DNA of 62,023 bases, filler included. It is 14 parts of 14 records of this genome, joined end to end, with 100 filler letters (N's around TTAATTAATTAA, not from the genome) between each part and the next. Parts side by side here need not be neighbours in the genome. Positions count along the whole stretch, not along the records: positions 18,751 to 25,180 come from SRR15195285_8567; 13 more parts are not named here. One strand, 5' to 3'. Positions 1-62,023 of the stretch are shown one piece after another. Under the pieces are notes generated by a model. That model did no database searches. It worked only from the letters and a program-made list of their open reading frames with translations, and was not told where the DNA came from. Numbering within the stretch: position 1 is the stretch's first letter; each line of letters starts with the position of its first letter. The translations under genes and the position numbers were made by a program.

Positions 1-403
1 GCGCCAGACACTCTCTGAGAGTGTCTGGCGTCGTATACCAACCGTTACAGCCACTAGCATAGGGTGCGAGGGGCCGGGGCATACTCTTGAGGCCCGGATG
101 GGACAGCTACCAGCCGCTGGTAGCCACAGTAACCTTTGAATGCCGCGTGTTCGATCCCCAAAAAAGCGTTGCACAAATGTCGCAATACGCGAAATCCACT
201 ACCTGGGCACTGTTTTAGACACCACCCCGCTTATCGAGAGGCTAACTGTGTCTGGCAGTCAGCCCGGCGCGGCGCGCCACCATGCAGGCGACAGGGGAGA
301 GCACGGAAAGGACGGGTCAACTGGTGCGTGTCGGGGGGACACGGCTGGCTGGCTGCGCGGGCGGGCCAGGGACCGCTTGAGCCGCCAGCAGCCCCTTGAC
401 AGC

Positions 404-1396
404 ATGCAAAAGATGTTGACCATCATCAACATCACCTTCGCTGCCGCCGCTGCCAGCTTCGCGCTGGTATCCCCAACCATCGCCGACACTGCAAGCGGTG
501 GCGTGCAGGCTGCCACCCAGCGCCAGGTGCGCTGGTGGACAAGCTTCGAGAACGAGCCGACGAACGAGAACGCCATGCTCGCCCTGATAGAGACGCACCC
601 CAAGGCGATCACCGGTATCTATACCTACATCGGCGCCGGGCAGGGCGACTCTGGCGCGTTCTCGTTCGGCCACTCTGCCGCAACGCTGCGCAACATGACC
701 TGGATTACCGAAAAGGTGGCGCTGTTCACAAAGCTGGGGATCAGCGTGACGCCCGCTCTCAGTCTCACGAACGAGAGTGTCATGAGCGGAAGCGCGATGA
801 AGCGGGTGGATGAGGTGGCCAAGTTCGCCAAAGCCGCCGGCGTGAGTGGGCTGATGCTCGACTTCGAGCCAGCTACGAGCGAGATTCCGTGGGTGCGCGC
901 GTATGCTGCTTACGTGGCAGCCTTCACAAAGGCGATGCACGGCGTCGGGCTCAAGGCAGAGATGTGTGTCTCTGACTGGGGCATCCTTGACGGCCACTTC
1001 TTAAGAAACGGCACGAGCTGCTCTGGGCCTGACTGTGGATATGGCGTGTACGCCGAGACGGGTATCGACGTGATGATGAGCATGGCTGGCACGTATTTTG
1101 GGAGTAACCTGACTAAGAACAAGCTCAATGTCAATCTGGAATTGCAGCAAGGTGTCTCACTCACGCAGCTTGCAGTGGGTGTGGGGTCCACGCTCACCCC
1201 TGGGTGCGGCCCGCCGCTGCCACATGGACCGAACGCCTACAACTGGACTGAGGCGCGCATGGCTGAGTTTGTCGGCTACGTCAGTGGCAAAGGGGTGACG
1301 CAGCTGGACGTATGGCGCGTGGATATCGGTGCGGAAAGCAGCTGTACGGAGCCGTGGGTGTTTGCTATCGCGAAGAAATTCATTGCCGGAGCGTGA
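404..1396 (+). CDS. Secreted GH18-like (chitinase/N-acetylglucosaminidase-like TIM-barrel) glycoside hydrolase, intronless
   Basis: ATG at 404 is followed by a hydrophobic signal-peptide-like stretch (TFAAAAASFALVSPTIA). VSGLMLDFEP aligns to the GH18 FDGLDLDWE catalytic motif. IDVMMSM and a C-terminal LDVW strand also fit the fold. Confidence 0.7.
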   Translation: MQKMLTIINITFAAAAASFALVSPTIADTASGGVQAATQRQVRWWTSFENEPTNENAMLALIETHPKAITGIYTYIGAGQGDSGAFSFGHSAATLRNMTWITEKVALFTKLGISVTPALSLTNESVMSGSAMKRVDEVAKFAKAAGVSGLMLDFEPATSEIPWVRAYAAYVAAFTKAMHGVGLKAEMCVSDWGILDGHFLRNGTSCSGPDCGYGVYAETGIDVMMSMAGTYFGSNLTKNKLNVNLELQQGVSLTQLAVGVGSTLTPGCGPPLPHGPNAYNWTEARMAEFVGYVSGKGVTQLDVWRVDIGAESSCTEPWVFAIAKKFIAGA

Positions 1397-1963
1397 TTTA
1401 GCTAACTGCGGGCTTGGTGGAAGGAGATCGACGCAGAAGTACACTGGATTCCTAGGTGTGTTACCGACACGCAGCAAGCTTTGGAGCGTACCGTGTCCAC
1501 GAAAGTTCACTGCAAGCCAAAACCTTCGGGGGCAACGTGAAAATGCATTCATGGATTCGGTTGCTACGTCGCCATATCCGGAGTCCACGTGCGGATGTAC
1601 ATCTGCCTGCCAAGTGGATGAGGCTGAGTCCGTGTGGATCCTCTCCGGTTAATAGAGAACGCCTCCAATTACTCGTGCTGGCAGTGACAGGAGCGGATTC
1701 GCTGGTAGCTTAGAAACAGCGGAGCAACTGATGCATTCGATGTACGTTGACACGACCGTGTTCATCCTAGCGAGTCGTCGTCACACGCGGAAGCCCGCTA
1801 GCTCGTCGAACTAAGTGCACATTCACTGTGTTTGCCACGTGTAATGTAGGGTTGCTGACATAATTATGCCATCTGACGACTAGCGGCCGCCGAAACAGAT
1901 TTGCCAACTACCACCTAGACCAACAGCGTCACCTCCCGAGTTGCCTTAATTGGCCCGGCTGCA

Positions 1964-3451
1964 TCATTCATGACCACTTGCTGCGGCCTTTGACGGCGTG
2001 GCGCGTCCGTCTCCGAGGCCATCAAGCAGAGCCGCCAGCTGTCGCGATATTGCTGTGTGAACCTGCACGACCTCCTCCTCGCACACTAGGCCACCCTCTG
2101 CCGCACCTCGGACCAGGCCCGAAAGCCTTTCCTCCATGCTGCCCAATCTAGCTTCAATCACCTGGAGTCTGGGCTCACTCCCGCTCATGGCACTAACCTT
2201 CGTCTCGAGTGCCGCCAGCTCTGCCTCCTGTAAGGATATGAAGTACAACAGTCAAAATAGTGGTTTGTGGAAGAGGCGATCAACATGACGACTATCTTGG
2301 CAACACCACGAGCTGGTCGAGGAACATTGATGATGGTCGATGGCCACGCACTTGTCTCGCCGCACTGGCCTCTGCAATATACGCGCGGCGCTGCCAATCC
2401 AACGGCTGCACCCAGGCTAACCCTTGCGTCTCCCACCTGAACACCACAGCTGGACGTGCGGCAGCAGCAATGCATTGCCCAACCCGCTCTATCAGACCCT
2501 CCGCAAGCACACTGTTGGCAGAGTTCTGTCCCAGACGTCCGTGTGCACCCATCACCCAGCTGAGCTTCTGCAAGCGGACCAAGGGTTGAGTAGACGCCTC
2601 GCGCTCCATCTGCTCGCGGGTGGATTTGACTGCTGCATCATCTACTCCAAAATAGTCGAGCGTCTGCTGGGCCTCGTCTACAGCATCTTTTGAGCGCAGG
2701 TCGAACATTTTGATGAGCTCTCTCACCGCCCCAGCCTGTTTTGCCATATCGATCATCGATGTCGAGAGCTACAACAAGCAAGCACGCACGCACGCACGAA
2801 GGATTGGTGACACAAATCGAGACCGTGCGATGCTTGTAAGCAGACGGAAGACTTCAGGACTTTCGCTAGCAATGCTCAGCTGGAGCTCACCTGCCGGTTT
2901 GTTGAACGCGAGCAGGCCTTCCGCAGCGCATACGCCGCCCATTCCTGCACGCTGGCGGTTTTGGCCCCAAGCATACGGACAAGCTGGTTGATGGCGCCGC
3001 AGTCGCGCAGAGCGAAGCGAACCTCGAGCGAATTCACCGCGGAGGTGCCTAACACAGCCAGCGCCTGGGTCTGCAGATCCGGATTGCCAGAGCGAAGTAT
3101 GTCCATAATTGAGCGAATGGCACCGCAGTGGCAGAGCTGGTTGGAGTTGGCAGTGTTCTTGAGACACGCCTCGTTCAGCGCAAGACAGGACTGGCGCTGG
3201 ACGTCATCGCTCCGCGAGTCGAGCAGAGCCGCAAGCAGATCAATCCCACCCAGCTCACCAACCTGGCTGCGATTCTGCACGCAAAACGGGTGCTGTGGGA
3301 GGCAGAGCTCCCGCACTTGCTGGATCGCGGCCAGCTTCGTCGCCTCATCCGCGCTGCTGTACAGCCCCTCGACCGCGAGCTGGCAGGCGTGGTCCTGCTC
3401 CTGCCTCTGCAGCCCCCAGTTCTCCTCCGCCTCCTCATGCTCGGCTTCCAT
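1964..3451 (-). CDS. Armadillo-repeat protein with C-terminal coiled coil; 3 exons (3451-2891, 2768-2352, 2227-1964)
   Basis: Repeated ARM units (ELGGIDLLAALLDS..DVQRQSCLAL; CGAIRSIMDILRSG; CGAINQLVRMLG). GT-AG introns 2769-2890 and 2228-2351 join the three ORFs in frame. Confidence 0.8.
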
Positions 3452-3691
3452 CGACCCACACGTGACCCAGCAGACCAGGGCGGCTGCAAATCCCCAGCTG
3501 TGTGGCCAGGATCCCCTTTCAGAGCATTGCAGCACTGAATTCCAATTCAAACCCGTCACCAGCCTCCCCACGCAGCGAGCTCTCGCCCGGCTGCGCGAGC
3601 TCTCCTGCCTACCGCTGCCAGCGCCCGCTACTATTATAGTACAGGTACCTTAAGGTACGGTTTATAGTGCGGGTCCAAACATGATTTTTGG

Positions 3692-3791
3692 NNNNNNNNN
3701 NNNNNNNNNNNNNNNNNNNNNNNNNNNNNNNNNNNTTAATTAATTAANNNNNNNNNNNNNNNNNNNNNNNNNNNNNNNNNNNNNNNNNNNN
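3692..3791. other. Artificial contig-joining linker (44 N + TTAATTAATTAA + 44 N), first of 13
   Basis: Identical 100-bp spacers at 3692, 9502, 14102, 18651, 25181, 28519, 31968, 35360, 39810, 43675, 47061, 53760 and 58003. The 12-mer gives stops in all six frames. Confidence 0.99.
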
Positions 3792-4208
3792 CAGGTGGTC
3801 AGCACAGACGGACGATCCGATGGACAGCAGCGCGAACCTGAGCTCAGGAGCGCGCTGACCGCTCTCGCGAGGCAGTTGGCGCCAACGGTTCTCGGCGGTT
3901 GACAATTTCAGTGTATTTCACAAACCTGGGCACTGCACCCTCGAAGCGATACAGCTCAGAATCAGAATCAGATAAATAAGCGATACAGCTGTAGCTACTA
4001 CGGCTGTAGTACTACAGTAGCATCGGGTGTCGAGGTTGCGGCGGTAATAGTCGAGTTGGTGATAGGCGGCGGTTGCTGACCAGGACTCAGAATCGTCCGC
4101 CGGGAACAGCCGTGGGCGAGTCTCCGCCAAAATTATTTGGTCGCGCATTTCGTGCCGAGTCCGAAACTAGACGCCGAAATCTCCGATGTTTGCTTCGAAG
4201 AGTCGATC

Positions 4209-4263
4209 CGATGGTGTGGTCTATCAGTTTCACCATCGAGCCGACTTATAGACCACACCATCG
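4209..4263. repeat. Perfect 16-bp inverted repeat with 23-nt spacer
   Basis: CGATGGTGTGGTCTAT (4209-4224) and ATAGACCACACCATCG (4248-4263) are exact reverse complements. Confidence 0.9.
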
Positions 4264-4633
4264 CGATTATGCACAAGAGTGGCATGGCGATGGGGCGCGA
4301 AGACATACCTACAGCCACGTTGCAGGAACGAGTGTCTGCGACGGGCGAGCGTATTGTTTGGTATGCATACCATGCTACACATTTGGTTCGGGCAATGAGC
4401 GAGTGCTTGCCCACTGGCGGTGGTAGCAGTAGCAGGAGGAGGTGTCACAGCAACCTACAGCCACACACGTACGTGCGACAGGGCACAACGGCCTCTTGCC
4501 CTACTGTGTCATTGGGGGTGCTGGTTCGGCTGCCACTTGATGGAGTGTTGTGTTTGAATTCATAGAAACTTGAACACCCCGGTAGTACCAAAATGGTGAA
4601 ATCTGGAGAAGACTCCAAGATGGGGCTTGTGCA

Positions 4634-5295
4634 TCAGTTCATCAGGAGTGGGCATGCCGAAGCCGGACCCGAGTGCAACAACTTAAGAGCAGTAGCCCCA
4701 GCTGTCGTCATCAGACCCAGCCACGCGTACCTGCTCCATACAGCATTAGTGTATAAGAGAGAGACAGAGACAGAGGCAGACACAAAGAGTCGTGCACAAA
4801 TTTTGTACGGAGCAGGTACCAGATCATGACGCCAGTCCCCTCGTAGCGCTTGCTCGGGTCACCAGAAGCGTACCCTTTGGCCCAGTCAAGGCGGGCCTTG
4901 CACCAGAATGCGCCCAGGGCCGCGGTCGTCAGTGGGAACGAGATGCCGCCGACGAGCGAGCACGCGAGGAACGAGGGCCACGACTCGAGCGCCTGCTGGT
5001 GGCCGCGCTGTATGCAGTTGAACTTCTTGGCGTTCTCAGAGTCGCCTGCGGCGTACATCTGGGGATACTCTGGCGCGTCCGGCACGTCCTTCCGCGCCTT
5101 GCCGACTTTCATGCCTAGTACCAGCATCGTGAAGGACGAACCGACCACGTTGGCAAGGATCACCGCCCCGAACGTGGAGGGGATGGCGATGCTCGTCGTC
5201 CGGCCCAGCGCGGGCACTGCAGCGGTGATGTGGGTCTCCATGTACGACAGGGCTGAGGCGCCTGCGACTGCCTTACCGATAAAAGAGGCGGCCAT
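4634..5295 (-). CDS. MGST3: Microsomal glutathione S-transferase 3-like (MAPEG family); 2 exons (5295-4820, 4730-4634)
   Basis: VGKARK..YPQMYA..KFNCIQRGHQQALE and GYASGDPSKR are MGST3 motifs. Splicing 4731-4819 gives ...VMIW|YAWLGLMTTAGATALKLL, completing the last TM helix. Confidence 0.88.
4727..4819 (-). mobile_element. Putative Introner: 85-bp MITE-like element (4731-4815) with 12-bp TIRs and GTAC target-site duplication, forming the MGST3 intron
   Basis: Minus strand reads TG|GTAC-CTGCTCCGTACA...CACTAAT...TGTATGGAGCAG|GTAC. The TIR matches 11/12 and GTAC flanks both sides. The intron equals the element plus one GTAC copy. Confidence 0.6.
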
Positions 5296-6127
5296 CTTCG
5301 AGCTCGAAGTGCTGCCGGCGCTGCCTCGCTCCGTCCGTCGCGCGCGCGCGCGATCCGGCGGCGGCGTCGCGGCCGCGCGCTCGCTCCCCGTGGCCGCGCG
5401 CGCGACGCGTGGTGCATTCTAGCATGTCACTTGTTGCATCAGTCGTCGCCGATCCAGCGTACTGCGTAGAAGGCTGAAGGCAGGTACCTACAGTAATGTA
5501 CCGGTACAGTTTTATTGAGAAAAATGAGTTACTAGTACAGGTACAGTTTTTTTAAAAAAATATGTAGAACTGTTAGGCACATGCCAGTTAGGCAGCATGC
5601 CTCAGAAATGACCAAGACCATTCGCCCCAGCCCGGCGACTGTAGTTTTAAAAATTCAATAGGGAGGGGGGCGAAGCTGGGTCTAAACATCGACCCGCCGC
5701 GCGTCACAGCTGGCTAGACTACATCGGCCAGCCAGGCCGGGCGTTTGCCCGCCGCTACGGAGAGACCGCAGTTGACATAGCTAAGTAGACAAAACCTAAC
5801 CTAGCGCGAACGCAAGCACGTCATCCGTCATCGCCTAGGCCACCACCGTCAGGCGCTCTCCATCGCATCACCGCCACTGCGGTGCTGCGGTCGGCCACGC
5901 GCCCGCCACCGGTCCGCGGGGTGTCGCCTCAAGGCGCTCTGGGTGCGTCCGCCCACTGCGTGGGCGAATCAGCCCCGACCACTTGGGCTTCTTAGTTGGT
6001 GATAAAAGTTGTTTCATTGTTTTTCTGCGGCTCCCACCTCCCATGTCCCCTTTGTGGCTGACATCCCCTAGCGCTCGCCCAACGCTCCGAACACCAGTTT
6101 AAAACTGTACGACCGACTCAACGAGCC

Positions 6128-9100
6128 TTAGCAATGGCAATTTTCGAACGGTGGATTGAACTCTGGGGTTTGTCCAGGCGGTGGCGGTGATGAACCAGGT
6201 GCCGCGCAACTAAATCCGGTCACATCGACACCCACATCAACGTGGGAGAGGGTATCAACAGCTACTACGCTGTTGGAGCTCGCTAGCGATTCGTCCCGGT
6301 AGCTTTGTAGCGTGTCCCAGTAGCTCCGAGACTCACCGACCTGATTGAACACGTTGCCTTGGGTGCCGGAGCCGTCCATGATTGCTTGGGCTGTGGGCGG
6401 AGGAGCGCCAGGTTCGAAGAGGGTGTTGTCCCACATGCTGCAGTTGCTTCCCTGGGTACAGGGAGTCAAAATCACATCAACGGGCAGGACAGTGGTTAGT
6501 CAACATTCAATCGTGTACAGTGTTCAACAAACATGCAACACGCGCAATGTTGGTATGTTGGTTGAACAGACGCCGCACAGCATTCCAGCACCCGGTACCA
6601 TTCTCCGCGAAATTCGAGAAGATTGGGCAGTTTCGAATGGTATTCTTCCATAAAAAGAGCCACCAGGCGTTGCCATTTGGTCTGGCAGGCCGCCCATCGT
6701 TGAGCGCGGACGCTACATTGTGTGAAAACTCTGTATTCTGATTGCCCTCGTCTGGATAATAAGCTCCCATTGATTGATCAACCTGTCTGTAGACCCAGTT
6801 GTGTGTGATTTTGGAACCGTTCTGTGGACCGAGTGTGTCTACGATACATTGACGTGCAACAGTATGAGTGGTTGGACCATGAACGCGCCACTGTACAGAT
6901 AGTCAGCAGCTCGTAATGCTTTCATAGCAGCTCGTGTTGACGGCTATGTTCGAATGCAATGATAGAGGCAAGTGGAAAATGAGTCCATGCCAATAGCTGT
7001 CAGGCAATGAGCCACCCGTGTCGATCTGCTGGCACTACTTACAGATGCCACCACCATCATGCAGTGTCTTTTTGTAGTCGTGGACACGGTTGCTTGAAAT
7101 AGTGTTGTTGCCAGCCCACGATTCTGGATGTCGGCTCCAACCGTAGCCCATACTAATTCCGGCCCAGGTTGTGTTGAACACCTCATTATGCGAAAGGATG
7201 GTCCCGAAGGAGTAGCCGACGTTGATGCCAGGTAAACCATGGAGCTCAGCAGCAGGCTGCCTGCGCACCACCCACAATCAGCAGAGCATCATGCGGATCT
7301 GCATCAGCATACGGCATACGACTACAACAGGAGCTCTGGTCTAGCCCATCAGGCCATCACACAGATCACTTTGACGCAAAACAACGACAGCAACGAGATG
7401 TTCTTCTCGCATTTTAACCACTGACACTCTGGATGTTGTGGCACGCACGAGATGACCGAGTTGTTCACAATATTAAAGCGATCCCACTGTGACGAGTGCT
7501 CATCTCCGATGTACGAGGAGTTGACCGAGCCAATCTGCACGGCTGCACCCGAGATATCTTCAAACCCGCAGCCATCAACCATGCAGCCCGTCGCACCGTT
7601 GCTGAACTCCACAGCGGATGCACCCATGTGCACGAATGAGCAGCTTTCGAACACTACGTCGGTAGACGACCTAAAGTAGATATTTCCGGGGGTAATGATC
7701 TGGGTTTGGTCTTCTGAGCAATTCTGATTGCCTGGTTTGTTGCCGACGAGGCACGCTCCTCCCTGAAACGTCAAAGGGTCAAATGTATTAGTTTGGGCCT
7801 ATGCTGCCAGGTGGCACACAAATCACTCACCTGGAAGTCAACAAAGCCATCCTTCTGACCCGGCCGCAGCCAGGTTGCATATCCGAACTGAATTCCTGTG
7901 AATTTGACATGCGCAACGTGATATCCTCCAACAATGGTTTCGAGACGTGGCAGCCAGACTGTGGCGTTCCGTGGATCGGAGTCAGCTGGAAGGGCCAACT
8001 GCACGTTGACACGGCCTTGATTGTTGAACAGAGCCCACTCATGCGGCTGACGAATATAAGCCGCGCCTACGTTTTCTACCCTCTGTGGTGGTGTGGTGAC
8101 TCCGAAGAAACAAAGGCCACCACCACGGTAGCGCAGATTGAAGAAACACGGCTGCATCATCACGACGGATACGTGGGTAGAGTTCAAAGCAGCGACGTAG
8201 TCCACTGCGCACCGTGGCTCTGTCCATCCTGCCTTCCCTCCAGCCCAGATGAACTCGACGCCACGCCCCAGCGCGCCACGATTCGTCGGCCAGCTTAGCG
8301 CTACTTGAGCTCCCTTTCCTGTTAGAATGAAACTCGTATTGTCGCTCGATGATCCAGCGAAAAGCGACGCAATCGAGCGATCATCCAGCGTAGTTCTGTT
8401 TTGCCGCACATCGTCGACAAACAAATGCCTATCTTGGGTTCCATTGATGTTAAGACTACTGATGTCCGCCGACCAGACCTTATACGCGCTAGTATTGCTT
8501 TGCACCTGCGTCCACCCCCCCACACGAGAGCCTGCGCTGACCAATACGCTGCCAGGAGGTCCATTTGCCCACCAGTGAATCGGCGCGTCCACGGAGTTTC
8601 CAGAGTCGGCTGGACCCGACATCTGGATCGGCTCGGACAGCTCGTACTCGCCCGGCTCAATGATTACTTCCAAACCACCCGGCGCGTGTGTCTTTGCCTT
8701 GCGCACCGCTAACTGTGCGGCGTGTAAGCTCTTGAGCGGGTCACTGGCCGTGCCCAGGCCAGTGTCTTTGCCTTTCGCTGCGTCTACGTAGATGACCACC
8801 TCGCCATTCTTGCCTGGTGTCTTTGGAGGTCTAGGGGCGATTGGTGGTGGAGGTGGTGGCTTTGGCCGTGGCTCGACGGGAGAGATTTCGCAGTGCTGCC
8901 CAGTGAAACCGGCTCGACAGCTGCAGCGATTGCTGGTGGTGTTGCATGTCCCACCGTGGAAGCAGCCGCCCGGGGAACACGGAATCGATGGTGGAGGAGG
9001 GTTTGGTGGCGGCGGCGGAGTTGGCGCCGGAGGAGGAGGTTGGGGAGGTGCAGGAGGCCCAGGTGGCGGCTTGTACCCATGCTTCTGCCACGTTTTCCAT

Positions 9101-9426
9101 TGCCCAGCATGGCTGTTGTCCAGTGACGTGTAATTCACCACGGGCCGAAAGTAGGTCGACTCGAACTGCGCAAATGCAACGCACTGGCCGTCAGCACCAC
9201 AGCGCCGCTCGAGTTCGCCAAGTGACACAGCCAACCGCCCATCTGTGGTCGTGCCGGAGCACATCGGTGACCCCATATCGTGCACCCCGTTCTGGCCATT
9301 GCCACATCTTCTATTGGAGAGATCAGGCGTTGGCAGCCCGGCAAACGGGCCGTCAAAGTGAGATGCTGGTGCTACCACAACGTTCAGCAGACACAAGCCA
9401 AACCACACCAGGCAAGGTCCCTCCAT
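6128..9426 (-). CDS. Secreted right-handed beta-helix carbohydrate-active enzyme (GH141-like) with N-terminal Cys module, Pro-rich linkers and EGF domain; 5 exons (9426-7831, 7762-7449, 7260-7043, 6838-6579, 6451-6128)
   Basis: Signal peptide; EGF motif CFHGGTCNTTSNRCSCRAGFTGQHCE; IYVDAAKGKD..GT.SDPLKSL, DSG...PI.W, GISMGYGW, LHDGGGIYTLGPQ and YPDEG, typical of bacterial-type beta-helix glycosidases. Four GT-AG introns restore the frame. Confidence 0.78.
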
Positions 9427-9601
9427 GGCCTTCAGTGCGATCGCACCCCATGGGGCTGCGCTCGGCCTCAGGCTGATGCTGCTGCTGCTGCTGCTGCTGC
9501 TNNNNNNNNNNNNNNNNNNNNNNNNNNNNNNNNNNNNNNNNNNNNTTAATTAATTAANNNNNNNNNNNNNNNNNNNNNNNNNNNNNNNNNNNNNNNNNNN
9601 N

Positions 9602-10931
9602 AGCAGCAGCAGCAGCCGCCGCCGCCGCAGCGGCGGCGGCGGCGGCAGGAGAAGGAGGAGGCTGTGGGACCTCAAGATCCGCAAACTGGTGCTCACCGGC
9701 GCTTGGAGAGTGCGGACAGGTGCAACGCTCACAGCACTTGCACCTTGTGTGTTGCGGACGCCGCGTGTGGCTGGTGCTCGGTCCCCGTGACTTATGCTGA
9801 TGGGTCACCGGGCCATCAGTGCGCAGGCTACGACGCTGCTGGGCACGCAAACCCTCCGTGGACTTGCCCGGCCATGTATCAGCTCAACGACTGTGGCGAC
9901 TATCTCTGCGATCAGGACAGCTTCCAGTGCCGTGAGGCGGGGCCAGGCGAAATGGGGACGCTGACGAAAGAAGAGTGCGAGGGGCAGTGCAAGCCTTTAG
10001 ACAACAAGATCTACACATGCAACCAAGAGACCTTCACATGCGAAGCGATGCCCGACGGCACCCCAGGCGCCACATCGGGAGAGGTTTGTGAGCAACAGTG
10101 CAAGAAGCCACCACCATTGACCAAGTGCGACACGGAGACCAAGACCTGTGAAGAGGGATGTAAACTGTAAGTCCTAGCCACAATGAGCTTCTTCATCCAA
10201 TGCGCGTCGTCTCCATGACGAATTCGCAATCCGAAAGTCACGTTGAGTGTACGGGACAGGGGAGAACAGGGCTGCATTGAGCAGAGTGTCTGCGAAGAGC
10301 AGTGCAAGCAGGACCCGACCCCACCAACCCCGCCGACGCCACCAACCCCGCCGACCCCGCCGACCCCGCCGACCCCACCGACGCCACCGACGCCACCACC
10401 GGTTGACCCCATTACGCCACCTACTCTCCGTGGCGTTTGGCGTGGCATCGGGATCCAAAACGGCTGTCATTTCGGCGAGTGGGATGTTGAGATTGGTGAG
10501 AGCTCGGCCATATTCAAGAACGCTCAGTCTCAGGTCTGGCACGCGAACATAACCACAGGCGGCGGCGTACCGATGACAATCACGCCCACTGACGGCCCGA
10601 ATAAGGGACAGGCCATTCAGTGCTTATATACCCAGCAAACCGGTCCAGGTACTTTCTTCAGAGTTCTAGGCGTTCGCCTTTGCGCGACTCCTGCTCTAGA
10701 CATCGAGACTGACTGTAGCTAACACAACACGTGACATGTTGTGCAGAAACCACACGGATGACCCTTGCGATGGGTCTGCCTGGTAGTGGGTCGGCGCCAG
10801 AGAGCTACGACCTTGCGATGACTGCGCAAGGCGGGATGGCCGAGCTCTATCTATCGAAGTGCAAAGATGCGGAGGGGAGCGACCCTGTTGGCACACCGCT
10901 GTGTGACTTCAGCCGCAGTGCGCCGCATTAG
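9602..10931 (+). CDS. Cys-rich extracellular protein (PSI-like motif, repeated Cys modules, PT linker), 5'-truncated; introns 10167-10259 and 10649-10746
   Basis: CTLCVADAACGWCS (PSI-like); three CxxxxxxC...CExQC modules; (PTP)n linker. GT-AG splicing gives KL|GEQGC and GP|ETTRM in frame. Confidence 0.7.
10315..10400 (+). repeat. Coding 9-bp tandem repeat (Pro-Thr-Pro)n
   Basis: Degenerate CCNACNCCN units translating to PTPPTPPTP... Confidence 0.9.
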
Positions 10932-11144
10932 CTGTGCTGTGCCGGGCGAGACTGTGCACATTTGTACAAGTGCCAATACAACATCGCGAAAAGCAAGCAC
11001 GCGAGTACGGTGCAGTACACTTACCATAGCACTACAAAACGACATTGGCGGGGTACCACATGCAGCAGACCTCTGAGCACGTCTCATCGCTTCCTAGTCT
11101 CAGGCGTTTCAGAAAGTCTGTCCAATTCATCAATAGAGAGCTAT

Positions 11145-14009
11145 TTATTGGTGGTGGTGCGATGCCGCTGATTGTCTAGCGGCAGCGGCCGTGACAGCTA
11201 AATCTGTGAAGGCGGTCGAAAGCGCTTTCTTCAAGTCGGAGTAGCGGACGATCATCAGTGACTTGTTGTCTCGTGACGCCTGCAACGCAGCATAGTGCAC
11301 ATCCCGCATCATACATCGCAATCGCGGATACTAGGTGGGTTCCAATTGGAATTTGTAGCCATTCAAGCGCGCATCTACACCAGGCAACCTACGACAGCAG
11401 TTTTCGCACCAGGAGAACCTTCTCTGCTGATCCGACTTCGAGCTTGTTGAGACACTCAATAACATGAGCGAGGTCAAGCACAGGCTTACCCTCCTCATTC
11501 ACCTGCAACGCAAAGCACACACTCTTATTGGCAGCCCTGAGAGACAGTGATGCCATGCTGTGTTGAACATGCCTGATGGAACACGTAGTCCCTGAAAAGC
11601 TTGAGCATGTATCGATCTCCTGTCTCCGACCAGCGTTCATCTCTGTTGTGTTCGGGCCGCTCGTTGATGAAACCGAGCTTCACCATCGAACGCACGATAC
11701 GACCGTTCTGCGTGCGGTGAAACAAAAGGCACGCAATATGCAGTCGGAAGTCTCCATCAGCCCGTGTACTCTTGCTCGAGTAAGGCGCGCAGGTTGGTTA
11801 GATCGAGTCGGCTCACGTCTAGCTCCTTGCTGAGTTGCTCCTCGAGCATCTCTCTATCATCCACTGATTCTTCTAGTGCTTCCATCGTGCGTGTCGCCAG
11901 CGAGCTCGCGAGGCCCTGGATGGTAGCTCCTTTTGTGAGCAGGTAAGTCAAGATATCCTTGAGCTCTGCAGAGTAATGCTGCGAAACATAGGCAAGCTGC
12001 TCCTGTGCGCCGCGGCTACCTGTGTGTGACTTGCAGGCGAGCTGCAGGATGACGTTGCCCACCGCCAGCAGGTCTTCGTATTGCAGCTCGGCGAGTGACT
12101 TCTTCCCAACGGACGCGAAGTTCAGCACATCCTTCAACCCGCAGCCATTCACTTTGATGCGATGAGTGTTGCGATCGATCAACAGCACCGAAGATAGATC
12201 GAGCATGCGGCAGGCACGACCGGCAGCGTGAATCGCACGGACTGCCGTCGCAATCTGCACCAAGTATGACCAGAGAATCCTTTCCTCAATCACAGCCTCT
12301 GGTGACGTAGGAAAGTATCGTGCTTCCAGGGATTCCGCGCCGGGGTGATAATCATAGACGAAGATTAGATCGTTGAGGTCGTCGAAGTCGCGCGAGGTTA
12401 TTATAGCACGCAAAGTTACTAAGTGCGGGTGCGGCATGATGGCTTGCCAAGAGCTCAGCGCGTTGTGGAAGAGCTCGTGGGCGAGCCGTGGTGTGTTATA
12501 GATCCGGCGCAACGTCCTGACGGTTATGCACACAGGTCAGGCCATACAGAACGCTCACGCTGTCTCGATACCAGGCGGTATCGAGACAGCGGTGTGGGAG
12601 TAGCACAATACTTACACGACTGTGGCATCCTTCATCGACATCGCCTTGAAGTGACACGTGTTCAACCCCAAGGTCTTCGACACTGCTTGCTCATCTAGCG
12701 GGTACAGAGAATGGTACTCCTCGTTGACCACCTGCGGCAGATCAGCCACTGCGGGGTGGTCCGAGTCCAGGTACGCTAGCGATATAGTGTACAACACAGA
12801 GCGCACGGCACGACAAACACAATGCAATGCAGCAGAACGATCACGTACTAGTAAGCACGTGAACAAAACCAGATTCGAACGCTCTCAAAAGACGTGCAAG
12901 TGCTGCATACCATAGCGAAGCTCGGTGTTACGCTGCATCATCTGTCTCCTCTGGTCCTCCATGAAGAAGCTGTTGAGCACGTGCGGTCGCGTCCTTGTGC
13001 GCAGCGCTGCACCGATGGTACCGGTCCGTGTAGCCCCTAGCCGCGCCTGCGGCGCTTCGTTGCCGGGTACCGGCACTGCCCCGATCACTGCCCCCGGTAC
13101 TACTGCCTGCTGCCCTCCTGCAGCTGCGTACTGAGCAGACGCGTATCCCTGCTGCTGCATGCTATGTGCTGCACCCATTGCAACGCCCGCACCATAGCCA
13201 GCCACTTGAGGTTGGGGATTGGCCGCGCCAGTCCAACCAGCTCCGGCGGCGCCGAACTCCCAGCCTGCATCCATCCCCTGCCCGGCGACACCAGAGCCTA
13301 TTCCACCTCCGCTACCGCCGGCACCACCGCCGCCGCTACCGATCACGCCTGTGGCCGCCTGCGGCACGCCATAAGCGCCCCCGCCGTGCTGCGCGGAGTA
13401 CCCCTGAGCCCCAAAAGCCTGTTGCTGCTGTTGCTGCTGCTGCAGCTGCTGCAGCTGCTGCAGCTGCTGCTGGCGAATCGCTGCTGCCCGCTGCTGCTGC
13501 TGCACGTACGCCTGCTGCTGTGCGTTCGGCGACCCGCCACCGCCGCTGCCCGCGCTGCCGCCACCCCCTCCACCGCTGCCGCCACCACCACCGCCACCAC
13601 CACCGCCGCCGCTACCACCGCCGCTCGCGATGACCTGGCGGCCACCACCCGCACCGCCACCTTTCATACTAATCGTGAAGTTTTGCATGCCTTGTGGCAT
13701 CTGCCCCTGGGGTGTCACCAAGGGCACGTGCACGCACGCGCGTGAGCACTCAAGAGACTGGCGCGCAGGCACGGCCGACACGTCGCAAGAGCACCTGGGT
13801 CGGCTCACCTGATATGCGCTGTACTGTGGATGCGGCGCGAAGCCCCCCTGGGCACCGGCGGCGGCGCCGCCGCTGCCCTGACCCATGTTGCTGCTTCCCC
13901 CGCCGCCTGCGCTCCCATGCTGTCCGCTGTGACCGCCGCCGCCGCCGCCGCCGCCGCGATGCCTTCGATGGCGACCACCGCCGCCGCCACCGCCGCCGCC
14001 ATGGGACAT
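11145..14009 (-). CDS. PAN3: PAN2-PAN3 deadenylase subunit PAN3 (pseudokinase + C-terminal knob); 7 exons, introns 13707-13808, 12776-12910, 12517-12615, 11708-11816, 11503-11572 (GC-AG), 11280-11409
   Basis: [80 protein letters not shown] and [13 protein letters not shown] are PAN3 hallmark motifs. Confidence 0.95.
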
Positions 14010-14223
14010 GCACGCCCCGCGTCACGCGACGCTGCGCTTCCACACCAGCGACACCAGAGCGAGCGAGCGAGTGAGCTCCGCTTCAGCTGCGGCAGGCGGC
14101 GNNNNNNNNNNNNNNNNNNNNNNNNNNNNNNNNNNNNNNNNNNNNTTAATTAATTAANNNNNNNNNNNNNNNNNNNNNNNNNNNNNNNNNNNNNNNNNNN
14201 NGGAAAACTCACTGAGAACTGCA

Positions 14224-14550
14224 GTGCACCACCGCTCTGACCACCTCGAGTCGCTGCGTTTTGTTGCGCATTGCTACTGCTGAAATTGGTGTTGTTTTCA
14301 CTCCGCGAGTGTTGAATTTCTGACCCACTATCCTGTATCCTCAAATCCGGTGACTGCAACAGTCGCTCAGTCGTTGGGAGTACTAAAGTATCACTGATAA
14401 ATACCGTGCACCCCTCTAATCACCTCGAATTCCTGCTTTTTCTCGCGGATTACCCGTTAAACTAGCATTGTTATGACTCTCCGCTGAGGATTGAATTTCT
14501 GACCCAGATTCTGAGATATATCCGGTGTTGCACTGCAACAGTCGCTGTGG
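14224..14550. repeat. Diverged tandem repeat, period about 180 bp (about 2 units)
   Basis: TTGAATTTCTGACCCA at 14312 and 14491; ACTGCAACAGTCGCT at 14353 and 14532; GTGCACC..CACCTCGA at 14224 and 14406. Confidence 0.75.
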
Positions 14551-14818
14551 CAATTTTCGCCTTACAATTTCGTTGTCATTTTCCTTCAAAAACCTCGTTT
14601 TGTATCTGAGATATGTACGAGATTGTAACAGGCGCGGTTCGACTGTTGCACCGGTGCTTTTTGAGCTGCAGGCGCTGGGGCTGAAGGCGCTGAAGCTGAA
14701 GGCGCTGGGGGCCGTGGTGCCCTTGGGGGGCATTGGGGGCATCCTCGGCAGCGCGGGAGGAGGGTTTGGCTCCCCGTCCCTCCCCTGCCTGGGGGAGAGG
14801 GGAGGGGGAGGGGGGGAG

Positions 14819-17800
14819 ATGGCGGATGTGGAGCCGGCGCAGGCGCTGAAGGACCGCGTTGCGGGGGAGCTGAAGGACTACGAGCGCGGCAGGGAGCTGT
14901 ACGCGAACCGGAAGTTCTTCGAGTATGAGCAGGCGACGACGAACGAGAAGAAGATCCTCGGGATGGTCGGGCAGTCCGAGCGCAAGGCGACGATCCCGCG
15001 CGCGGGGGAGTGGGTCGTGCAGGCGCCGCTCAAGGTCAAGGCCGGCCGGAAGTGGAACACCTCGCAGTCGCTCTCGGGCCTGGCGGACAGCCTGGACGGA
15101 AGCCAGTCGGGACCTGGCGGCAAGTCGACGCGGAGGAGGAGCAGGCAGCCGAGGCCCTTCCCGACGAGCGCGTCCGGCGCCACCGAGCTGCCCATGGAGG
15201 CGAGCGCGTCGTTCGGCGACATGGACCAGGAGTTCAGCCAGGTGGACTTCCAGGACGGCGGCGGGCGGGCGTCCGTCGCCGGTGCCGGCGACATCTCGCG
15301 GCTGCAGGCGGACAACGTGCTGCAGCGACGCTCCGCAAGCGCCACTCCGGCCCCCGTGCCGCTGTCGATGCCGGGCGAGAAAGGCCTGACGACGATGCTG
15401 CTTGATCCGCAGGAGGACCAGGTGTTCGCAACCACCTCGCTGCGCGACATCAGCAAGTCGCGCCGGCGCACGACGTCGGTCGCGAACTCAAAGATGGGCG
15501 CTGCACCAGTGCCGACGGAGGCGTTCTCCCGCCTGGCGTCCGACATGACGCGCATGGATGCCCTCGGGCAGGACGTGGACACGGAGGCCAGTCGTGTGTT
15601 CGACGGCTCGCAGCTAGACCTCGGCCCGCCGCCGCTCGACACTACGATCCATGACCCGAACGCCGTCAAGTCGCCGGTGCGCCGGATGATCAAGCGCGTG
15701 CAAGAGTCCGTCACCGACACCCCGTCGTTCTTTCCCCTCGGAAAGTTCGAGGACAGCGACCTGGAGTTCGTGGACGTCGCACAGATGATGGCGGAGGCAA
15801 GGGAGAAGCTGGAGGACGGGCAGACGCTCGCGGACGCGCTGGCCAACGACGGGCCGTCAACGGAGGTCGCGCCGCGCGCGCGGTCGCGCTGGTTCCTGTC
15901 AGACGGGAGCTGGACATGGGAACCTTGCTTCATCATCGATTGGAACGAGGCGAAGAACGAGTTCACGATCGAGTGGCACCCGGGCGTCGGGGACAAGGGC
16001 GGCAAGGGCAGGACAAAAGTAGTCTCACGGCTGAATCTTCTGCTTGACGGCGAAGACCCGCACCACATGGAGAGACGGCGTGATGTCGCGGCAGCCAATC
16101 GGCTTGAGGAGGAGCAGCGGCTGCGCTATCGCACCCGGCTGAAGTCAATGCCCCACCAGCTGGAGGCGTCGGAGCGACAGATGGGGATTATCAGCAAACT
16201 CATCGGCGAGCGCGTGCGTCGGCCCGACTACCTGTTTGAGCAGCTCACGCAAGAAGTGCAGGACGATTATTCCTACGTAGTGAACAAGCAGTGCTTTGAC
16301 GCTGAACTCCCGTTCACTGAGGCAGCTGCGGAGCTCCCAGCCCACGAAGTCGCGGAGAAAGTTGTGCCGGAGAAAGGGACCATCAAGGCACCCTGGCACG
16401 ACTTCAAAGGCAGGCTCGGCCAGATTGTCGCTACCCACCCTGCGGCAAATCCGCTCCTGCTCGATTCGACGCAGGCAGTCTTGAAAGAGATGGAGGATCT
16501 GAAAGAGCAGCTCATCTTGTCTGTCCCATCCACGCCTCTGGAGCTGGCTGATTTTGCGGAGATGCAGATTGACGTGCGAGCTGAGCTGATCTCTGATTGG
16601 AACAACAACTTGTTCAAGCGATTGGAGGATGCTGTACTCAACGCCTACAGCTCCGAAGGCACAGAGGACCTCGAGGACGAAGAGCAGGTAGAGGTCAAGA
16701 ACAACTACCTGCGCTTCATGACGATGATGAACATCTGGTATCGCGACTCGCTGCGGTTCCTGGCGACTGACTCTCTCGACAAGTACGCCGAGATGTTTCG
16801 GCGCCACATGGATGATTTTGAAGGCGATCCACTGGGACCTCGCGTAGAGTACAAGACCAACCTCGCGTTGTTCACACGCGGGCCCACACCTGCGGAGCTC
16901 CTCGACATGAAAGTCGCGCTCGCCCAAGCGACCGAGGTGTACAAACCATACGCCGAAGCTGATGCTAAGAAGGCTGCGCAGCAGAAGGGTAGCGACGACG
17001 AAGACGATGATGAGGAGGAAGAAGTCGACGAGGAAGAGCTAGCGGCAAAGAACGCTGCAGCAGAGGCGCTCGCGCTGGCGGAAAAGACACTGGCAGAGGC
17101 TGAAGCGAGCCTCGAAGCAGGCGTGCAATTCGTTCCGTCGCTGGAGGATTTCGCAGCTGAGGTCTGCTCCGGCCCTGTCAAGATTGTTGACACAGCGAGC
17201 AGCGCGAAATATGTGTCCATTCCTGTGTTCATGAGCGAGGGCCGCACGCTCGACCCGATTGGATCTGAGGAAGCGGTTGTTGTAAGCACCGTCGGCACCC
17301 TAGAGTCGGTGATGGCCGAGCTCAACAGCGAGCTCGATATAATTTCGGAGAAGTTTGAGCCCTATCTTGACCTCGTCACCATGGAGCCTGAGGTGCACGT
17401 CGAAGCCTTCTTAGCGACCAACCCAACAACAGAAGGTATCCATACTGAGCTTCAACGACTGTATGACTTGACACACGGCGTCGAGAGTGCCCTCGAAGAC
17501 TTCGAGCGGTTCCGAATGTACACGGTCAAATGCGATACAGTCAAGAAGACGTGCGCTGCCCGGGCACGGCTGGCTACTAAATTGTTGCTCGAAAAGCTCC
17601 GAGGAGCGATGGATGAAGCCAATGCAGACATCCGTCAGCGAACTACTGTGATCAAGGAGACTACCGAGCAGGTGTCAGACAAATGCGAGGAGACTTTTGA
17701 GCTCGAAACATACTCGAAAAAGATCGAGGGTGAGCTGGAAAGCCTCCAAGAGGAGATCGATGCTAGCCAGAAACAGATGGAGACACTGGTTCACTTCCAA

Positions 17801-18650
17801 TATGAGCTGAGTGACCTAGAGCTTACGGACTTCTGGACAACCGTAGGCTGCCCGGCCGACATCACCGGCATGCTCGAGGCAGCTGCTGGCCGCATCGCTG
17901 ATGAGAAGCGAGCATTCCTCGAACAGCTCGAGAAGGATAAGGCGAAGCTGGTTGAAGACATGGATGGCTATGGCGAGCAGATCGAGGCATTCGAGAAGTG
18001 TGGGCCAGAAAGTGATGTGGACGAGGTTGCTGATCGCATCACTGGCCTGCAGGACCTGATGACCGAGTGCAAGCACAGGATCGAGGTGATTAACTCGCGA
18101 GAAGAGTTATACGGCGAGGACCCTACCGACTATTCTGGGACTCTAGAGATGAATGTCGACCAGCTAGAACCGCACGCACTGCTCTGGCTCGCCTGCAGCC
18201 GATTTCGGGGTCAGCTTCCGCTGTGGCTGGATGGGCCGTTCAAAAACGTCAACGGCATGGAAGTGGAAGACAGTGTGGTTGAATGGATCAAGGAGCTCAA
18301 TAAGCAGGCGAAGGGTTCGTTTTCTGAGCTGGAGGAACCGATGAAGGTCCTCAATAATCTCAAAGAAGAGATGGTGGGGTTCAAGAAGAATTTGCCCATC
18401 ATCAACTCACTACGCAACCCAGGTTTGCGCCTGCGCCACTGGAAGTTTCTCGAGGAGAACTTGCCCTTGCCCACACTTGTGCAACAGGAGGGCGATGGTG
18501 CCCTGACACTGGCGTGGCTACTTGAGCAAGGGTTGACCGAAGATCCGAAGAAAATGGAGATCATCAACGACGAGAGTGAGAAGGCCACGAAGGAGTTCAA
18601 ACTTGAGCAGCAACTCACTCAAATGACAAAAATCACAAAAATCACAAAAA
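14819..18650 (+). CDS. DNAH1: Axonemal inner-arm dynein heavy chain, N-terminal tail (DNAH1-like), 3'-truncated
   Basis: DHC_N2-type motif LPIINSLRNPGLRLRHWK and SEKATKEFKLEQQL. FPLGKFEDSDLE, WEPCFIIDW and SRLNLLLDGEDP resemble the DNAH1 N-terminus. Likely start ATG 14819. Orthologue assignment is tentative. Confidence 0.85.
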
Positions 18651-19559
18651 NNNNNNNNNNNNNNNNNNNNNNNNNNNNNNNNNNNNNNNNNNNNTTAATT
18701 AATTAANNNNNNNNNNNNNNNNNNNNNNNNNNNNNNNNNNNNNNNNNNNNTCTGACTCTGGCTCTGGCTCTGGCTCTGGCATGATTAAATAGCCAGGATC
18801 AGAGCCAGCGCCTCAAATAGCCTCACAAGTGGCGCCACTTTTCAGCTCTCTGTGGCGTTGAAATCACTACGTACTGTGGCATTATCAGTAGTCACTCGCT
18901 GCAGCCCCACGGCCGCCGAAGAACGACGTAGGCAGACGCGACGCGCCGGCGTGGACGAAACTCGAGAAGCTCATCGAAGAAGCTACAGCTGTAGCGAACT
19001 AGGGGCGCCATCCTGTGGGCGCCTCGTCCGAGACGGCATTTCTCGGTCGTGCGCGCGCGCTCGCGCGCGGTCTATTCGAATATGTATAGCTATATATGAA
19101 TAGGACGCCGGACCCCGCGGCCGGGATACGATGACCGCGGTATGCAGAGTCCACGGGCAAACTGCGCACTCATGCCCTGCACTCATTCGTAAATTCGCAT
19201 TTAAGCGGCGGCCCTGATACTGTATGAATGGACAGCGCGCGAGACTCGTCATCAAGCTGCAGAATGAGCAGGCACGAGGCAGGAATCAGGAGACGTGCGA
19301 CAGACCAGCGAGACCTGCGACTTACTACTACTAGTAGATTAGTAGGCGTAATAATTTTACGAGGCGTGAACCGGCGACGTCTCGCCGCCGGCCGCGTACG
19401 TGGCCGCCGGCACCGACCGCGCGCGCGCGCATCGCGCAAGACGCGCCGGACGCCCGGCGCGGCAAGGTCACAGCAGTGGCACGAGAACAGCGACGGACGG
19501 GGACGCTCCCTCGCTCGGCTCTCGCTAGCGTGCAACAACAGTCGCTAATCCGGAGCAGT

Positions 19560-21692
19560 ATGGGAGCGAACAGCGTGTACAGCGAGTCCAGCGCGAAGGC
19601 AGGGTCTTTTACCGGCGCCGAGCTGCAGTCAGGTCGACATGGTGCTGTCGACCAGAGCAATGATGACAGTCTCGCGGAAGTAGAGGCTCAGCCGTCGAGA
19701 CACACCGAACGCTCCACCGGCTGTGGGCCGGCGCGGCAGAAGAAGCCCTCGCTGCAGCATCTCACTGCATCGCTTTCAGCCTTGTCGCTGAGCAGTTACG
19801 CTTTGGCGCTGAGAGCAAGTGCTCTGCACTTGCAGGGTCGCGACGAGGAGATCGACTCCGTACAGCTACTTGATGTGCTCGCCTCTACCACCGACACGGC
19901 GAAGCTGCTCGCCTCCTGCTGCCACCTGCTTCGGCAGGCAGGACGCAAAGGAGGCATGAGCAGAGAGAAGGTCGAAAATTTGCTCATTCCGCTCGGGTTC
20001 ACAAATGACCATATCCAGGTGCTGATCGAAGTGCTCGAGTGGGTGCGCAATGGATCTCCGGTTGATGCGCCGACGAAGTGCAAATCGTCCCCACCTGCTT
20101 CACTGCCGCCTGCTTCACCGACGGAGACTCCCACTACAGAAGAAACTGAAGTACCGTTGCTGGTCGCCGCCAAATGCTGCGAAGCTGAGCCACCGACCAG
20201 TCCAGACGCTGGCTCTACAGATCCCTGCCTGCAGCAGCAGATTCCAGCCGAGCCGGAAGAAGCGATCACACCACGGTCGCAAGCAGCCCTAGCCTCCAGA
20301 TATCTTGGTCGTTTGAGTCAGGTTGCAGAAGAGGCCGCACGAATTCAGGTCTTGGCGATGGATTACGATGCAAAAGCCGCCAAAATTCAGAGCCTGATCA
20401 GTGGGAAATGGGGCATGATGAATTGGAAGGATCGTCTGGACTTTCTGCACTCCTGCCCACAGGTGGAGCAAGCCACTGTAGCAGCACAGCGACGCACTAA
20501 GCTTTGCGCGAGGTTGCAGACAGGACCACCTCTCAATGCTTACTTGGTTGTAACGGCTTTCAACGGCAGCGTCCTCAAGCCACCCGCATGGCGAGAAGAC
20601 GAAGATCTGAGCCTCGATATTGGCGACATCGTTGTTTCCGTGGGATGCGCCCCATACGGCAACGGGTTCAAGAAGGGTTGGAGCGTCGGGTTCAAGGTGG
20701 GCAGCTGGAAGAGGCTCTCGACAGATTGGAACGCTAGTTGCATTGCCCCTAATGACGTGAAGATCTTCCCGAGCTGCGAAAAATATGTGCGGCGGCTGTG
20801 CAGTGACGACGTCGCCGAGCTGCCAGACCAGGTTCTCGATGCGCTCAGCAATTTCGACGAGAAATCAATGGATCCAACCCTCGGCTACAGTGCCGTGCCA
20901 CGCGTTAGTGTTGATGCCGTGGAGGTTACTGGGGCTGTGTGCCGCGCCTCTACATCTGTAGATACACTCGGTCGGCAGACCCAGAAAACAACTGCGTATT
21001 ACTCTGTACACTGCGTAGGGCCGGCAGGAGAATCGTGGACTGTACAGCGTCGATACTCTGAGTTTGAAAAGCTGCGCAACGACGTGCTCCAAAGCACGAC
21101 GATAGACAGTAACATTGCTGAGCTTTCCCGAGAAGATTTTGCCACCCTGAGCTTCCCAACCAAGCATTCAGCATTGCCTGGGAAGAAGCTGCGCGAGGCT
21201 CGGGTCCACGGATTCAATGACTGGCTTACCAGTGTACACGCCGCCACGTCTAAGGTCAAGCGCACTTCTAACGCGTACATTCTACTCCGTAGATTTCTAC
21301 GTCCAGATGCGCCCCTGAAACAGCGTTTCACGGGCTTCGAGCACAATGGGCAACGCTTTCCACAGCTGAATCTACTGGTGTATCCTGACACAGATGCGAA
21401 AGCGACCGCCGAGTACGTCGCAACGAAAGTTGGTATCCGAGCGATCTCCACCTTCGCGGGGCAGCTCTCCAAATTCATCACGGCGAACGGACGCTTAAGA
21501 TTGGAGGTCGATCATTTGGTGCCAGCCGGGCTAGGTGTCCAATATGTAATGATCCTGCCGAGCGACGGCTCTGCGCGGGCAGCTGTAAACAGATTCGCGA
21601 TGAGAGTGAAAGAAGAGTTCGAATTTGAGATCAGCGACAGCTGCCAGAGAGATATTGTTGACGAGGTCAAGCAGCGTATGCGTCGAGTCTGA
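19560..21692 (+). CDS. SH3- and PX-domain protein with N-terminal COMMD-like helical region
   Basis: PX: YYSVHC..WTVQRRYSEFEKLR..FPTK..R..GFNDWL. Divergent SH3: YLVVTAF..EDLSLDIGDIV..GWSVG..IFPS..YV. Single long ORF. Confidence 0.8.
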   Translation: MGANSVYSESSAKAGSFTGAELQSGRHGAVDQSNDDSLAEVEAQPSRHTERSTGCGPARQKKPSLQHLTASLSALSLSSYALALRASALHLQGRDEEIDSVQLLDVLASTTDTAKLLASCCHLLRQAGRKGGMSREKVENLLIPLGFTNDHIQVLIEVLEWVRNGSPVDAPTKCKSSPPASLPPASPTETPTTEETEVPLLVAAKCCEAEPPTSPDAGSTDPCLQQQIPAEPEEAITPRSQAALASRYLGRLSQVAEEAARIQVLAMDYDAKAAKIQSLISGKWGMMNWKDRLDFLHSCPQVEQATVAAQRRTKLCARLQTGPPLNAYLVVTAFNGSVLKPPAWREDEDLSLDIGDIVVSVGCAPYGNGFKKGWSVGFKVGSWKRLSTDWNASCIAPNDVKIFPSCEKYVRRLCSDDVAELPDQVLDALSNFDEKSMDPTLGYSAVPRVSVDAVEVTGAVCRASTSVDTLGRQTQKTTAYYSVHCVGPAGESWTVQRRYSEFEKLRNDVLQSTTIDSNIAELSREDFATLSFPTKHSALPGKKLREARVHGFNDWLTSVHAATSKVKRTSNAYILLRRFLRPDAPLKQRFTGFEHNGQRFPQLNLLVYPDTDAKATAEYVATKVGIRAISTFAGQLSKFITANGRLRLEVDHLVPAGLGVQYVMILPSDGSARAAVNRFAMRVKEEFEFEISDSCQRDIVDEVKQRMRRV

Positions 21693-21843
21693 GTGCGTTA
21701 TACAGAGAGTTTGTGAGTGAGCATGTGCGCTCTACTACCAGATTGTTGCGTTGGTAGTAGTGTAAACATGGAAGTTCAAGACTGAACAGCACAGCTACCA
21801 CAGTGTGTAGAGTCACTACAGCAACGGACTACATTGATTTGGT

Positions 21844-24800
21844 CTAGGTAGTAGTTTCGCTTCTGCTGAGCAAACCCTGTGTGATAAGGGCCTTGAGTTC
21901 CCTGATCTCAACACTCATAGAGTCGACTTTTGAGTTCAACTCCTGCACGTTTGCCTGTAGGCTGCGCGGTTGCTCCGTTCGCGACGGGACTCGCAACTTC
22001 TTCGCGCTCTTCACAGGGTCCATGAAAACCTGTAAACCGTTCCAAAATTCGTTGGCATCGATATCTCCACCTTTGTCCTTGTCAAAAGCAGATTTGATCA
22101 TATCCACGCGCTGCTCGTGGTGCAGCTCTGAATTCAGCGGCAGCACGTCGTGAAACTTGGCCAGATAATCCAGCACAGAGTCAGGAGTCAACCCCACCTG
22201 CTTTCGCGAGTCCGGTCCAGCACTTCTCTGTTGCTCTGCAAGCACGCTCTCATACGCCGCGGCAGCATCCCGCTCTGACAATGGAAAGCCTGCATGCTCC
22301 ATCATGCGACGCCGTTGGAGAGCATTTGGCTGCCCAGACAGAGAGTCCAGCAGCGCTACTTGAATGCGCAATGTCTTCTCCAACATCGGGTGCTTCGCGA
22401 ACAGTTTCTCTAGCCGATCCAGCGGTAAAAATGTCAACTGCAGCGGCTCAACACCCGTCACCTGCTTTGCGCGGACAGAAAACTTGATGTGCCGATCGGA
22501 CTTTCCGTCCCCAGTTTGCGTGCCACCAAGCGCTGCATGCAGTGCGAAGCAGTCCCCAACTCCGAGCTCTCCCTCAGTCCAGTTGAACTCTTCTTTGTCG
22601 TCCTCAGCCGGGATTTTCAAACAGCTTACCTGAGATGGATCCCTTTTCCATGGATCTGCCTCCACAAGCCCATTCCACGCTCCGTTTGCGTCCACGGTGT
22701 CGAACTCTCCAGCTACCAGGTCAGCTCGTTCCTTAGTCCAGTCTTGAAAATCGCCCGCGACAGTACTCGGTGTATACTGGCCGGTGGCCTTTTTCCACGC
22801 CACATATCCCTTCCACTTGCCGTTCGGGTTCCGTTCAGTTACAGCGATCAGATCGCCTTTGCTGAAACGTAGGTTTCCGGGGTGAGTTACTCTCCCGTCG
22901 CCCACCCCGCAATTTCTCTTCGCACGGACGTAGCACTCCCAGGTTGACTTGACACATCGTCCCGCAGTCACGACGTAAATTCCACGAATAATATCTCCCT
23001 CCCGAATAATCTCAGCACCGTCTGCAAATGACGTTTTGCCATTGTCATCGTGTGCTGGTTCCATCTGATTGTTCAGATCAAGCAGTATCTCGCCGTTGGC
23101 TGTCGGAAGCTCAGTAAGCCCGCCATCGATAGCAGCCTCAGCCCCCTCCTCGAAGACACGAAAGTACGAGCCGACCACGGCTGCTTTGGTATTGCCCAGC
23201 TGCTGAGGCTGGTAAATCTCTGTGAGCACCTTGCGACACATCACAGGGTCGATGATTCTCATGTAGTTTACAACTAGCTCTTCGTCCATCACGGCGTCAG
23301 AGTGCAGCAATACGTTCCCGAAGTGTCTCTTGATGTCAGTGCCGGTGGTCTCAATGTGTGAGACATTTTTGCGCTTCAAGTATGCCTCTATCTTCGGCAT
23401 CATTTCGTTGTATTTCTGTGTCTTAGGATCAAGCTTGCCATCGATGATATAACCACTCAGTGTTCCCATGGTGTAGCCGAAGGTGAAGACTCCTATTACC
23501 TGGAAAAAGGCGGTATACATTCGTTCCATCTCGTTGAGCGGCAGGATATCACCGTAGCCCACTGTGGAGAGTGTCGTCGTCGCAAAATAAAGCGCAGCAC
23601 CATACTTGGTCATGATGGTTGCATTCAAAAGCGTGTCGTCGTAGCCCTCGATCCAGGTGTGTGGTTCACCACTCTTCTGCATCTGGTCCGTCAGCGTATA
23701 CATCGGTAAATCTTGTGGGTCCGAAATTCTGTCGTGTTCTATGATCGCTACGTAGTGCCAGCCGCACGCTGTTAGATGAGCAAAGATCACTGTCATCACG
23801 CCAGCTTTGATCACGTCGAGACCATCAATATCTCGTAGACTGTCAGCGTTGCGCTGCAGTAGATTAGCAATCTTAGCTAGTTTCAGGACCTTCGCTAGCC
23901 TCACGAGCCGGAGCAGCCTCGCGAGTTTCGCGTCGCTCGCATTCTCCATGCCACCAGCTAGCAGTTGGAAATAGGTCACCGGTAGACAAGACAGCACGTC
24001 GTAGTAGAACCACCCAAACGATAAAAACCCAAACGGCCCCCACCTGTAAGTCCAGCTTCCCATGTAGCGTCTCCTAATCTCGGTTGCATCAACGACAAGC
24101 TTCATCGTCCCCTCGTCCTCGTAACACATGACGAAGTTCAGTACAATGTCTGAGATGAAAGAAATATCTGTAATGATGTCGCAGACCAGCCATGCGGTGG
24201 TCAACGGAAGGTCGAAACCAATTCGGAGCGGGATTGCCCCTGTAACCACCATGAGCAGGAGCAGAAGCCAAGCGTCCCAGTAACTCAAGCAGCCGCCTAC
24301 TGCCCCGGCTTTGAACAGCACATACTGCTCCGGATCGATCAGCCCTTTCGATGGCACGCGGTGCACCTGCTTGTCGTTGACTAGCGGCATATCATCGAAC
24401 TGGCAACATACTCTAACTCCGCAGCACCTCTGTTTGTTGCGCGGCATGCTATAGGCATTCGGTGGTGAGGTTCTCCGGCCGAAGAGTCCCAGGCGAGCTG
24501 CCGTGACGACGAAGCTGTTGCTTGTGACAACGACTCGTCGCGAAACATCCGCTGTGCGCGTCGTGAAGCCTGCGAGCGACCAGAGATCGTCGATCGTGCT
24601 ATTGTCTGCATCAAACTCTGATCGCATCATGGTGGAGAACTGCTCGTAAGACATGTTCCCATCGTGGTCATCGTTGTCGTACTTGAAGAACATCGCGCGC
24701 GCCTTCGCGATGTCCGACTGCTCCAGCAGGCTCGCCTTCGTCGCTCCGCGCTGCAGAGCGCCGAGCGCCCGCCCCGACGCGGAGGGCCGGGAGTGATGCA

Positions 24801-24990
24801 TCCCGCCGCCGAGAGACTCCTGCCCCTCCGTCATGGGCCGTGCGCCATCACCATCGCTCCCCTTTAGCAGTCCGGTCACCTCTCCTGATCCTGGCTGGGA
24901 TACGCTGACGCTACTAGTATATGCCGTCACTGCACCTGGCAGTAGCTCCGGATCGTCCTTCGGCATCTGGTACGCCTCCGACGAGCCCAT
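21844..24990 (-). CDS. Voltage-gated CNBD-family (KCNH/HCN/CNG-like) K+ channel with EF-hands and an SH3 insertion
   Basis: S4 ARLLRLVRLAKVLKL; pore TTLSTVGYGD (about 23548-23565); C-linker; CNBD strands IIREGD..IYVVTAG and GDCF..SVRA; EF-like loops YDNDDHDGNMSYEQF and FDKDKGGDIDANEF; C-terminal coiled coil. Confidence 0.9.
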   Translation of the reverse strand: MGSSEAYQMPKDDPELLPGAVTAYTSSVSVSQPGSGEVTGLLKGSDGDGARPMTEGQESLGGGMHHSRPSASGRALGALQRGATKASLLEQSDIAKARAMFFKYDNDDHDGNMSYEQFSTMMRSEFDADNSTIDDLWSLAGFTTRTADVSRRVVVTSNSFVVTAARLGLFGRRTSPPNAYSMPRNKQRCCGVRVCCQFDDMPLVNDKQVHRVPSKGLIDPEQYVLFKAGAVGGCLSYWDAWLLLLLMVVTGAIPLRIGFDLPLTTAWLVCDIITDISFISDIVLNFVMCYEDEGTMKLVVDATEIRRRYMGSWTYRWGPFGFLSFGWFYYDVLSCLPVTYFQLLAGGMENASDAKLARLLRLVRLAKVLKLAKIANLLQRNADSLRDIDGLDVIKAGVMTVIFAHLTACGWHYVAIIEHDRISDPQDLPMYTLTDQMQKSGEPHTWIEGYDDTLLNATIMTKYGAALYFATTTLSTVGYGDILPLNEMERMYTAFFQVIGVFTFGYTMGTLSGYIIDGKLDPKTQKYNEMMPKIEAYLKRKNVSHIETTGTDIKRHFGNVLLHSDAVMDEELVVNYMRIIDPVMCRKVLTEIYQPQQLGNTKAAVVGSYFRVFEEGAEAAIDGGLTELPTANGEILLDLNNQMEPAHDDNGKTSFADGAEIIREGDIIRGIYVVTAGRCVKSTWECYVRAKRNCGVGDGRVTHPGNLRFSKGDLIAVTERNPNGKWKGYVAWKKATGQYTPSTVAGDFQDWTKERADLVAGEFDTVDANGAWNGLVEADPWKRDPSQVSCLKIPAEDDKEEFNWTEGELGVGDCFALHAALGGTQTGDGKSDRHIKFSVRAKQVTGVEPLQLTFLPLDRLEKLFAKHPMLEKTLRIQVALLDSLSGQPNALQRRRMMEHAGFPLSERDAAAAYESVLAEQQRSAGPDSRKQVGLTPDSVLDYLAKFHDVLPLNSELHHEQRVDMIKSAFDKDKGGDIDANEFWNGLQVFMDPVKSAKKLRVPSRTEQPRSLQANVQELNSKVDSMSVEIRELKALITQGLLSRSETTT

Positions 24991-25622
24991 AGGAAAATTA
25001 AATCAACGACAGAAGAGACCCACTGTATCCACTGTATCCACTATACCCACCACCCTCGCAGCGCTCAAGCCACCTAATCAAAAAGCCACCGCGTCACGTG
25101 CTAGTATCTTCCCTCCATTGTCGCTTTCCAGTTGACCCGTCCCGTCCTCGCTGCGGCGCCACACCACAGTGTATGAGACANNNNNNNNNNNNNNNNNNNN
25201 NNNNNNNNNNNNNNNNNNNNNNNNTTAATTAATTAANNNNNNNNNNNNNNNNNNNNNNNNNNNNNNNNNNNNNNNNNNNNCGCGCGGTGCATGGGCGACT
25301 CGCGCACGCTACGCTCGCGCGCGCGCGGGCGCAAGATCCGCGCGCGTCCGTCGTCGCGACGGCGGCGCCGGCGGGGGTCGTGACGCCGGGTCAGGCAGTA
25401 CGGTGGCTCGGGAGGCTACCTCTGACTCCGTCAGGCTCTCAGTCTCTTCCTCTATAGACGGTAGTACGCCGCTGGTGTGTGCAGGAGTGCAGGGGCCGAC
25501 AGAAGTGGGGCTGCACAGTCGCGCTGGAGTGGCTTGTAGCGCTCCCTACTGTGCGCGCGATCGCGGTGCAGCGTGTTTACGATCGAGAAAGAGTGCGAAC
25601 CGTGAGACCGTCGCAGGAAGTG

Positions 25623-26621
25623 ATGCAGAGTCCGACCAAAACCGGGGGGCTATGGTACACGCCAACGTACCTTGAGGGCGAGGAGGCTGCGACTGGGCAA
25701 GAGATTCTTGCGCCGGAGCCGTTCGTCGTAGAGAGCGGGACCCGCCAGAGCTGCTGCGGCACTACGCACAATTACGAGCTGGTGATGCCGTCGCCACCTG
25801 CGGACGGGGCATCGCACCGGCCAGTCGTGCTGCTACTGCATGACTGGCGCCGCTCGTCGTTCGAGCACCGAGGAACCGCGGAGATGCTAGCGCGCAACGG
25901 CCTGGCCGTATTGATGCCAGAGCTTGGGCGCCGCAACGATGCTGGCTCGCATGCGACTAGCGTGGCCGCACTCGTGGACCATTGCCGCTGGCTGTACCTG
26001 CGATCCGCGTGCGCCGAGGATCGCACCAATGGTTGCTTTGATGCAAAGCAGGTGGTGCTGGTCGGCTGTGGTACTGGAGCAGCAGTCGTTCTCGACGCGG
26101 CAAGTGAGCTGCAGAAGTGTGTACAAGATCCAGCTCTACCCTGTCCAGTGGGCGTGCTGCTCCTCGGTCCCCGCCCGTCCAGCGTCATCCAGCCCGCGCG
26201 GCTGCGCGCGCCGCGGCTATTCTGCGCGATGCAAACGCTGAACGCCGACGCTGCTCCTGGGCAAGTGCTTGGCGGCCAGTTGCCTGCGGAGAAGCTAGTG
26301 GGGGAGCTTGGATTCGATGCGATTTTGCTCACCGTGCTCGGAGCACCTGCGTCACACGAGACATGGGAGTCACAGAAGGCAGTGCACACCACCGGTGACC
26401 TGCTGCGCACAATATTCCCAACCTCAGTTACGGTCGATGCCGCTGTAGAGACCGCGGACGATGGAAAGTCGCCGTTCGGCTCGTCCCAAGCGCCGATACA
26501 CAAGATGCTGGTTCAGTCGCTGGTTGCCGCGTTCGCCGCTGACGCCTGTGGGCTTGATGAGGTGGCGTTTGATGTCGTCCTGAAGTACTACGTTGACAAG
26601 GGCCTGATTGAGCTGCGGTGA
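25623..26621 (+). CDS. Alpha/beta-hydrolase-fold protein (chlorophyllase-like), probably catalytically inactive
   Basis: RPVVLLLH..LARNGLAVLMPE..FDAKQVVLVGCGTGA follows the hydrolase pattern, but the GxSxG serine is Gly. Start codon uncertain. Confidence 0.65.
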   Translation: MQSPTKTGGLWYTPTYLEGEEAATGQEILAPEPFVVESGTRQSCCGTTHNYELVMPSPPADGASHRPVVLLLHDWRRSSFEHRGTAEMLARNGLAVLMPELGRRNDAGSHATSVAALVDHCRWLYLRSACAEDRTNGCFDAKQVVLVGCGTGAAVVLDAASELQKCVQDPALPCPVGVLLLGPRPSSVIQPARLRAPRLFCAMQTLNADAAPGQVLGGQLPAEKLVGELGFDAILLTVLGAPASHETWESQKAVHTTGDLLRTIFPTSVTVDAAVETADDGKSPFGSSQAPIHKMLVQSLVAAFAADACGLDEVAFDVVLKYYVDKGLIELR

Positions 26622-26795
26622 CGGCGTGTGTTTCTGAATGCAACAAATACTTGCATTGCGACATTGAGCACGCAGAGCTACATTGTGTGCAGCCAAGACA
26701 ACAGTAGAGACTTGAGCCAAGCCTTCTCAAGCGGAACCTTTCTTGCGCCTGAACGTTGAGCCTCTCAATCAGAGAATCACTGCTTTTGCAACATT

Positions 26796-28256
26796 TCAGA
26801 TCCATAGCCGTGGCGACCGGTGGACGAGATTGGCGATAGTGTGTTGCAAGTCGCCGCACAGTGCCCGCAACGGTGACACAGATCGGCCTTGCCCGCGCAA
26901 TCTTGTGCCAGCGGCAAAAGCCAGCAACTGGAACGCACACTGGATCCTTCGACCAGCCGGGACAAAAGGCACGAGCGGCACGCACAAGCGGCGCTCTACC
27001 ATCAACCAATCTGGCTGCTGGGCTGCTGAACGTTTTGCGTTCACGTCAACTGGTTCACCGATACCTCCTCCCACCCCCTGTTCAGCATTGCAATCCGTAC
27101 CCAGTGTTTTCGTCAGGTCTAGCACGAGGTCCCACGACACTACCCCAGAGACTGCCCGAGCTAGGAGCCGCAACCTTGCACACTCGAAAGCCAAATAGTC
27201 GGCAACGTCAGTGTAGCGCTCTCCCTCTGCTGCCTCTTCGGCGGTCAACCCAGTCGTACGACATTTTGCACTTAGCACCGCCTCCCGCTCGGAAGCAAGG
27301 GGAAACATTCGTCGTGCTTGATCAACCACAAGCTGCACAACAGCCAAGTGTCCGCCTGCGTGCAATGAATTGTAGCGCACAGGTATGTTCAATGCATCTC
27401 TACAGCAAAGAAGAAGCAGTCAGGCACGAATGCAGAGGCCCAGGAGCGTACGGCGCGCAGCTGCATATAATGGAGTTTGGTCATCGATATTCGCTGTGAA
27501 CACAGTGTGCAACGCCAGCGTCGCGAGCCGTCGTGCCACAATGTAGTGGCCATAGAAAGCCGCCCCAAAAAATGCCGTCTCGTCGTCGCAAGTCGTGGCA
27601 GCTGGATCCGCCGTTGCAACACCCATATCTCGTAGCTGCTGTTCGTCCAGCAAAAACTCTACGACCCCATCATGGCCGCGGCAAGCCGCAGCAATGAGTG
27701 GCGACCAACCACGCTTTGTGACGGCTGCAATATCCTTTGGCGATAGCAAGCCAGCAAGATAGTGGACGATCTGCAACTTGCCGTGATCGCAAGCAGTAAA
27801 AAAGCAAGTCTGCCCTTCGTTAGTGCAGGAGACAATATCTGCGCGCTGCTCCTCGACAAGGTACCTGACCACGTCTTCGTGGCCCGACATGCAAGCAAGA
27901 AATACCGGTCGCGCTCCGTAGCGGTCACCAATTTCGATGTCTACTTCGTCGCTACTTGGGCCTTCGCATAGAAATCGCACAGCTGAGAGGTGGCCTTGGC
28001 ATGCTGCTGCGCAGACGGGTGTCATGCCGAGCTGGCTGGGCTGCGCGACGTCTGCCCAGCCTCGATCCACAAGGAATCGTGCCACAGCGACGTTGCCATG
28101 CATGCACGCGGAATACAATAGTGTGCGCCCGGCCTCATCAACTACTCTCAGTTGACTTTTACTCGGCTGACCGTCTCCCGCATGGGCCAGAAGCAGCTGC
28201 TGCATCTCCTCGATGCTACCGCTGGCCGCAGCAGCGAACACGTCCGTGGTCCACAT
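26796..28256 (-). CDS. Ankyrin-repeat protein; 2 exons (28256-27452, 27355-26796)
   Basis: About 8 ANK repeats (GRTLLYSACMHGNVAVARFLV, GMTPVCAAACQGHLSAVRFL...). Intron 27356-27451 joins TPLYAAAR|RGHLAVVQLV. Confidence 0.88.
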
Positions 28257-28851
28257 GCAGCTGCCGCCAGTACGGGCAGCAGCTGATTTAAACGTAACCG
28301 CGGCCTGGATCGCTTCTGTCGCTACCCGTGGCTTCGGATGAACAGGCGGGAGCGTCAGTTGCGGGAAGCGGAGGCAACGACGGCTCTCATGCAGCGCGTT
28401 CCGTCGTCTTCCGATTCCGCGTTGCCGTGATGTGCACCCCGCGCCCTCTGCCGATGATGGTGCCGGGCCACACCGGACTTTTACTATCGAAATAATGACG
28501 CTAAGGTCCACTCGTGCANNNNNNNNNNNNNNNNNNNNNNNNNNNNNNNNNNNNNNNNNNNNTTAATTAATTAANNNNNNNNNNNNNNNNNNNNNNNNNN
28601 NNNNNNNNNNNNNNNNNNGGGCCCAAAATTCTGCGGGGGGGGGGACCCCGACCCACCGTACATCTGTACGTGTTATCGGCTACCCGCGCGATGCCCCAGG
28701 GCCGGCGGCGGAGCCGTCGCGCGACCCGCGGCCAGTCGCCTCGCTCGCCGCCGAGTGCGTGGTTGCCTTCGGCTCGAGGGAGCGCTGATCACGGGCGGGG
28801 TATGTCGACAGTACCATTCATAGTGTCACGGGTTGGCTCAATTGGGTGGCA

Positions 28852-30538
28852 ATGAGTGGCGACCGGGTAGGAGGCTGGGAAGCGGCACATAAGCACCGGC
28901 ATGGTGACTCCACGCTGCGGCGGCCGCTCATCCCGGGCGGTGGCGTAGTCCCAGTGCAGCGCGGCTGCTACCGCTGGTTTGTGGTCTCGCTCACGCTGAC
29001 GACAGTGCTGGTGCTGATCGTGCAGCGCATGTCGCTCAGCGTTGCCATCGTGCCCTGGTCAGAAGAGTGCGGGTGGAGCACCGCAGAGACGCAGGCCCAG
29101 CTCGGCGCCTTCAGCTGGGGATACCTGGTTACGATGTTGCCAGGTTCACTGCTAGCGTCGCGGTACTCGGCAAATGCAGAGCTCTTGTCAGCCATACTGG
29201 TGGCGTCCAGCCTGACCTGTGCAGCCATGCCATATGCTGGCTGCGACCATAGCCGCAGCGCACTACTTCGCGCACTGCTAGGTCTCTCGCAAGGTCCAAT
29301 GTTCCCCACAGTTGCGGGAGTCATTGGTGCCTGGGTGCAGCAGACGGAGTACAGCCGCGCCAATGCATTTGTGAGTGAGGGCTCGAATATGGTAAGCCAA
29401 CTCGGACTTTCGCGTAGTGTCGGTAATTGGGCGCGCAATGCTGCCAACTGCCTGTTCACAACGACTGCTGCTGGCTGAGCTACGCGATGTACTGGCAACA
29501 GGGAGTCTTGGTCGCTTTCCCACTGAGCTCGTACCTCTGCACTACGTGGGGCTGGCGCTCAGCCTTTTGGGCGCCGTCGCTGTTGGGTATTCCTTGTGTT
29601 GTGCTGCTTTTGATCTTCGGGTCATCGTCTCCTCGGACTAGCGGGTGGATTGGAGCAGCTGAGAGGGACTTTTTGGCCGAGTCAAGGAGCGATGATGGTA
29701 TGCCGCTTACGATTCGATGGAAAGCACTGCTGCTCTCGGCACATGTCTGGAGCATCACCTTCAATTTTTTTTGTATCAACTGGGCAGCGTGGGTTTTGCT
29801 CACGGAGCTGCCACTGTACCTGACGGATCTCGGCTTTGACCTATCAGCCGCAGGCTGGCTATCGGACCTACCATCGATTGCAAACGCCGCAGGTTCATTA
29901 GTGTTTGCGCTGATTGCAGACGCTCTCATTGTCACGGAGAGGGCGAGCGTGGTAGCAACGCGCCGAATGATGAACGGTGCGTGTGCTTTGTCGATCATCC
30001 ATTCGTCTTGCCAAAGGCTATAGCCAGTCCTCTGTCTCCGTGTCTAACTTAGATTGGACCAGGTATCGGCGCTATGGGTACAGCAACGTGCCTTGTGTTG
30101 ATTTCGACGGTGCATAATGCCAGCTCTATCGTTGCGCTCCTTACATTTGCCTATGGTCTCACGTCCGCCGCGAACTCCGGGTGCTTTTCCTCGGTGTTCG
30201 ACAACGCGCCGCGGACCTGCAGCGCCGTGTACGGCCTTGCAAACTGCGTAGGGATGTCACAGGGAATTCTTTCACCGTACGTTACTGGTATATTGCTGAA
30301 GGATGGCGCTGACTCTAGCAGCGCTAGTGCTGGTTCTAGTTTAGGTGCAGAAACGTTGGGTCGATGGCAGTATGTCTGGTGCTTGAGCGCGGCCTTAGCA
30401 GGAGCAGGTGCAGTAGTTTTCCAGCTTGTAAGCACGGGTGAAGTGATCGAAGGTCAATGGCTAGTATCGACGCCCATGCAGCCAAGAGAAGCGAAAGACC
30501 CAACTAGTCCGGAAGGACAGCTGAGAGAGATTCGATAG
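28852..30538 (+). CDS. MFS transporter, SLC17/anion:cation symporter (sialin/PHT4-like); introns 29392-29501 and 29977-30062
   Basis: RMSLSVAI, LGAFSWGYLVTMLPG, LRALLGLSQGPMFP, WRSAFW, LLTELPLYL, DNAPRTCSAVYGLAN, WQYVW; about 12 hydrophobic segments. Confidence 0.9.
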
Positions 30539-30627
30539 CAAACCAGTTTACCATAGCTTTGCGCACTCCTTGTCCGCACTGCTTGTCTGCATGGTTGACA
30601 AAATGCATTGAAACGCGTCACGCGGCC

Positions 30628-31967
30628 CTACCGACTGGATGCATAACCCGCTCTACCGTACCGGTGCGGGGAATGCTCCTGCTCCTCTTCCGCACTCGAT
30701 TGCAGTGGCTGCGATACTGACGCTTCCACCTCCGCTGCCATGGCCTTCAAGCGTCTCGCCATGACCTCTGTTTTCGCAAGAGAATTCACCAACCGATGCC
30801 GCGGCTCGGCATCAGCCGAGTTCTCGCCACCCCCTAGGGAGTGGTCACCACGCTGCAGAGCTGTGGTCACCGCCTCCTCAACCAACTCACACAGCGGTGG
30901 TCTGCCCTGGACAGCGTCATCGGCTCTTCCAGCGCTGCGTAGCTCATCTAGATAGGATTGCAACTTTTCCTTGGCCTCCTGTTCAGAGGCAGCGCGCTCC
31001 TGCCACAGCGCAACGTCCGCGGACACAGACCGAGCCTGTGCCTCGATTGCTTCTATCATTGCACGCATGTCGCTATCTTGTGACTGCATACTTTCCACCT
31101 GTTCCCGCAACAAGTCCTGGTCGTCTTGCCACCGCTTCTTTTCCGCCGCACGAGCCTTTCGCGTCTTCGACGCGTCGCCCTTCATCGAGGTGATCTCATC
31201 CTCCAGTCTCCTCGTCTCATCCTTCTTGGCCGCCAGCTCGCGACGAAGGTCCGAAAGCTGCTTTTTCAGCTTTTGCTGCTCGCGGAGCAGCGGATCCGCA
31301 GCCGACCCAGCACCACTGCCACCCATTTTTTTAACTCCCTTGGAAGGAGTCAGCTGTGGCGGTTGTGCCTGCTGTACGGATAATTTCTCGCGCAGCCCCG
31401 TGACTTGTTTGTTTAGCTTCGCGACCTCGGCAGCATGCACCTTTTGTAGGGCGGCAACCTGTTCTTTCTGCAGAGCATCCTGCTCTTCCAGGTATGATTC
31501 TTGAGCACGAAGCTGTTCCTGAACAGCTCTCAACTCCGCTGCACTCCTCGTGTCAGCTTCTGACGTGACCGCCTGAGGCCCTGCGGATGCACTGCCAGCT
31601 GCCACTGCAGCCTCAGCCGCTTCGGACGCTTTCGCCGCTTCTCGCTTCCAGTGCTCCACCTCACTCTGTAGATGCCGTATCTCTGTAGCCGTCTCTGCAA
31701 GCATTTTTTCGACTTGAGCTGGGTCGACGCTGAGGCCTGGGTGCCCCTCGGGCACAGCTGCAGCCGTGGCTGCTTCCTTTTTTGCCGCTCGCAGCTGGGC
31801 GTTCAAGTCGTCGACTTGAGCCACCAGATCAGCCTTCTCGCTCTTCCAATGTTTGTTCTCAACCTGGGCCTTTGCAAAGTCCAGCTCGCTACGGAGTTTT
31901 TGCAGCTCAACCGCCCTCTCCGCTTCCAGCACCGATCGCAGACCCTCCAGTTGCTCGCGCAGGTCGC
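30628..31967 (-). CDS. Coiled-coil protein, 5'-truncated
   Basis: ORF open to the contig edge; E/K/Q/A-rich heptad composition. Confidence 0.75.
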
Positions 31968-32525
31968 NNNNNNNNNNNNNNNNNNNNNNNNNNNNNNNNN
32001 NNNNNNNNNNNTTAATTAATTAANNNNNNNNNNNNNNNNNNNNNNNNNNNNNNNNNNNNNNNNNNNNAGGATCCTACAGCTACGGATTACTGTACGGTAT
32101 ACTGGCAGACGGTGTGGACGTGATCGAAGCGATGGGTGAGATCAGCATCAAACGAGTCGACTTTTGGCGCGCATTCGGTTCACTCTGATGCAACAACCAA
32201 CATCCGAACCCGGTGACATCATCCAGTGCAACTCGAAGACTACTATCATAGTACAGTCTACAGACCGGCCAATCAATCGGTGACGCTCTAGCTAGAGAAA
32301 GTGGCTGGCATACTATAGTACGCAGTGGCTGGCATATATAGGTACCGTGCATCACTCAACGGCGCGCCACCTGGCCGGCACGGGGGCCCTGAGGGAGCGG
32401 AAGCACGCGGGGTGGGCGCATACGCAGCGGGGAGACGGAGCAGGAGACTGAGTGGGAACAGGGCAGCGGGCACGCACGTATCTACGGTGCGCATTTGCGG
32501 GCTGCTGCCGTGGAGCTACACAGCG

Positions 32526-35129
32526 ATGATGACGGGACAGCTGTCGGGCGTGGTCGGAGTGCTGCTGCTGGGCGCGGTGGGCGGCGTGGCGGGGCAGGAA
32601 GTGATCGAGAAGAAGTACTGCGGGGTGGGCGCGGGGCCTGCTGGTGTGCAGCTCGGGTTCTTCTGGGAGACCTCGAAGCGCGACTACGTCATCCTGGAGA
32701 AGGCGGACGGCCCGGGCTCGTTCTTCCGGTGCGTGCGTACCGGCGCTGCATGGCTCTGCTAGGTGCGTCGCTGTCTGATCCCGCAGCCTGGAATGGAATG
32801 CGCAGGAAGTACCCGCGCCACCGCAACCTGATCTCCATCAACAAGCTCCGCACAGGGCACGAGGCGGACCTGCCCGCGCGCACAGAGGAGTACGACCTGC
32901 GTCATGACTGGAACGTGAGCTGTACCCTTGGCCGCTCCGCAGCGCGATGCCTGGCACCCCATCCATCTCAATCGCCCAGAAATTTACACCTGTCCACCTG
33001 GACTTACGCCTACGCGCGTTGGGTCTGCGCCAGTCGCTACTGAACGGCGAAAGCATCGGAGGCAACGGCGTCTTGATGGGGAACTTCAGTCAAGCGTACC
33101 TGCCTGTGGCTGACGACCTCGTGAAGTACATCGAGCACTTTGCGAGCGAGTACGACCTGAACATCGACTACGGCCAGACTGTCACACACATTGGGCGCGA
33201 GCAAGACGGCCGCCTGCGGGTGAGTGGCTCGGGCAAGGAGTACGTGTGCAAGACGGTGGTAGTAGCCACGGGCCTCGCCACCCCCGACGTGCCGGCATTC
33301 AAAGGATCCGAGCACCTGATGACCTACGACGACATGTCGACAAACCAGGACGACTACAAAGACAAGTCTGTGCTAATCATCGGGAAAGGGAACGCGGGAA
33401 TGGAGACGGCATCACATCTCCTCGACGTGGCCAACTATGTCCACGTGACGTCCCGCTCTCCGGTCCGGCTCTCAATCGCGACACACTACGTAGGAGACCT
33501 GCGGCTGACCGGTCGCGCAGGCCTGGTGATCGAAGGGTATCAGCTCAAGTCGATGAACGGTTTCTACGACACGAACTGGGATGCACTGATGGACAAGGTC
33601 GAGTTCAAGAAGTCGGAGGAAGACGGACGTATTCGTATCACCCCGCTTGAAGGCGGCCTCGCAAACAAATCTGCTGTCCGCAAATACGTGTACCCTCTGG
33701 ACCGCGCGTACGACACGGTGATTGCCTGCACCGGCTGGAAATTCGACAAGTCGATTTTCGCAGACGATGTAATGCCAGAGATGACGCCGATGAAGCCACG
33801 TCGTGACTTCACTGGTCAGTCTCCATGATCGGACACCAAAATCCGCTGCGAATGATCAATGCCGCCACCACCGATGTTGCTTGTAGTACGACGATGACCC
33901 TCCCCGCCGGCTAATAGAGTGTGTTGTTGGGATGACGTTGTTTTGCAGGCAAACGGTCTGACGATCCAGTGTTCAAGCAACGCTCGAAGAAGTACCCGCT
34001 GCTCGACGGCGGGTACCGATCTGCCAATGTCCCTGGGCTGTACTTCGCAGGGACGATCGCACACGGAAAGGACTGGCGAAAGGCCGCTGGCGGTTTCATT
34101 CACGGGTTTCGATACACAATACAGGCGCTGCACCGTGTGCTGGAGCTCGAGAATGAAGGACAGGCTTGGCCAAGCACAGATATTGCTATTGGCACACCTA
34201 AGGGCATGAAACCCAGCCTGATCTCTCCACTGCTTCCAATGATGCAGAAAATCAAGCAGCGCGTGAACGAGGCGTCTTCGTACTATCGTGAGTGCGGCTG
34301 AACGAGATGGCACACAAGCTATAGTTCAGGACTGGGCTTGCTTCTGCAGTTCATCGGTACCCGAGCTGACCATTTGTGCCTGCCGCGTTGCACTGGCTCA
34401 GAAATGTTTGGATTTTTGTGGGACGTGATTGCTTTCGACCCGGAAGACATGAGCAGTGCAAAGTATTACTATGATGTTCCCCGCGACTACGTTCACAACA
34501 AGCTCATCCCTGACAACTACTTCACGCTTGAGATCTCCTTTGAGTACGGCCCGACCCACCCCGACTGCCCAGGAGTTGCTCCCGGCCACCACCACGAGCC
34601 CGAGGGCGCCATGTGCGCAGCATCTTCCGCGCGCGACATTTTTAAGTCGGCGCGGACACCCTTCTCGAATCCAGGTTGGATGGGCGTTTCCGAGTTCTTA
34701 CACCCAGTATTCAAACTGCACTACCCGAAGGACGCAATGCCTAATAGCTTGCCAAAGCCAGCAAGCTTCAAGGGCTCACCCACTGCAGGACCGTTCACTA
34801 GTAAGAAGGTATGGTGGGGCATCAACCTGTTCATGGACCCGCATTTCCTGACGTCTCAGGGTGGCGCGTCGAAGGAATTCTTTGATTCATACCCCGACGC
34901 GTACTCACAGGAGGCAAACCCCGAAGGCATTGCTGTGTTGGAGTATCACATGCCTGAAGACTTCAACCTTGACTGGACGCCAGTGTCAAAGTGGAGCGGG
35001 TTTTACGAGTTCTTCAAGCACGGCGTGAGGGACGTCTACAGCGCGAAGTCCGAAGAGGGGCGCACCCCGGAGTGGGCACGATACGTCCCGGGTGTAAGTT
35101 TTGAAGACGATAAGGTCGGGTGGTGGTAG
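32526..35129 (+). CDS. FOXRED2: FAD-dependent oxidoreductase domain-containing protein 2 (ERFAD)-like; introns 32729-32805, 32915-33033, 33815-33948, 34288-34401
   Basis: Signal peptide; GAGPAG FAD motif; GSFFR|KYPRHRNLISINK; LRHDWN|SLL; IIGKGNAGME; THYVGDLR; AAGGFIHGFRYT; YQMFG; FLHPV. Confidence 0.9.
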
Positions 35130-35459
35130 ATGCTTGTGTCGTTGCTGCCGTCAGCCATAAGCGCTGCAAAGGTCTGCTGTACTAGATAATCATCGTTGGC
35201 GTCTAAAAAAACAGAAAATGATCCTGTACCTGCGTGGGTGGCATTTGGCAGTCTGCGCCTGAGCCTGCGATGTACTGTACATGTTCTACGATACTACCTC
35301 GGTAGTAGTAGTAGTAGAGTATCGTTTAAGCTGGATCCTATGAAGCAGCGTTTGTTGAANNNNNNNNNNNNNNNNNNNNNNNNNNNNNNNNNNNNNNNNN
35401 NNNTTAATTAATTAANNNNNNNNNNNNNNNNNNNNNNNNNNNNNNNNNNNNNNNNNNNN

Positions 35460-37777
35460 AGCCCGAGCCCGAGCCCGAGCCTGAGGAGGCTCCTGTTCAG
35501 CAGGTGGTTGGCACGAAGCCAAACGACCCCGTGCAGACTATGTCGGTAGACAAGGACCTGTCATCTGATGGAGTGATTGCGGTGAGTATGAAGATCCACG
35601 TGCGCGGGTTGCTGACGAAAGTGGACTTCAAGTTTGATGTCGTGGCCGATAGGGCCGAGACTGTAGCGAACGAGATGGCCCTGGACCTGCAAATCACGAA
35701 AGAGCAGCACATGCAGGTCATTGAGTTTATTGTGGACGCAGTGCGAAATCACAACGCTGGTGTGATGCCATGCGTCAAGACAGTAGTGCAGAGCGGGAGT
35801 GCAGGTAAACTCGCAGACGCACCAGTGTCAGGCCAGATTCCACCGGCTGGCCCGGCGTCCGCTGGTGTACCGGACGGGCATACGTCACCAGTACGACCGA
35901 CTGGCAGCGCTGTCACTTCGGACGCTGCAGTACTGGGGCCGATACGGTCTTCTCCGTCAACACAATCCAATGCGTCGAATGCGTCGATGGCATCATACGC
36001 TTCGGCCTCGTCTACGTCGCCGACAAGTGTGGGGGTAGATGCCGAAGTATCCGGCTATGCTACGGGGCAACAAGATGGCGCAGCCCCTGCCGCGCCGCGT
36101 AGCCACACTTCTTCCCCGCCGTACTCGGACAAAGGGGGGTCGGAAAACAGCCGGTCAGGATCTGCCAAGGACTTGTTGGACTTCCTCGATGCTGAGCCTG
36201 CGACTGCAGAACAACTGGAGGCGATTGCGCCAGACCAGGCACCTTCGGGTACAGCTGCAGCTATACCCACACCAGCTCCTTCGGTGCTGGATAGCAGCCT
36301 AGAACCAAGGGGTGCGTTAGATGCCAGCATAGAACCACGAGGTTCGCTAGATGCCAGCATAGAGCCGATTCCGGCTCCAACTGGTTCGGAGCCACTGGCT
36401 ACGGTGAAGTCCACAGGTTCCGAGCCCACGCCGCCGCTGATAGCATCTGTGGCGTCAGCGGGTGGCAGCTCCGCGCCCCTGGACCTGATAGACTTCAGCG
36501 ACGCCGAGGAACAGCAACGTGCTGATGCACCAGCGCCACGAATGTCACCCACACCTCAGACAGCATCGGACGCAGCTGGAGCGGAGTCGGTTATCAAGGA
36601 TACACCTGTCGCACCCTTGGTGACGCTGTCGGTTGGCACTGATGTGCTTGTAGTGGGTCTGCTCAACGCCGCACAACACAACGGTAAAAAGGGGGTTATA
36701 CGTTCGTACGATGCTGCAAAAGTCCGTTACGTGGTAGAAGTGACCACTGGGGAGCAGCTGAGCTTACGACCCGCGAACGTGCAGCTCCCGGAGGTCAAAA
36801 AGGACCCGTTTGAATCGCTAAACTTCACGAGCTCCAAATCTGACCGCGGGAAATCTTCGACCTCGATTTCGTCATCATCGTCCGGTAGCCTCTCTAGCGC
36901 TACCGCCAAGATGTCCAGCACAGCAGCAGCAGCCGCTGACACACCGTCATCGCCACTGCGTGCAGGCGCGGCTTCAGCGGCAACCGACGGTACCAGTGGG
37001 ACCGCAAGGGGTGACCCAGCGGTACCAGTGGCGCCTGCTCCTTCAACGCCACCCAAGGTCGACTCCAGTCTCGATCCGAACTCTAGTCTCGAGCCGAACT
37101 CTAGTATCGAGCCGGTCGCAGCGCCGGTGGCTTCGAGTCCCGCACCGCAAGTAGCGCTCTCATCTACTGCAGTGGTAGGAGAAAGCAGAGCAGCAGCAGG
37201 GCTGTCACAAACGGATCGCATGGCGATCCCCGGGACTGCGAATGGGGTGAGCGGAGCGGGCTTAGGTGCTCGCGGCCCCGTGGGCGACGCGCCGGCTGAT
37301 CTCTCGACTGCTGCGAGAAAAGTGTCGTCCTCGCAGTCAAATGTTGGCAGCCCAGACAAAACTCAGATCGAAGAGCTGCTGAAGAGTGCCAAAAAGGAAG
37401 ACATTCTACGCATGCAAAAGCTACTTAACGCTACGGTGGCGTCGATGGACGATAGTTTGGAGCCTCAGGATGGCGACGGTGGGGGCAAGAACGGTTCAGG
37501 TGGTCCGCAGCACGGTGAAGGAGGTAACGGCGTTGGCGGCGGCAATGGCCACTGCCATAGCCAAGGTGGGGGTATACCCGTGCCGACTGCGGATCCTGAA
37601 GCTCCTCTGGAGAGGTGGATGTTGGAGCACATCGACACTGCAGACCCAGAGGGCGCCCATGAAACTGCCGACGTGGTCACATCGCTGCTGGACGCAAAAC
37701 TACGAGCGATTTCGCAAACCGGGCTGGACACGTTGGGGAAACCAAGCGGCGGCGGTGGCGCACCTGCTTCCAGATAG
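35460..37777 (+). CDS. 5'-truncated protein with WNK/OSR1-type CCT-like domain, KOW/SH3-like small domain and Ser/Ala-rich disorder (possible WNK kinase 3' half)
   Basis: VDFKFDVVADRAETVANEMALDL resembles the WNK CCT motif (FxFD...D.AE.VA.EM). VGTDVLVVGL..HNGKKG..RYVV..LRPANV is a beta-barrel motif. No kinase domain is visible in the window. Confidence 0.65.
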
Positions 37778-37946
37778 TATAACGCTTGTCGCTCACAGCG
37801 AATTGTGCCTGAGACTCACGGGGTGCTTGAAGGACTGCATCGGCAGGATTTTGAGGCATGGATGGGCAGCAAGTGCTGACGGCCGTAATTCGTCTACAAT
37901 GTAGTATCCATTGGCTCACATGAATGCACTGCCGCCCTTCCCTTGC

Positions 37947-39809
37947 TTAACTGTTCTCTCCAGCTATACTCTTGCGCGTGCTGTCCTGAAGCTGGGGCAT
38001 CGCGTCCAACGCCGCCTCAAATGGTCGCCACTCAACCATTCCAGCGCACCAGAGCAGCTGCCCTGCACCTGGCACGAACCCGCCGCTCCGCAGTAGGCGC
38101 AGCAGGTCTGCAGCAGAGACTGGGCCTCGGCGGGTCTGCCCGACGCTCGAGCCTTCAGCCATACCGCTCGAGAACTCATCCTGTTGACAGCACGCAGAAC
38201 CAAGAGCATTATTGCGACGTTTGCAGCTAGGCTAATAACGGCAGAGCGCGAGGACAAATCTGCAATGTCCACAACACACACTCACCTCAACGTTTTCCGT
38301 GTAGTATATCACTGCCGCGCGCTCACGTTCGCGGTCGCTCGAGGTGCCACTCACAATGCCTGTGTCCAGTAGATTGTCCGCACTGGTGTGATCCACTGTA
38401 TCGGCAGCAGCTGCAGCTGCGAGGTACGACCCGAGAAGCCGAAGGTCCCGTGCGAGCAGCTCCGCCTCAGTGGGGAGCACTGCCTCGAGTAGCAATGTGA
38501 CTGGCCGATGATCGGACACCTCGAACGATGGTTCCATGCGGGCGTCATAGTGCCGACCGCGTATTCGCCGATCCGAGGATGACGCGACGCCAGACGCACC
38601 ATCGTCGACGTCGCATTGGCCACGCTTAGCGCGGAATAGAATTCTGTCTGTCCAACTAGGCGTTCTAGCTTTGGGCGGCGCAATATCATACTCTGTACTG
38701 CCTGGCTGAAACTTGTATGTTGGAGGGAATCTGATCGCTTCCTCAACCCAGCCGGCGCAGGCAGGGTCGCCGGTCGTGCGCGCGACGTGCAGCTGGTCGT
38801 GCTGCAGCAACCCAGCTATTGTGTCTTCCATGCCGCCCGTCACGTCCCCAGTTGCTTCATGCTCTTGCCGTTGTTGCAGCGCTGCATCGTGCAGCGCACG
38901 CGCAGTCTCTTCTGGAGGAAGGTCCAGCCGGTAGTTCAGGTCGCCAAAGAAAGCGGCGATATCGGCTTTGCGAGTAGCCGCTTCCTCTACCGCAAGTGCT
39001 GGCGATTGTTGTCTCGCACCGCCTCCAATGGCCGATTCAAATGCCAGGCTCTTCTCAATGTGCCTCCAATCTGACTCACGCCGACTCGCCGCAGTCTGCC
39101 CAGCTGCGAGATGCGCCGCAACGAGCACCACTGACGTCCCGTGCATCATCATCCGCACGCCGCACGCTCCCTTGTTGCCTGTCTCCGGCAAGCCAAGGCC
39201 GCGCATCTCCTCTCCAAGGGCCCGAGCGCCGGCGATGAGACCGCCAAGCCTGCTGCCCGGACCCATGACTTTCTCCACGCCATTGGCAAAACCATCCACC
39301 CCTGAAGATAACCCGGCGCCGCAGCCGACAGTCGCAGGAACAACCTCTCTTACGTATTGGAAACGATCTGAGCGCACAAAGACTGCGAGGAAGACGCCCA
39401 CCATTTGCTGAATGCACACCTCTCGATATCCTAGCCCACCTGCGGCTGAGGCAAGCTTCTGCGCCCACGCTTCGCCGGTCGCGGTTTCGATTTTCCGCAG
39501 TTTGTTGACAGCCGCTGCCTCGGCCGACAGTTCGCGGACCTGGGTGCTCACGCGCTCGAGCACGTTCGCCCCAAAAGCCTCTGCGGACATCTCAATCTCT
39601 TGGAGTCCGACTGCCACCAGCTCCGGGGCATTGCTGCTCAATCCTACGCCTTCGGGACGATCTTCCGCCGGCTGCAACAGCGACGACAGGCTGGCCGAGG
39701 TCAGGGTCGCCACATCGCACTCGCCGACGTTCCAGGTGACGACCCGGATACGCAAGCTCGGTGCGTCCGCCGACGGTTTGAGCTCGGGCTCGGGCTCGGG
39801 CTCGGGCTC
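37947..39809 (-). CDS. Inositol polyphosphate 5-phosphatase with C-terminal GYF_2-like domain, 5'-truncated; intron 38181-38285
   Basis: VTWNV, VGLQE, GNKGACG, AHLAAG, FFGDLNYR, FPPTYKF, PSWTDRIL, SDHRPV. The spliced tail reads IYY..RGPVS..L..LLRSG..LLWCAGMVEWRP. Confidence 0.9.
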
Positions 39810-40466
39810 NNNNNNNNNNNNNNNNNNNNNNNNNNNNNNNNNNNNNNNNNNNNTTAATTAATTAANNNNNNNNNNNNNNNNNNNNNNNNNNNNNNNNNNN
39901 NNNNNNNNNTGGGTATGCTAGCATAGTAGGGGTGGGCCAGCCCACAGCGCGCCCCCAGCCCATGCTACCCCATCTCACCTTGCAGCCTCCGTCTTGGCCT
40001 CGAAGGGTGTGGCACACGGGGCCCACTCGGTGCAGCGGTTGGTTGCCCGTTGCTAGATACTATTCAATCCTGACTGATTCTGATCGATCAGAAGTGAGGC
40101 GCATACGAAATGAAAATGTTGAGGTGCTCGTGACTGAAAAAATGACTAGAAACACAAACAGTTCAGTCAGAGAGACAATTCAGGAATCCCAACATTCAAG
40201 CGTCGGAGTTCATACCAATAGCTAGGGGCAGGCCTAATCATGTAGATCTATAATAGCCGCATCGTGATAGCCGGGCCGGGCAGCTGATATGTTATGAGGA
40301 ATGTGCAGTTGACTGACTGACTGAGTGACTGACCATGGCAGCGATGATGACGGCGCTGGTGATGATGGCGGCGCTCTACAGCAGCGACAACTAGCCGATA
40401 CCCACACACACCCACCCGATACGCGATAGGGAGAGCCACCACACGGCCGGCCCGATCCAACGCTCG

Positions 40467-43400
40467 ATGGCGGTGCGCGCCCGGGGTGCCGGCGTGATGG
40501 CCGAGGGCGGGGACATGGCGGCGATCATTAACGGCGGCATTGCCGCACCAGGAGGAGCCCCGCAGCTCAACAGGGACAACCTGATGCAGAGGCCGATGAC
40601 CAGACCGCCGCCAAACTTACCGCCGGCGGGGAGGCCGAGGCTGCCGCAGGGGGCCAACAACGTGGACAGCCTGGACGCGTTCCTGGATCCGGCGCGGCCG
40701 CAAGGGCTCGGCCGAGCGCGGGACGAATTGGGCCCTGCCCGTTGGGCTCTGCCGCCCGACTTGCGTGCGGCGCCTCCGGGTGGTGGCGGTGGCGGCGGTG
40801 GTGGTGGCGGCGGCGGCGGTTTCGGGGCTGCGCTGGGCGATCTGCCGGCGCAGGTTGCGCAGATGGCGAGCAGGCTGGGGCAGCTGGAGCAAGAGAACGC
40901 GTTGATGCGCCGCACGATGGAGATGCGCGACGCGGAGGTTCGCAAGGCAGCCCAGCTGGACCAGACGGTCAAAGGGGTGGCGCGCCAGATGACGGAGATC
41001 GACGAGACCCTGCGCCGCGCCAGCAACGCGCACGACGGAGCCGCCCGCCGCATCCGCGCCCTGGAGGACGCCGTCGGGTACGGCAGCGACACAGGCGGCG
41101 CGCATGCGGGCCGCCTGCACACGCTTGAAGAGGCGATGCGCGCCGTGCAGGCGGAGTGCCAAGGGCTGGCCAACGAGCTGGGCAGCGCCGCGGGCGAGCG
41201 ATCCCAGACGGCGCAGAAGGCCCAGTCCTCGCTGGACGAGGTGAGTGCGCAGCTGTCCGACCGGCTGCAAGGCGTCGAGGCGAACCTCGGAGTGCAGCTG
41301 CGCACCGTGCAGGACGAGGCGCGGGCTCGAGACGAGGCGACCAAAGCCGCCTTGCAGCAGCTGAGCGAGGACGCGAACACGCAGTTCGCGGAGGTCAATG
41401 GGGATGTTATCCCCGGGCTCGACCGCTCGCTGCGCGACCAGCTCGAGGAACTGCGGCGAGTGGTGGAGAGCTCGGTTACGCAGATGGCGGAAGACTTGGC
41501 CTCCACCCGCGAGCGCGCTGAGCGGGACCGCGGCAGCATCCGGACGGACCTCAAGGACCTGCAGGGCGTCGCGCAGAAGGGTTTGTTGACGCTGCGAGCG
41601 GAGTCCGAGAAGCAGGGCAAGACGCTCGCCTCTATCATCAAGGAGGAGATTGCGACGCGCACTCTCAACTTCGAGACGGTCAACAAGCAGATCGAGGAGG
41701 TGCGGCTGCAGCTGGATGCCGATATGTCGGCCAGCGGGAACGACCTGGCCGCAGCCCGACAGGAGATGCAGTCACAGTTCGAGATGAACGCCAGTGCCCT
41801 CGACGCCGTACGTGAGGACCTGGAGACTGTGCGCACCAGCACCATCGATACCTACCTGGAAAATCTCAGAGGAGAAATGCTGAGTGTTGTGGAGCAGCGA
41901 CACGGCACATGCATGGAGACGGTGAAAGGATACGGCCTAGCAACTGAGCAGGAGCTGCGCCAGGTCGCAAATCGCATTGTGAAAGAAGAGATGACCCGGG
42001 CAGAAGCTGACAGCGACGAGATGAAGGCTTTGGAGCAGCTTAAGGAGCAGGTGAACCGCAGTGTAGAGGACTGGCACACAGCCATGGACAAGTTCGACGC
42101 CCAGCACGCAGCGGAGCAGAAGAAACGCGTGGAGGCAGAGAAGGCGATCAAGGTTGACCTTGAGGGCCAGGTTTCTAGCCTGCGGACCAAGACGGAAGAG
42201 AACTATGAGGCTCAGCTCGTGCTGCTGGAGGGTGTGCGGGACGAGCTGCACGCAAAGGTCGACCAAACAGCCGAAACGCTGAACTCGACAATGACCCTTC
42301 AGAAGAAAGAGAGCGACAGGGCGATCGATCGGGCCGTGACGAGTGCTGAATCGCGTGCGGACACCCTGGAGTCCGCTCTGGAGCGCGACATTGCGTCGGT
42401 ACGTGGCGAGCTGAGCGGAGTTGAAGAGGAGTTGACAAAGCTGCAGGATGAAAGCCGCCAGACACTGATTGGCTTCCGCGAATATATGGAAACGGAGTTT
42501 GAGTCGACCGCGGCAGCACGCGAGGAGATGCGTGATGAGCTGAAGGCGAGCATCGATACTTCCTACCAGGACAGCAAGAACGACTGCGAATTTGCGGTGA
42601 AGGATCTCGAGGACCGCACGCGCAACGAGATGGCGGAAGAGATCAATTCCGCTCGCGATGAGCTTGGCGACGAAATGAAGGAGCTGTCCAAGGAGCTGTC
42701 CACTGCCATTTCTTCGAACAAGGAGGAGATTGAGGAGCTGAGCAAGCTGCGGGGCGAGATGCAGGGAATGCGAGTGAGGGTGACTGCGAACGCAGTGAGC
42801 ATTACCGGCCTGGACAGCAAGACCAAGGCAGAGAGTGAGAGGTTGGCAGCGGAGATGGAGAGGCAGAGCCAAACGTCTGACGCAACACTGCAGGAGGTGA
42901 CACGGCTGGTGGCAGACACGAACGAGACAATGGGCGCGATGTCCGACAAGATCGTGGAGTTTGAGAGCACCCTGAATGCCTGCAGTTTGGCGACTGATCG
43001 CAACGCGGATGCTCACGCTGACGCAGTTGCTGCACAGCAGATGGCAGAGCAAAGCTTGCGAGTGCAAGCATCGAAGCTGGAGGAGCGCCTCGCCAAGCGG
43101 GTGACACTAGGAGATTTTGAAGAGCTGAATAAGCAAATGGAGCAGCAGGCAGCTGGTCAGCAAGCAGCGGCTCTTGCTGCCTCGCAAAAAAGTGAGGCAG
43201 AGGTGAAGCGCGTTGAAGACAGATTGAATAAGTTCGGCCATCTGTTGCAGATGAATTCTGAGAAAGATGAGATTTCAGAACAGGAAATGACTGCCAAGAT
43301 CTGCGCTGTTTTGCCGCCCGAGGTCGCCAAGCTGTTCGAGCAGCAGGGCAACGAAGACATCGACGCGCTGGTCTCGATGTTGAAGAAGCAACGACAAGCC

Positions 43401-43674
43401 GAAGAGGAAAAGACGCAGGCGGCAGTGGCTAAGAAGATCGAAGCGGCGGAGGCAGCAGTGAAGGCCGTGCAAGGCACCGTAGAGACAGTGCAGACAGCGC
43501 AGGCCGAGTCTGGTGCGACCAAGGAGGAACTACAAGCCGTCGGAGAGCAGGTGAGAGAGGCTAAGGAAGAGCTGAGTGCGCTCAAGTCGGCAGTCGAGGC
43601 TGCAGCCAAAGAGACAGAGGCTAAGGAGGCAGAGGCGGCCAAGAAGGCAGAGGCAGCCAAGGAGGCAGAGGCAG
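40467..43674 (+). CDS. Long coiled-coil protein with Pro/Gly-rich head, 3'-truncated
   Basis: Uninterrupted ORF of over 1,000 codons with strong codon bias and heptad-rich composition. Start may be 40467, 40497 or 40516-region ATG. Confidence 0.85.
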
Positions 43675-43774
43675 NNNNNNNNNNNNNNNNNNNNNNNNNN
43701 NNNNNNNNNNNNNNNNNNTTAATTAATTAANNNNNNNNNNNNNNNNNNNNNNNNNNNNNNNNNNNNNNNNNNNN

Positions 43775-46700
43775 TACCATTGCTGCGTATCAGCGGGCAG
43801 GTCGATGGCACGGTGTCGAAGTCGCCTCGAAGGACTGGGATTTCCACGACCACATGCTCGACACCAGCGACCAAGAATGGCTAAAATCTCAAGATGCCTG
43901 GGAGTCGAACCACAAAACAGTTGATCTCGGAGTCGATGAACAGGCAGCGGTCAACGTTGACAGCAACGCTCTCTCTGATCAGGACGTTGCTGACCTAACT
44001 CGTGCGTTTCAAGCCGTGGATATGGATGGGGAAGGTTCAATAGACGCGGAAGAGTTCGTCATTATGATCAAGGTGATGGGTGGCGAGAGCACCACCTTGG
44101 AGCAAGCGGAAAGTGTCATGGCGGCAGCCAAGGAGAGGTTTATGCAGTGGCTCAAACTGCAAGACCAGAGAAGCATCCAGCTTTGCCGGGACATATGGGA
44201 GCAGTTCGATGAAGACAAAAGCAACTCTATGGATAAACGGGAAATCGATGCCGTAGTGTTGTGTATGCAAGAGCAAGGGGTGGACGTCGATCCGTTCCCC
44301 GAGGACGACATTGTAGCTGCTGGCGGTGAAATCCGGTTCGACCAGTTTTTGGAATGGTTTCTAGACCAAGAAGATGCGGGTCAATTCCAACCTACGGGCA
44401 ATGAGATGCTTAAGAAGAAAAAGTCGAGAAGCTTTCTCAAGAAGAGGAACGAAAAGAAGGCCGAGAAAAAGCAGACCGTAGACCGCGAGGCGCTGAAAAA
44501 ACCAGGGGAGCTGTTTTTTGCCGAGTTTGTCTTTATGCTCAACAACGACATGTTGGCTCAGTATCTTTCAGGATCAAACTGGCGCGAAGCCGTGGACGCG
44601 TTAATCAAATTGCGAGAAGTGTTTGACAGCTCCGACGTGGACGGTGACAACCTGTTGGAGTTAGACGAACTTGAGTTTGTTGTATTGAGCACGAATCCTG
44701 ACGCCTCAATATCAACGTAAGCCTTGCAACCATGAGGCGCTAGCCGTGATCAATTTTGTGGCACTTTATCAGCACCTTCTCAATCGTTGCATGCCTGGCT
44801 GTACTGCTGCGTTTTCAGTGAGGATGTCCAGAAAGTGTGGAGGGTGCTCAATCCAGAAGGCAAAGATGCGATCGTATTTGCGGATTTTGTGCGCGGAATG
44901 CTCAGAATTGCGGAAGATCCCGAATTGAAACATGTCATGCCACTTGACCGGCCGAACCGGTTTCAGCTGCTATCCCTAGTGATAGATGCGGTACGCCAAA
45001 TGCAGCCACCCCCTGCATCCAGTACTACCGCCCCGCCTGACATGTACAACGCTGATAATGCAGCCAACCAACGATGAGCTGGAGGGCGTTCTGCTCGGCC
45101 GAATGTCCGGGGTGGAGAAGTCTGGCGTTAAAGTCTTGAAGAGCTTGAAAGTTAAGAAGCTTTCCTCAGCAGAAATTCAAGAAATCGTTCGCGACGGCTG
45201 TCGCGGTCAATTGCACTATCTAACTCCCCAAGAGACGAATAGAGTGAACAAGCTACACTACATTTGCGTGCTACAGGCCCTTGCAATTGGGCTACTGACG
45301 ACTTTATTTCCTGGACTGTTAGAAAACTATCTGGTGTATACTTTTGAGACAGACGGAGCCATGGATGCGTACTGGACCTGCCCGGCCGCCGAAAACGACC
45401 CCGACGCTTTGCCAAGTGCAATGCAACCTCCGTATCACAACTTGTCGCTGACAGCGTGCCCATACGGTCTCTGCACGTCCGTCCCTGCGAACATCACGGA
45501 TTATCTAGAAGCTGGTGGCAGTGCGGCTATGGGCGGCGAATGGACAAACGAGCTACCTCTGACAGATGCGTGCGGAGTCGTCGACGATGGCGCAGCCTGC
45601 TCTCCACAGCAAAGTTGCGCAGCGTCCGATTGGAGACTTTGCACAGATGCAATAGAGCTTCAATGCAGCCCACTGGCCACGACTCCAATGGACATGGATC
45701 GGTTCGCTCCATTTTGGATCTTCAACTTATGGTGAGTAGCTAAGAGATTTCGTAGCCCATTGCGCTCACCATCATGCCGAGCGTACAGTCATTTCGTTGT
45801 CAGGAACTGAGTTGCGAATGCTGCGCGTCGCAGCGGCATCGTTATTGGGATCGTGTTTGAGTTGGCGTTGCTTAGTGTAACCGCTATTCGAAGCTCCGTG
45901 CGCGTAGCTGACTCCATCGACCTCAGACTGGTGCCACTGAACGAGGATCGTGCATTTGTTGCAAATATGTTAGTGCGCGCTGCGTTTGAGATGGGTGCGA
46001 CATTGCAGTTCTATGTTCTTGCCACCCTCTCTACTTCATCAATCTGGCTCTGATTCTGACGTCATCGTTCTATGCTCACTCTGTAGGTGACCCGGAAGGC
46101 ACGCTCATGGGAATTAACACAGACACCGGTGCGGACGACGAAGCTGGAGTGATTCGAGCTACATTGATCGCCGCCTGGTTTAAAGGCAAAGTCATTTTGT
46201 CTGGAGTCGTTCTGAAGGCGTTGACAGCAAGAGTCGTTCCGTACGATACGGCCACGTTTCTGAAGCCCTTCTCCGGCACAATGGCGGCTACAGCTGTCTG
46301 GGACGCACTAACGTGCCACTGTATCATGAAAGATGCCGAGTTGCGTGCCATCGGGGTCACGACTTCAGTGGAGGTCTTCAACGAAGTCGTTGACCTATAT
46401 CTTCCGATGTACGAAAATGACCCCAAGACGTTGTCGAAGATTGCTCGAGTTCAAATGTTGCGTGCAATAGGTGTGGCTATCGCCAAGCACGGCTCCATGT
46501 TTCCAACGATGGAAATATTGCTTCGGTGAGTTTCTGCCCCGCGAGAGTTGTTGGACCTGTTGTTGTCATATCGCCTGCAGCGTCTGCACCGAAATCCGCA
46601 CGTGTGTGGTTCTGAGAAACGTATCGACGCAATGCGCTCTACAGTCATGCCTTGGACTATCTAGGGATGAAGCGGAACAACGAGCTGTCTGCTGGTGGAG

Positions 46701-47060
46701 TACTAGATAATGAGGAAGGGTTCATCAAGGACTTCAAGTATCTTTCTATAAACGAATGCCGCGCTACGTTGTGCATTCACATGTTGTGCTACGCGCTGAG
46801 TGGTGGCATCCGAATCGATGAACTGTTGCTCTGGAAGAGGATGTTGGCGCGTGTTGAATCTCTGTACCAAGCAGACCGGAACAAATATGTGTCGACCCAC
46901 TTCCTGTTTTGCGAAACAGCAGCAATGTCTACGGTAGAGCTACGCAAGTTCATGGCCCAAGAAATTCCAGCCTTTGAGAAACCTTTAAATTTGATCCCCA
47001 TCGGTAGTGGTAAGCGACTAGTGACTTGCAAGACTGAAATCTGTCTGTGAAATCACATGC
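43775..47060 (+). CDS. Multi-EF-hand + multi-TM membrane protein (paralog A), probably truncated at both ends; introns 44717-44818, 44991-45063, 45732-45833, 45995-46086, 46526-46644
   Basis: EF loops DMDGEGSIDAEE, DEDKSNSMDKRE, DVDGDNLLELDE; TM helices flanking a Cys-rich loop; all introns are GT-AG and frame-preserving; clear similarity to 53936-57307. Confidence 0.85.
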
Positions 47061-47752
47061 NNNNNNNNNNNNNNNNNNNNNNNNNNNNNNNNNNNNNNNN
47101 NNNNTTAATTAATTAANNNNNNNNNNNNNNNNNNNNNNNNNNNNNNNNNNNNNNNNNNNNTTCTGACTCCGTCTGTGGACTGAATTCTGAGCCAGCATCC
47201 GAAATTCCGAGACCTGTCCGCACATCGTCGGGTGTCGGTGTCGCACGCGTGGCAGCAGGCCGTCCCGCATTCGAGTACTATCTATCAATAGCTAGCTAGT
47301 GAGCAGTACCAAAATGTTTGCATTTCAAAATGGTACAATTTTCCAGTGGGAACCTACAGATTCTAGAAAACGTACCTCGGCTCTTGATTTTTGATGTTGT
47401 ATTTATGAGAATGTGCCTCGTGCATCCGAGCAGTGCATGTGGCAACAAAAGCTGTGATCGCAAGCGGGCAGGCAGCGGGATTCGATCCTGGGCCGCCCGC
47501 GAGCAGCCGAATGATTCGTTTGCCCTTCAGCCAAGCGCCGCCATGGATCAAGCAGCGTCGGCTGGATTTTGCAATACATATACCTCTTGTGATGTTTTTC
47601 AAGTCAAATATCCACAATCGACCCAAGGACGCGCGATCGGATGGGACGGTCAGGCGCGACGAGGGCGATCCAGGCAGCCCCGGCAAATTGCGCGCCGCGC
47701 CGCGTAGCCGTCAAAAACGGACGAAAAACGGCCACAGCTCCCGTGATGATGC

Positions 47753-48391
47753 TATGAGCATGGGCCTGAGCGCCCTCAATCGGAAGAAGGGAACCGTCCG
47801 CGGCTCTGTGCTTGAGTTGCCTCCTCGCGCGGTCGCTGCACTGCGTGCCTCGGCGCCAGTACTGCGCTCGAAAACCGGTCTCCAAGGCCGATCGTACGCG
47901 TCTCTGAGGGCGCTGACAGCGACTGCCCCGGTCGGTTATGGCAGCTCAGCGCTCATGGGCAGTCGGAGAAGCATCCCAACATGACTGTGGTGGCAGGCAG
48001 ACTGCTCGGACCCATGCCCACGGCTTCAGCACGGGAGCGGTGGCTTGTTCTCGTGCATTTTTGGACCCAATTGCGCAGCACGCCGCCAGACGAGCCAGAT
48101 TGCTACAACCGAGCTCGGGATGGAGGACTGGTAGCTCTTGCCGGCATAATACGCCAGTCAGACGCAGTGCAGACGCAGTGCAGACTGTATCGTGGGTCGC
48201 TGGGTTGGGTGGGTGCGTGGCTGCGTGCCCGCGTGCTCTCTCACAGGACTGACACGCGTCTCAGCCGCGCTCCGTACGTGGCCGGCAGAGACAGTATGTT
48301 TTATGATCTTGTCATCTCACGCCGGAAACAACGTCTTACATACTTCAGAAGCATGCCTGTGAGATACGCATATGTACGGGCCTCTACATGA
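47753..48391 (+). CDS. Possible small spliced hypothetical protein
   Basis: Two consecutive ORFs (MSMGLSAL... and ...RERWLVLVHFWTQL...) joinable through a GT-AG intron at about 47935-47996. No recognisable domain. Confidence 0.25.
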
Positions 48392-48548
48392 CGCAGTCGA
48401 TGGGGAAGCCGGAGGTTCGGAGAAGGCGAGAGGGGTGCGGGGGGGCGAATGAGTCTGAAGTAAACACTCAACGTCCGCACGATCTTCGCACCGTCCGTGT
48501 GTCACCCGACGCCTTCCTTCGCTGCCTCTACCGCCACCAAGATCTCAA

Positions 48549-51500
48549 CTATTTGCGTTGCTGTGACGCCTGCTGGATTTTTTGGGCTTTGCGAAACAGC
48601 TCTGTCATGCTATCCAGTTCTTCACGCAGCATTGCCATCTTGTGCTCCGCTGCCGCCGCATCTTTCTCTTCCTATCAGCGCACCAAGCCCGGGTACATGT
48701 AAGTCGCACCGGCGCGACACGCTTGCAAAAAGAGCATGCGCGCTAGGTCGTGCAATAAGCACAAGTTTGCCAGTGATCGCGCTATTGCTGGCGCTGCGAG
48801 CAATTCTTCACAGTTGTGGCGCCACGATAAATGTGCAGCTATTCGTCCCTTACCTTTTCACGCACGGCCTGCCAGCTTTCTCGTTCGCGTCTCATGGTTT
48901 CCACCTGCACGCTCTGCGCCTTCAACTCTGCGACATGCTTCGCTTCTGCCGCAGCAGCTGCGGCCCTCTGGCTTTGCAGCTCCTCAGCGGCAACCTCCCG
49001 GTACCGCGTCGCGGCTTGCCCCGCCGCGTTTCTTTCGGCCTCAAGAGCTTCCAGTGACATTGTTGCCCCCGTGAGTCGTTGCGAGAGGTCCATCTTCTCC
49101 TGCTGCCAAGTCTGCATACAAGATCGGACCATCTCGAGCACACGTTCCGTTACCACCTCTGCACCACCACCACCACCAATACCAGAGGAACCGAGCGACA
49201 CAGCGGTTCCAAGCCCAAGCTCAGACTGTACGCGCGTCTGTAGTGAAGACAGCCCCTCCTTCGTAACTTGCACTTGTCGCTGGGCTGCTCGCACCGCAAC
49301 CTCAGAATCTTCCAACGCTGATGCGATTTGCTGCTTGAGCTTCAGGAGCTCCGCGTCCTTGCTCGCGCCCGCAGTCGTCTGCGTGCAACATACGAGCAGA
49401 TTGGGGTCATGCCTGTGCACCTCAATGCCTGCAACGCCTGTGACGAGGCGCGACGTGTGATTCAAGGCAGCGCGACGTCCGAGGGCGCACCGCCTGTTCA
49501 AGTGCCGCTTTGGTCTGCGCGAGGCTTTCATCGAGCGACCGCATCTTCTCGGTTGAAGTCGATCGATCGCGTTCCGCTGCAACCAACTCGCTACCCACCG
49601 AATCCATCCTAGTGGCATCATGCAAAGCATTTTAGTGACGAGCCAAACCGAGGAGAGGTGCATTGACGAAGGCGACAATGAGTTTGCTGCTATCTCACCG
49701 CTCCCGCATCGCGAGCAGCGCAGCACGCGTCTGCTCAGCTTCCATCTTTCGAGCATTCTCTTTACCTTCCCTTTGCGTCGCTTCTTCTTTCATGCGTTCC
49801 AGCTGTTTTTCTAGTGCACGAAAACCGGTTCTCGTGCTGTTCAACTGACATTCCAATGCCGCGACTGACTGGGCACTTTTACTGGACACATCCTCGGCCT
49901 TCTCGCAGTTGAATCGCATCTCTGCAATGGTAGTCTTTTGCTGAGCGATCAATTGCGCGTTCTCTGCATCGGCGCTCTGCATCTCCACGAGCCGCCCAGC
50001 ATTTAGCTTTGCTTCATCTTGTGCTGCTGTCACGCGTGCTTGTAGCTCAGATAGCTCTCGCTCGTGGTGCTTCTCCGCAGCCTCAGCTTCAGACTCCAGA
50101 CGGAGGGTATCTTCTCGACATACTTTCAATTCGTGCGCAAGCATCGCAGCCTCTTCTTGGCCTGCCTGACCTAATAACCTCGCGCGCTCTGCAGCGTCCC
50201 GTGACTCGCTCTGCGCCTCTGATAGCTGTGCCTCAAGCTGCTTGATCGTTTGTCTTGCAGAGTGAAGCTCGACAGTGACCCCATCGCGTGCGCTCTCTGC
50301 CGCCTGATGCAGCAACTGCGCCATCGATATGTCCTCACATTGCGACTCCGCTTCTGGTTGGGGCTGCGGCACAGCCTCCGGCTCGGAAGTCGCAGGTGCA
50401 TACAGGTTTGAAACCATGGTGGGCGGGCTGTAATTAACGGCCGCGCTGGCTTCACGCAGCGGCGTAGGTGTGAGGAACGGCTGCCTTGGCAGCACCCAAA
50501 ACTGGGTGGACAAGGCCGTAGCTTCTCTCTCCGCGGCTGCCTTCGCTGTAGCATTCTCCTGAGCTGCAGCAGCAGCCATCTTCTGCGCAGCGGCTATTCG
50601 CTTCTCAAGCTGTCCAACAGAATCCCGTGATGCTTGCAGCTCCGCCTCAAGCTGTACAACAGTGCCCTGTGATGTTCGGAGCTCCATTTCAAGCCCAGAC
50701 GCTCGCTCCTGCAGCTCTGCGATCTCAATCGAGGATTTGTGAGCATCTGCCGTCGCCAGCCTTTTCACAGCATCAACTGGTGACTGATGAGACCGCAGCC
50801 CAGTCTTAGGCTCTGGCTCAGGCTCGGGTTCTGGCGGCCTTGCAAATGGAACCTTCGGCTCTACCCAAACGAACTCTGTCTCGTACGGTACAGCATGGGC
50901 GGAATGTTCATCCATCGCATGGGCTGCGTTCTTTTGCACTGTGACGGATATGGGATCTCGTAGCTGTTGACGATTAAGCGGCGGGAGCTCAAGCTTGGTC
51001 TTGACTTGAAGCTGCGGCGCGGGATCGGGTTTGGGATCGGACCGTGTGCCCAACGGCGCCGTGTACACGTTTTGCGGTACGTGGGGCGGAGTGTACAATA
51101 CTGGATCCGTCGACGGCCTAAGCGGCGGTGGTGTAAGAAATGGCGCGAAGCGCGCATCGGTTGACCAGGATGTTGACTTCATCTTCCTAGCGGTAGCCAG
51201 GTGCCTCTCTAGATCTGCACACTTTCGAGTCAGCTCATCTAACTCGGACGTGTGACCAAGCTTCAGCTCAAGCATGTCCTCCATGCTCCACGTATCCTCG
51301 CTCTGCAGTGTTGCCAACTTGGCCTGTGCCGCGTCGCGCGCCTCAGCACACTGCTTTAGCTCAGAGCGCGTGGCTGTTAGCTTCTGCGAGAGAAGTGCCA
51401 GGTCCTTCCGGAGCTGTACGCCAGAAGATCGTTCCTTTTCCACAGTCTGCTGATCGGTGCGCGTCCTCCGTAGCTCCTCCTGTGCTTGGGCCAATGCCGC

Positions 51501-52880
51501 AGCATCATCCTCCGCGTCGTCTTCCAAGGCCGCGAGCAGTTCCTTTGTGGCAGCTGCGTCTTCCTCGGCCGCCACAGCACGAAGCCGTAGCACGGCAGCG
51601 ATCTCTCCAAATTGTGCAATCTCACGTGCCTGCGCCTCTTGCTTGCTGATTTCTGCAGACAGCTTGTTGCGCACCTGCTGCTCTAGCTTTACTGACGCGA
51701 TTTGCTGCGTGCGCGTGTCTTCGAGATCCTTCTGCAATGAACGAATCCTGCTGCGCAGTTCTTCTTCCCGAGCTGTCGCCTCAGCAAGTGCTGCGTCACG
51801 TTGCCGCTCGGCAACTGTAACCGACGCACGCAGCTGTTCCTGAAGCTCTGCGCTGGACGACAGCTGCTCGTCTCGTGCTCGCAGCTCCGTGCGCAGACCT
51901 GTCACCTCTCTCTCCATTGTAGCTACCTCCTCTGAGTGATGCTGTACCCTTTCTTCTGCTTCATTCGCGTTAGACTGCCACTGCTGCACACTCTCCTCCA
52001 GCTCGGCAACTTTGCGCGCCTGAGCACCTGGGCGTACTACTAGCTGCGCGTTGGCTGCCTGTAACCGCTTTTCTATAGCCGCGCTGCGTTCCTCCTCTGC
52101 GTCAAGCTTCGCGCGCGCGGCCTCAGCAATCGCTGAGGCTCGCGCTGATGCCAGCCTAGCGGCCGTTCCTTCCTCCTCCAGTACGTCAATTCTGGCCGTG
52201 GCCTCGGCCAGTTCCCGTTCGAGTTTAGCAGCCTTCTCAGATGCGATGCTAGCCTTGGACTCTGCGACGGTTGCCGATGCGATCCACGTCTTGGACTCTT
52301 GCTGAGACAGCGATAGGTCGCGTGCAAACTCATCGAGCGTCTGCGCAGACTCATCCGAGGCACGCGACGTTTCTAACCGCGACTCCGCGTGCACAAGGCG
52401 ACGTTGCAGTGCATCTAGCTCAACGCGCAGCCGTGCACTCTCAGCCTCCGCCGCATCCGCGGCCTCGGCGGCCTCCTCAGCCACCTGGGACGACTCCGCA
52501 GCGGCAACCCGCGACGCCTCCTCGATCGCTGCCTCTGATGCTTCGGTCCACCGCTCGCGCTCAAGTCGGCGCGCTTCCTGGATCTGCGCGATCCGCTCTT
52601 GGAACTTCTGCCTCTCTGCGTGCAGCGCTGCGCCCACGTCCTCGGTCGGTTGAGCTGTAGGCACCCATGCGGCCGCAGCGCCCGGGCCGCCACGCCGGGC
52701 CACCGCTGTCGTGCCACGCAGCCCGCTGTAGTCTGCATCGTCCGAATCCGACGAAGAGAGCCGCCGCCACCGCGCCCGTAGCGCACTCGTCGTCGTCATC
52801 GTCGTCGTCGTCGCAGGCGGCGTGCTGGCGACTGAGCCGCCTCGCCGCATCGGCAATGGCTGCTGCCGGTCCATCATCAT
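48549..52880 (-). CDS. Very long coiled-coil protein; introns 49609-49698, 49379-49490, 48672-48853
   Basis: 1061-aa first ORF, then in-frame spliced exons (R|MDSVG, A|TTAG, K|EEKD...QQRK*); heptad-rich. Confidence 0.8.
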
Positions 52881-53935
52881 CAGCAGCCTAATGACTCTTT
52901 CCTCCGCTCAGAGCCCCCCTCTCCCCACCTCTGCCTCTCTCCCCGTGGGAGTGCACAGAGACAGACAGCGACCGAGAGAGAGCAAGCGAGCAAGCGTGTG
53001 TGTGTGTTTGTGAGAGAGAGAGCTAGCGCGCCCGTCCCTGCTGGTGTGGGAAGGAAGGCATCAAGCCCTGGAGCTTGTTCATCATCAAGCACCGCCACGG
53101 CCGCATGGCGTATCAATCATTCAATCGCGGCCATGCACCCGCCACCGGCCGGTCGCTCAGGTAGTAGCTACCGGAGGAAATGTATACTACATATACATGT
53201 ATTTCAATATACCTATTATCATAGAGGTAGCCGGACATATGTACAAATTCGAGAATTCACTGAGAAATAACCGTTCACTCCGTTGACCACCTGGATCGGA
53301 GAGGGAGACGTTCCGCGGATACCGATACGCTGTAACCGTGTAACGTGTAACTGTAAGAACCTGGAACTGATTTTTGTCGATTTTGGGACAGAGGCAGCGA
53401 AAAGTCTGTATTTTTCAATACACAGTCGCATTGTTGTCGTCGACTCGGGAGCACGCGCCGTTGACTTGGCGCCATGCACACATTCGACACATGCAGTCCG
53501 GGTACCAGTACAGGGGACAGGGCCGCGCGCTCCGCAGTCCGCACGGAGCCGCGTACCGAACGAACGGCCGTACGCCACCGCCCGGTGGGAGCGGCAGCGC
53601 CACTGCTGCACCAGCTGAGCCGTCCAGTGTCTGTCACTGTGTATTGACATGACGGTGAATGATAGCCGTGTTTTCTTGGCTGTCTTCCGTACTGATACTC
53701 TCTCATACAGTGTGGTTTCGGAGTGACAGAGGTGGCTAATTCGATCGATGAGTCGACCTNNNNNNNNNNNNNNNNNNNNNNNNNNNNNNNNNNNNNNNNN
53801 NNNTTAATTAATTAANNNNNNNNNNNNNNNNNNNNNNNNNNNNNNNNNNNNNNNNNNNNGCAGCAGCAGCAGCAGCAGCAGCAGTCTCGTTACTCGAACG
53901 GGCAAATGCAGGTAGCTCACATCACCTGGCAAGCT

Positions 53936-56900
53936 TCAGTTACTTTTTGATTCGGCCACTAGGATGGGTACTGCGTGATTGGATATCATTTGAACGCAAT
54001 GACTCTGCCGCTGCAGCCCGTCTATTGCAAGAGCTCTGGAACTTACCATCACGAGGGCAATGCGTTCCCACACCCGAAGCTGATCCGGTACAATCCCGCC
54101 GTCAAGTGCTTCTGCCAACAGATGAATCCGTAGCACTGTCTGTCGCTCTGCAACCGTCAGCCCTCCCTCGCGTTGCCGCAGATCATTTAAAAATCGTGGC
54201 GTGGAGTCCAATGATCCTGGCTGTTGAACGAAACTAGAACCTTTTAGACCTGTTCAAAACGCAAGCAGTCAATCAGTGCGCTGTGTTCGGCCTAACACCC
54301 GTGTCTGCCAACTGAGTCGAATCTGCCTCGGCGTCTGGCGTCTCGCGCTCGTGTGCGTGCGTGAGTGCGCGAGTGGGTGCCGAAGTGTGCTCTCTTTATG
54401 GCGCCTGTGCTCACCAAAGTATTGAATGGCGTGACGCAGAAGTAGCTCCATTGCAGGGTGCATAGAATTGTGCAGCACGATGGCCACTCCTATGGCACGC
54501 ACGCACTGCTCCTGAAAGAGGCGGCGTTTCTCTTTGGCAGATTTGTCGCTGGCCTCAACCGACATGTCCACCAATCCCGAGTCCACACTGGCTACAGCTT
54601 CTCGCTCGTGCTGTCGCATAATCTCATTGAAAACCTCTGTGGCTGTTGAGATGCCCTACAAAACATCGCGAAAGTAGAAAACTCAATGTCATGGGGAAAC
54701 GGTTGACACACAGAAGAATCAGTATCTTGCATAGATAGATATCAGGTCTATGCAAACGACTAGCAAATATTTTTCAAGACAGAAATACTGGGAATTGTAT
54801 CCTGCCTAGTCAAACGGTGGTTTGTTGTTCATGGCAACTAAGCATCGACCACGTACGGCTGCAACGAGGTTGACCCGCTCCATTGCCACTGAAAAGATCA
54901 AAGTATCCCAGAAGCAGCAGGCAAAAATTGGTGCATATGACGTTACCCAGCTGTATCGTGGTACACTGAGCGACAGCTTCAAGATGACTTTGACAACGCC
55001 CGACAAGAGCGTCACCTTGCCTGCATAGATCACTGCGACAGCCGCTAAACGAAGACGCCGCATCGCCATCGACTCAACCTCTGGATCGATGGAGAGCACC
55101 TGCTCCACAAGATGCAATCGCATGTCAGGTTAAAGCTCTCTCCATGACTTGTGACTATATCTACTGTTGATGGAACCGGACGTTGCCTAGTCGTGCAGGT
55201 CTCAATTCACAACGCAGCTCCACTAAGACTCTTCTAATCACTTAGCACGGATCTGAAGACTGGGAATATACCGGCGACTTCGAGTTGCCCATTTCAAAGC
55301 ACGGTCGGATCAGAGCATTGGCCACGAAGGCGCGTTCAGGGTTGAGTGGGTACAGGCGGTATTTGTACTCGGTAGCGATGCGACAGGCGAAGTTCACCGC
55401 AAACAGTCCAAGCAGCAAGAGCTCTGTCCCCATCCAGAAAGCGACCGACAATCCATCGATGGCGATAAATTTTAAGATCTTATCAGTACCTGCCACCTCG
55501 CAATCCTGACAATCCTGGCATTCGACTGGGTCTTCAGGCCACCCACAAGTGTCGCAACCTGGAACATACGGTGGCCAGTCTCCGATGATGCCATCCCCAG
55601 AGCTGACGTTGTTGCACATGTAGTAATTTTCCCAGATGCCACTGTTGCCCGTCGTCCACATCGCATAGTTTTCGATCATTGCCACGAACATATTGCACAC
55701 GAAGCCGATGAGGCACGCTGTGAGTCCCATGTTTCGTTTATGCCGCCTAATTTTGTGGCGGGTCGAGTCCTCGAGCACATGGAGCTCACCAGCACAGGCT
55801 TGGCGCAGAGTGTCGCGTAATTCATCCTTGTTCAGATTTTCTGGTGTGAGCCACTTCAGTGTCCTGTTCCCAATTTTCTCGAAGAACGAAAGCCCATCTT
55901 CCAGATGGTCGGCCGTTTCTTGCGAGGTCTTAATGTCAATCAACAGCGAGACCAGCTCCCACTCGTTCGGACGTGCAAGATTGCTCAGCATATGGCCCAC
56001 CTCAGGATCCGCACGGGCTGTCGGTAGCCCTCTCAAGAAGTCCTCCCAGGTCAACGACTCAGACTGGAGCTTCGCAGCAGCGGAGACCTCGTCTCGCTCC
56101 AGGCAGCTCCTGTAGAGCTGCAGCACCTCGTCGCAATTGAGCTCGCCTCGGCCAGTAGAGTCAAAACGAAGGAGCTCTTCTTTCGCTACCACTTTCAGCT
56201 GCGCTTGAGCCCGTGCCACAGCCACAACTCTGCGGGATGAATTCTTAGTGGTGAACCGACCACGATCGAACACAAGCTCGTCCAGTATCCTTTCGAGTTC
56301 TTCTGAATTGATGGTGCCAGACGTATCTTCGTCGTACTCGGCAAAAAGTCTTCGCACCTCCCGCACATCTTTGTCCCTCGGCACGAGCGCGTACCACAGT
56401 CTGTCAACTTCTTCTGGGCTCGGAGGGTCGTGTGGTCGAAGTGCAGCGAGTACTAGCTCCAGCTCGCCACGCTGCATATGGTTGTCCCCGTCGACGTCAG
56501 CGACATCGTATGCCCGCCTCAGATTGCGGATCTCCCGCACACGCGAACGCCAATCCTCGTCACTAAAGTACTGCTCTAGATAAGGGCCTCGTATGAATCT
56601 GACGAACTCCTCGTCGCTCAGCTCGTCTTCATTAGTTGCAGCCTCTATGGATTCTTCCTGTCCGGCCTCTTCCTGCAACCCGTGCGCATTCGTGTCGCCA
56701 AGAAGCTTGTTGCGTTCCTCCTCGTGATGCCTTTTGTACCAGGCCAGATTACTGTGTGCCCCGAGTGCAAGCGCGGCGTAGTCTCGCTCGGCATATCGGG
56801 CCCGAGCCGCAATTTTCTTGCGGTGCTTCCGATGTGTGAGCCACTTTCTCCGTACGACGATCCCCACGGCAGCATCCATACCGTACTCGCTTCCGCCGCC

Positions 56901-57307
56901 CGCAGCAGCCTCCGCACTGTCGTGCGCGAACAGGGACGCATCATCGTCCGCAGGCGTAGCAGCCTTTACCCGCTTGATCTGCTCCTTCACGACGGTGGGA
57001 GTGACAGTGGCACCAATTGCCACCAGTACCGCGTGTAACTCTGAGGCAGAGATACGATTGTCTCCATCGACGTCACATGCCTCGAACGCGGCGACAATAT
57101 CCGGAAGGTCTGCGCTGTCGTGCGTAACACTGGTGCTCACTTCTTTTGCCCAACGTTCAATTTCTTTCGCCTGCGCACCCAAGGATCCATCATGTGAAAG
57201 GCAAGGTGGGCAGGAAGAACGGAGCCCGCACGTGTGACTGCAGCAGACCTGCTGCTCCGTTTCGTCGAGGTCCCACACTTGGCCGTCCTCCCTTCTGGGG
57301 CCCAACT
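53936..57307 (-). CDS. Multi-EF-hand + multi-TM membrane protein (paralog B); introns about 57171-57248, 55100-55271, 54656-54856, 54250-54414; true start unresolved
   Basis: EF loops DVDGDNRISASE, DVDGDNHMQRGE, DEDTSGTINSEE, DSTGRGELNCDE. LYPLNPERAFVANALIRPCFEMG, TATEVFNE and RAIGVAIVLHNSMHPAMELLLRHAIQYFG match paralog A. Confidence 0.85.
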
Positions 57308-58752
57308 GATTCAATCCACAAGCACGCGCATGTCACTATACAATCGCCTGCCATAGCCGTGCTCGGAGCGGGAGGGTGTGAGCGGAAGGCTGCAGGAGCT
57401 CAGAAGGCGATGACGGAGGCAGGGCGCCCACACCTGATTCGCCAGAGAATAAGTCGGCCGCGCCCTCGCGATGCTACCCCTGCACGAGCGACCAATCCAT
57501 CTCAGTCAGCTATCCCGGCACCGTGTTTCTGCTGACTACCAGCAGCACACTCTGGCGCTCGACACTCACAGACCGCCCAATCCCACGCTCTAGACAAGAG
57601 ACCCTACGCTCTTTCTACCGCGTTCCCCCCTGATCTGGACGTTTGACAAACAGACAGTTTCGACCAACTAGACATCGGCCCCGGTTCGAGGCAGGTGGTC
57701 TGGAGATGCCGTCCAGCGATAACCAATGACTTTCTCTGAAATCTCTCTTCTCGTCTGCGTACGTACCTGTGCTGGTGCTTGTAGTGGCTGTGGAGCGCCA
57801 AGGACTCAGCGGGGAAGCAGAAGCGATCGCAGAGCTGCGCACCGACCGGCGGTGGCCTCCGACCTTCCTTTCTCCTCATGTGCCCCACCATCGCGTGATT
57901 GTCGGCGCTATCGCTCGCGCGCGCGCGGCCCGCGGTGAACACGGGTATTGAGCCTTGCACGCACTTCCACACGCGAGTCGTACTTGTTCCCTGTGTATGT
58001 TTNNNNNNNNNNNNNNNNNNNNNNNNNNNNNNNNNNNNNNNNNNNNTTAATTAATTAANNNNNNNNNNNNNNNNNNNNNNNNNNNNNNNNNNNNNNNNNN
58101 NNATTGGCCGCACCCAAATTGTATGTAAATGTATGTAGTACAGTAGCTAGATGTACATCATTAAGACACAAGGGGCAGCTGGGTTCTGAGACTCCGTAGA
58201 ACTTGGCGATTCTGGGGCCGTCCATCAGCGTGCCTGTTCTTGCCTGCATCATGAATGCTGTCTGCGGAAGCGACTGGCGGTTCACGATGCGTGTCCATGC
58301 CAGCTCCTCCAGCTGCATCTGCTGTTGTGTAAGCTGGGAGCAGCTCTGTGGCCGCGATGAACTGCGCGTCGGTGTCTTGGGCCTGCCTGAGCCAGGGCAG
58401 CGCGTAGGCCGGGTCGCCACTCGATACTACGCCGCCGGCCGGCTGTGCGAACTGGAGTTCGCCGTCGGCGCCATGTGTGCTGAACACGGCGCCGGTGCTC
58501 GAAGAGAGCTGCTCCGGTGCGAGCAACGATAGTGGGGGTGAGCCTCTACTTAATGTTTTGCAGATTGCCCCTGAATTACCACCCACGGAACGGCTCTTGG
58601 CGACGGGTGGATTGAATGCCAGAATGTGGTCAACTGACGCCCTGCGCCCCTGCCCGAGGAAAGTGTGTCACACCGTGCCACCGGCGCGTGCCTGCTGCGT
58701 GCTGGGCACGGCGCACGTGTTGGCCTGGCTTAGGCTGTGCCTGTAGGCGGCG

Positions 58753-59539
58753 ATGACAGAGCTCATCTTCGGCAGCGGGAAACATCGGGACCGCGACCAA
58801 GGCGTGGATCTAGAGGGCGAGCGAGATCTCAGCCAGACAACCCGCGGGCTGGGTGCATCCGGGCGGATCTGGGCAGGGCGGCAGTGTGATGCTGCCAACG
58901 GGCAGATGTTCGATCGCGGGTTCGTGCGCCCTAGCGCTGGAGATGTCATTGGTGCAACGAGGGATTCTGGCGAGCGCAGCCACGCAAGGCGCCGCGCGCC
59001 GCAGGACTGGGACAGTGGACTGGGCAACAGACTAGACGCCGTCCCGGGCGGCCCTCAAATGGCACTGGGCGAGTGTTCTCGCGGTAAGCAGCAGTGGCTG
59101 TTCAACCACAGCGCTGTGGTGCTGCCTGGTCTCAGCGGTGGCAACCCGGCATGGATCTCACCGCTGAAATCGACGGCTCGTGCTGTGAGTCGCCATCGCA
59201 TCTCTGACAACTGCTTTCGGCGAGTCTGTGTGCTCACTGCTCGCGCACGCATGGTCGTAGCTGCACGCGTCGAGGTTATCGCCAACGCGAATCTCGCCGC
59301 CGCTCCCTGTCATGACTGAGAGCATTCCGCACCAGCCTGGTGTTAATATCACCACGAAGATGCACTATGGTCGTGACAACCGGCCACTGCGGCTAGGGCG
59401 ACATCGGCCAGGATTTGCCGAAGCGCCTGGGGTATTCGAGCAAGAGGCGAGAATTTCAGATGTTGCTGAAAGGATGAGAGCTCAGAAGTGGGATCCTCAC
59501 AAGCAACGGTACGAATGGGTTAGCGACTACGATACCTGA
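58753..59539 (+). CDS. Hypothetical protein; intron 59185-59260; further upstream exons possible
   Basis: A GTGAGT...TAG intron joins ORFs 58753 and 59312 in frame. No recognised domain. Confidence 0.45.
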
Positions 59540-59662
59540 GATTATCCGACGTGCTGTGTGTACAGGGCCATGTGCCTTGGTGTAAACCTAGACAAATCAA
59601 GAGAAGCGAGGAAAATGCATTGCAAAATACGTGCCAGGTATTCCAATTGAACGATCGACAAA

Positions 59663-62023
59663 TTAGATTGGCTCAGAACAATCTGAGGATGTGTCACTGT
59701 CTGGGTTTGAGACCTCAGTCCAGTCAGCCCCACCGCCAGGATCAGCATCGGCATCAACCGCTGCAGTGCCAGCAGCAACCGTATCCGTGCTTTCTGTTGC
59801 CGCCGAATCCGTCTCAACTACGTTCGCCGCGGGCCCAGGGTCCGTTGTCGAGCTCCCATCGGTAGCCACCACAGTCACTTTCGCCTGAGAGGAATGCACA
59901 GCTGCTTCGCGGTGTTCCTCCAGCGCCACTCCATCGCAGGCAAGCTGCTGCAGCTCTCGGAGCTCCTGTGCTTGCCCGAGAGCTGCAGACTCCTCCGCAC
60001 TAAGCTCAGTCCTTTGCGACAATGCGTTCAGATACACCTCGACAGGTGAAAGCTCTGTCGACGATGTTGCCAACGCGCGGCTATCTGCTGCATGCGTGGC
60101 TATCTGCTGCAAGGCTACGTCACGGAAGCTCTCAACCTGAGCAGTGACCTCGGCAAATCCAGCCCAGTCACTGGTTTGGACGCAAGCTTTCGCGCGCTGG
60201 AAGGCTTCCTGTTCCTGCATCTGTACCTGCGTGTCCTTTCGCTCTTCGGTGTCCTCAGCTATGGGCTCCGCTTCAGGCTCGGGCTCGGGTTGAGGTTCTG
60301 CTTCTGCTGCAAGCTCTGCTTCCGGCACACTTCCCAGCTCCAAGTCTAATACTGGCTCTGACTCAGACAACGGCTCCTCAGCATGTTGGCCCCGTGACTC
60401 ATTCTTGGCACGACGTACATCTATCCAGTCGTCCCCCCCCAAGCCCAACGAGCCAGTGTTTTGCCGCGTGATTCTGACCTCTGCCGTAGGCTGCGCTTCC
60501 GTCGGCGTGGGCTCGGCTTCCAGTTGCACCTCGGGCTCAGCCTCAGTACTTAGCGCAGCCTCTGGTAGATCCGGCTCCGAATCCAGCGGCGGCACTGCGT
60601 CTGCTTCTGCGCTCGCTGAGGAGTCGGCTACTACTGCTGTTATTGCAGCGTCTTCCTGTGCTTGCCGACCCGGCTCGTCATCGTGTTGGCCTTGAGACTC
60701 GATCTTGGCACGCCGCCTGTCTATCCAGTCGTCGCCTCCCAAACCGAGAGAGCCAGTGTTTTGCCGAGTGATTCTGACCTCTACCTTCGCCGCTTCCTCT
60801 ACCACCGTCGGCTCTGCCTGAGTTCCACCTTGTGGTTCGCCTTTCGCAGCAATCGATTGCTTCTCAGCATCAGCTTGCTTCTGCAGCTTGCGCCGCTCTA
60901 CGATCGACAAATCTGCTGCCTGGCGTTGGGTCTCGACAGGTGGAACAGGACGAGACGATTTCTCAGCTGTTGAAGCAGCTTCGTCAACGAGATCATGCAA
61001 TGCATTGTCCAGGTTGGCTGCAGTCCGCTCCCAAGCTGCAGATTTTTGCTCCCAGTCTTCTTTGCTCACAGTTGGCACACTGTCTTCAGAGACAGAGGCC
61101 GCAACAGCAGCCTCGACTCTAGCACGCCCAGCAGCAGCAGTAGCAGTAGCAGCAGCAGCAACGGTAGCAGCAGCTTTCCGCCGAGCCGCCGCTTCCTCGC
61201 GCTCTTTCTTTTCCCGCTTTCGACGTTGCACGACTGACTCCTTCACGCGTCCTGCTGCTACGAGCGCATGTGCTGCAGATCGGGACGGACTGCCACCACG
61301 AATTGGCGACAGGATGGTGCCGCCAGGACTCGCTACACGCATCCCTGCCCGTGAGGGACTAGCTGATGGACCGCGTTTGGTACGGCCAGATCGTCGCGGG
61401 GAGTTGTGCATTTTGCTAGGGGATGCTGTTGTCTTTCGAGGTGACACCGTCGTAGCAAGAGCTTCCGATGGCGTCTCTCCGTTCACAGAAGACCCTCGTG
61501 CTCTGCGCGGTGAACTGGTTGCCTCTGTGCTTGAGAAACGCGACAGTCGACCAGGTGACGCAAGCCGCTCTGCATTAGCGGCAATCTGCTCGGTGCTGAG
61601 CTCGACCTTCCTGGTCAAGCCTGGCAAGTCGTCTCGACTACTGGTCCGACGCTGCCTGCCTGCTCCTTGTCGTGTCCTTTCCGGTGAGTACAATCGCATG
61701 CTTGTATCTCGCTGATCTGCGAGGGACTTCATTTGTACGCCGCCAGCACGCATTCTAGCAGTTTGGTGCATCTCGTCACGTCGCCCCTGGTGACTCTGTT
61801 GTGTTTCAGCCGCTTGCCGATAGAGTCGATCGTGCACGGGCGAGCCCGCACGTAGCTCACTCATGTCGACACGCTTTGCTCGTGCTGAAATCTCTGGCCG
61901 AAAGGTCAGGCCCTCCACCTCTTCCTTTGCCCTTTCCTCCTGCTTCTCTGCTATCTTCTGCGCCCTCGCACTGAGCCAGTCCTTTTGCCTGGAATAAATC
62001 GTCCCCGTTGTCTCTCCGGTTGT
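59663..62023 (-). CDS. 5'-truncated, largely disordered protein with TFxPxI / VHDRLY motifs (protist cytoskeletal/ciliary-type) and internal duplication
   Basis: ORF open to the window edge; EEVEGLTFRPEIS and SPVHDRLY motifs; SP-rich basic region followed by an acidic EP-rich tail. Confidence 0.75.
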   Translation of the reverse strand, partial: TTGETTGTIYSRQKDWLSARAQKIAEKQEERAKEEVEGLTFRPEISARAKRVDMSELRAGSPVHDRLYRQAAETQQSHQGRRDEMHQTARMRAGGVQMKSLADQRDTSMRLYSPERTRQGAGRQRRTSSRDDLPGLTRKVELSTEQIAANAERLASPGRLSRFSSTEATSSPRRARGSSVNGETPSEALATTVSPRKTTASPSKMHNSPRRSGRTKRGPSASPSRAGMRVASPGGTILSPIRGGSPSRSAAHALVAAGRVKESVVQRRKREKKEREEAAARRKAAATVAAAATATAAAGRARVEAAVAASVSEDSVPTVSKEDWEQKSAAWERTAANLDNALHDLVDEAASTAEKSSRPVPPVETQRQAADLSIVERRKLQKQADAEKQSIAAKGEPQGGTQAEPTVVEEAAKVEVRITRQNTGSLGLGGDDWIDRRRAKIESQGQHDDEPGRQAQEDAAITAVVADSSASAEADAVPPLDSEPDLPEAALSTEAEPEVQLEAEPTPTEAQPTAEVRITRQNTGSLGLGGDDWIDVRRAKNESRGQHAEEPLSESEPVLDLELGSVPEAELAAEAEPQPEPEPEAEPIAEDTEERKDTQVQMQEQEAFQRAKACVQTSDWAGFAEVTAQVESFRDVALQQIATHAADSRALATSSTELSPVEVYLNALSQRTELSAEESAALGQAQELRELQQLACDGVALEEHREAAVHSSQAKVTVVATDGSSTTDPGPAANVVETDSAATESTDTVAAGTAAVDADADPGGGADWTEVSNPDSDTSSDCSEPI
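60384..60782 (-). repeat. Two copies of a about 100-bp coding segment exactly 300 bp apart
   Basis: CTATCCAGTCGTC...AGCCAGTGTTTTGCCG.GTGATTCTGACCTCT at 60421 and 60721. Confidence 0.9.

Follow-up and report, generated by a model that had tools for sequence, protein, structure and literature searches.

Does the stretch at positions 22380-23035 of the window, by which we mean the whole 62,023-nt DNA sequence analyzed here, encode a potassium channel whose cyclic-nucleotide-binding domain (CNBD) is interrupted by an SH3 domain, and what would such a channel respond to? A preliminary description, made from the letters alone, had proposed this architecture together with EF-hands at both ends of the protein, and had suggested gating by Ca2+ and proline-rich ligands. 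With a probability of about 0.55, we favor a K+ channel that is gated by voltage, independent of nucleotides, and probably modulated by Ca2+, and whose gating ring bears an atypical SH3 domain as a docking module.

Gene model and transcripts

The locus was found to carry a single stop-to-stop open reading frame on the minus strand (21847..24990, with the stop codon at 21844-21846), which encodes a complete, uninterrupted protein of 1,048 aa, designated P0001; all features described below lie on the same strand. Positions 22380-23035 correspond to its residues ~653-871. A motif search recovered every string quoted in the preliminary description: FADGAEII (residues 655-662), GIYVVTAGRC (670-679), YVRAKRNC (687-694), NLRFSKGD (706-713), GKWKGY (724-729), GEFDTV (761-766), EFNWTEGELGVGDCF (801-815), SVRAK (838-842), and LFAKHP (863-868). 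The full-length homologues have 855-1069 aa, and the insert is conserved in all five distinct ones, with identities down to 53% over residues 545-900.

Some of the gene's words were present in 20 RNA runs from 16 studies. The share was below 0.2 in 16 of these runs, which were left out, and the other four were aligned to the gene. The metatranscriptome contigs from the RNA libraries were colinear with the DNA across both borders of the insert, with no joints in the four aligned runs: X1 record 3 and X3 record 14 bridge the border at 22953, and X7 polyA record 19 bridges the one at 22576. These are assembled contigs with patchy cover, which may contain DNA, and no single one spans the whole insert. 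Gaps in the cover occur, for example, at 23182-23295.

Since RNA-library contigs run colinearly across both borders, the insert is not an intron, and the RNA-seq check proposed in the preliminary description thus came out in favor of a continuous coding sequence. We give next to no credence to the insert being an artefact, either an in-frame intron left unspliced or an assembly error in the concatenated scaffold. Such an artefact might be suspected from the artificial joining of short contigs that makes up the window, and from the DNA possibly present among the RNA-library contigs; yet the insert lies deep within a native 6.4-kb contig (18752-25180), encodes a recognizable domain, is crossed at both borders by contigs from three RNA libraries, and is kept by the five independent homologues, which come from different sources. 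Because the window joins separate contigs, only genomic context within 18752-25180 was used as evidence.

Channel core and N-terminus

The S1-S6 voltage-sensor and pore module occupies residues 233-520 (23431..24294) and was recognized by the Pfam families Ion_trans (63.1 bits, cutoff 25) and Ion_trans_2 (44.4 bits, cutoff 22.5). The best sequence matches in the PDB were KCNH5, KCNH1, GORK, and HCN1, over residues 237-541 with E-values from 2e-17 to 1e-13. Both hallmarks named in the preliminary description, S4 and the TVGYGD filter, were located in the protein. S4 (residues 355-380, 23851-23928) has seven basic residues at every third position (K355, R358, R361, R364, K367, K370, and K373), and the K+ filter TVGYGD lies at residues 476-481 (23548-23565); the filter and the basic residues are invariant in the alignment of the homologues. 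By its sequence, P0001 is classed as a 6TM K+ channel of the CNBD clan, which includes KCNH, HCN, and plant Shaker channels, and it would be voltage-gated. Of the Pfam profiles searched against P0001 itself, Ion_trans passed its cutoff, and SH3_2, cNMP_binding, and EF-hand_6 remained below theirs.

Upstream of the core, residues 122-232 (24295..24627) form a conserved cytoplasmic domain of unassigned fold, in which 46 of 111 positions are invariant across five sequences. It has no Pfam family, and it contains a cysteine cluster, RCCGxxxCC, at residues 188-196. Its first part is shared with relatives that lack the insert. No PAS (eag) domain was detected among the Pfam matches at E<=10 or in the PDB with the profile of this domain.

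The EF-hand expected at the N-terminus, outside 22380-23035, lacked statistical support. Residues 88-121 (24628..24729) form a weak EF-hand-like helix-loop-helix with a degenerate loop, for which Pfam EF-hand_1 gave an E-value of 0.29 and the best profile match in the PDB, calmodulin, gave 0.28. The EF-loop pattern found no match here. P0004/P0005 have an indel in the loop, and the cluster of the 855-aa homologue P0006 lacks the segment. Residues 88-121 are thus probably not Ca2+-binding, as judged from these sequences.

The interrupted CNBD

The core is followed by a C-linker-like helical region (residues 521-640, 23071..23430), into which the PDB alignments to KCNH channels extend as far as residue 541. 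It was seen in a low-confidence model with helices at model positions 2-20, 30-37, 50-60, and 62-73 and pLDDT mostly below 50. The N-terminal half of the CNBD beta-roll, beta1-beta4, comprises residues 641-683 (22942..23070), where positions 3-28 of Pfam cNMP_binding matched residues 654-679 (E 0.075), strands were modeled at 670-676 and 678-683, and 58% of the positions are invariant. The C-terminal half, with beta5-beta8, a degenerate phosphate-binding cassette, and alphaB/alphaC, comprises residues 806-885 (22336..22575), as delimited by the alignment of insert-free relatives, structural alignment, and secondary structure. The insert of ~126 aa (residues 680-805) thus sits in the beta4-beta5 hairpin. 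No cytoplasmic part of the protein is better conserved than these two flanking halves, with 75-82% mean pairwise identity. P0001 scored 13.5 bits with cNMP_binding against a cutoff of 27.5, and it aligns to relatives that pass.

The split of the CNBD was borne out by the predicted structure. In an AlphaFold model of residues 521-1048 (mean pLDDT 59.7 and pTM 0.37, from a shallow alignment), whole CNBDs could be aligned across the insert, with model positions ~81-366 corresponding to residues 601-886 of the protein. All 50 listed structural matches were CNBD proteins (Z 11.5-13.0, 110-132 aligned residues), among them the MloK1 CNBD with 125 of its 131 residues aligned (Z 13.0, rmsd 3.2), GORK with 123 aligned residues (Z 12.8, rmsd 2.2), HCN1 (Z 12.5), and SKOR (Z 11.6). 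The best Foldseek matches, CNG, CAP, FNR, and HCN proteins, gave alignments of 280-455 columns for domains of ~200 residues, the best E-value of 5.6e-4 being weak. The model therefore predicts a CNBD fold that is complete despite being split in the beta4-beta5 hairpin. The two AlphaFold models used in this work were built on alignments of 12 and 6 rows.

As read from the motif alignment, the residues that normally hold the nucleotide were missing. As the preliminary description had noticed, the FGE motif is FAL in P0001, and it is FGL or FGA in the homologues (FAL/FGL/FGL/FGL/FGA over the five members). The phosphate-binding arginine before SVRA is likewise gone, its position in the alignment on SVRA being an invariant isoleucine in all five; H-I-[KRM]-F precedes SVRA in each of them, so that P0001 has HIKF in place of the canonical Arg-Thr. 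A variable loop adds to the length of the cassette, and K836 adjoins the position of the lost arginine. With the Glu and Arg/Thr contacts gone, the channel very probably does not use cAMP or cGMP for gating, which would liken it to KCNH and plant Shaker channels.

Some CNBDs bind ligands in noncanonical ways, and this domain might likewise still hold a small ligand, whether a cyclic nucleotide or something else, with the SH3 domain as a passive decoration of a tolerant loop. The retained beta-roll, the helix at the cassette position, alphaB/alphaC, and the high conservation of the flanking halves are compatible with this, as is the length of the beta4-beta5 hairpin, which differs among CNBDs, also in the alignments. 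We nevertheless regard it as very unlikely, given that the glutamate is replaced by L/A and the arginine by an invariant isoleucine in all five members, that a variable loop extends the cassette, and that the insert is itself constrained, with 35%-36% of the positions invariant over its two conserved parts.

The SH3 module

The insert consists of three parts. Residues 684-746 (22753..22941) form the SH3 core with strands a-d and a variable RT loop, supported by Pfam SH3_2, PDB matches, hhalign, and fold searches, and 35% of its positions are invariant. Residues 747-779 (22654..22752) form a conserved excursion with a helix at ~753-759 and a short strand, followed by the barrel-closing strand at ~776-779; this segment, defined by structural alignments, secondary structure, and conservation, is 36% invariant, including W751, W772, V776, and E777. 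The return linker to beta5 (residues 780-805, 22576..22653) is poorly conserved (15% invariant), with pLDDT below 50 in parts.

The preliminary description had read an SH3-like signature in the insert, and both profile and structure searches agreed with it. Pfam SH3_2 matched six of six family members at E<=0.005, although P0001 itself reached 19.9 bits, below the cutoff of 21.8 that its homologue P0006 passed with 25.4 bits. Profile-profile alignment by hhalign against canonical SH3 units gave a probability of 97.1%. An insert-only AlphaFold model was of moderate confidence (mean pLDDT 60.7, pTM 0.59, shallow alignment). All 43 Foldseek matches listed for it contain an SH3 domain (37 are titled SH3), the best E-value of 6e-3 being weak. 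An unbiased scan over 48,161 chains placed entries titled SH3 at 35 of the best 50 ranks (Z 5.4-7.0), and the top ones aligned as whole SH3 domains over 56-63 residues with an rmsd of 2.0-2.5 and Z 6-7, a common range for this tool. Fourteen of the other fifteen we take to be SH3-containing proteins or, in the case of MIA, an SH3-like fold. The remaining entry, 9pgz, could not be classified.

These alignments span residues ~4..100 of the insert model, with only the 56-63 residues aligned. In the model, the insert thus forms an SH3 barrel with a conserved excursion of ~30 aa ahead of the last strand, and the barrel which the preliminary description had hoped to see by AlphaFold was placed in the beta4-beta5 hairpin with moderate confidence. 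An interruption before the last strand is also known from split SH3 domains of the MAGUK type (PSD-95, ZO-1, PALS1, and the SH3-HOOK-GK unit of CaV-beta), and entries of this type were found among the structural matches (1kjw, 1jxo, 8e0e, 3lh5, 3shw, and 4wsi). The resemblance is topological and comes from a model of moderate confidence; unlike those proteins, P0001 has no guanylate-kinase domain, and its SH3 domain is itself nested in a domain of a channel alpha-subunit.

SH3 domains mostly bind proline-rich motifs, and such ligands had been proposed to gate this channel; the ligand groove argues otherwise. When the members were aligned with canonical SH3 units by MAFFT and hhalign, the tyrosine pair of ALYDY was found replaced by R/T/K/A/Q and C/H, the first tryptophan of the WW pair by K/R, the groove proline by T/Q, and the groove tyrosine by T/S/E in all five members, and the RT loop varied in length and sequence. 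The roles of these residues are partly confirmed by PMC7830187. The SH3 domains of Caskin were the second and third best PDB sequence matches (E 0.027 and 0.054), values that are not significant alone. Caskin-1/2 and the insert have in common a G-[KR]-W-K-G motif in strand c with a basic residue in place of the usual first tryptophan. According to PMC7830187, the Caskin SH3 domain lacks the conserved aromatic groove, has no peptide groove, and binds lysophosphatidic acid.

A conventional proline-peptide reader that gates the channel together with Ca2+ in place of cyclic nucleotides is consequently quite improbable in our judgment. Both the fold and the family signal of an SH3 domain are genuine, proline-rich motifs are the commonest SH3 targets, the second WW position keeps an aromatic residue (W/Y), and Y739 and P741 are invariant; these points are outweighed by the five replaced groove positions, the variable RT loop, and the likeness to a domain that is reported to have no peptide groove (PMC7830187). 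An intramolecular PxxP ligand was dropped as a candidate, as the motif search found no PxxP in P0001 or P0003. Given the replacement of the canonical groove residues, docking of an atypical kind is the most likely role of the SH3 domain. Lipid binding, by analogy with Caskin, would be pure conjecture.

EF-hand and C-terminal tail

The EF-hand at the C-terminus fared better than its N-terminal counterpart. Residues 936-1000 (21991..22185) matched calcineurin B in a phmmer search of the PDB (E 1.8e-5) and contain a canonical 12-residue EF loop, DKDKGGDIDANE, at residues 970-981 (22048-22083), which matches a PROSITE-type pattern. This pattern fits four of the five insert-bearing members and fails in P0005; loop position 5 is Gly. 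Pfam EF-hand_6 gave an E-value of 0.003 and 17.6 bits, below its cutoff of 25, and the model shows a helix-loop-helix with pLDDT ~70-82. As far as sequence can tell, this EF-hand is real, which makes a Ca2+ input plausible; it lies just after the CNBD and would probably confer Ca2+ sensitivity in cis. The protein ends in a long helix (residues 1011-1046, 21853..21960; a single helix at model positions 491-526, pLDDT ~73-77), which is poorly conserved and possibly a coiled coil.

Distribution and relatives

Residues 545-900 were matched by only 12 of 1.84 billion representatives. No description of a K+ channel with an SH3 domain nested in its CNBD was found in the literature searched, mostly without subscription journals or supplements, and literature on picozoan channels and on protist K+ channels with a cyclic-nucleotide-binding homology domain (CNBHD) and an EF-hand contained none of the P0001 architecture; its rarity, which the preliminary description had surmised, thus holds. 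The best ESM Atlas look-alikes of residues 640-885 reached 0.81-0.82, short of 0.9, and offer no more than a lead; every one was a small cNMP_binding cluster, and none combined SH3 with a CNBD. An exhaustive search pointed to no close donor of the SH3 domain, the best SH3 proteins outside the family reaching only E 2e-4 to 5e-4 (P0015-P0017). The insert-bearing clade is small, and its only named member is a Picozoa record; the source is a marine protist, probably a picozoan.

Three relatives without the insert, P0010, P0012, and P0011, place P0001 in its context. They share with it the N-domain, the tail with the EF-hand, the helix at the C-terminus, and an almost identical pore region, with 31%-35% identity over the C-terminal half, and they align on both flanks of the insert. 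Unlike P0001, they have a contiguous CNBD, keep FGE, and lack the SH3 insert, and they carry a weak RRM-like N-terminal extension (E 0.035-0.16). Their CNBDs pass Pfam cNMP_binding with 36.2, 31.8, and 33.6 bits against the cutoff of 27.5, and P0011 also matches the yeast PKA regulatory subunit (E 1.6e-6). Since the domain is contiguous and passes this profile in all three, the insert is derived. The cytoplasmic segments specific to the insert-bearing clade are the cysteine cluster and a longer loop before the CNBD.

Discussion

Under the favored reading, P0001 would be the subunit of a tetrameric, K+-selective channel with a voltage sensor, belonging to the clan of KCNH/EAG, HCN/CNG, and plant Shaker channels. 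Its gating ring would be built from a CNBHD that retained the fold and lost the glutamate and Arg/Thr which hold the nucleotide, and a module of ~126 aa would have entered the beta4-beta5 hairpin in one small clade. Located at the rim of that ring, the atypical SH3 domain might anchor or modulate the channel by binding a protein surface without PxxP or perhaps an acidic lipid.

The KCNH channels (EAG/ERG/ELK) are the closest by sequence (KCNH5, E 2e-17) and share with P0001 the 6TM core, the C-linker with a CNBHD without nucleotide contacts, and a possibly coiled-coil helix at the C-terminus. P0001 differs from them in the absence of the PAS/eag domain, the SH3 domain nested in the beta-roll, and a filter of the GYG rather than the GFG type. 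Calmodulin regulates EAG channels. Centrin 4 does so as well, according to PMC4821352. These EF-hand proteins act in trans, whereas the EF-hand of P0001 is built in and, by analogy, would probably confer Ca2+ sensitivity in cis.

The plant Shaker-type channels (GORK, SKOR, AKT1, and KAT1; E ~1e-13) belong to the same clan and have a K+ filter of the TVGYGD type, and the CNBHDs of GORK and SKOR are among the best structural matches to P0001. They lack the SH3 insert and the EF-hand, and P0001 in turn has no ankyrin repeats or KHA domain detectable by Pfam. The CNBD fold of HCN, CNG, MloK1, and SthK aligns almost fully with that of P0001. These channels keep the glutamate of FGE and the Arg-Thr of the phosphate-binding cassette, in contrast to the P0001 family, which has L/A and Ile-Lys at these positions.

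The SH3 domain could alternatively work in cis, packing on the channel's own N-domain, its EF-hand tail, or the gating-ring domain of a neighboring subunit. It would then clamp the N- to the C-terminal region, or one subunit to the next, much as PAS touches the CNBHD in KCNH channels, and would recruit no external partner. N-terminal domains touch the C-linker or CNBD in several channels of the clan, and a second conserved surface is suggested by the invariant excursion residues W751, T752, E754, G761, F763, and W772; the two clade-specific cytoplasmic segments would also fit. Against this, the packing between domains is unreliable in a monomer model with pTM 0.37, and the N-domain and EF tail also occur in the insert-free relatives and hence did not arise with the insert. 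A complex prediction of residues 641-885 with residues 88-232, run with no alignment or controls and with a partner of uncertain fold, scored 0.00 and counts neither for nor against the clamp. We consider the clamp unlikely, if the least unlikely of the alternatives to a docking module.

A bolder version of the docking module, which we hold to be quite unlikely, is that the nested SH3 domain stepped in for the lost nucleotide in the allosteric control of the gating ring, with the adjacent EF-hand setting the Ca2+ dependence in cis. A partner bound at the beta4-beta5 hairpin would then move the beta-roll, alphaC, and the C-linker and shift voltage gating; candidate partners would be the N-terminus of the channel itself, an acidic lipid, or a protein of the cytoskeleton or flagellum. 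If true, P0001 would be gated by a protein or coupled mechanically, a form of regulation for which no precedent is known in the CNBD clan.

The channels of this clan (HCN, CNG, EAG/hERG, and plant Shaker) are a central model for the coupling between a ligand-binding domain in the cytoplasm and a pore, and a foreign interaction module within a nucleotide-blind beta-roll, beside a built-in EF-hand, offers a natural experiment on the tolerance of the gating ring and on alternative inputs to it. For the present its value is modest, given the small clade and the still conjectural function of the insert. The locus also adds a lineage-specific signaling protein for Picozoa-like protists, which are largely uncultured and for which we know of no channel physiology. 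As the gene is intronless and only 3.1 kb long, it would be easy to synthesize and record.

Channel gene and contig

The channel gene lies in one stop-to-stop open reading frame (ORF) at 21844..25002 on the minus strand, and its 1048-aa product from the first Met, P0001, is coded at 21847..24990 (-). The region 22380-23035, where the preliminary description placed a K+ channel with an SH3 domain inside a cyclic-nucleotide-binding domain (CNBD), corresponds to residues ~653-871, and all sequence strings quoted there were found in P0001 at the expected positions. A linker of TTAATTAATTAA between N-runs occurred in 13 copies, with 0 expected by chance (3736, 9546, 14146, 18695, 25225, 28563, 32012, 35404, 39854, 43719, 47105, 53804, and 58047); both sites inspected (2 of the 13) were flanked by N-runs. 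The window thus looks like a join of ~14 short contigs, and gene neighbourhood across the linker points is therefore artificial.

Two linkers bound the channel gene's native contig, 18752-25180, and gene context beyond this contig was not treated as evidence. It carries only two genes, the second being the sole true neighbour, a convergent 784-aa stop-to-stop ORF at 19338-21692 (+) with a PX domain (23.6 bits, slightly above the cutoff). The stop codons are 154 bases apart, with RNA-library contigs covering 21700-21829 in the gap. Other contigs carry an ORF with a dynein heavy chain start at 14495-18650 (+) (DHC_N2, 89 bits), which is truncated at 18651, where the contig gives way to a linker, and not by a stop within the gene, an ankyrin-repeat protein at 27420-28562 (-) (Ank_2, 147.9 bits), and an Exo_endo_phos2-family protein at 38232-39857 (-) (171 bits).

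Channel core

P0001 matched Pfam Ion_trans (63.1 bits) and Ion_trans_2 (44.4 bits), and the best sequence matches of residues 237-541 among solved structures were KCNH5, KCNH1, GORK, HCN1, and SKOR (E 2e-17 to ~4e-13). Judged by sequence, P0001 is a member of the CNBD clan of voltage-gated-like channels. The TVGYGD filter (residues 476-481) and S4 (residues 355-380; seven K/R, one every third position) were both invariant across homologues, and P0001 is almost certainly a K+ channel. A Cys cluster, RCCGxxxCC, lies ~40 residues N-terminal to S1 (residues 188-196; 24403-24429 (-)); it was conserved in 5/5 insert-bearing homologues and missing from insert-free relatives, and membrane anchoring of the palmitoylation type is a conjectured role for it.

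An SH3-like insert in the CNBD

A word-indexed search with residues 545-900 yielded 5197 candidates, of which five reached E<=0.001 (identity: P0002 100%, P0003 89%, P0004 72%, P0005 66%, and P0006 53%). When the same 356 residues were run exhaustively with HMMER against 1.84 billion representatives, just 12 proteins reached E<=0.001: P0004, the representative with the insert; four family fragments covering part of the insert (P0014), the downstream part (P0007, P0009), or the upstream part (P0008); the insert-free relatives P0010, P0011, and P0012; P0013, a fragment stopping before the insert site; and P0015-P0017, which are ordinary proteins with several SH3 domains (E 2e-4 to 5e-4).

Pfam cNMP_binding matched only 26 residues of P0001 (654-679, to profile positions 3-28) with a non-significant E of 0.075. 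The insert-free relatives passed the cutoff of 27.5 bits with 36.2, 31.8, and 33.6 bits; P0012 covers profile positions 2-88 of 89, and P0011 matched the yeast PKA regulatory subunit (E 1.6e-6) as well as HCN CNBDs. These relatives aligned with P0001 on either side of a ~125-column gap (alignment A2), with GIYVIERGEC against GIYVVTAGRC in P0001 before it and LLRQGDCFGE against ELGVGDCFAL after it. The PKA alignment places the gap between the two strands in 'G.vdVskkGqgvinkL', which CNBD topology identifies as the beta4-beta5 hairpin.

Residues 521-1048 were modelled with AlphaFold2 from 12 alignment rows (mean pLDDT 59.7, pTM 0.37), and the model aligned structurally with whole CNBDs across the insert over model range 81-366, which is residues 601-886. 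All 50 rows listed were CNBD proteins (Z 11.5-13.0 over 110-132 residues), including MloK1 (125/131 residues) and GORK (123 residues, rmsd 2.2). Foldseek also gave CNBDs, with weak E-values (best 5.6e-4). The CNBD is thus split by the insert, as had been proposed.

The insert itself, also as proposed, resembles SH3. Pfam SH3_2 matched 6/6 family members, with P0006 above (25.4) and P0001 below (19.9) the cutoff of 21.8 bits, and hhalign of a five-insert profile with canonical SH3 units (P0015/P0016) gave a probability of 97.1% over 38 columns. A phmmer search of the PDB with residues 545-900 ranked SH3 proteins first (nephrocystin, Caskin-2, Caskin-1, Grb2, CrkL, and beta-PIX), non-significantly (E 0.026-0.5). 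With an insert-only model (residues 680-805; 6 rows, pLDDT 60.7, pTM 0.59), all 43 Foldseek rows listed (E 6e-3 to 5.6e-2) contained SH3, and 37 named it in their titles. In a Foldseek-independent scan of 48,161 chains, 35 of the best 50 rows had SH3 in the title; of the other 15, 14 are SH3-containing proteins or, for MIA, an SH3-like fold, with 9pgz unclassified. The top rows were whole SH3 domains (56-63 residues aligned, rmsd 2.0-2.5) at Z 6-7, a range that the tool rates as common, so the weight rests on the uniform match list and the sequence signal. We put the probability that the insert has an SH3 fold at about 0.9.

The SH3 alignments span insert-model positions ~4..100 for just ~60 aligned residues, and the matches include MAGUK/CaV-beta-type split SH3 domains; in the model, the last barrel strand (~776-779) hence seems to come after a ~30-residue excursion. 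This comprises a helix (~753-759) and a short strand, with many invariant residues.

Coding status of the insert

The insert was retained in 5/5 distinct full-length homologues. Invariant positions made up 35-36% of its SH3 core and excursion and 15% of the return linker; the CNBD halves on either side reached 54-58%. RNA-library contigs from four studies were compared with 21700-25100; they are assembled contigs of patchy cover, none spanning the whole insert, from libraries that can contain DNA. The border at 22953 was crossed by X1 record 3 (22664-23012) and X3 record 14 (22889-23047), and that at 22576 by record 19 (22462-22769) of the polyA run X7. None of these contigs showed a joint, indel, or loose end over 21700-25100. 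The in-frame intron considered in the preliminary description, or an artefact, was rejected, since the insert is conserved and contigs run colinearly across both borders.

Groove and ligands

Pro-rich ligands had been suggested for the insert, which would make it a conventional PxxP reader. When its groove was aligned with canonical SH3 units, the second position of the WW pair remained W/Y, and the RT loop varied in length among members. The first Trp was replaced by K/R, the ALYDY tyrosine positions by R/T/K/A/Q and C/H, and the groove Pro and Tyr by T/Q and T/S/E. The insert also has the G-[KR]-W-K-G motif in common with Caskin SH3 domains, which, according to PMC7830187, have no conserved aromatic groove and bind lysophosphatidic acid instead. 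No PxxP motif was found in P0001. Because of the substitutions, the Caskin likeness, and the missing PxxP, a conventional Pro-rich ligand appears unlikely, and a PxxP reader is improbable. The insert SH3 is instead taken to be an atypical docking surface, which more likely than not works through non-PxxP contacts with protein or lipid; its partner may be external or belong to the channel itself.

Nucleotide pocket

The Glu of FGE, the phosphate-binding Arg, and the following Thr/Ser are the canonical nucleotide-contact residues. Aligned on the invariant SVRA, the five members have L/L/L/L/A, Ile in 5/5, and K/K/K/R/M at these positions, confirming the reported loss of FGE and the Arg, and the cassette has an additional loop of variable length. 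Given these replacements and the lengthened cassette, the domain is read as a nucleotide-blind CNB-homology domain (CNBHD), as likewise found in KCNH and plant Shaker channels, and gating by cNMP is judged quite unlikely. In KCNH channels, an 'intrinsic ligand' fills the nucleotide pocket. About 15 residues beyond the alphaC helix, P0001 has an invariant AGFP motif (residues 900-903; 22282-22293 (-)), which is present as GFP or FP in insert-free relatives; by analogy, it is conjectured to be a candidate 'intrinsic ligand' for the empty pocket.

EF-hands and C-terminal helix

EF-hands had been claimed at both ends, of which the C-terminal one held. This region matched calcineurin B EF-hands (E 1.8e-5) and modelled as helix-loop-helix (pLDDT ~70-82), and the loop DKDKGGDIDANE (residues 970-981) fits the EF-loop pattern in 4/5 members. 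Pfam EF-hand_6 was below cutoff, and Gly occupies the fifth position of the loop. On sequence, it is moderately favoured that residues 970-981 bind Ca2+. The N-terminal candidate failed the Pfam, profile-versus-PDB, and EF-loop pattern tests, and its segment is absent from the P0006 cluster (855 aa; 13/15 listed members 854-868 aa). P0001 ends in a long modelled helix (residues 1011-1046), which may be a tetramerising coiled coil.

Proposed mechanism and novelty

We propose that P0001 would act as a voltage-gated K+ channel with a nucleotide-blind gating ring, modulated by Ca2+ via a cis EF-hand directly after the CNBHD. EAG channels bind calmodulin in trans at the corresponding position. In EAG channels, the EF-hand protein is thus supplied in trans, whereas that of P0001 would be in cis. 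Binding of centrin 4 to Eag1 has also been reported (PMC4821352). Four atypical SH3 modules on the gating-ring rim could serve anchoring or partner recruitment.

The kind of protein is known; the combination of a cis EF-hand with an SH3 nested inside the beta-roll appears new, as far as checked. The nested-SH3 architecture was restricted to one small clade among the 1.84 billion representatives, and no description of such a K+ channel was found in the literature searched; the architecture may nevertheless occur independently elsewhere.

Source lineage and sequence variants

P0003, the sole family member with an organism name, is from Picozoa sp. COSAG02 according to its source. Since P0001 is 87% identical to it overall, the DNA of the window, judging from this one gene, probably belongs to a picozoan or a closely related organism. 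The insert-free P0010 (residues ~74-125) and P0012 (residues ~158-201) have N-terminal extensions with weak RRM_1 matches (E 0.16 and 0.035); if genuine, an RRM-like domain would be an unusual feature of a K+ channel. At 22294, the window has A and contigs from X1, X2, and X3 read C (X7 is without cover), which changes His899 to Gln on the minus strand. Because Gln is also found in P0002 and P0003, the A at 22294 is a minor variant or an error.
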